Shown in pieces: positions 1 through 64,000 of a DNA stretch of 64,000 nt. Every line of letters starts with the position of its first letter. The stretch's first letter is position 1. The DNA comes from Piromyces finnis finn (Eukaryota; Fungi; Neocallimastigomycota), in contig MCFH01000001.1 in NCBI GenBank assembly GCA_002104945.1, positions 558,001-622,000 on the forward strand. The letters are read 5' to 3'. Below the pieces are notes generated by a model, which did not search any database, was not told the origin of the DNA, and saw only the letters and a program-made list of their open reading frames with translations. Made by a program: the position numbers and the translations under genes.

Positions 1-2
1 AC

Positions 3-1781
3 CGTAATGTTAAACGAGTTTCATGTATTAATTTAGGACTTTCTAATAGCTCAAGTTCCACTTCATCTACTCTTGGACGTCATCGTCATACACTCTCTAC
101 TCACGTTTTTATTAGTGATTTTGATTCTATCACTAGTATGAGTACAAACTTTAAGGATCACATTAAAAATGTCATGACGGCGGAACCTTTAAATGATTCA
201 TCTACCGAAGATAGTAATTCCAAATCGAATGGTAATACTGGTTCCACTCCGTCTCAACCATTAAAAAGTAGTGTAGATGAAAGTATGATAAATAAGGTAG
301 GTGGTGAAGAAGAAAGTTTTGCTAATTCTTCTGCATCTTCAATTATGAAACCATATATTCCTGGTTTTGATAACAGAAACAAATCCTTATCTTTTAGTTC
401 TTCTCATCTATCTTCTTCCATTTTCAATTTCCTTAATAAGGAGACAATAGAAAATCAACGTTTATACCAGAATTCTAAAAAACCCAATACCTTAATGGAT
501 GATGCTGCCGCCCTCAATCTCAATGCTAATACTTCTTCTAATGCTTTAAATACAAGTTCATTGATTCCAGCTTTTAATGGTATTCATACGGATAAGATAA
601 ATAATTTTAGGAAGAGTGATATTTTCAATATTAATGGTAAAATTCAACGCCATGGTAACAAGTATCATTCTATTGCTACTTCCAATGGCTATCTTACTTA
701 CCTTTCTGAAGGTGAGAATTCCTTTAACAATGATTCACTCCTTTCCAACTTTTCTTCAGATGCATTAGTAAATGAGCCAAGCCAATCAAGTACTCAAGCT
801 GCTGAGGTTAATCCATCAAATGTAGATAATTCTTATTTGTCATTAAATGCATTCCCACCACAATTTGGTACATTAAAGAGTACCATTCTTGGAAATCCAT
901 CTAACAGTATACTTATAAATCATGATCCAAACCAAAGTCATTCTAGTTTAAAGAAGATTACTTATGATGATAGTGGTGATTTGACAAATTCTGCAAGTCA
1001 TAAAGCCATTAAATTTAAGTCTTCTGATACTGAAGATTTGCCATCTGTTACAACAAAAGAGACCCAAAGCGATGGACCTAGACCAATTCGTATTAAGGAA
1101 TTAGCTCGTCAACGTATGAGTATGTTTAATGAAATTAACTCTATTTTGGATCGTCTTTGTATTTCTAATATGGCTTATGAAATGGATCAACGTGCTCTCC
1201 CATCTCTTAAATTTAAGACAGTTAATAATTTTACTCATTCATTAGGCAATAGTAATGTTTCCTCCCTGACAAATCCTTACCAACCATTCTTTTATAATAA
1301 TCTTGATAGTACAAGTGATGTTGCCTCTCTTTATAATGCGATAACTATTAATCAAACACCAGATCATGAATCATCTAATTCTGAATCAGATTCTGGATCT
1401 GAAGTTCACAAGGAAGAACCAATAGATAGTCCAATCCTTAGCCCCTCACCAAAGCTTCCAGTGATCGCTTTGGAAGGAAAAGTTCTTGATACTAATACCA
1501 TTGTTAATAAAGAAAAAAATAAGAAAACAATTAAACACAAAAAGAGTCGTGGTTTAATGGTCATAGGAAAAAGTTTGAAAAAATTCAAGAGTTTTATTAC
1601 TGGTAGTAATAGTAGTAGTAAGAAAAAGAAAGTACCTATGAAAGTAAGAACTTCATCTATATATATGGATCCAGAAGGTCATGGTGTTCAATATTCTATT
1701 GAAAAAGTTGTCATTTGTGAAGAAGAAGAAGCTAATGAAAATACTGAATTCCAGGATACTTTAGCGAAAACTACTGATTAG
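3..1781 (+). CDS. Hypothetical Ser/Asn-rich low-complexity protein, 5'-truncated by the window edge
   Basis: The frame of the 547-aa ORF (138..1781) stays open to position 3 (RNVKRVSCINLG...), so the listed ATG is probably internal. It is stop-free for about 1.8 kb and GC-richer than the flanks. No domain recognised. Confidence 0.75.
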   Translation, partial: RNVKRVSCINLGLSNSSSSTSSTLGRHRHTLSTHVFISDFDSITSMSTNFKDHIKNVMTAEPLNDSSTEDSNSKSNGNTGSTPSQPLKSSVDESMINKVGGEEESFANSSASSIMKPYIPGFDNRNKSLSFSSSHLSSSIFNFLNKETIENQRLYQNSKKPNTLMDDAAALNLNANTSSNALNTSSLIPAFNGIHTDKINNFRKSDIFNINGKIQRHGNKYHSIATSNGYLTYLSEGENSFNNDSLLSNFSSDALVNEPSQSSTQAAEVNPSNVDNSYLSLNAFPPQFGTLKSTILGNPSNSILINHDPNQSHSSLKKITYDDSGDLTNSASHKAIKFKSSDTEDLPSVTTKETQSDGPRPIRIKELARQRMSMFNEINSILDRLCISNMAYEMDQRALPSLKFKTVNNFTHSLGNSNVSSLTNPYQPFFYNNLDSTSDVASLYNAITINQTPDHESSNSESDSGSEVHKEEPIDSPILSPSPKLPVIALEGKVLDTNTIVNKEKNKKTIKHKKSRGLMVIGKSLKKFKSFITGSNSSSKKKKVPMKVRTSSIYMDPEGHGVQYSIEKVVICEEEEANENTEFQDTLAKTTD

Positions 1782-2422
1782 ACAATAATTTAGTAGTAAC
1801 ATTTTCATTTTTTTTTTACTGTTAAATAGAAGTGATGCCATTAATAATAATAATAATAAAAAAAAAAGAATTATGAAACAAATCCTTTTTTTTTTTTTTT
1901 TTTTTTTATAAATGACACATAAATAAACAATATCAAATACAAAAAACAACAACAACAACATCAATAATATTAGTAATACCTAATAAATTCTATGAAATAT
2001 TCAAAAAAAAAAAAAAATAGTTATCATAATTAAAGTGAATAATTATCATAACTTTTTTTAATAATACAAATAATACAATAATAAATCAAAAAAAAAAAAA
2101 AAAAATAGAAATAATTTTGGAAACTATTAAATTAAAATTAAATTATTAAAAAATAATAATAATATCAATATTTAATAATACCCAAAATTCATAATTATTA
2201 ACAAGCAATTATAACAATCAAACAATAACAACAAAAATATATATAAAAAAAAATATGGTAATAAGTTAAAGGTTAAGAAGAAATAATTTATCTTTTAACA
2301 TTTAATTATTATCATCTATATTTTTCCTTAAAAGAATATATATATATATGTATATATTTATAAACTAAAAATATAGAATAAAAATATAGAATTAAAAAAA
2401 CATATAGTTTTATTTTTTTACA

Positions 2423-2465
<43 letters not shown>

Positions 2466-3238
2466 GTAATATATATATATATATAAATAAGAAATAGAGT
2501 ATATATAATTAAAAATAATATAATATACATACATACACGTACATATATAAAACAGGCATGTTCATTTTAACCTACCCTTTTACGATAAAGAATGATTAAA
2601 TAATTAAATGATTTATATATTTAATATAATTTACATAATTATTTAATTCATTAAAAAAATACAAAAATACAAAAAAAAAAAAAAAAAAAAAAAAAAACTT
2701 GGTGATTTAATTATTTCTATTTAAAAAAAATTAAATAGTAAGCTAAATCATGAATTAAAAATTATGAATAAATGATGTGCTTTATATGTTAATATATATG
2801 TAATATATATATATATATATCTATCTAATTATCTATATCAATATGAGTTGATAAAACTTTATATAAAACAAATATAAAGAAAAAGTTTAATCAACCATTT
2901 TAATAATAAAAATAAAAAAAATACAATAAAATTATAATTTTATATATTGAAATCCCTTCCCTCCCTCACTTTTTTTTTTATCTTTTTTTCTTTTTTAAAT
3001 AATTTAATAGAAAATAGGAAAAGTAATTTATAAAGAAAATTATATTTAAAATAAAAGTGAAATATATAATTTTCTGTAAAAATATTTTAAAGTTTTTTTT
3101 TTTTTTTTAAAAAATTTATACTATTTTTTTTAACACTCCCTTGTTTTTTTTCTTTTTTCTTTTTTCATTATAAAATGTTATAATAAATAAATAATAAATA
3201 AAAATAAGTTATCCCTTGGAACAAATCAATCCATCATT

Positions 3239-3241
3239 CAA

Positions 3242-3321
<80 letters not shown>
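3239..3321. repeat. (AAAT)n microsatellite
   Basis: About 20 perfect AAAT units in intergenic DNA. Confidence 0.9.
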
Positions 3322-3698
3322 AAGACACCTTTTTTTTTTTTTATAATTTTGTCCTTTCCTTTAGGAAGATTACTATTTAATTACTACTTTTAATATAAAC
3401 ACAAATTCTAAACTTGACTTTTTTAAACTACTTTTTTTGTATTTATTTAAATATTTTTATTTTTATTTTTTATCTTTATATCTTTGTAAGTTCTAGTTTT
3501 TCTATTTTTTTCTTTATTATTATTATTTTTTTTTAAATTCCGTGTTTTTTCTCTCTTTTTCTTTTATCATTATTGACAAATTGTTATTTATTATTATTAT
3601 TATTATTATTATTTTTTTCTTACTGAAATACATATGGAGATTAAATATTTCCCTTTTTTCAATTGTCTAATGATATCTCTATTGTTTCTTCGGATTAT

Positions 3699-4241
3699 TT
3701 AAAGATCATATTTAGATTTAAGGAATTCTTCTAAATTAGCAAAAGCCTTTTCTAAATCATCATTGACAATAATAATATCGTGGACACCTGGAGTTTCACC
3801 ATATTCTAATTCAGCTTTAGCAGCACCTAAACGTTTTTGTAAACTTTCTTCAGTTTCGGTGTTACGATCTCTTAAACGCTTTTCTAAAATTTCAAGACTT
3901 GGTGGCTTGATGAAAACGAAAATTGGGTTAAGATCGGTCTTTTTAACACTACGGACACCTTGTTGATCAATATCTAAGACACAAATCTTACCAGAACTAC
4001 CAACAGAACGAACAGCCTTTAAAGAAGTACCGTACATATTACCAGAAAATTCGGCATGTTCAATGAAAGCATTTTCGTCAATTAACTTTAAGAATTCTTC
4101 ACGAGTAACAAAGTAGTAACTAACACCATCCTTTTCACCTTCACGTGGTTGACGAGTAGTGTCTATACATTTAATTATCATAGTTATTTTATACATATTT
4201 TGTTAATGGAAAATTTGTTGTTGTCATATATCATGAATGAT

Positions 4242-4282
<41 letters not shown>

Positions 4283-5244
4283 AATAAAAATATATTATTT
4301 AATAGTTTTTCATATCAGTATTGTGATTTTAATAAAAATAGTGAAATGCTTTTTTTTTTTTTTTTTTTTTAAATATATATATTTTTTAATGAATATAAAA
4401 TATTGATAATTTTTATTAAACCATTTTTAATAATCTATTTATCTATCGATTTTCTTTTCTTTTCTTATTGATTATTCATTATTTTTACTGAACAATGTAT
4501 ATAAAACTTTATTATTTAATTGTATAATATTTACGAGAAATAGAAAAACCGAATTTTCCTGGGTATTTTTCGTAAAGCTTTTTGAAGAGGGTAGATTTAC
4601 CAGAACCGGATGGACCAGAAATAACTAATGGTCTAGCTATATGATTAATATTATTAATGTTTTTGTTGTTATTATGGTGTAATGAAATTCAGTTTTAAAT
4701 TATTGTCAAGTAATAATAAAAATAGAAAATTAAAAAAAAAAGGATAAAAATAAAATACAATGTTAATTTATAATCAGTATTAAAGAAATAACATTATGTT
4801 ATATTACTTTTTATTATTTTTATCATATTTACCTGATTGTTCAGTCTATTTTCAAGAAGTTTAGATTATTATTATTATTATATATATACATATAAAAAGT
4901 TTAGAAATTGCAATAAAAATAATAATACAAATAATAGAAAAAAAAAAGGCATTTTATTCTTTTTCCACTTGAAATATTAAATACTTGGTTTATAAAATTA
5001 AATATATTCTAAAAAGTTCAACTATTAGGAAAAATACAATAGTATATATTTATTTAATTATTTTTCCAGCTTATTTAATTTAAATTAAAAACTTTTATAT
5101 TATTATTTCATTATTGATTATTGATTATTATTGATTATTATTGATTATTATTGATTATTATTGATTATTATTGATTATTTTTGTTATTGTTATATATTCT
5201 ACTATGACAGAAAGAAGAGCTTTAATACTAACAATTGGAGCCAT
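3699..5244 (-). CDS. GUK1: Guanylate kinase, 4 exons (5233-5244, 4831-4843, 4535-4636, 3699-4162)
   Basis: Spliced product MAPI|TEQSA|[20 protein letters not shown]...FGFSISH|[18 protein letters not shown]...[14 protein letters not shown]. It has the P-loop and the GMP-binding TTR.PR.GE.DG..Y.F motif. All introns are GT-AG and keep frame. The two tiny 5' exons are less certain than the core. Confidence 0.93.
5111..5178. repeat. 10-bp tandem repeat (TTGATTATTA)n in GUK1 intron 1
   Basis: About six consecutive copies are visible. Confidence 0.85.
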
Positions 5245-7289
5245 ATTATATTAATATTATTACAAGATTAATATTTTGTAAAAGAAAAAAAAATTTTTTT
5301 TGTTGAAATTTTATATATGAGATTGCTATTTTTTTCGTATAATACAAACGTATACATAATATACATAATGTATTATATATTTTTTTAAAGTTGTTTTGGT
5401 ATATTTTGTAGAACCTATTTCATAATGAAAAATATGAAAAAGTTTTATGCTTAAATTGTTTAACATATTTTTAAGTTATTCATTCGAAAAAAAAATAATT
5501 ATATAGGTAATAATAAATTAAAAAAAAAAACTATTTATATTCTCATTCTCAAGTTATATGCATAGGATTTTAAAATAGTTTTTTTTTTATAATCTTTATT
5601 TTCTTTATCTATATTAACTTTTTAACTTGTTTTAAACTTTAATTTTTCTTTCTTACTTTAAAGAACCAAACCATGAATTTCATTAAATTATTGATCCTTA
5701 TATCCATGATACTAATTATTTCTCTTTTTTTTTTTATAGTCAAAATAAAACCTTTTCATTTTTTAATACATTTCCATGAATTGTAGAGTGGTAAAAAAAA
5801 TAAATTGTATATAATATTCACAATTTAAAATGAGATAATAAGTTTTTGTTTTTATAATATTTTAAAATATAATTAACAATCGTTTTTGTTCAACAATTCT
5901 TTTAAAGTTTAAATTTTGCCAAAAATTTTAGGTGTAACCAGTAATCATTTGTGTAACAAAACAAAGCATAAAGCACTTTTAAAAAGATTTTTTTCTTAAA
6001 TTCATTTACTCTTTTTTTTTTTATTCTTTTATTATAATAATTAATTAAAAACTTATTATAATATTTATAATAAATAAAAGTATCACTGATACATTGATAA
6101 AATCATATTTATTTTACTATTAAAACTTATTTAGAAAGAAAAAGAATGTTGTTAAAATGAATTCTTTTTTTTTTTTTTGTTTTTTCAAAAAGTGCTATAT
6201 AGTCATTTTAAATGTTTAATGTATGAAAAAAAAATATTTAAAATGTATAATAATCTTAAATATATTCATAAGCAGTCAAAATCGACGATTTATGGATATA
6301 AATCTGTAATTTTATTGATAGAAATTGTTATGTAATGTTATTTTTAGTATTTTATGATTCTTATTCTAAATGTTATAAAATAAATTAATAATTATAGAAA
6401 ACTTTATTTTCATTAATGAATTTTTTTCCTTTTTATTCAAAAAAAAAAAAAAAAGATATTGATGTTGTATTTCATAATTTAATATTAACTATAAAATCCA
6501 TCTTTTTTTTTTTTACTTCTTTTTGACTTTTTAAATTAGAAATTAATATCATTATTATTAGAATTTTTATCTTTTTTTTTTTTTTCATAAAGTTTAATAA
6601 AAATATTTTTTATAATTTAATTTATTTAAAATTTAAATCAATCTAATTAATTTTTTTTTTTTTTTAATTATAAAACTAAATAGAACAAAAAGTTTTTTTT
6701 TAAATTCATTATATAACAAAAAAAAAAAAAGCACCATTTTCATTAAAGAATTTTATTAAATCATAAATATCATTTCATTAAAGAGGAATAATAACAACAA
6801 TAATAAATATATTATTAAAAAAAAAGTAAATATACATTTCAATTAGTGGTGACATTATGTAAAAGTTTTATCTATTTTTTCTATATTAAAAATAGTAATA
6901 AAGTAGTAAGAGCAAAAACATTGAACAGTTAACTTTAACTATAATAAAAAGAAAGAAAGAAAAAAAAAAAAAAACACATACAATAAACTAAATAAAATTT
7001 ATTTGAATAGTACTTTTAGCGTATGGTTAAAACTTATTGTAATTTCAATTGTATTATTATACCAATTTTAATGTGAAATTTGAATATAACTAATTCATGT
7101 ATTCATTTCAATATTTGAAAATATATTTAAATACTAAATACTTTAAAAAGTAAAAAACAAACAAACAAAAAAAAAATAGCTAAGTAAAAAAATAAAAAAA
7201 AAAACAAAAAACACAAAATATATAAAGTGCTTATATTATAATAAAATTATTTAAGAAATTGTATATTACATGTATATCCTATTAATATA

Positions 7290-9776
7290 ATGGTTTTTTA
7301 TCAATTAAAATTTGAACTTTTTAATTCTAAAAATCAATCATTTCAATTTATACCAAATAATATATTCGAACCTATTTCAAACATTGAAAAATATAATATT
7401 AAAAAAAACAATACAGCCAATAATAAAGAATTATCATTTGAAAATAATAAATTTGATTTTAGACTTGGTCCTATAAATATTGAATGGATAGACATGGAAA
7501 ATAAAGTACTTGAAAATGGTAGTAGTAAAAGTAGTAGTACACCAAATTCTACTAATAATAATAATAATAATAATAATAACAACAGTATCTCAATTAATAA
7601 ACAAAAAGATAAAAGAAATATTTCGTCAGAAAAGAAAACTTCAACCATTAGTAGGGATAAAAATAATAATGACGTTTTTATCGATGCAACTTCAGGTTAT
7701 TCAAAAAATAATTCAAACTTATCCACTAATTCAAAGAATAATTTAATGACAAATAATACTGCTCTTTTTACTATTAATAACAGTAATGCTAGTTATGAAT
7801 TAGAAAGACAACAATATATAAAAATTAATGAAAAAAAAATTAAAAAACATGGCTTTATACCCGTTTCTGGAGGCTTTATACCCTATTCCTCTGTAAATAC
7901 TAAATTTGAAATAGGAATTCTTCATTTATATAGAGGAATTACTAAAAATAATATAAAAGATCAGTCCCCTTCAAATATGGATAATTATTCTATTGAGGAT
8001 ACAAATGAAATTTCTCCAGATATTGCCAATTCTTTAGACCCATCCGATATGGATAACTCAAAAAAACAACCCATGGAAAATTCATATACATCGTGTTCAG
8101 AAAATATCAAAAAATATAAAATTGTTTGCGTATTGGCTGTACCTTCTTATATGAGTACTATCGACTTTTTGAATTTTGTTGGGCCTATTCGAAAATACGT
8201 TTCTCATTTTAGAATTATAAATGATACTCTTCCAAATCGTTTCATGGTATTAATGATGTTTAGAAAGTCAAAATATGCATATGATTTTGTTAATCATTAT
8301 AACGGTATTCAATTTAATTCATTGGAGCCTGAAACTTGTCATGCAGTTTTTATTGAAAAGATCGAATTCCAAGCTATGGATTTACCATCCCATTTAATTC
8401 TTTTTCCAGATAATCCAATTGCTATCGAAGATTTAAAAAAAATAGAAAAGGAGAAATCACAACAAAAGCAACACCAGCAGCATTTTTCAAATAATAAAAA
8501 TGATTCTCAAAAGTCATTGGATACCAATAATACTTTAGATTCGACCTCTTCTTTACAAAAAATATCATCCTCTGACGGTATCTTGACATCATATAATTTA
8601 TCAAACACTAATGCAAACGAAAGTACATTAAAAAATAAAGATATTATTATTAGTAGTTCAGGACAAAATAATATTAAGAAAGCAGAAAAGATTGAATTAC
8701 CAATTTGTCCAGTTTGTTTGGAAAGAATGGATTCTTCTGTGACAGGTTTATTAACTATTTTATGTCAACATACTTTTCATTGTCATTGTCTTAGCAAATG
8801 GAAAGGTAGTACATGTCCTGTTTGTCGTTACAGTCAAAAATCTTTTTTGGGTACAGATCAACAAAATGAATGCTCATCCTGTCAATCTACTGAAAATTTA
8901 TGGATTTGTCTTATTTGTGGAAATATAGGTTGTGGCCGTTATCAGCAGGCTCATGCCTATGAACATTTCTTAAAGACGAACCATTTATATTCTTTAGAAA
9001 TTGAAACTCAGAGAGTTTGGGATTATGCAGGTGATGGTTATGTTCATCGTCTTATTCAGAATAAAATTGATGGAAAATTAGTGGAGTTACCTAGTCCTGC
9101 TCCATTTGATGAAGATAGTCAATCTGGCTTGTTACAGCAACAACAGCAACAACAGCAACAGCAGCAGAATCAACAACAATTAGCTAATAATATGTTGACT
9201 GAGATTAATAATAAAAAAATTAATTATTTAAGTACCGAATATAATGATCTTTTAACTTCACAACTTGAATCTCAAAAATTTTATTTTGAAAATCAAATCG
9301 AAGATATGAAAAAAGTATTTAATGTTCAATTACACAATTTGAGTGACTATTACGAAAATATTAATATGAAAAAGAATAAAGAAATAAGTGAGCTTAATGA
9401 AAAACTTCAATACGAATTTAACCAAAATCAAAATTTAGAAAAAGAAAAAAGTTTTTTACTTAAAGAAAAAAAGACCATGGAGAAAAAGATTGAACGTAGT
9501 GAAAGTTTAAAAAAAGATTATCAAGAGGAAAAGGTATTGACGAAAATGTTATTAGAGAATCAAAACAAACTGAAGATTTTAGTCGATGAAAAAGATAAAG
9601 AAATAAACGATTTAAAAGAACAAGTTCGTGATTTAATGTTTTATCTAGATGCAAAATCAAAGGTAGAAAACTGTGAAAATAAGGAAGAAATACAAAATGG
9701 AACAATAATAATAAGTGAGGAATCTTCTACCTCATCTAAAAAGAAAAAAAAGACAAAAAACAAAAAAAAGAAATAA
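7290..9776 (+). CDS. ETP1: BRAP/IMP/ETP1-type E3 ubiquitin ligase (BRAP2 domain, RING-H2, zf-UBP, coiled coil), single exon
   Basis: BRAP2-like region (CVLAVPSYMSTIDFLNFV...NRFMVLMMF), RING ELPICPVCLERMD...LCQHTFHCHCLSKW...CPVCRY, ZnF-UBP LWICLICGNIGCGRYQQAHAYEHF...VWDYAGDGYVHRL, and a C-terminal coiled coil. Confidence 0.93.
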   Translation: MVFYQLKFELFNSKNQSFQFIPNNIFEPISNIEKYNIKKNNTANNKELSFENNKFDFRLGPINIEWIDMENKVLENGSSKSSSTPNSTNNNNNNNNNNSISINKQKDKRNISSEKKTSTISRDKNNNDVFIDATSGYSKNNSNLSTNSKNNLMTNNTALFTINNSNASYELERQQYIKINEKKIKKHGFIPVSGGFIPYSSVNTKFEIGILHLYRGITKNNIKDQSPSNMDNYSIEDTNEISPDIANSLDPSDMDNSKKQPMENSYTSCSENIKKYKIVCVLAVPSYMSTIDFLNFVGPIRKYVSHFRIINDTLPNRFMVLMMFRKSKYAYDFVNHYNGIQFNSLEPETCHAVFIEKIEFQAMDLPSHLILFPDNPIAIEDLKKIEKEKSQQKQHQQHFSNNKNDSQKSLDTNNTLDSTSSLQKISSSDGILTSYNLSNTNANESTLKNKDIIISSSGQNNIKKAEKIELPICPVCLERMDSSVTGLLTILCQHTFHCHCLSKWKGSTCPVCRYSQKSFLGTDQQNECSSCQSTENLWICLICGNIGCGRYQQAHAYEHFLKTNHLYSLEIETQRVWDYAGDGYVHRLIQNKIDGKLVELPSPAPFDEDSQSGLLQQQQQQQQQQQNQQQLANNMLTEINNKKINYLSTEYNDLLTSQLESQKFYFENQIEDMKKVFNVQLHNLSDYYENINMKKNKEISELNEKLQYEFNQNQNLEKEKSFLLKEKKTMEKKIERSESLKKDYQEEKVLTKMLLENQNKLKILVDEKDKEINDLKEQVRDLMFYLDAKSKVENCENKEEIQNGTIIISEESSTSSKKKKKTKNKKKK

Positions 9777-9838
9777 TATATATATATTTTTATTTAATTG
9801 TTAAACCTTATCGGCATCATTAATAAAAATATTGTACA

Positions 9839-10190
<352 letters not shown>

Positions 10191-10877
10191 TATATATATA
10201 TATAAATATAAATAATAAAATTGTATATAGGTATAGGTATATTTGATATTTCGAAATACTAAATTTATATCTTTATTTTCTTATTTTGACTAATAATGAA
10301 TGTACTTTTTTTTCTTTATATAATTTGTTAACACAATTTATGAATAGTTAAATTTGAATTTTTTTATATACTGTTAAAATTTTTTACATATTAGTATTTT
10401 TTAACTTTTTTTATATATTTATTGTTGTTTTATTCTGTTATATTTATTGTTATATCTGTTATATCTATTGTTTTGATATTCTACCATTTCCCATATGTAT
10501 AAATATTTATATAAAAGGAAAAGTTATTTCGAACTTTACATAAATTATATAAAAAAATTTTAAATTTAATTATTGTAGTTTGAAAATTTATTATGAACTT
10601 TTAAAAGTAAAAAAAAAAAAATTAATTTTTATTTTTATTTTTTTTTACTTTTTAAAAAAATTATTAAAATAATCTAAAAAAAAAAAAAAATAAAAAACTA
10701 AAAATATATAAGCATTATACACTATCCTATAAATATCATGTTATAAATCAATTACAACAATACAATAACAAACAAACAAACAAAATATTAATATTATTTC
10801 CTCCTTCTTTATTAACATAATTAATTTAATATACCGACAATAATATTCCTTTTTTAAATTAAGAAATAAATTTCAAA

Positions 10878-12589
10878 ATGAACAGTTTACAACAACAACA
10901 AAGAGAATTTAAGCAAAGACTTGCAAAACAACCTATTTTTAAAAGAAATATTATTAATCATAATACAACTAATAACAATAACAGTAGTACCTCTAACAAT
11001 AGTAAACTTCATAATAAAATATTTGATGCTAGAAAAATACAAAAAAAGCCAAGTAATATATAACGAATTTTTTTTTTTTTCTAGATTTTTATATATTTGT
11101 TTCTAATAATCTATTAATTTATATATATATGAATATATATATTATATACCTTTTTTTTTTCCTTATAAATATATAAATTTTAAATAACATTGATAATAAT
11201 ATTAAAAAATGATAAATGAAATACATTTCAAAATTTGAATTTCAAAATTGGATTTTTATTAAATAAATAATAGTATTTGAATTACCCGTTGCTGGAACAA
11301 AACAGAGAAATATTGGTCAACAATTATATGAAGTTATTGCATATTTAAAAGTAATGTCAATTATGTCCTTAATATATTTATTATAAAATCAATATTATTA
11401 AGCGAAATTAATAAATAATTTTATTTTTAAATAATGTATTTTTTTTTTATTAGACTGTTGATGAACCACAAACAGCAGAAAATTTAAAAAAATTTGCACA
11501 AGTTGATGTCTATTCCTCAGAAGAATTATATAAAAATCTAACAAATAATAATAAGATTACATTTGATCCAGAAAAAAACACTTTTGCTTATAAAGTACCT
11601 ATAATATATTTTAAAAACAAAACAACAGTAGCAAAAAAAAAATAATAATTAATATTTATATAAATTATTATAAAACAAAATATTAAATCAATTAATAGCC
11701 AGTATATGATATAAAAGGCAAAGATGATTTATTGAAATTAGTTAGAGAACATAAGGCAATGGAAGTCAAAGCATTAAAAGATTCTTATTCAAAATTAATG
11801 GAAACCATAAAAGTAATTCAATTTAAAGAAAGAAATACTTTTTATTAAAAAAAAAATATATTATTTTTATTAAAATGTTTCTAATCATTATTATATTATT
11901 ATTGTATTTATTATATGACTGAATTTTTTATTAATAAAAAATTAAAGGAATTAGAAGAAGAAGGAAATATCTTAGTAATATATAATAAGACCAAGGGTAT
12001 TCCAATGGTAATTTATCCAAACAATAAGGCATATAATGTTGAAACAGATGATGGTACAATTCTAATTATATTAATTTATTAATAATACATAAATTCATAT
12101 ATAATAAAAATTAATTAAAAAAAATATATATATTTTTCTTGTTTTCTAATATCTAATATATGAATAAATTATAGTATTCAAAGACTTATGGCATTCACTG
12201 AAGGTACCGGCAGGAGAAGATTTATCAAAGGAATTAGAAAAGGGTATAAAAAATAATTATAATTACATTGAATAATAATAAAACATATTTTTAAATATAT
12301 ATATATATATATATTTGTACAGCTGGTTTGAAATCTATGGAAGTATATCAATCTAAAATTAATCCAAAGGTAAATAAATAAGCAACAATAATAACAAAAA
12401 AAAAAAAAAAAAGTGGAATGGAAAATTTAAATAATTAATTATAATTAATTATATACATATTTATTTTATTTAATATTTTAGAATAAGGTTAAGAAGAAGG
12501 CTAAACAACGTAACAGAAAAGTCAAGATTACAAATACTCACTTGGAGGGTATCGATCTTACAAAAGATTATGTTGCAGAAAAGAAATGA
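10878..12589 (+). CDS. TFA2: Transcription initiation factor IIE beta subunit, about 8 exons
   Basis: Spliced exons give ...GQQLYEVIAYLK|TVDEPQT...NNKITFDPEKNTFAYK|PVYDIKGKDDLLKLV...|ELEEEGNILVI...|FKDLWHSLKVP..EDLSKELEK|AGLKSM...|RKVKITNTHLEGIDL. These are the winged-helix and C-terminal KITNTH motifs typical of Tfa2/GTF2E2. Confidence 0.88.
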
Positions 12590-13258
12590 TGATATTTATT
12601 TATTTATTTATTCGTTAAACAAAATCTTTTTTTATGATTATTGTAAAGAAAAGTATTTAAATAGAGAGAAATTAAATTATTTATAATATTTATTATTTAT
12701 TAATTTTTATGTATATACAAAAAAAAAAAAAGATAAAGAATGACTTTTTTTTTTTTTTTTTTCAAATAAATGAACATTATAAAATAATTGGCAATTAATA
12801 TTAAATTGTTGTATTATTTAATAAGTCTTTTATTTTAAAACATAATACATAGGATAAATTTATTTTTAAAATGGTTTTAATTTATATTTTTTATTTTATT
12901 ATTATTATTATATATTTTGTCTAAATAATTATTGTTGAATAATAATAATAATTTATTTTTTTAAATATATTTGGATTATTTTTATTACAATAATGATAAC
13001 AATCATTATAAAATTTTATATTATATTTTCTTATTTTTTATAAAAATTAAAAAGTATAAATACTATAAATACAGCAGAAAATAATTTTATATTTAATTCA
13101 CAATTTAAAAAAATAGCAATTAGAGAGTCAACTAATCATGCTCTTTGTATTATTTTAAGATAATATTATAATAGTATATAGTATATATAAATATTTATAA
13201 CAATAAATTAAAGAATTTTATATTTTATGTACTTTGTAAAAAGGTTTATATATTTTGA

Positions 13259-17210
<3,952 letters not shown>

Positions 17211-19276
17211 GTATATAAAAATTATATAATTTCGTCAAAATAATTTAATAATGGTAATATTATCATATTTATTAAAACCAAATGAAATATACTTGAAGGT
17301 AATTCTATATATTAATATTTTTTTTTTTTATTTTGATAAAATGTTTTAAGATTTAAAAATATTAATGAACATTTAATGTATAGATTTGAAACTATATATT
17401 TTAAAAACAATTTTATTATTACTTTCTTTCTTTTTTCTAATTACATATTCATCTATTTTATTTCATATATATATATATATTGATTTTTAAAATTTAGAAA
17501 ATATCGTGGAATTAGTTATTATAAATGTTATATTTAACTATCTAAAATTATATGTATGTTATTCATATCGTACATAATTCTTCTTCTTGCTGAGTAGTTC
17601 TTGATATAGCCCAATCAAAAAATATTTTTTGAATCGCCTTTTTTATAAATGTATTATTTAAAATTTATCATTTTAAAAAATATCAGTATTTGTATTACTG
17701 TTAATAGTAATTTATGATACATACAAATATGTTATTAAGAAATTTGTTTGCAAATTTTCTGGCTTTTATTGCTGATTTCCTTTGGATTTTTCTATCTAAT
17801 TCATTAAATAAATTATTTATTGTGCATGACCGTAGTTCATACTGATATATTACCCAATATTTAAGTTATTGTTTTAATATTATAAATTGTTGTTTCCATA
17901 ATTTTAATTGCAAAAAAGAAATTCGATATATATTATATATATATTTAACATACAAAAAATATATAATACATTATATAATATTATTTGAAATATTATTAGT
18001 TATTTATACACATATATTTTGTATATTTTGAAGTCATTTAAAGCTATTATTTATCCCCTATAGTAATAATTTATAATATGAAATTTAATGCTATTTTATA
18101 TGAATTTTGTATTTATTATTTGTTTTTTATAATTATACTATATTTGTATTAGTATATTCTATTTAATTTTTATAGTATAGTATATATTTAGTAAATATAA
18201 TATTTTATGATATGTTTAACAAGAATAAAAATAATGTAGTGGTATATAGTGGTTCATGTTTATCATGTAAAAAATAAAAGATTATTTACATCATTAAAAT
18301 ATTCATATATAGTTGCATTTATCTCTTTAATAAAATTTGCTGTTATAAGGGTATCGTTTATGTTTTCGTCCATAGTAACACTTTTCTAAAACTTTTTTGT
18401 TTTATTTCTTTTTTATAATATAAAAAAAAATTTTTTTTTTATTAATATTCCATAAAAAATGCAATGATAATTTCTACTCTATAAAATAATAAATATTCAT
18501 ATTATAAAAAAAAAATAAAAAAAAAAAAAAGAATAAAATATAAATATGTATATATATATATAATAAAAGTTATAGTTTTTATTTATCTTATTATATTTTA
18601 TTATTATTTGTTACATTTAATAATATAATATTTAAAATTATTGTTTCTAATATAGTATAAAAAAAAAAATTAAAAAAAAAAACACTTATAGAAATTTATA
18701 AGCCTATAATTATTTATATATATACATTTTATATAGCTATTTAGATTTATTTTTATCATATAAAATTATGAAAGTACGAACGAACTAATTTTATTTAGTA
18801 TATTAAATAAGAATAATAACTAAATACCATTTTATTTTATTTTTTTATATATAATAAAATTATAATTATAAATTTTTATTTTTGTAAATATTTATCTTAT
18901 TTTTATTTTTATATCAAACAAAGTTTCATGAAAATTTCATATATCTATATTATTTTTGAGAAAAAAGAGATACTGCTTAATATAAAAGTTTAAATATATA
19001 AAAATATCTAATTTTTTTTATTTTAGTGTTGAAAGTAATATATAGGTATTGATATATATCTTAATGTTACATGCGAAAATCTTTTTATAATTTATATTTT
19101 CTTTTTCAATATATTTATTTAATATTCAACTTAATGGGAACGAAAAATAATTCTTATTTATATAATTAATAAATGTAAATGTAAACTGTGAATAATAATA
19201 CATATAAATATTATAATTATTAGTATTAAAATAAATATTCAAAAAAAAAAAAAATATACAATGCTGCTAATTCTTC

Positions 19277-21462
19277 TTAATGATGAAATGCAATTTTTAA
19301 ATTTTGTACAGCATCTATTGCTTTCAAAACAAAATGCTCATAAGAATTATATAAATAATTTACATATAATTTTAAATTATTATTAAAAAGACGAATATTA
19401 TCATGTTTTAACGAAAAATTATTACAATATGTTATATAACGATCAATGTAAGGTTTAGTGTACTGTTGCACATTGAAACTAAAATTAATTAAAAAAAAAA
19501 AAAGATACATTTTCATTATTATATGAGGAGGGATGAAAGTTTTAAAATAAACTTTAATTTATATAATCATTACCTTGACATTAATATAAATAAAAATATA
19601 TAGATGATTATGACAAATATTATTATTAATATTAGATTTGTCAATTTTTCTGTATTATTAAATATCTTTCCTTTAATGTTCTATATATAATTACATAAAT
19701 AAATGTATAGTGAATAATACATTATGCATAAATGTTTAATTTATATATATATAAAATTACTTACATTATTTTTTATTTCATTTCTTAAAAGTTGTATTTT
19801 TTTGTTCATTTGATTAATTTCTTCTTTGTATTTTTCATTTTGTTTTTCGAATTTTTCTTGTAATTCATTTAACTCTTTCTATTAATATTTAAAATTTGGT
19901 TAGCTTTCTTTCTTTATATATATTCTTTATATAAATGTATATTTATTAATACCATCGATGCTGAATATTTGTTACTAATTCTTTCTGCTTTTAATAAAAT
20001 TTCGCTACATGTTTTTTGACTATATTTGATTTCGTTCATTATACTATCGAAGTTTTTAATACTTAATCTATAGATTAAAATTATTTATATTATACATATT
20101 ATAAATAAATTCCTTATTACTATTCATTAATAATTTCATAATTTCTATTTCAGTATATTACTTTTCTTCATCTCTTTCATTTCTCATTTTTGATACCACA
20201 TAACTTAGATTTCTTAAAACATCTATCATATTTTTGTATTCATATTCACTTATGTTTTCATCTGTAATTATTCCTAAACTTTTATTTAATTCAAACTCTC
20301 CATTATATCCATAGGTTGCATACTCATCAAATTCATATTCACTATCTAAAAATTCTGTTTCAATATCATCATCATCATCCTCTTCTTCTTCTTCTTCATC
20401 ATCATCCTCTTCCTCTTCCTCTTCCTCTTCATATTCTTCATATTCATCATACTCTTCGTCATCGTTATCTTCGTCTTCATATTCATCCATATCTATGTTA
20501 TCTTCATATTCATTTTCATTATTATTAATAATTCCTTGTTCTTTTAAAAATCTTTTAATATTTTCATTAACATTATTATATTGATAGGAATAGTTTGGTG
20601 AATTTAAGAAATTTTCATTTACACTGGAATTTCCATCCTCGGTTATAGAAAGTAGAAGTGGTCTGTAATTATAATCTTGAGAAACCGAGTTTTGACTATT
20701 ATTAGATGATATAGAATGACATAATAATTCTTTAATTAACTTATTGGCAACATTTTTAGTAGGTGATGTATTAGTTGTTGTTTCTGATGATATATCAGCA
20801 ATTTCATCTAATAAATTATTGTTTTTTGTTAATGTTTTTATCTTTTATATTTATTTATTATAATAATGCATAAATTAATATAATTTATAAAATGTATAAA
20901 ATATAAGAAGATAAATAAACTAATTTTTCTGAAGATAATAAGTAATAATATCAATATTATTTAAAAATAATTTTTATGGGGTGTGATATTTAATGAAACA
21001 TCAATAACAATAATAATATGTCAAACAAGTAAATATACTAATATTAAATACTATATAAAATAATAAAATACTATTTATTTTATTATATCTTTTTTTTTTT
21101 AAACTTTTGTAAAAATTTAACAGAAAAATGGAATAAATTATTAAAATGTACTTTACATTATTAGAAAGAACTCTGTTTCTATTAATATCCTCATTTTCAT
21201 TATATTTCAAATTTTTTAAAATATTATTGTTTCTTGTGTTACTTTTATTACAAGAATTACTTTGTGCTAATTCAGAATTTCTATCCAAATTCTCGTTATT
21301 GTTACCTTCTGGTTGAATTATATTTTTAAGCATAGTCATTTCCTTATAATTTTCTTCAAATACTTTATTTTGAATTTTTTCTATATTATTTTTTTCTTTG
21401 TTTTCTTTTTTTCCGATATTATTTTTTGTGTAATTACTTTTTTTTGTATTAATAATATTCAT
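19277..21462 (-). CDS. Hypothetical protein with acidic tract, coiled coil and near-C-terminal transmembrane helix, about 6 exons
   Basis: ORF pieces 21462-, 20844-20160, 20067-19942, about 19880-19764, about 19680-19575 and 19477-19277 join via GT-AG introns. It has a poly-D/E run, heptad-like KELNELQEKFEKQNEKYKEEINQMNKKIQLLRNE and a hydrophobic LILIIFVIIIYIFLFILM segment. Some junctions are uncertain. Confidence 0.65.
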
Positions 21463-23032
21463 TGCCTTATATATTTATTATCTGTAATTAAAGGAGGGCA
21501 ATTATCAAAAGTAATTATAAATTTATTAAAATTAATATTTTAATTATTGTAATAATGAATTATTAAAATTTATAGGAATATATTGTAATAAAAGTTTTTT
21601 TTTTCTATTTTTATATATCTATTAATTTAATATTTATAATATGATGAAATTTCATTTACTTGGTTAATGAAGTTATTCTTTTTTGAAGTTTTATTCTTTT
21701 AAAATTATAAATTTTAAAAATTTAATACTGTTCATTTTATTTATTAAATAGAATAGTAATTTAAATTTTAAAATTTAATATTTATTTCAAAAAAAAAAAA
21801 AAAAAAAAAATTAATTTAATTATATTATTTTAATTAATATCATAATTGAGTAAAGTTTATTAAAAATATTTTTATTTATTTATTATTTTTAAAAAAAATA
21901 AAAAATAAAAAAAGGGAAAATTATTGTTTGAGAAATGATTTTGATATTTAAAAATATCAAATTCAAATAATAAAAAAAAAAAGTTATATATATATTTTAT
22001 TATTTAACAATAATATTATGTAAAAAAAAAAGAGGAAAATAATAATATTTAAACTTTTATATATATCATAAGACATATATAATCTATAAAAATAAAATAA
22101 TTAATTTTAAAATAATAGTTTTTATTATTATTTAATTTCTTTATATTTTAATTTTGATATTATTTTTCTGTATAGATATTAACCTTTAAACCTATACATA
22201 TAAATATGTTTTTTTTAGCTAGAGTAAAATCATACTTTTGTTTTTCTATTTTTTCCTTAATTAGAAAGAGTCTTTGAAATTTTTGTTTTTCAACTTGATT
22301 TGATAATTAACTTTAGAAGTTGAATAATATTGCTTTATATGAAAAAGATGTATAATATTATAAACCAATCCTTTTGTGAAATTAAACATGAATTACACTA
22401 ACTTGTTATATTATTATTATGTATAATTTTATTTTATAGAAAAAAAATCAAAGTTAAATATACAATTAAACTATTAAATATTTTGATTGAATATTCTTTG
22501 CTTTTTTTTTTTTTTTTTTTTTTAAATGTAATGTGGTTATTATTTACTTTTAATATTCATGTTACATATGCTTGTGTAAAAATTCGAATATCAATACAAA
22601 CATTAAAAGTAAAAAAAAAAAAAAAAAAAAAAATAATATAAACTACATTTATATTTATTTATGTTTTATACCTTTTAACTTTTTGTATTCAATGTTTTAA
22701 GTTTTAACAAAAAAATAAATTTACATATAAATCAAAAAAAAAAAAAAAAAAGGATAATATCTAAATACCGAGATATTTTACAAATACTATCGAACTGGAA
22801 AAATGAATATATACTATCTTTATTTTATTTGAAATACTTTTTATTATCTTTAAAAAGATATCATATATATATATATTTAGTAACAAATGCATGATTCATT
22901 TTGAATTTTGTTGAATTGAATTATGATTTTTTTTTTAATAAACGAATCTACTCTATTATTATAAATTGTTATATTTAAAACTAATAGCTTATCAATATAC
23001 CATGCATAATATATAATAATTGTAAAATAGAT

Positions 23033-23067
<35 letters not shown>

Positions 23068-23157
23068 TAGAATGATAAAGTATATATAATTTTTGGTATT
23101 ATATAATTATAACATTTTTGTTTGGAAAATAAATAGCAATTTCAAGGTAGTAATATT

Positions 23158-24314
23158 TTAATTAAAATAATTTGATTTATTTTGATTATAGTTTGAATAG
23201 TTCATAAATTGTGGTTTATTATTGCTTCCTATTCTATTGTAGTTATTTGTACCGTTTATTGATCTTGTTTGATTAAATAAACTAGGTGTACCATTATCTT
23301 TACTATTATTTGAAAAGGATGTTGAGTTGGATACTCTATTGTTAGTATAAGGTTTAAATTCAGGTACATTGACATTCAATGTCGTGTTCATATTTGATGC
23401 TATTGGTGAATCATTTAATGATAGTTTATTACTTTTTGCTTTATAATAATAATAAATATTTATATTTTTTGTTATATATATATATTATATGTTTAGTATT
23501 TATTTTTCAATATATTTTTAATGATGATTATAATCTTTTGTTAATTATTATTAACATAACTAACATTAACAACAACAACAACAACAACAACAATAATAAT
23601 AATTATAATTTAAAAAAAAAAATTAAAATTTACAATCTGGTATAAAGATTTCACTATTTGGATTTAATTTTGAAAATGATGAATTGTTTTTAATTGAATC
23701 CATCGAATTCATGTCACCATTATTTATATTAATTGACTTTTTATAATTTGAAGAGGAAATAGGTGATGATAATGGATCGTTATTATATATAGATGATGCT
23801 TGAAAAGAAGAAATGCCGTTATTTTCAAAATTATCTTTATTATTGAATACATTGAAGTCTATTAAACATAATTATATTTATTACCATAATTTAATAATTT
23901 AGATATCATGATTTTAAATAATAATAATTTTAATAATTACCATTTTTATAATTAAGATCTTTATTTGATATCCAAGGATTATTACTATTGTTATTGTTAC
24001 TGTTATTATTGCTATTTCCATTATTGATTGACATAGGACTATTAGAAAACATAAACTTTTTATCAATTTGAAATGCTATTGGCGAATTATTGAAATTGGA
24101 AGAATTATGGCCTTTTGTTGGAGTTTGATTCGGACTTGAAAAATTTTGGAAAGTATTTGTATTATTTGAATAAAGTTCGTTTAATGTATTATTCTTATTA
24201 TTAATTAATGAATTTGATATTAATGGATTATTATTGGATGGAATATTTGCATTGTTGTATGGATTGAAATTTGAATAATTTCTAATATTACTATATGAAT
24301 GACTATTACTAACA

Positions 24315-24346
<32 letters not shown>

Positions 24347-25895
24347 GAATGGAGAAGAATAACACAAATTGTTATTAAGCAAATTATTTGGTGACGATTG
24401 TTGCTGATTTATTAAAGAATTTTGATCCATAAGTAAATTTTGTTGTAACTGAGGATTATTTATCATTGGCTTTTGGAATTTTTTTTGATATGGTGATTGT
24501 TGAAATTTTTGTTGAGACATTATATTAGGTGATTGATTAAAAGTTTGATTAAAATATTGTGGTATACTGTAATCTGGTGTTTGGGGTTTTATAATAAAAT
24601 TAGAACGATTATATACATCCTTATCATCATCTTCTTCTATACCTTTTTGATTATTCTCTTTTGACACTTTTGGTTTTAAATTATTATTTGAGGTTTGATC
24701 TGATTCATCAAAAATTCTTGCTCTTGCTAAATCATAAGCTAATTTACGTTCTTCCAATGAGATATTATTTTTTTTTATATTATGTTCGTTGGATTTTTTT
24801 TTCATTACTGTCTTATTAGTATTTGTATTATTACTGATTTTCTTATCATTTCGCTTCATAATTTTTATTTCAGTATTTCCTGTTTCCAATTCATTCGAAT
24901 CATCTGGTTTTGCTATAATATCATTAAAACTTTTCTTTGGTCTTAGAATTTAGTATTTTTAATATCATATATATATATATATATGATAAATAATAACCAG
25001 AAAAAACAAGGAGTTAATAAAAATAAATTACTTGGTACTATTTAAAATATTATTATAAAAGAAAGAAATCTTTAGTCAATAAATACATTCTTGTGGCTAC
25101 TGTCTTTATTACAATTACTGAACAATTATTTCTATCATTTATATGACATAATTTAAAATAATTTGCAATTTTGTGTATAATTAATCTTTGATAAGAATTC
25201 ATATTTTGATATTCAATACTAGTTTCTCTAGAATAATTAAAATTAATTATGAAAATGAATTAATCTTTTTATACAAAACAATATTTATATTCATTTCATT
25301 TTATATATATTTTAATTACTTTTTGTTTTTAATTAAATTTGTCATTTCATATTCTAATCTTAATATAAACATTCTGTCATTATCATCTTCTAAACGTTCA
25401 ACAATAAATGGATCAATTTCTTCAACTACTTCTTCCTGATCTTGCTTTTCATCTTGCTTTACTTCTTTTAATGGAGCTTTTACTACAATTTTATTGGTAT
25501 TATTTGAATCATTTATTCCAACAACACTACTATATGATCTTACTATATATATTTGATGTATTAAGGTGCGTTTTTTTATATTTATTTTTATTTACATTAT
25601 TTATTTATGATATTTTGAAAATGAATAATAATTAAAATTAATGATTATGTAAGTTCATTAGTTTAATATGTATTATGTATTATATATATATTTTACCATT
25701 GTTATTATCATTATTCATTTTATTTTTTGATAAAATTTTAAAATTTGAATCTTGAGCAACTTTTTTAGATAAAATAGTTGGAGAATTATTTTCGTTGTTA
25801 TGATTATCTATTGAAATTTCATTTACATTTTCTTGTTTATTGTTTTTTTCAGTCTCGGATTGTTTATTTTGTAAAAGAATTTTTTTAGTTTCCAT
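23158..25895 (-). CDS. R3H plus SUZ domain RNA-binding protein (Encore/R3HDM/ARPP21-like) with C-terminal PAM2-like motifs, about 6 exons
   Basis: Exon peptides DRMFILRLEYEM and MNSYQRLIIHKIANYFKLCH...SVIVIKT (R3H), then IKIMKR...SLEERKLAYDLARARIF (SUZ), followed by an N/Q-rich tail. Confidence 0.85.
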
Positions 25896-26468
25896 TATTC
25901 CTTTTAATATGTGTAACTAATAAAATATATACTAGAAAATTTATAAATATATTTATAATGACACTTTTATTGAAAAATTAAATAAATTCAATAATTTAAA
26001 CAATGAAGAAATAAAAATGTCACATATATATAAATATATAATGATGTTAATGTTTAATATATAAAAATATTTATTATTTTTATTATCACTATTACAATTA
26101 ATAATTTTTTTTTTTTTTTTTTTAAAAAAAAGAAAATTAAATTGATTCATTACCTCTTGAATGGTTAATATATTAAATTTTTTAATTCAAAATTTTAAGA
26201 TGGTAATAATCTTTAAAAATTAATACATTGCTTAAAGTAATTACTTTTAGTTTTATGTAATATTATATATAAATAATATTTATTATTATATATTTTAAGA
26301 TATTTTATATATTTGCTTGCTTTATTTTTAATTAACTAAATAAATATATAAATAGTAAAACTTGTTTTTAGAATAACAAAAAAAACTTAAAATAATTAAA
26401 AAGGGAATATTTTTTAAGTGTATTATTTATATAATTGATTTAATCTTTTATTTAAATATAATCTATTC

Positions 26469-26582
26469 ATTCATTAAATTATTATAATAAATATTTATTT
26501 ATATTATAATTTATTTATTCATTAAATTATTATAATAAATATTTATTTATGTTATAATTTATTTATTCATTAAATTATTATA
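26469..26582. repeat. 48-bp AT-rich tandem repeat, about 2.4 copies
   Basis: Unit ATTCATTAAATTATTATAATAAATATTTATTTAT(A/G)TTATAATTTATTT starts at 26469, 26517 and 26565. Confidence 0.8.
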
Positions 26583-26652
26583 TTTATATTACAATATTAC
26601 AATATTGTATTTATTAAATATTAATAAATATTTATAAATTTAAAGTACGGGC

Positions 26653-26683
<31 letters not shown>

Positions 26684-27338
26684 TTTTTAGCATAAAGTTG
26701 TATTACGTTACATAAAAATTATAACTTTAAAAATATCAATATAAAAAATATAAAAATATCTTTTATACTATTATAAAGTATGGAAAAGTGTGTTAAATTA
26801 TTGTTAAATATATAATTACTTATAATATAGATCACATAAAAATAAAATGAAGAAATATTTCTATTATAATTCATTATATTATAAAATTATGCTAATTCTC
26901 ATTATTTCATAATGAATAGTTTAGATTGACTCTTTATAATATATACAAAGATGAAATTTTTTTAATTAAATATTTAAATCTAATTTAAAAGACTATTATA
27001 TAAATATTCTATATTCTATATTCTATAATAAATAATATCACAAGTATAGTTAAAATAACAAACAAATAACTTTAGTATTAATGAATTATAGAAATACAGT
27101 ATAGAATACTATAAAAAATATTAAAAATATGATTTTTTTTAATTTAACTTAAATTTAAATTTTTAAATTTTTTAAATTAAAAAAATGAGCTATTTAGTTG
27201 TAATTAGTTTTAACATCCTTTTTTTTATTAGTCTTTTAATAAGAACAATAAACTCAATACAGACTCATATTGTAATAAAAGCAATAATTAACTAGTTAAT
27301 AAACATATATTCATTTATTATAAATTCTGTAAAAAATT

Positions 27339-29215
27339 ATGACTGTTAAAACTTCAAAAGGAAAGAGAGGTAGAACAACAGGTTCTTCACAATCAAAGAA
27401 AGAAGAAAGAAATCAAGAAATAAGTGAAGAAATTAAAGAAGTAATTACATTTTTTTTAACCATATAATAATATCATAATTTTTATAATTAATTTTGTATA
27501 TCTTCCCCCAAAACTAAATAATTTCATTTTATTAAAAATATTTAATAGAAAAACAATATATATCTTCAAAAATGGTCAATCATATTTTCACTGTCTCTTT
27601 TTTTCATTCTTAGTAAATACCTTTACTTCCCTCATTATTATAATCAAAAAATAATTTATTAATATACTGACAAAATTTTTTATATTTAAATTAATAAATA
27701 TGAATAAATCTTTATTTTCAGTATCGATATTTTTGATAGTTGTTGAAAATAATAGCATATCAGGATATAAAATATATGCCCATCAGCAATATAAAAGATC
27801 ACTATCAACTCTTCAAAAATCAGTAAATAATTTTTCATCTATCATTAAACAATCAAGTAACGAGTTTCATGTTAGGAAAAGACGTTCTGATTTGATAAGT
27901 AATGAAGATTCAGAAAATTTCAAACTTACTTATCCATACCAACCACTTGTATTAGCATTAGATGTATGTAATTTTGTCTTCTTGCTATTATATTAATAAA
28001 TAATTATATTATATATTATTAATAAAATCTAATAAATATCAATATATTCTAGAGTATTCAAGAAATTACATGGGATGCAGCTGATATGTTAGATAGTGAA
28101 AAAATGGATATTATTTTAAAAGATATTTCAGGTTCTAGGGAAGAAGAAATTATAGCAAAAAATATACCAATTACATTAAAAAAATTTAAAATTAATTTAG
28201 ATAATAAAGTTAAATCTGGCACTTATAACTTAATATTTATAGAAAAGAAGGAAAATAATGACATATACATGTGTTCTTCTCCCGAAATTTTAATTCTTGA
28301 TATGAATAAAAATGATAAAAACTATTATCCGAAGTTACTAAAATTTACATATCCATATGCCTTATGTAATAAAAAAAATAATAATATATTTTAAAATTTT
28401 GTATTTTTTACATTTAATTAATTTTTAATATTAAAATATAGTGGAATGGAGAATTAATGATAATTCCATAGTTACATGGAATCCTCTTCCATTTACAAAG
28501 TTTAGTACTACTTTTAAACTTTCAATATGTGAATTAATCTCAAATGATGATGGCTTGGATATATCAGAAACTTTAATTCATCCAGAAGTTCAAGCATCAA
28601 ACGGATACATTAAAGTTAACCTCAAAAATATTAGAGGTATTTCATCTGGAAAACAATATTTCTTTAAAGCTTCATTCTTATCTGGAATTTTTGAAATGTC
28701 ATCATTATTTACTACTGTTGATGATACTCTTGAGATTACAAATTACGCCAAACCAATTCAAATTGTCGCACCATTTACCTCAACTATATGGAAAATTAAT
28801 GTATTATATACATATATATAAATATAAATATAAATAATTTATTTATATTCAAATTAATTTTTTTTATAATAAATTATAGGAAACTGTTAACATTTCTTTA
28901 AATATTAAAAGATATATCCAAGATAATATCGGTTCAACTTATTTAAGACTATCATATGTTAATTTAGAAAGCAATACAAATAATTTTGATAGTACATTTA
29001 TTACCCAATTTAGGATGACTAAAAGAAAGAATATCGGTAAAAATGTTACAATTAAAATTAAAGATATTAAAAGCATAGAAGATAGTCAAATTATTTGGAG
29101 AGTTCCAGTTAATATAAAAATAGGATATTATTCTATTCAAATAATTAAAACTAATGAAAATGGAATTGAGTCTATTATTGATCAAACCTCACCAATTATT
29201 GAAATTATACCTTGA
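27339..29215 (+). CDS. Signal-anchored or secreted protein with three tandem Ig-like (Kre9/Knh1 N-terminal-like) repeats, about 6 exons
   Basis: Exons 27339-27440 (MTVKTSKGKRGR...), 27549-27612 (WSIIFSLSLFFIL) and 27740 onward join in frame. The repeats start LTYPY..LVLALD..ITW, FTYPY..VEWRIND..VTW and IVAPF..TIWKINE..ISL. The last ends IIWRVPVNIKIGYYSIQI. Domain identity is inferred from the pattern only. Confidence 0.7.
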
Positions 29216-29438
29216 TCTAATTTAAAAGAAATCAGTAATAATAATAAATAAATAAATAAAAAGGATAAGATGTGATAAATACATTTATTATAAATTTATT
29301 TTCAATTAGTAATTTTTTTTATAATGGTAATAATATATAAATATATATATAAATATATATATATAATAAACCTTTATTATGATGTCTTGATATATTAATA
29401 ATTACAAATATATTGCTGTATGTATTATGTTCATGATG

Positions 29439-29440
<2 letters not shown>

Positions 29441-29505
<65 letters not shown>

Positions 29506-29506
29506 A
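29441..29506. repeat. (AAAT)n microsatellite
   Basis: About 16 AAAT units in intergenic DNA. Confidence 0.85.
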
Positions 29507-29972
29507 GTAAATGAATTAAATAAGTAAATTAAATAAATAAGTAAATGAGTAAATAAAAATCCAAGATGAATTTTAATAATTAAAGTAAAAATAATTATAT
29601 TGATATTTGTTAAAACTAATGCTAACTACTACTAATATGTAATGTAATTCCTGTTTTATATATAATTATTTATAAAAATATTAATTTTTAAAATTTTATT
29701 TAGGTATTTAAAGTTTAACTTATTTTTTTTTAACAAAAATTAATCTGATAAAAGTTATTATGAATTTTTTTTATATATATTTTATTTTTATATATATTTC
29801 TAGATATTTGTATATATATTATATTATTTTTATTATATATAAAATTTTTTAATTTGAATTTATAAAAAGTCGAATATTATTTGAATAAAGGAATAAAAGA
29901 AGAATAATTTAAACTATTATTGTATAAATTGGATTCTAAGGTTATTTCTTTAAATTCCCTTTATAATTAATA

Positions 29973-32901
29973 ATGGAGACCCAAGAGATTGATAATCTGA
30001 AACAAGCTCTGAACAATAATTTAGATCAATTAGCTCAAAATCAAAAAAATTTACAGGAAATTTCAAATTATTTCCAAGGTTTATATTGTGGTCAGACAAC
30101 TATTGATTATGCATCTACAGCTGTACAAGCTAAACAATATGTTGTTCAAGGTTTAAATTTAATTTTATACCAACTTAATTGTTTAACAAAGGGTATTGGT
30201 GACTACATATTATATCAAACTGGTGTTTCAGAAAATATTGGTTTTGAATTGAATATAGTTAATCATGTAAATAATCTTATTAAAATATACAATTAATTAA
30301 TAAATTATTAACAATTGCTCTAAAAATATATTTTTGTTTTTTTTTTATAATTTTAAATATTTTATAAAAAATTAAAAAAAAATATCAATTTATGTAATAA
30401 TAAATAAAATATTTTTGGAATAAAAAGAGAGTTAATTCAGGTCATGAATTTTTTGGTCGAAAAACATTTAGTTTCCAAAAACAAGCAAAACCTAATCTAT
30501 TTGCAAAAACAACAACATTAGAAAGTAAATATGAGTTATTTCAGTACTTAGGCGTAATAAAATATATATAATAAATGTTATTTATTAATTATTTTAATTT
30601 TACTATTACTGAAATAATAATGTTTTTAGCAATTTATTATTTGACAACATCTAACTGAAAATAAAATTTTTATTATATACCTTTTCATATTTGATATTAA
30701 AAATTCTAAAAGTTCCACAAAAATCAGAAGAAAAGTATGAATTAAAACTTACAGAATTTGATAATATTGGTGTTAAATTGGAAATGCCAACAAATACATC
30801 TAATAGAAGAACAATATGTAGTGATATGGGAAGAACATCAATGCTTGGTACAATTGGACACTTATCTACGAATATTGGAAATCAAGGATTTGGTTCAATG
30901 TACAATTCCGCACCACCAACTATGCCAAAGTTAAGTGATGTTTTTTCTCAAAATAACACACCACTTTCAGCACCTCCACAATTGGTACCACCAACAATTC
31001 CATCTTTATCAACAATGACTCCCCCAGCACAATTGTCTATGCCAACCTCTGCTCCACCACAATTAAGTATGCCAGGACAAATTGGACAATCTTCTGTCCT
31101 ACCACCACCACCACAATTAAGTATGCCAGGACAAACTAGTCAATCTTCTGTCCCACCACCACCACCACAATTAAGTATGCCAGGACAAACTAGTCAATCT
31201 TCTGTCCCACCACCACCACCACAATTAAGTATGCCAGGACAAACTAGTCAATCTTCTGTCCCACCACCACCACCACAATTAGGTATGCCAGGACAAACTA
31301 GTCAATCTTCTGTCCCACCACCACCACCACAATTAGGTATGCCAGGACAAACTAGTCAATCTTCTGTCCCACCACCACCACCACAATTAGGTATGCCAGG
31401 ACAAACTAGTCAATCTTCTGTCCCACCACCACCACAATTAGGAATGCCAGCCAATCCTTCATCAAATTCATCAGTACCTCCACCTCCTGCAGGTGGTCCA
31501 CCACCACCACCTCCACCTGCTCCATCAACCACAGCTTCAGGTGGCCCACCACCTCCACCACCTCCAGCAACAACTGTTCAAAAACCTGCTCCATCGAATA
31601 ATATGTCATTAGCTGAACAAATTGCAGCTATGAGTTTGAAGAAACAACAACAAAGAAGCAATCAAGCTGAAGGTAAATTAAAAATTTTTTAGAAATAATT
31701 ATGAAATTCTTATATTAATATTTGCATATATATAAATATTTATTCTTGGTTGGATAATAGCTGAAACAAAGAAGCCTGAAGTAAAACCTGAACCTGTTAA
31801 AAACAATTCTGAACCTATGTCAATGGCAGATGCTTTACAAATGGCATTTAAAAAAAGACAACAACAAGGTTTTATTAATAATATATATAATTAGAAAATT
31901 AAAGAAAAAACAACAATAATATTAACATTAAAATTTAAATATTAATATATATAGCATCACCAATTTCTGAAAGTAATTCAGTACCATTAACTTCAAATCC
32001 ACCAGTTTCTACAAATTCTGGTGTTCCTCCTCCTCCACCAGCTCCATCAGGTTCAGGTGGACCACCACCACCACCTCCACCTCCACCAGCTGGTGGCCCA
32101 GCTCCACCTCAAGCTAGTGGAATTTCAGCAGCTTCAAAACCTGCCTCAAAACCTGCACCATCAAATAATATGTCATTAGCTGAACAAATTGCAGCTATGA
32201 GTTTGAAGAAACAACAACAAAGAAGCAATCAAGTTGAAGGTAAATTAAAAATTTTAGAAAAAAAATTATGAAATTCTTATATTAATGTTTACATATAATT
32301 AATATTTATTTTTGGTTGAATAATAGATGAAATAAAGAAGCCTGAAGCAAAACCTGAACCTGTTAAAAATAATCCTGAACCTATGTCAATGGCAGATGCT
32401 TTACAAATGGCATTTAAAAAGAGAGGTTAGAATTAATATAATATAAATTTTAAATTAATTTTTATTTTGATATAAATATTTAAAAATTATATTAAATTTA
32501 ATAAATTTAAAGCTGCAAAAGCTTCAAGTTCAGAAGAAGAAAAGAAAGAAGAACCAAAACCTACTGAAGAACAAAAATCAATTGAAGAGTCAAAACCAAT
32601 TGAAGAATCAAAAACAGTTGAAGAATCAAAACCAGTTGAAGAATCAAAACCAGTTGAAGAACAAAATCCAGAATCAGTTGTTGAATCAACTCCTCAAGTT
32701 ACTAATGAAGTAGAATATGGTGACCTTGTAATCGTTTTATATGACTTCAAGGGAAGCAATCCAGATGAAATTGATATTACTACAGGTGAATACTTAAGAG
32801 TCACCAATTGGGATATTGGTGAAGGATGGGTATATGGTTACCGTCAAGGTAACATGGAACAAGTAGGATCTTTTCCAAAAGCATATGTTAAACGTGCTTA
32901 A
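29973..32901 (+). CDS. ABI: Abl-interactor (Abi)-family SCAR/WAVE complex subunit homolog with proline-rich region and C-terminal SH3, 7 exons (29973-30266, 30428-30524, 30713-31672, 31761-31868, 31955-32239, 32327-32425, 32513-32901)
   Basis: The N-terminus NLQEISNYFQGLY...AKQYVVQGLNLILYQLN matches the Abi pattern NLxxVAxYCExxY...TKxYTTQSLASVAYQIN. LKLTEFDNIGVKL resembles the Abi homeodomain-homologous region. SH3: IVLYDFKGSNPDEIDITTGEYLRVTNWDIGEGWVYG...GSFPKAYV. All junctions are GT-AG and in frame. Confidence 0.8.
31051..31450 (+). repeat. 54-bp coding tandem repeat (PPPPPQL[S/G]MPGQTSQSSV), 7 copies plus a partial copy
   Basis: Near-identical nucleotide units within Abi exon 3. Confidence 0.95.
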
Positions 32902-33346
32902 TATATTAATATTATTAAATTAAATATTTATATAAAAATGTATATCTAATTTATAATGTTATAAAAATGTTAAATATTTAAAAAACTAATATTTAACAAC
33001 TATTTTAAAATGTATTATAAATATTATTAAATAAAGATTTTATTTTTAAAATAACTATGATATTATATATATAATTATATAAATAACATGAAATTCTGTA
33101 TATCTAATTTATAATGTTATAAAAGTAATATTAAATTTTAATACTTAATTATTTATTTTTGTATTATATTTATCTTGCATATATGCATTTTTAATAATTA
33201 ATTAATAAATAATGTGTATCAACTATTATCTATTATTAACAATATTAATATAGGCATGTTCTAATGAACATTGACCAAAACTATATTCTTTTATAATATT
33301 AATATTTTTAGCTTTTTCTAATTTATGAAAAATATTTGTAATATTT

Positions 33347-35600
33347 TTAATTGATATATGATTTTAGTTGATAATCTTTTATATCATCTAGTTCAAATAA
33401 ATTATTTTCAATAACAATTTTATTTTCAAGTGTATAAGCACTTTCTGTATATCCTAAAATATAGTAATCATTAAATATTATTTTTGTATTTTGTGGAGTA
33501 TCAATCCATGCTAATTCACCCTTTTTCATAATTACAATTCTATTACATAAATATTCAGCTTCTTCTGTTGAATGTGTTGTCATAATCGTGGTAATATGCT
33601 TTTTTTGTTTAAATTCTTTAATTAAATCCCATATATATCTTCTCGTAAATGGATCAATACCAGTTGTCGGTTCATCTAATAATAAATATTTTGGAGAAGC
33701 ACATAAAGAAATAATTAAGGAAAGTTTTCGTTTTGTTTCACTGTTAATATCACAAGCTTTTTTATTAACATATTTTTCAATTCCACAGTAATCTATTAGT
33801 AATGAAATAATCTCATTCATATCACTCTTTGAATAACCACATATACTATAATAAAATTCAATATGTTCTTTAACAGTTAAAACATTCCATAATTAATCAA
33901 ATTGAGAACAAAAACCGATCCCTACATCGAATAATTTTTTATTTTTAAGACTGTCGTTTCTATATATAACTTCATCTGTTGTTGAATTTATAATACATGA
34001 AATAATTGATATTAATGTTGTTTTTCCTGCACCATTTGGTCCTAAAAGACCTAAACATTCACCATAATTAACCCCAAAGGTTAAATCATTAATAACTCTT
34101 TTATATTATTTCCCACTTTTTTAATCTTTAATATTCTTTCTTCATTTTTATTTAAATTATTATCATTTTGAAGAGTTTCTATCTCTATTATTATTTTTAT
34201 TATATTGATAATCTTTTCTTATTTCATGAATTTTTAATGATACTGTTTTATATTCTTCACTATCTGTTTGTTGAATACTTTTATCTATTCTCTTCCATTC
34301 AAACAAAACATCAACGGGTCTATTATTTATTATTTCATTTCGTTTGCTAAGATCTTCAGATTTCCATTTTTTAGTAGCCTTTTTTTTGTTGTATTTATAA
34401 TTTTCAATAATATATAAAATAACTAGATAGACAATGCTTGAAATTATTAATATCAATATAAAATAATAAAGATTATATTTTGATGTGAAAAATTCAAAGA
34501 AATTAGGATATGAAAATTTTTTAAATGCTTTATTATAGAGTTAATTATAAATGTCATCATTTTTATGTTATTCTAATTATTTATATTATTCACTATTCAA
34601 AAATCTTATTATCATTTTGATATATTTTAATCGTTGTTATTATTACAGTTTTAAATAATATCTAGAAAATATATTTTATATAATTAATGATTAATTATAT
34701 AGGATAGGAGAATACTTAATTAACTTTTGAAAAAATAGTTTATTAAATATTGATATAATAAACAATTAATCAACCATAATATTATTATTAACTATGTAAA
34801 TGGTAATCCTTTATAATAAAATATCGACATATCCGTAGCAATACCAAATACTGAAATTAGTAATATAGATGAAAAAACACAAAAAATATCACTGAAAATG
34901 ACACTAAGTCAATAATTAGTAGTTTTCTTTCCATTTAGATGTAATTGGTGAGTAATATTTTCTTCTTTTTCCTTAACCACAGAAGGACCATAAAGTGAAA
35001 TTAATAATGAAAGCATAACACCAATTTCTGTAACAATAATTGTTTCTATTATAAGATTAAAATAATATTGATATATACTATTATCGTTATCATTTCCTTT
35101 ATAATAATTTTCTTCAAAAAATGAAAGTTTGCTTTAATTTTCAAATCATTATTATAATTTTAAAGAATTGCATTGCTCATAAGATTTACAGTTATTGGTA
35201 TAGAATAGATAAAGTCATCATTATGAAATAATGTAATATTGAACGAATTACTACTTATATATCCTTGAAATCCACCAAGATATTTATTTTTATTATCAGT
35301 CATATTGGAAGTTAATGATAATTCTTTTTCATAATTTATTGTTATATAAATTAAAGTGTTAGCATTGTCATTTTTTTTAACAATGTCTAAACCGTAGCTA
35401 TCTGAATTTGATTCTATAAACCATTTAGTTTCATCATAAATGTCTGGGGATATTTTTATATGCTTTAACTGTTGGTTTATAATATTGAACTATAATATAT
35501 TTACCAATTAGTAAACAAGCAATAGTTATTACAATAGGAAAAATAACGGTAATAAAAATCACAGAATTACAAAGAAAGTACTTTTAATATCTGGATTTAC
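33347..35600 (-). pseudogene. ABCA-subfamily ABC transporter pseudogene (TMD plus NBD)
   Basis: Walker A GLLGPNGAGKTT and Walker B LLLDEPTTGIDP are present. Lesions: in-frame TAA in CSQFD*LW (33893-33895), TGA in VKEKEE...LNG...NY*L (34909-34911), further stops in the TMD, a frameshifted segment near 34100-34190, and a signature motif eroded to INSETKRKLS. Confidence 0.85.
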
Positions 35601-36139
35601 TTTAGTTTTTTATTTTAAAAAAAAATTAAAAAAAATATATATATACGTATCAATAGTTTTTAATACTTAAAACATATGATGAAAAATAACAAAGTTCAAC
35701 TAAAAATATTGTTATGGAGAAATTTATTTAATTTATACAAGAAATATTTTAAAAGGACAATTGATTTTAAAGTTTTATTAAAAAGTTTTTCCACTTTTAT
35801 ATGCTTTAAATAAATGTGCATAAGGTTAAAAAAGTATTATTATTATTATTATTTTTTTTTTTTGATATAGATATGATTAAAAAGATTGATAAATATTCTT
35901 TTTTTTTTATTTATTTATTTTAATAACATTAAAATATTATTTTATAATAAGCATTTATTTAGAAATATACAATAAAAGATTGCTATAAATGATATTATTA
36001 ATCAAAATTATTTGAATTTGAATTTTGAAAATTACAAGAACAATTTTATTATATGTCAAAATTTAATTAAAATATTTAATTTTATATAATTTCATTATTA
36101 GTTTACTTTTACTTTTATATTTTATTATATCTATAAAAC

Positions 36140-36176
<37 letters not shown>

Positions 36177-36341
36177 TTTAAATATAATCCAACATTAATT
36201 TATCATATGGTATTATGAAAATCAAAAAAAAAAAAAAAAAAAAAGCCTAAAAAATATTTATTTAAAACAAGTAAACAAGTTTATTATTTTTAAATTATAT
36301 TATATATATCATAATTATAATTATAATTTTTTTATTATTTA

Positions 36342-36385
<44 letters not shown>

Positions 36386-36396
36386 TTCGTTCATGA

Positions 36397-38725
36397 TTAA
36401 TTTTTATTTGCAAATTTAACCCATTCGTTTAATAAATTCTTTTTAGATGATAATTTTGGTTTAGCATTAACAAAATGTTTAGATATATCTAATTTTTCTG
36501 TAGTTAAATTATTATTATTTTCTTTATCAAAATATATAATTGTAACAGTCATATCGTCACGATAATTACGGCATTTAGGACTTGGAATAGATAAAAGATC
36601 AGATATATATTTATCATCTGAACCTCCTAAAGCATTTCTTATTACATGAGTGGCAGAATTAGAATCAGTCAAAATGGCAGGAACTTTTCTTTCTGATATT
36701 ATTAAGTTGTTTCTATCCTTCTTCATTTCTTCATTAGTCTTCTTTTGAATTAATAAAGAAGGTGGTAATTTTGTTTCATTAATTAGTTTTTTGTGAGTAC
36801 TCTTTTTTCTTTCTTCTAAATGTTGAGAAACTAAATTTACTACATCTTCATTTGAAAGTTCATCCCAAATACCATCAGAAGCCATAACTAAAAATTTATC
36901 TTCCTTAGTTATTGGGTGACAAGTAACTACTGGTTCAGCAGTGATGTATGGTGGTGTATAATAAAATGGTAAAGGTCTACGACTAATAAATTTTGGTATG
37001 ACAATTGATTTTTGAATCTTACTATTCCATTTATATCTTGAATCACTATGATAAATTAAAAATATTAAATATATATAAGATAATAAATAATTGAAGTTTA
37101 ACTTTCAAGCAAATAGAAATTTATGCATATAAATACATACCCAAAAGTACGGGTTGGCATTAAACCACCCAAGACACGGTTTCTAATAAACATTGTTTCT
37201 TCTTCATTTGGATGTTCTTTCTTCATACGTTGAACTTCCAATTCATTACGTAATGTTTGGTCAACAGAAAGAGGAACAGCTTCATATATGAATTCATTAT
37301 CACAGTATTCATTTTCGTCACATTTTGGGTTCTTGATCTTACGTCCAAGAACAGCACGACTATCACCAGTACAAGCAACATATAAATCATCAGTTTCATT
37401 ATCAACAACAGCAACTAAAGCACATGCACCAGATAATGCTGTCATCATTTGTTTTTTGACTATTTTCTCGTCATTTAGTGGAGAAGTGTAGATTTTTCCA
37501 ATATCTTCTTCATTACTTTCATCTATTTCATCAGCTTCAAATTTAATATTACCTTGAACAATGTCATTATCAAGGTTAACGAAGGCTTTTTTAATTGCTT
37601 CTGACATTTTACGTACTCTTTCCTCAATTTTTATTTTTCTTTTATTTTGAGTAGTACTATCATTTTCTAAATTTTCTGGAATTTTTGGAAGTTTAGTTTT
37701 TTCTAATGTACTAGCAATATAATTATGAAGTTGACTTGCAACAACTTTACCACATTCTGTTCCTGAATGACCATCATATACACCAAAAATTAATTTATCT
37801 TTATAATATGCTTGGGTATGCTGGTCCTCAATTGGGTTATTTGAATTAACAAAGTTATTTTCATAACTATATATGAAATATTAAAAAATATTAATAACAT
37901 TATAATAACATATAACATTTTAAAAATATTTTATTTTTTTTTAATTTTATTAAAAACATACCCAATTACAGAACTTTTAATTTCTTGTGGTTCTGTTTTT
38001 GATTTTTTATCTGTTGATTCATTATTATTATCATTTTCTTCATTAACATTTTTATTTTTTTCTTCTTCTTTTATTTCATTTGAAAATGTAGTAAATTCAT
38101 TTTTTCTTAAAAAACGAGTAATCATTGCTGGTGTAAGTTCAGGTTCATCAGGATCTGGTACATCTGAATCATCATCATTTAATACTTTATTTCCACCAAC
38201 TTTTGATAACTTTTGTTCACGATATAAACGTCGGAATTCATCTAAAGCATCAAATAATGCATGAGCTAAAAATGAACCTGCTGAAGCACCTACTATAAAA
38301 AATACAAAAGAAATGACTGGATTTGGTTTGTGTTCTTTTTTTTTATTATTTTTATTTTCTTTCTTACTATTTGAATTTTTGGAAGTTTCTGAGTTTGGAT
38401 TTTCATTAACATTTTTATTTTCATTATTATTAGGATTTTCGGAAGGCGTTGAATAATATTTTTTTGAAATATTATTATATTTATATAAAAATAATTTAGA
38501 TAAATCTAAAGAAGAAGGTGGTATACTTTTTAAAGAATCATTTTTAATACGATTATTAAATAATAAAGATTTTGTATTTAAATTAGTAGTTAAATTTTTC
38601 TTTTGTTGAAATCTTAAGGGATTAATTAAATTATTATTTATTTGAGAATTTAAATTAACAGTACTATTTAGATAATTCCATTTAGAATTTAAATTTAAAT
38701 GTTGAATTATGGACTGTCCATTCAT
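36397..38725 (-). CDS. PTC5: PP2C phosphatase of the pyruvate dehydrogenase phosphatase (PDP1/Ptc5) type, 3 exons (37962-38725, 37141-37866, 36397-37045)
   Basis: NSNNPIEDQH, IFGVYDGHSG, GACALVA, LYVACTGDSRAVLG, RVLGGLMPTRTFG|DSRYKW, TPPYITAEPVVT, FLVMASDGIWDELSNE, NSATHVIRNALGG and YRDDMTVTIIYF. The N-terminal presequence-like region is followed by a hydrophobic segment. Confidence 0.9.
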
Positions 38726-39990
38726 TTTGTAATTAATAATTATTACTATACAAAATAAATAAATTGTTTTTTTTTTATATTTTAAAAAAATAAATGTATG
38801 CTTTTTTATTTAATTCTTTTATTATAATTTTATTATTTTTTATTTTTCTTTATACTTTATTTATTTCTTTTCTATTGTATGATTAGTTTTATGCTACCCT
38901 ATAATAAAAAAAAAAAAAAAAAAGTACATTAAATTAAAATTATATATTAAATATTTTATAAATTTTAAAAAATAAAAAATATTATTTTTATATATATTTT
39001 ATATATATAATATATAATATATATGAAATTTTTAAATTAAAATAATTATAAAGCATCTGTAATAGCTGTCTTTTACCACTTTTCTATTACAATAGAAACT
39101 AATGATAATAATATTATTGTTTAATTACAAAAATTAATAATACTATTTTTTTTAATAATTTCATGCTTATATCATTGTTTCAATATTCAACTCAATTTCA
39201 ATTAACATTAAACATATAATTAGTAATGGAAGATATAACAAATAAAACTGACTATATAATTTTTTACATCTATAATATATAATGTAAATTATTAGGTAAG
39301 GTTATTATTATATAACTATTTAAAAAAAAAATAATTCTTCATTTCGATAATAGCATCCGTTAAGTCATTTACTATTTTAATCTACTGTTTTTATCTACTT
39401 ATTAATATATTTATTTTTTTTTTTAACATTATTTTATAAAAAAATATTTTTTTTTTGTTAGTGCATCATAATATAGATGTAGATAGATAGTGCTGTAAAG
39501 AAAGTTCTATAAAATGAAATAAAAATACAAATTAATTTACTTTATTAAACTTAAAATAAAATATAAATAGCAACACTTGCAATTGAGTATAAATAATTCT
39601 GGTCCTTTATTAAATATTCATGAAAAACTTTAATTAGTTATTATTTAATTCAGATTCTTATAAATACTTTCATTTTTCTTTTAATTTACGCATGTTTATT
39701 GAATTCATTCTTTTTTTTTTTACAATATTATTTATAATGATATTATTATTATTATTTATATTATTTTTATTATTAAGGATGTATTCAACCGTTATTAATT
39801 AGTGTAAATCAATTTTTTTTTTTTTTTTTATTTTAAAATCTTCTTTTTAATTTTTTTATTTTTTCATTTTTCATTTATTCATTTTTTTTTATTTTAATAT
39901 TAATAGTATTTATTATATTTTGGTTATGCTATTGATTTATTATTTACAATAAGAATATCTTTTAATTTTTTTTTATTAATATCATTAAAA

Positions 39991-42900
39991 TTAAATCTCC
40001 CATGATGCAATAAGTTCACTTTCTTTTACATTATCCAAAAATGGTATATCGATACTTGAAATCATTGTATCACCACATAAAGGACATTCACTAGTAACCA
40101 ATTCTTGTAGTTCATCCTATATGAAATGAATATATTAATATATTTAAAATAAAATATTAATTTCAAATTTTATTTATATATAATAGGTAAAAAAAAAAAA
40201 AAAAAAAAAAAAGAAATCCATAAATATACCTTTAATTTATCTAATTTTTTTGCATTATAAGCAGACTCCTTTTCTTCATCAGATCTACCACCTGATTTTA
40301 TTAAATTAAATACGCCTAAACCAGATGAATTATTGGCATTATCATCATCGTCATCACTATTATCATTCATTAAAAAGTCCATACCATTACTATTAAGTTT
40401 TTTACTAATTTCATTGATTTGTTCATATAACATTTTAATTCTTTTATTTCTTCGGATTGGTGATGATTTTAATAACTGAAGATAATTATTTATTATTAAA
40501 AAATATAATTTAGTATGGTATACCCAATAATATTTTAAAATAAATTATAAATAACTTACTGAATTTAATAAACAATCTGCATGGAATAAATGTTGGCATG
40601 GGAATATATAGAATTGACGAGTTAATAAAGTTTTGTTACAAATTCTACATAATTCATTAACAGGTATTATTGTATGCCTTGATATATTTTTAATGATTTA
40701 ATAAAAAAATTTTTTTTTTGTTATTAATATTTTAATATTAATATAATTATTAAAGCTTCTTTTAAAAACATACTTATTTTTTAATTCTCTAATATCAAAA
40801 CGAATATCCTCTGCACTTTTCGTTGCTTCATCCATTTCTTTCTTTAATTCATCAATATGAACGTTATATTCTTCTAAAGTTTCACAGATTTCATCCTTAT
40901 TTAAAAAAAAAAAAAAAAAGTTAAGAAATCAACGTTTTTTTTATAAAAATAAAATGATATATTATATTAATAATTAATAATGATTTTATGATTTTATAAT
41001 CCATAAATACCTTAAAATCTTCAATTAATACAAAATCAGGGAAGTATGGTAAAATATCAGATATTTTCAATAATTCACAGCTTTTTAATAATTGTAAAGC
41101 CCTATTATTAATTTTAATATTAAATTTTATATACATGATTATTTATTATACAGAAAAATATGAGTATATTTCGAAAATTAAATATATTATGGTAAATAAT
41201 AATAAATTATAAATTGTTAAAATTTACATTTTAATATCTTTATTTTCTTCAATAACATATTTAACAATATTAATCCAAAGTTTTTTTCTTAATATGTCGT
41301 TATCTTCAACTTTATCAGCGTTATACTTGGCCAAGTCAATATCATTATGCTGAAATTTTGATTATAAAACATATTATATATAAACATTAATATATTTTTA
41401 TATTATTAAAAATTAAATAATAATACTAATTAATAGAAATTATACCTTCAATGCTAAATTAACAGCTTGTTCATAAAGTCTCATTTCACTATATAAATAA
41501 ACACATGCATGAATAATTCTATTTTGTGTACAAATTCTTAATGCGTATTGTAAATCATAATAGGCTGGTCTATTCTAAAAGGTTTTAGTAAATTTATATT
41601 ATTTATATTTATAAATATTAATCATCATTGTTTCTACTGTTTTTTTTTTTTATTTTATTTTTTTACTTTTTATTAATTTATATAAAGAAACTTACTTCAT
41701 GCATAAGAAATTCTAGTAATTCAGCACAATCTTCATTTGTTGCTTGTTTAGCATATAGAAATAGCAAATAATTATGTATAGTCATATCTGTGTTATGAAG
41801 ATTTTGAATAACATAATTTAAATATCTAATGGCTTGGTTCTATTTTTTAAATAGATAATATATAAAAATATAAATAGATTTGAATTATTAATTTGCTTAT
41901 TTTTTATTATATTATTATATCATTTATTATGAATAATATCGAATTTTAATCAATAATTGTCTACCTTTCCTTCAATTCCTTCTTTTCCAAAACTTTTTTT
42001 AGGATCATATTTTAATAAAGAAGGAATCAAATGTCTTGGATTAAGTTTTGGTTCATGGATCCACATATTTACGGTTTCATAGGGCATACACTCCATTAAT
42101 ACAGGTGAAAACTTATAGTATAAATCTAGATTGCTCTATTTTAAATTTATATATAAAATTAAAACTTAATAAATGGTATTCTTAAATTATATAAATGCAT
42201 TATACTTTATTATAAAAAAAAAAAAAAAAGAAAGAAAAAAAATAATTTTTACTTGCTTATTTAATATACTAATAACTTTTTCGTAGTTTTTTTCTTGAAG
42301 ATAGTAAACTAGCATACGTTCATAATCTTTTACTAACTCAGCAAACATTAAAAGTTCTTCCATTCTTCCATGACTAGAAATTATTTGATATATTGCTTTT
42401 TTATCTAAATAATTCTTTAAAATAAAAATATATATATATATAAATATTAATTGACATTATGCTTAATATTGAAATTTTGTATATATAAATTTAATATTTA
42501 CTTTATTAGCATGCATAAATGACTTGAATTCATCTTGAATCATTTTTTTATCTTCTTCCATTCTTTCAATTTGATTTTTTGCATTTGCCAATTTCTCTTC
42601 AGAAGAATCTGATAATTTCTTTAGTGTTTCATAAGCCAAATTTTCATCCTCTATTTTGTTACTTATTTGATTTATTTTATTTATAAATATTTCAACAAGC
42701 CATGTACATATGAGAGTTTTTTGTATTCCATCCTAAATATTAATAATAGTTTTTATATAAAAATGATATAATATTTTAATATAATAGAAAATTAAATATT
42801 TTATTTATTAACCTAAATTTTTTTTCTTAAAAAAAAAAAAAAATAAATAAAATAAAATAAAACTAACTTGATTCTTTAATTTTTCTAATTTTCTTATTAA

Positions 42901-45572
42901 AAAAATACGTAAAGCGTCATTCTCATTTTTATTAATAAACCGCAAAACAATTTCTTCAAATGATATTGAATGAATTTGTGCATAATATTCAGCAGAAAGA
43001 TTATAACGTTGTTGTGAATAATAGTAATCTGCTTGTGAAGTTAAGACTTTATCCTTTTGGGATTCATTCTATTTTATATTTAATAATATAAAATTTATTA
43101 ATAATACGATTTAATATTTTAAATTAAAATTAATACCTATTACAGTGTAATATATTTATTTTTTTTTTTTTTTTTTTTTTTTTTGTTTTGTTTTAAATAC
43201 CTTTGTAAATGATAAAGCAGCATCAAACATCTTTTGCTTCAAATATATTTGCCATACATTTCTATCTTCATCAGTTATTAAAATTTCGTATAAGGAATGT
43301 GTAGTGAAAAGCCAATATGAATCTTTAATAAAATCCATTTTAAGACCAAGTATTTTTTCATCTTGTTCCTAAAAAATTATTTGATATTTGCATTAAGAAT
43401 ATATTATATAATTATATAAAATACAATTTTTTTTTCATATACAAAAAAAAAAAAAAATAAAATATTAAAAAAAAAAAAAAAAAAAAAAGAAGGAAAATGG
43501 TAATATTTACTAATGGTATATCTTCTTCATAAATAATAGAATCATCTAAATTACACATAGCCTTTATTTTTTTCTTATATAGTAATAATGTATGGAATTG
43601 GGTAATGGCAACAGAAAGAGGTATGGACTCTACTGGTTTTGTTACCTTGTTTTCTGCTTTAACATATTCTTCTGGATATCTTATTTATAAATATAAGATA
43701 ATACCATCATATCAATTAAATGTTTTCAAATTATTTATAATTATTATTATTATTGTTGTTTTCAAGCTTAACACTTACGACACCAGTCTAGAATTATTAA
43801 TAACGCTTCCACCAGATTTTTGAGAACCAAAAATTAATTCACCAGTATACATTCCTTTACCAGTAGTCCAAACAAATTGTTTTGGAATACTAGGCCAACC
43901 ATTTTCATGAAATTGACTTCTGAAATGACATTCGCTATTTTTATGAAAACTAATTATTTCTTTTTCATCTTTATTTAATTATAAAACAATAAAAATTATT
44001 AGTTTATTAATTATTAAGTTTTGAAAAAACATCAATATTTATATTGAAATAAAAAAAATTTTTAAATTTACTTGGTGTATTATTTTGGAATAATTCAGAA
44101 AACATGCCACCTTCATTATTATCAACATCTGAGGAAATATCACCAATAAATTGATATAATTTAATTGGAGTGGCTACAATTACAACATATTTTCTTGGAT
44201 CAGTCGGGAAAGCTTCAAATCTTAATCCTGTAATAGAAAGCATTTCATCATTAAATGAATATACCTTTTTAATATTTAAATAAAAAAAAAAAAAGAATTT
44301 TTTTTTTTTTGTTACTATATTATTATTTTTATACATGCTTAGATATTCAATAACATTATGTTATATAATTGTTATAATGTTTTTTTTTTTTTTTTTCAAG
44401 TATAAATATGAGTATTGTTGTGGTTTCAATTTCTCCTCAAATATATAATTACCTGTTTAAAGTAACGTTCTTCTCTTTTAAAAAATTCATCTGTTGGTTG
44501 GATTTCCGCTTCAAAAATTTTACCATTATTTGTACCAATAAGTATTAAACCAGTAGAATTATCATTTAATGATGGCTTTCCTCTCCAGGCAATGGATTGA
44601 ATATTAATACCCTAATTTAATTTGAATGAAATAATATTTTAATATTACACCTCAGGAATTATTTTATTTTGATTTTTTTTTTTTTATTTGATTATAAGAT
44701 AGCTCTATTAAACTATTGTGTATTTTGTTTAAACATTGATTTCATTTATATTATGAAACATACTCTAAATTTTGACATTAATTTTGGTTTTTTCCATTTT
44801 TCATATAGATAATATGTATCTTCACTCTCGGTTACAATAATTAAGTGTTTACCCGTTGGATCCAAAAAAATTTTTTTAATTGCATCACCAGTTTTTTTTT
44901 GTATAATTTCAATGTCTATTATTAATATGATTAAATTTCATTGGAATATTTTATTATTAAATAAAATAAAGAAAATTTGAATTTCGAAATTAGACTTTTT
45001 CTTAGAATTTCTTATATTTTAAAAGAAAGAGAAAAAAAAATACCTTCAACTTGATAAATTTCACCTAAATCTATACGAAGTATACGATTTTTATTTATTA
45101 CAACAGCTAGAATATTATTACTAACTTGTAATGCTCCAATTTCACCGGGAAATTGATATTGAACTTTATCTAAAGTAAATATTGGTGCTTCTTCAAGTTT
45201 TAATTCAGTAGGTTTAATCAATGAAGATTCCAACTATTTTTCGAAATTTCAGAAAATTACATATTTAAATTGAATATATGTATGTAGCATTTGGTTTAAT
45301 TATAAATGGAAATGCGTATTAATAATATTAAAAATAGTATAATATATAAAATGAAATCAATTTCGTTATTCTAAATGTACAATTCATTATTTGAAAATTC
45401 GAAAAAATAAATAAACGTATATTTTTATATATGTAATAATAAAATAATTTTGTACCAATGAAGTTGAAGGTTGAGTATTTATATCTAATTTGGATGTTGG
45501 TATATAATCTGGATAATCTTCTACTTCATTTATAATTGGAATTATAGAAATTTCTTCATCAAAATGGTTCAT
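39991..45572 (-). CDS. VPS18: HOPS/CORVET subunit Vps18 (Pep3), many exons
   Basis: N-terminal propeller exons (FTLDKVQY..., ITGLRFEAFP...YVVIVATPIKLYQFIG), a clathrin-repeat region, the C-terminal RING CRICNKTLLTRQFYIFPCQHLFHADCL...ECPLCGDTMISSIDIPF and a stop at 39991. The start codon is tentative. Confidence 0.9.
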
Positions 45573-46721
45573 ATTGAGTATTAAAATATTATTATATTCC
45601 AAAAGTGAATTTTATTTTTTATTTTTTTTTTTTTTTAATGAAAATTATATTCTTCAAAACCTTTTCTTTAATTTAAATTTAATAAATGTATATAAAGCCA
45701 GCTATTGTTTATAATGATTTTAAATTAATAATTATGTATTATTTATTAAGGAATTTAAGTTGCAATTAAGAAATTCAAAATATTTCATATATTACTTTTT
45801 TCCTATCCCAATTATTTATAATGTTTTTTTATTGTTGATGCTTATTTTTTTTTGTCTATTTAACATTGTTGATTATTAAAAAAAATCCCCCAAACAATTT
45901 AATATCATTTAAAATAATTATAATTTAAAAGAAAAGTAGATATATATATATATATATAATAAATTAATTATTTAAAATCATATATAATAATAATAAATAT
46001 ATTTTATGTGTTAAACCTTTTTTATATATGCTAGTTTTCTTTGAATTTTTAATTCAAACAAGATACAATTTTAATCTTACAATTCACTTTCTACCAACTG
46101 GTCTTTACTACTATTTTTTTTCCATTCAAGGTTAAAAAAGGGTATGAATTTTAAATTATAGATTAATTTAATAAATATTTATTTTTTTAATTTATTTTTT
46201 ATCCTTATCTAACATGGAAAAAATCCATTTTTTATAAATTTAAAATTTATTATTAATTAAAGTTTAAAAAAAAAGATTATAATTAAAAATTAAAAAAAAA
46301 AAAAATGTTTATTATATTTTTATATATATATATTTAATATGCACAGCAACTATAAAATAAAAACAAAATTATAACATTATAAAAAAGACCTATAGATAAT
46401 TTAAAAAGTTATTATATATAGTGATATATATGTGAAAAAAAGCAAAATATTGAAAATATGATATTAATACTACAATTGTAAAAGGAAAAAAAAAAAGTAT
46501 TTCAATAATATTAAAAAAAAAAAAAATATTTAATAAGAAAAATTCTTCCAAAACATCAAAAAAAAAAAAAAAAAAAAAAAGGATAAAGTAATAATATTAA
46601 AAGCAAAAATAAGAAAATATTTAAATCAGTTTTTTTTTATTTTAATAAATTGAGAAAATACGAACAGAAATAGAAAGTATCGAAAACGAAAAAAGAAAAA
46701 AAAAATTGAAGCTATATAAAA

Positions 46722-48450
46722 ATGGATAGAAATAATTATGAAGAGTTAGAAGAAACAGAAACATTTATATATGATGAACGTAAAAAAAAAAATCAATGGT
46801 CTATTAAGCAGGCCAAAATCAAGGCCATTGAATTTATTAAAGAAATAGAATCCAAGGGTATTAAAAAGTAATCATTTATTAAAATTGATAATACAAAAAA
46901 ATAAAATAATAATGATACTAAAAAAAAAAAAAAACAATTGTATTATTTAAAATGTGTTGAAAGTTTTAAAAACAATTTTTTTTAATAAGCATCTCTTTCT
47001 TAATTTTCGATATAATTTTTATACAATAATAATTTGATTAATATAGAAATGATGATAAAATGTTTATTACCAAAGAAATAGAAAAACGAATGAAAGCAGA
47101 AAAAAAAGAAGAAGAAAAAAAACATTATTCACCTTTTAGAAAATTTTGTAAAATTGTAGCACATGTAAGAAAAAAAAAATCGTAATAATAATGAAAATTA
47201 AATATTAATATCTATAATGATTATTGTTATTAAGATTAAATTTTTTTTAATTAATAATGTATATTATATAAATAATGTATATTATATACATATATATATG
47301 TGGGTGGGTGGTTACAACAATTTTTATCAATATTTTGATTTTATTTTCTTATAACAGTCATCCTATTTCAATACATTTATTATGCTTATTATTTTAGCTA
47401 ATGTAATTACGATTGCATTGGAAACAGAAGAATTGGCACATAAAGAAATTGGAGCTTCCTCCTCTCCATTTTATCACTATATTGATAATATTTATCTTTC
47501 CATTTATACTTTTGAATTCTTTTTAAAATGGTTTGCAGATAGGGCAGAATACTGGAAAAATGGTTATAATATTTTTGATTTTCTTGTTTTATTAGTATCT
47601 TATGTTACTTGGGTTATCGGTATGATGGGATCTCTTTCAACTAAATTCTCTTTCCTTCGTGTTTTAAGAGGTAAAAAAATAAATAAATATATAATGACAC
47701 TCTATCAGCTTATTAAAATAAATCAATATATAAAATATTAAAATGGGATAAAAAAAAAAAACGGATAATATATAACAAAAAAATAATTTTTATTTTAATT
47801 AAATATATATCTATTATATATCTATTATTTTTTTTTAAAAAAAAAAAAATAAATAAATAATTTTATATCTAAATAGCTTTAAGAGCCCTTCGTTCATTCC
47901 GTTCAATTTCATTTATTCATAACTTACAAGTTATTGTTAATGCTTTGACTCAAACCTTAAAGAATGATATTATTGATGTTATTTTAATGCTTTTACTTAT
48001 TATGTTTGTATTTGCAGTATCAGGAGTTTATTTCTTTGGTCAAGATCCTCATAATACAGACGCTTATAATTCTTGGCATAGCATAGGAAAATCATTTTAT
48101 GTCATTTGGGTTTTAGTTACGGTAAATATCATATTATTCTTTATTTATTTAATAATATTATTATTCTTATAAAATAAAATAGATGTGTTTTCATTATTAA
48201 ATTGTAAAATTACATTTATACAAATATATTATTTGCATTAAATTATATCATTCTAGTCTGATGGTTGGACGGCGTATTCCTATGAAATTGAACAATACGG
48301 TTATAATATGCATCAATTTTTCTTTGTTATTTTCATTTTCATTGGTAATATGATTTTCACTAATATTTTCATTGCTATTATTTGTCAAGTATGAAGTTAT
48401 ATATAATAATTAAAATATTTTATTATTATTCTATTAAATTTTTAAAAATT

Positions 48451-48493
<43 letters not shown>

Positions 48494-49314
48494 ATAATAA
48501 TAATAATAATAATAGTAATAATAGTATAATAATATTAATTATTTATATATATATATATATTCTTATTTAACCACCCTCCTTCTCTCTATTTTATCATTAT
48601 ATCTTTTTTTTCCTCATTAGAATATTGATAATGCTACTAATAAAGATAAAGCTATTCAAAAACATAAATTAATATTATCAAGAAAAGAAAAGCAAGATTT
48701 CTTCTTAAAGAAACAAAGAGAAGATATGGAAAAGTTAATTTCAAAAAAGGTATAATAATATTATTTAAGAATAACAATAATAATAATAATAGTTTTTATT
48801 CATAATGATAACAATAACAATAGATGATAAAAAAGAATTATTAATAATTTATATTTATATATATATTATATAATTATTATTCAATAAAATTATGATTTCC
48901 ATTTTTTTCACATATTTTTTAAATTCTTTTTTTTTTTTTTTATTTTCAAACGATATAAATTTATTTTAAAAAGAAATTTCTTAAAGATGGTGATATGCAA
49001 GAACTTTTACAAAAAGCTGCTGGTAAATTAAGACATGAAGATATGATTCCAATGTCTTATTTGGCTTGTTCATTATTATGGATGGAAACTTATTTAGTAA
49101 CATTAAATTATCATGAAAATACAATGTATAGGTAATGCTTTTTTTTTTTATAGTTGAATGAATAATTTTTTTTTCATTATTATTATATTATATACTTAAT
49201 TCTTTTTTTTTTTTTTTTATAAACAATTATATAATATATAGATCACAACAAGCACACTTTCATATCGCTAATACTCTCTGTGAATTAGTTGATAGACAAA
49301 TAAATGATTCATAA
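46722..49314 (+). CDS. CATSPER3: CatSper3-like cation channel alpha subunit, 8 exons (46722-46867, 47047-47164, 47358-47670, 47877-48121, 48257-48388, 48621-48749, 48974-49131, 49242-49314)
   Basis: A single 6-TM domain: S1 FNTFIMLIILAN, WKNGYNIFDFLVL, S4 FLRVLR|ALRALRSFR, pore LVT|SDGW and S6 IFTNIFIAII. The C-terminal coiled coil and tail LRHEDMIP...CSLLWMETYLVTLNYHENTMYRSQQAHFHIANTL resemble the CATSPER3 tail as I recall it. Confidence 0.82.
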
Positions 49315-49943
49315 TAATTTTTTTATTTTTTATAATACTTATATTTATAATTATATTACTATTATTATATATACCTTTTATTACTACTTTTATAAATTTA
49401 AATAATTTATGTAGTATAATACTTTAGAAAATGAAAATTCATATACATTAGATAAGCACATTTCCAATTAAAAATAAAAAAAAAGTAGAAAAACATACAT
49501 TTATTAATTGAAATTTAATTATTTTTTTTATTTATTTTTATTATCTTTATTAAATATAATTTACATGATATTAACGGACTTCTTTTATTATTATTATTAT
49601 TATTATGAAATATTATACATTATTGATAAAAAAAAATACCATCACCATTGTATCATTTATTTATTTTATTAATTGTCAATAAAACACGACAAAAAACAAG
49701 AAATCATTATTATTCATATCTTATAACCCAAATTATATAATTTCATTTATACGAAAGAAATATATACTATTTTTTATTTATTTATTTATTTATTTGAATT
49801 ATTATCCAAAAAAAAAAAAAAAAAAGGGAATTTTTTATTATTGTTATTGTTATTATTTTTGTTGTTGTTTCATTTTTTTTTTTTTCATTTTTTTATTTGT
49901 TTATTTGTTTTCATTTTAATTTTGCTATCGTTCTATCATTATT

Positions 49944-55660
<5,717 letters not shown>

Positions 55661-57784
55661 AATTTTAAAATAAAATAAATATAATGTTATTTTTGATAAT
55701 GAATGTATGATTCATTTAATAAAATTAAAAATTACAATTTTGAAAATAAATGAATATTTTAAAGAATAATTTTGAGTTTATTTATCCATAGTTTCATTTA
55801 ATATAAATATTGTTTTATATATATTGTTAAAAAAAAAAAGTAGTTTTTAAATAAGAAGAATATAAAATATATATTTTTGAAATTGGCATTTTAAATTTCC
55901 ATTTTTATTTGAAATGTAAATTTATATATTATTATATATATATATAAAGACGTTTTTCTTTAGTTATCATTAGAATATTATTTATTACAAATAGTTTACA
56001 ATATATGTATATAAAGAAAAGTTTTTTAAAAAAAAAAAAATAAATTCTATATAAATTTATAGTTACCAAAATCATCCATATTATAATTTAATACTATTTC
56101 CTCCTTCCAATTATATATAAAATGTTCTATTAATATTTATGAAATATTTTTAATTAAATTGACAATTTCTTTTTATATATATATATATATTTATATAGTA
56201 AGAAAATTTTCTTGTGAGTATTATTTAACAGTTAACGTTTAAGTTTTTGTTTTTTGGTTTTTGGTTTTTTTTTTTTTTATTTAAAAAAATGTTTTCCTTA
56301 ACTTTTAAACTTTATTTTTAATTTTAATTTATAATACTTGCAGGTTAATTATTTATTATAAATTTTAATCCAATTTAAAATATATTTTTTTAATATATAA
56401 AAATATACTTTTACCAGAAAATTTAAGAAATAAAAATTAAAAAAAAAAAGGTAAAAGTAAAGAATAATGAAATATTACAATATGCAAATAATATGATCTA
56501 GTAAAAATACACAGTTTTTGGAGGGGTTGGTTCTGAAAATAGGAATCCTTGTTAATCTTTGTTAATAGTTTTATTTATTATAAAATAATAAATAAAATTA
56601 TTATTTAAACTTTTTTGAAGTAATTATTTTTAAGCTTTTCCTATTTATAAAAAATAATAATGAATACTAAAATGTACACTTTTCATCATAAAAAAAGAGA
56701 GCGAAAGAGGAGGGGGTTAGTCATTTTAATTAAGAAAAAAAAAAAAAGACCACAATTCAATTCAATTGTATAATAATTGTAGTTATTATCTATTGAAACT
56801 CAAACATCAAGGATCAAATTTTTATTATTAATGGCACTTGTTCCAACTACCCTTATCATACTATTTCTTTAACACCTTCACTGCTTTTAAGTGATGAAAA
56901 TCTTTTTTTTTTTTTAAAAAAATTTAAATATAGTCTTTATTTATATTTATATATTTATTTATTTACAAATAAAAGTTCTATAGGTTTAATGAATTTCTCT
57001 AATAAAAATTAATATAAAAATTGAAATATTTTAAAATATTGGTAAAAACCATTACACCTCCGTAGCCATAAAAGATAACTAACCCTAAAGAAATAATTTA
57101 ATAGTTGTTTTTTGTTTTCTTTTTAAAAGTGTATTTTTTTAAATATATTCACTTTTATATTTATTTATAAAAATAAATTGAATGTTATGATGATATATAT
57201 AAAGAATTATTTTATATGGATTATTTTTTAATCCTTTTTTTTTTTTTTTTCTATCCTCTCTTTAAAGATTTTGATTTTATATTTTTTTTTTATTTTTTAT
57301 TTATTTTTTTTTTTCTACCTTTAAAGAATGAATATGAAAAATATTTTTTTGTTATATTATCATTTTATTATTCATGTTCTTCCTTAACCTCGAACATTGA
57401 TCATTGATGCGTTTGTTTTTAATGATTAATGAATATAATTTTTAAAATGAAAATAAATATTATTATTAAAAATACAATTTTTTACATCATACGATAATAA
57501 CTTTGGATATAAAAAAATATATTACAAAATAATATCTTTAAAAAAAAATCAATTTTTTTCAAAATAAATTATTTTCATTTTGTTTCAAAAAAAAATTAAA
57601 AAATATATAATATATAATAATATATATAACAACTGAATTAATAATACAAAAAAAAATTAAATATTGCTTAATAATAAAATATATGAGATCTGTTATGGCA
57701 TTCTGATTTAGGGTTGAATGAAATTTAATTTCATAAAAAAAACAAGAATTAAAATATTTATAGATATTTAACATTTAAATTTAC

Positions 57785-58552
57785 TTAGTTGGTTGGGAGA
57801 GAAGCAAAGCCAGCTTTGTTCCAAACTGGAACAGAAGATAAGAATGAAACACCTCTAGAAGCTCTTCTAGCACGTCTTTCTTGGCATTTCTTTGAGCTAA
57901 CTCTCTTTGGAATAGCAGTGAACTTACCGTTTCTAATTAATTCACTACCAATAACATTTTGTTCAGCACGGCATAAACAGCAAGTTGGGAAAATACCATC
58001 GAATTTAGTAGATAAATTACGACCAAGAGTGTAACCATCATTGAAACATTCCTTAACACAAACTAAATCACCGCGTCTTAAAATAATTTCATCAGAATGC
58101 TTTGGAGTCCAAGAAACCATACATTTGTAAGCTCTGTTTTTAGCTAAAGAATAGTTTTCAGCTTCGCTAGTTTCACTTAAAAGAACTTCCATTTCAACAA
58201 CACATTCATTAGAAGCATTGGCTTCCTTAGCAGTAACAAGACCTGGAATCTTTGGAATTTCTGGTAACTTAAATTTCATATCCTTCTTGTAATTTTTGTA
58301 ACCAACACCAACAATTAAAGCAAAGGCAACACCAGAAATAGCAACACCAGTAAAGCTAGAACCTTCCTTTTCATTTGATTCAGCTGATTCTTGTTCAACT
58401 GGAGCCATTTGACTTTGAATAATAGCTTCTTCTCTTTCATATTCAGCTATACTTTCTGGATTATTTAAGCGTGGTTCTTCATTGTTGTATTGAGCAAGAG
58501 CTGATTTAAGAATAATAGCGACAAATAAAGCAATAATGTAGAAAGATTTCAT
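57785..58552 (-). CDS. Type I single-pass membrane protein with a cytosolic SH3 domain, single exon
   Basis: Signal peptide MKSFYIIALFVAIILKSALA, short acidic ectodomain, TM GVAISGVAFALIVGVGY followed by KNYKK, and SH3-like YKCMVSWTPKHSDEIILRRGDLVCVKECFNDGYTLG...DGIFPTCCL. GC-rich codon usage relative to the flanks. Confidence 0.85.
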   Translation of the reverse strand: MKSFYIIALFVAIILKSALAQYNNEEPRLNNPESIAEYEREEAIIQSQMAPVEQESAESNEKEGSSFTGVAISGVAFALIVGVGYKNYKKDMKFKLPEIPKIPGLVTAKEANASNECVVEMEVLLSETSEAENYSLAKNRAYKCMVSWTPKHSDEIILRRGDLVCVKECFNDGYTLGRNLSTKFDGIFPTCCLCRAEQNVIGSELIRNGKFTAIPKRVSSKKCQERRARRASRGVSFLSSVPVWNKAGFASLPTN

Positions 58553-60903
58553 TTTGACGATTTTATTTTATTTAATCTTTTTAAGTATAATATCAACATT
58601 ATTTAAATAAAGAAAATTAATACCTTTTCCTTTTATTTTATATTTTATTGCATATTGATTTGTTTAATGTATTATATTTAATTACCTATAAATAAATATT
58701 ACACTGATAAAAATTATTTTTTATATTTCTGTAAATATTTCCTTTATATTTGTCTTGAATCTAAAATAAATATAGTGTTTACAAAAAATATATATATTAT
58801 TTGTTAATATATTTTTAATTTTTAAATAAAAAATAGTTTTTTTAATATTCATTCATATTTTATTTGTTGAATTAGCATTTTTTTTATAAAGATCAAGTAA
58901 TATTTTGCATATATCTTGTTATGATTATTAATTATAATTTATATATTTATATAGGTATATTTTTACTTTTTGATATTTACTTTTTATATATAAAAAATAT
59001 GACTAGCAAGATTTAATATAGTGGAAATATTTGATAAATCTCTTTATTTTATTATTATTAATTTTTTTTGATTTATTTTGATTTTTCTTGTTTTTTTTTT
59101 TACTTTAAATAAAAAAAATAAAAAGAAAAATTATAGGCGTATGGCTTATGAAAAAATATATATTTTTAAAAAAATAATACTGTAGTCTATTTTATATTAA
59201 ACACCTAAAAAGCTGTTTCATATAATTTTTATTATGTTTTAAACTTTAAAGTTTTTTTTTTTATTTCTTTAAAAGAATAAATTAAATGTGATAATGAAGG
59301 TAAAAATAAAAAAAAAATTTAAAATTTTTTAGTCATTTTATTTATTTTATATATGATTCTAAGTTTTTTTTTATTATTTAATTAAATAGAATAATAATAA
59401 TATATAGTGATATATAGTGTATACAAAATCAATTCTATTATAATAATATATTCCTCAATCGATTTAATTTTATAAAATAAAATAAAAATGTTAATTTGCG
59501 TTTTAAATTAATGTTTTAAAAAAATAGAAAATGATTAAATTAAAAAAAGTAAAATATATATTTATTATATTAAAATAATATATTGATTAATTTATTTTTA
59601 CATATGGATACAATGTAGTAAAAAAAATTTATTTGTTTTCAATTCGTTTTAAAATAAATTGAATTGATTCAATTAATTAATCATATAATAGCAATAAAGT
59701 TGTAATATAGGAATAATACTTAATTTAATAATAAATAAAGTTTATTTTTGATATATCGATGGTTGCGGCTGTTGATTAATAAATGGTACAAATTAATTAT
59801 GGTAAAGAAGTACAAATAAATTTTATTTAATTTAATTATTAATATTAAATTCTAATTAAAAAAAAAAAGATATTAATATATTTCAGTATATATATAAATA
59901 TTTTATCAATTTTTAGTTCATATATTAAAAGATAAAAAAATCAATTAATATATATTTAAATTATATAATTGTAATATAATATTAAAAATAAAATATAATT
60001 AAAAACACAAAAACCCAACGCTTAGATTATAATTATTTAGTATGGGAAGAAAAAAATGGTAAATGTAGGAAATAAGATCGCTTGTATCATGCCTAGTTTC
60101 ATTAAAATACATCTGCTGCTCTATCTTTTCTTAATATTATTACCAATATTGTAAAAATATAATTCCAACTTTTTTAAATTTTATGACTTTTTAATGAAAT
60201 AAATACTCATTTCATTGGTTTAACTATTCTCAATATCATAAACTTTACTACTTATTCATTTCATGTTACTACACCCTTAAAATGATACAAGCATAAATAG
60301 GATAGTATCAAAAAAAAAAAAAAATACCAAATTTAAATAATAATAAAATTTTAAATTATAATAAAAAAAAAAAAGGAAATTTCTAATAAATAGCTACTAT
60401 CAATACCTTTCAATATTTTCCCATATTTATATATATCAAAATTAATATTTTATTAAAAAATGATATTTATAGGAAAATTTAATTAATAAATTAATATAAA
60501 AATTGTTATTTAAAAATGTTGATCATTTTTTATAGTAAAATTTTCACATTCTCATACCACAAAAATAGCAAAAGAAATAAAGGTAGTGAAAGAAATAACA
60601 AAACAATAATAGTCACTTCTTTTTTAAGTATTATTATAAGGATAACAAGTCCTCAAAATAAATATTTTATCAACAAAAGGTACATAGATCACATTAGTAT
60701 TATCCACCTATTTAAAATTTTCAAAACTCTTTCTTTTAAAAAAAAGTTACAATATTAAACTATCAAACTTTAATTATTATGATTTATTCCTGTTATTATT
60801 AATTTATTATTTTTAGAATGTTTTAATATTTAATTAAAAAAATGAGTTAACAGTTTTTAATCTTTTAAAAAAAAAAAGAGGACTACTTTAAAGCACGTTT
60901 TTC

Positions 60904-60934
<31 letters not shown>

Positions 60935-61489
60935 TATATTTCTTCTTTATTGTCATTAAAGGTACGTGTATTTTTAATACACTTTAAAGACATATATAAC
61001 AATTATCTATTATTATTTTTTATTAGAGCGGAATAGAAAAATATATAATGTGATATTTTGACATAATTTTAATTCCAATAATATTTGATGATGGATTATT
61101 TGTAGTATAAAAAGATCAAATATAATATTAACCTTAGTCCTATCATATCCACACATCTCATCTTTATTCTTTTTACTTTTTTTTAATCTATATACATATA
61201 ATCTAATGGTGGTGGGGATGGTGGTAATTTTCAGACTATATCCATAAATCATCTAATTTAATTAATAACATTAATGTAATGTATTTAGTAATGTATTTAT
61301 TATGAATTGTATACATTTTTGTGTATCCTAAGAATTAGAAATTTTATTTTGAAAAGAACCATTCACAACCACCCCTGAAATAAATTAAAACCAATAAAAT
61401 TCATGAAATTTCATATAATATAAACTTTAAATTATTGTAACAAGATTTACATTAAAAAAAAACTTTAAATGTGTAACAATATATTTTTA

Positions 61490-61660
61490 CCACCACATTA
61501 CCATAATCATTACCACTTCATTACCATAATTATTACTCTATTACATTACCACTACATCATCATTACTCTATTGCATCGTTACTACATCATTACTATATTC
61601 TATTTTTAATTATTACTACATTACTACTTATTTTTGCACTCGTAACTCATTACACCATTA
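61490..61660. repeat. Degenerate CATTAC/CATTACT-rich minisatellite-like tract
   Basis: Recurrent cattacc, cattact and tactacat units upstream of PFL. Confidence 0.55.
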
Positions 61661-62578
61661 TTATTTTTTATTGTTTTTTTTTATTATGAATATCCCTTTG
61701 ATGTAACATTTCCTTTAGTTTAATTCATCCCATTTAAACAAGGTACAAATTTATTAGAATTTGAGGTTAGACAATCGATTAAAAAATAAATTAACAATAT
61801 TTCATTATTAATTAGTTTTAAGAATACTTTAATACATTTTCTATTTTCTTTTATAATGGAATAAACTGTACAATTTCAAATGGCGTTTTTAACTATAATT
61901 GTAAAAATTACTTTAGGGTAGAAACAATATCTGATTTATAATTTTAAATGATATATAAAAAAAATATAAAATTAATTATGAGTAATTTCAAAAAAAAAAA
62001 AAAATATAAATTAAATAATATTATTATTTACTATTCACTATTTATTAGTTATTAATTGGGAAAAAAAAACTTTTCTTTTTATAGAAAATGAAATTATGTC
62101 ACTGGATATCATGTGTATGCACATACATTAATGTGATTTATATTAAATATATGATAATTATTTAAAGTCAGTTATTATATTCCATATTTACCCATACCCA
62201 CTATTAACAATAATTACTGATGATTAATAATAAAATTCTTTTAATAATATCAATTTTTTCATTTACTTTGTTTTTTTTTTTTATGGTTTATGATTGCATG
62301 ACTTTTAAATATTAATGTTAGCTTTTTCATTTTGTATATTCATTATTTCATTATCAATTATAATTGAAGAATACTTTAGAAAATGGTCGATTTTAAATCT
62401 AAAAATTTAGGAAAACCTTCCTTAATACATAATGTAATATAAATGTAAACATTAGTGATGACAATGTAATTAGGATATTCTTACTTTAAAATTTTACAAT
62501 TCCATCCAATAAAAAATAAAATAAAAAATTTATCCTTTTTTTCAATTGAAGTAGATAGAGGGATAATGAGTAAAAAAC

Positions 62579-62647
62579 TTGAAAAGGGAATATTAGCGAA
62601 TACTATTAAATAGCATATTCTAGTATTCGCTAATACTCCCTTTTCAA
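62579..62647. repeat. 27-bp inverted repeat with a 15-nt spacer (hairpin)
   Basis: TTGAAAAGGGAATATTAGCGAATACTA (62579-62605) and TAGTATTCGCTAATACTCCCTTTTCAA (62621-62647) pair at 26 of 27 positions. Confidence 0.92.
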
Positions 62648-63793
62648 TTCTATATTTATATTTTTTGTTACTGTATTTTTATAATTGTCATAATGTCATA
62701 ATGGTAGATATTCTAATTATGATAATTAATTCTTAAATCCAGTCCAGCGTTAAATAACCCTCTTTCATGAAATACTTTTAAAAAAATCTTTTTTATTATG
62801 TGTTGTTAATAACGGTTAATCTTTTCATTAAACCATAAGGATTTTTTTTCATTACTCTATTAAGTATTCTTTATACATAAAATAATCATTATTACTTTAG
62901 AAATTAAACATATAATATAAAAAATAAGTTATCAAATTTATCTATCCATATAAAGTTGTCTTTTTTTAAACATTTCATAAATGCAATTTGTATTAAAAAT
63001 AGCAATAAAATAATTGTATAATTGTCATTTTCCTAATCTTTTTTTTTTAATATATATACTGTAACTTTATATACTATTCTTTTAATTTTAAAAATAAAAA
63101 AGTAAAAAAAAAAAAAAAAGACATTAAAATAATGTTCATTTGGTTAATTAATATAATTCCTTTTTTTTAAAAATAGGACTAACAAATAAAAAATAAAATT
63201 GGCATTGAATATTTTAATAGTTTATAACTTTTAAAATTCATAATAGAATCATCTTGACAATATGAAATTATAATACTAAAAAGTACATATTACTTTTTTA
63301 TTTTCTAATTAATTGTCATTAATACAAGTTTAATTAGACTAATATTCAAATTAACACAGTTTAATCTTTCTTTTTTTTTTTGTTTTTTGAACATTTATTG
63401 TCATAATTATATTATTCCTTCATATTTCTTTTTTTCTTTTTAATTAAAGGACTTTTTTACGAAAAGTAAAAAAAAAATTTAAACGAAATGAATATTTAAA
63501 TAGTATAATATATTATAATATATTAATAATATATTAGTCAATATAAAATTTTTGAAATTTTATTTTATAATTAAAAATTGAAAAAGTTTCTTTTTTTTTT
63601 CTATTTCTTTAGTGTAACTTTTTTTACCATTCTTTAGTATATAAATACCAAATTTTAACTTTTAAAAAAAAATATCAATAAAATAATTGAATCTTCAAAA
63701 AAAAAAAAAAAAAGAATACTTTAATTAGAATTAATTTTTTAAATAAAATTCAAACTATACCAATTTTAATTAATAAAAAACTAATTTCATAAA

Positions 63794-64000
63794 ATGGAAA
63801 GTTTAACTCAAGTTAATCATGCTATTGCCAAATCAGTTTCAGTTAATGCTGTTGCTGCTACTAAAGTTGCTGGTGTCAGAATGAATAAGTCTTCCCGTGC
63901 TATTCACACGACTCCAATGACTACTAGTGGTCTTAAGACAAATAAAAAGTCTTCCCTCCCATCTATTCAAACAAAGACCTATGCTACTCAAGCTTCAAGT
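63794..64000 (+). CDS. PFL: Pyruvate formate-lyase, N-terminal (hydrogenosomal presequence) portion, truncated by the window end
   Basis: Not in the ORF track. It reads MESLTQVNHAIAKSVSVNAVAATKVAGVRMNKSSRAIHT...QTKTYATQAS, which matches my recollection of the Neocallimastix/Piromyces PFL N-terminus (SVNAVAATKVAGVRM...KTYATQA). Codon bias suggests high expression. The catalytic part lies outside the window. Confidence 0.8.
   Translation, partial: MESLTQVNHAIAKSVSVNAVAATKVAGVRMNKSSRAIHTTPMTTSGLKTNKKSSLPSIQTKTYATQASS

Follow-up and report, generated by a model that had tools for sequence, protein, structure and literature searches.

The window, by which we mean the whole 64,000-nucleotide stretch of Piromyces finnis DNA that was analysed, carries on its plus strand a seven-exon gene (29973-32901) with a product of 743 aa. 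Every intron of this gene is bounded by GT-AG, introns 3 to 6 are in phase 1, and the splice junctions were placed on the basis of canonical sites, the open frame and orthologous transcripts. The joined 743-aa translation served to set coordinates, to make local alignments and to scan for patterns; database searches with window sequence were made exon by exon and full-length database searches used natural orthologues as queries rather than the joined window model. The features of the locus are as follows.

29973..30266, plus strand: exon 1, aa 1-98, putative Abi N-terminal helical region, from an ATG start to a GT donor
30428..30524, plus strand: exon 2, aa 99-131 (last codon split), putative Abi homology region continued, with AG/GT sites
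30713..31672, plus strand: exon 3, end of the putative Abi homology, Pro-rich array, polyproline and motif A copy 1
31568..32424, plus strand: tandem duplication (period 566/567 bp) in which 31568-31858 corresponds to 32135-32424 at 90-93% DNA identity
31603..31656, plus strand: motif A copy 1 (MSLAEQIAAMSLKKQQQR), predicted from sequence as a WH2/GAB-like helix with a basic tail
31761..31868, plus strand: exon 4, conserved KPEPVK linker followed by motif B copy 1
31955..32239, plus strand: exon 5, second polyproline region followed by motif A copy 2 (32170-32223)
32327..32425, plus strand: exon 6, linker followed by motif B copy 2 (32383-32424)
32513..32715, plus strand: first part of exon 7 (32513-32901), E/K/P-rich spacer, net acidic, without Trp
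32716..32901, plus strand: second part of exon 7, C-terminal SH3 domain (Pfam) and stop codon

In exon 3 the Abi homology region closes with the stretch 'TEFDNIGVKLEMP'. The same exon contains a conserved NSAPPTMP..PLSAPPQLVPP segment and an array of 7.1 x 54 bp at 98% identity (31054-31435), which encodes an 18-aa Pro-rich repeat. Motif A, MSLAEQIAAMSLKK, is encoded twice, at the end of exon 3 (31603-31644) and at the end of exon 5 (32170-32211), as is motif B, MSMADALQMAFKKR, in exon 4 (31817-31858) and exon 6 (32383-32424). A polyproline run lies ahead of each motif A and the SH3 domain is C-terminal to all four motifs. The initial annotation of this DNA had described two motifs in two copies each, after polyproline; all four were confirmed at their sites and are kept in three orthologues. 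The spacer in exon 7 includes a second array (32548-32671, 6.9 x 18 bp) encoding EESKP-like repeats, and leads into an SH3 domain that was recognised by Pfam (SH3_9, E = 4.6e-10; SH3_1, E = 1.2e-6) and is almost unchanged in sequence across the orthologues. The proposed order of Abi N-terminal region, Pro-rich region and SH3 is borne out.

When exon 1 was the query of an exhaustive HMMER search, all that came back was a pair of close protein fragments, with no distant Abi among them. The first, P0001, comes from a metatranscriptome and is a spliced contig whose GC-rich 3' end is chimeric, and the second, P0002, is a piece of genomic sequence that shares its first intron with the window gene; exon 1 is 64-69% identical to the two. 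A metagenome scan with exon 7 yielded L003, a 2390-bp transcript whose 669-aa ORF is uninterrupted, and L004, a 5'-truncated copy, and a word search with the L003 ORF added P0003 (698 aa, JGI) and P0004 (682 aa), the latter being the Anaeromyces robustus hypothetical protein BCR32DRAFT_270732. Exon 2 has the same junctions in L002, a genomic fragment, and in P0001 and L003, both spliced transcripts. A further candidate, L005, was rejected as a relative, being an unrelated E-rich repeat protein. Word-index searches with the orthologue N-termini gave no orthologues beyond these close ones, and a word-index search with the module region produced 16 candidates, from which only the two known orthologues passed, so that it revealed neither a donor family nor any further protein family with the module.

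The double cassette, in the same order, is present in three orthologues, namely A. robustus BCR32DRAFT_270732 and two rumen metatranscriptome transcripts. The carriers are anaerobic gut fungi, in agreement with the earlier description of the host as a zoosporic fungus, and four lineages, the window's included, have both copies. All three full-length relatives share the order Abi-like N-terminus, Pro-rich repeats, A1, B1, polyproline, A2, B2, E/K/P spacer and SH3, and the genomic locus of A. robustus has the same seven exons, with motif A ending exons 3 and 5 and motif B lying in the small exons 4 and 6. Identity is 61-64% between the window protein and the other three and 75-77% among those three, and the four motifs form near-invariant islands amid variable Pro-rich sequence. 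Since three orthologues keep all four copies in the same order, the four-motif pattern is far beyond chance.

The identity of the N-terminus was pursued with Pfam, PDB and language-model searches. The only Pfam match to the seven exon pieces, P0001 and the full L003 ORF was SH3, and with these queries Abi_HHR (PF07815) gave no match at E <= 10. The Abi homology region takes up parts of three window exons, and the Abi family is very diverged here. While exon 1 alone had no phmmer match in the PDB, phmmer searches of the PDB with P0001:1-230 and with the L003 N-terminus placed Abl interactor 2 of the WAVE regulatory complex at the top (3p8c_F, 7usc_E, 4n78_F), with E = 0.02-0.04 for 3p8c_F and 7usc_E. 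Profiles built from the N-termini found Abi2 in the PDB at E = 0.0031 with three orthologues and at E = 0.0012 with four; profile positions 24-152 were colinear with Abi2 residues 23-151, exon 1 falling within the colinear alignment to Abi2 of the WAVE complex, and the matches that followed had E > 0.4. An Atlas language-model search with P0004:1-175 ranked an Abl-interactor cluster first (PF27594 ABI, PF07815 Abi_HHR) with a score of 0.91 and 208 of 256 features shared, and each of the ten best family-bearing matches belongs to the same family or clan as the top one. The same search with exon 1 alone was discarded, its neighbours being generic helical hairpins (WXG100-like) below 0.9. A precomputed table lists a faint PF27594 ABI match for P0002. 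An AlphaFold model of the N-terminus has three long helices at low confidence (pLDDT 50), and the top three PDB entries that Foldseek returned for this low-confidence model were Abi2 (E = 0.13-0.33), which is weak agreement. The N-terminal matches, together with a Pro-rich centre and a C-terminal SH3, thus make it very probable that the window gene is an Abi orthologue. The Abi homology claimed for the N-terminus in the initial annotation was upheld, the PDB profile matching Abi2 only and Atlas putting Abi clusters first.

Abi is usually regarded as a scaffold, and we know of no WH2-like or connector-like helices in canonical Abi. The window protein resembles Abi1/Abi2 (PDB 3P8C chain F, 7USC chain E) in its colinear N-terminal helical region, Pro-rich middle and C-terminal SH3. 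In contrast to canonical Abi, however, it has two conserved helix pairs added between the Pro-rich region and the SH3 domain, and it gives no score with Abi_HHR.

The first helix of each pair, motif A, reads SLA(E/D)QIAA in 8/8 copies, identical bar one Glu-to-Asp change, and is a predicted helix with L-x-x-x-I type hydrophobic contacts as in the N-terminal helix of WH2. Pfam WH2 (PF02205) matched no exon piece and none of 10 module pieces, and the module profile had no match in the PDB. As a control, the VASP GAB peptide, which is structurally validated and whose sequence was verified against 2PBD chain V, was passed through the same Pfam scan and was also missed. Thus the WH2 HMM search, which had been put forward as a check, came back negative from a scan equally blind to VASP GAB, and does not refute a GAB-type WH2-like motif. 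When aligned directly, VASP GAB found its best site in the whole protein at motif A, in both copies, ungapped and with the pattern L-A-x-x-I-A-x-x-x-L-K/R-K. The score of 22 was reached by 116 of 5000 composition-preserving shuffles (p ~0.02) and is marginal. The Leu of LKK is central to the WH2/GAB actin contact, and this Leu is not conserved: LKKQ stands in the window and P0003, SRKR and SRKK in L003, and SKMR and SRMR in A. robustus. Of the WH2-like module claimed earlier, the conserved helix is borne out and the GAB likeness is marginal, the WH2 HMM gave no match, and the LKK Leu is replaced in two of the four orthologues.

AlphaFold2 applied to P0003:395-698 gave exactly four helices, one per motif, with the rest disordered; in these helices the best 10-residue block had a mean pLDDT of 77-86. 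The hydrophobic moments of the motifs were not above those of shuffles, and there was no signal for VASP GAB either, so we do not claim that the helices are amphipathic. The net charge of each motif core is +1 to +2. The WH2/connector reading of the motifs is plausible but unproven.

Set beside the Ena/VASP EVH2 region (PDB 2PBD chain V), the cassette is alike in having polyproline ~12-20 residues before a short helix of the L-A-x-x-I-A-x-x-x-L-K/R-K type, and in having a second basic helix 25-30 residues downstream of motif A. The 25-30-residue linker between motifs A and B is within the 18-40 residues spanned by GAB-FAB linkers (PMC3034019), and both GAB and FAB have been described as WH2-like (PMC3034019, PMC10340426). 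Polyproline of the profilin type, a spacing in the GAB-FAB range and the WH2-like nature of GAB and FAB led us to read the cassette as a candidate recruiter of actin or profilin-actin. In contrast to Ena/VASP, the protein has neither EVH1 nor a tetramerisation coil (full-length L003 giving SH3 only in Pfam), its orthologues do not conserve the KLRK-like Leu, its motif B is not significantly FAB-like, and its cassette is duplicated. Against the whole protein, VASP FAB (sequence from PMC10340426) aligned best at motif A rather than motif B, with a score that 503 of 5000 shuffles also attained.

On this evidence, our main reading, to which we give a probability of about 0.45, is that the gene encodes the Abl-interactor (Abi) of a gut-dwelling anaerobic fungus (Neocallimastigomycota), a subunit of its SCAR/WAVE regulatory complex that is fitted with two putative actin-recruiting cassettes that are VASP-EVH2-like or WASP V-C-like. 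The ~150 N-terminal residues would be the Abi region that builds the SCAR/WAVE complex and the C-terminus the usual SH3, and between the two the lineage would have inserted, and then duplicated, a cassette made up of polyproline of the profilin-binding type, the motif A helix with its basic tail (SLAEQIAA..K/R), a 25-30-residue linker containing a conserved PEPVK stretch and the motif B helix ending in KKR (SMADALQMAFKKR). Each cassette may then act like the polyPro-GAB-FAB of Ena/VASP or the V-C of WASP proteins, catching actin or profilin-actin beside the membrane-bound complex and passing it to growing barbed ends, by which the SCAR/WAVE complex would gain a built-in monomer-delivery or elongation function. 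We infer that the Abi cassette may bind actin and may have an effect on filament growth.

The ancestor of fungi is reported to have lost VASP (PMC10406608), and a substitute built into the complex is attractive for that reason. The more specific proposal, that the gut-fungal WAVE complex has its own actin-monomer-recruiting, elongation-promoting cassettes, two per Abi and kept alike by gene conversion, in replacement of an Ena/VASP partner, is a tentative one that we consider somewhat unlikely as a whole.

The alternative that survives best keeps the same Abi orthologue but takes the four conserved helices as docking or regulatory sites for a partner other than actin, which could be acidic membrane lipids, calmodulin-like proteins, another subunit of the WAVE complex or the SH3/Pro-rich region of the same protein. 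On this view, the likeness to WH2 and C would be no more than the common appearance of short Ala-rich helices with Lys/Arg behind them. This agrees with the negative WH2 HMM and PDB searches, with the variable LKK leucine, with a GAB likeness that is statistically marginal and a FAB likeness that is absent, and with the positive charge of each motif core; moreover, the C-domain pattern is short and loose, and by a rough estimate ~1/6 of proteins of such a size would contain it by chance. In contrast, each cassette directly follows profilin-type polyproline in a subunit of an actin-nucleating complex, which is the usual context of WH2, GAB and C motifs, the register with VASP GAB is free of gaps, and the spacing of the two helices agrees with that of GAB and FAB. 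A function of the helices apart from actin is somewhat unlikely.

A second alternative takes each A-B pair as a true V-C unit, so that, with the acidic spacer, Abi itself would be an Arp2/3 nucleation-promoting factor, replacing or doubling the VCA of SCAR. All eight copies of motif B match M/L-x3-L-x3-F/L followed by KKR, in the form M-x3-L-x3-F/L-KKR (M-x3-L-x3-F-KKR in copy 1 of the window), and the order of the two motifs, A ahead of B, parallels that of V and C. The general C-domain pattern has three large hydrophobics spaced by three, 2-3 K/R and a closing hydrophobic (Kollmar et al., PMC3298513). Three of these four elements are present in motif B, while no conserved hydrophobic follows KKR in the copies, so that the closing one is absent. 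The connector-like character assigned to motif B in the initial annotation therefore stands for the three hydrophobics and the KKR, found in 8/8 copies, but not for the closing hydrophobic or for an acidic/Trp segment. An acidic stretch without Trp had also been noted ahead of the SH3 domain, and this was confirmed, the 68 aa in question having 21 D+E, 9 K+R and 0 Trp. This spacer after B2 is net acidic, which speaks for this alternative, but is interspersed with Lys and poorly conserved; the 40 residues after B1 have 1-2 D+E and are not acidic, and no Trp occurs outside the SH3 domain in any of the four orthologues.

When compared with the VCA of WASP-family proteins (N-WASP, Las17, SCAR/WAVE), the module is alike in its order of polyproline, helix A and helix B and in the hydrophobics and KKR of motif B. 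It differs, however, in being internal rather than C-terminal and in being without the closing hydrophobic, the acidic/Trp segment and a Pfam WH2 match. Because the acidic/Trp segment is absent, activation of Arp2/3 by this protein is unlikely, judging from its sequence, and is the weakest part of the earlier reading; a true V-C unit is accordingly improbable. An N-terminus unrelated to Abi, belonging to a lineage-specific SH3 adaptor with a coiled N-terminus, would be in keeping with the silence of Abi_HHR, with the two close orthologues that were all that HMMER returned for exon 1, and with Abi evidence that is throughout at E ~1e-3 or embedding-based, but is highly improbable given that three different queries or profiles match only Abi2, colinearly and from the same N-terminal start, that Atlas, a separate method, agrees on Abi, and that the domain order is that of Abi.

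The proline-rich regions of Scar and Abi are reportedly functionally important for protrusions, going by the title of a recent bioRxiv study (10.1101/2022.05.14.491902). A natural Abi with WH2/GAB-like helices directly after polyproline would allow the importance of monomer delivery by Abi to be tested, and would point to a route by which a lineage without Ena/VASP can rebuild such an activity. If the more specific proposal of a replaced Ena/VASP partner is true, the protein would combine the functions of a nucleation complex and an elongation factor in one natural fusion, standing in for the Ena/VASP that animal Abi recruits. If the helices do not bind actin, they would be a lineage-specific motif in an otherwise ordinary Abi.

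The duplication itself takes in the intron lying between the two motifs, A and B. An assembly artefact or a very recent private duplication was ruled out, both copies being common to the orthologues, and the duplication is older than the split of the lineages, since the full-length relatives share the order of the motifs and A. robustus shares the exon structure. The two module copies within one species are 77-91% identical, as compared with 67-80% for orthologous positions between species. In A. robustus, the exon portions of one copy are nearly identical to those of the other, but the intervening intron has diverged. That copies within a species are closer than orthologous copies, taken with the diverged A. 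robustus intron, indicates that the two cassettes have been homogenised by gene conversion, i.e. by concerted evolution. The cassette is a clean case of a short linear-motif cassette, duplicated with its introns included, that is kept uniform by concerted evolution.

The Abi gene of the window carries the following tandem arrays:

31054-31435, + strand: 7.1 copies of a 54-bp unit (98% identity), encoding the PPPPPQL(S/G)MPGQTSQSSV repeat of the Pro-rich region
32548-32671, + strand: 6.9 copies of an 18-bp unit, encoding EESKP(V/I) repeats in the spacer N-terminal to the SH3 domain

At the site of the first array, the orthologues from other anaerobic gut fungi carry another repeat, (A/S)MGGPPPPP, in about 10 copies. 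From this difference between the window and the orthologues at one and the same place, it follows that the Pro-rich array has undergone independent turnover between lineages. The spacer preceding SH3 in the orthologues is built of E/K/P/T repeats, which differ from the EESKP(V/I) repeats of the window.

The partial orthologue P0001 is encoded on a metatranscriptome contig (L001) that, at 1127-1270 and within the polyproline region, changes suddenly from AT-rich fungal to GC-rich sequence. The GC-rich part looks like a chimeric assembly end, and the final ~12 residues of P0001 are thus not real.

In Anaeromyces robustus, a microsatellite of the (ATATA)n type takes up the intron between motifs A1 and B1 (L006:7707-7868). 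The intron of the second copy is devoid of this microsatellite, and the exon sequence flanking the intron is near-identical between both copies.

A 669-aa ORF (L005:595-2604) was rejected as a relative, being unrelated. It contains long (E-E-V-Q-S-L)n repeats, and its low-complexity resemblance to the acidic spacer was the sole reason why it had been picked up. An ORF at window 33347-33820 on the - strand encodes LLLDEPTTGID, a signature of ABC-type ATPases (Pfam AAA_21, E = 1.2e-7), and is probably a single exon of an ABC transporter gene convergent with the Abi gene.
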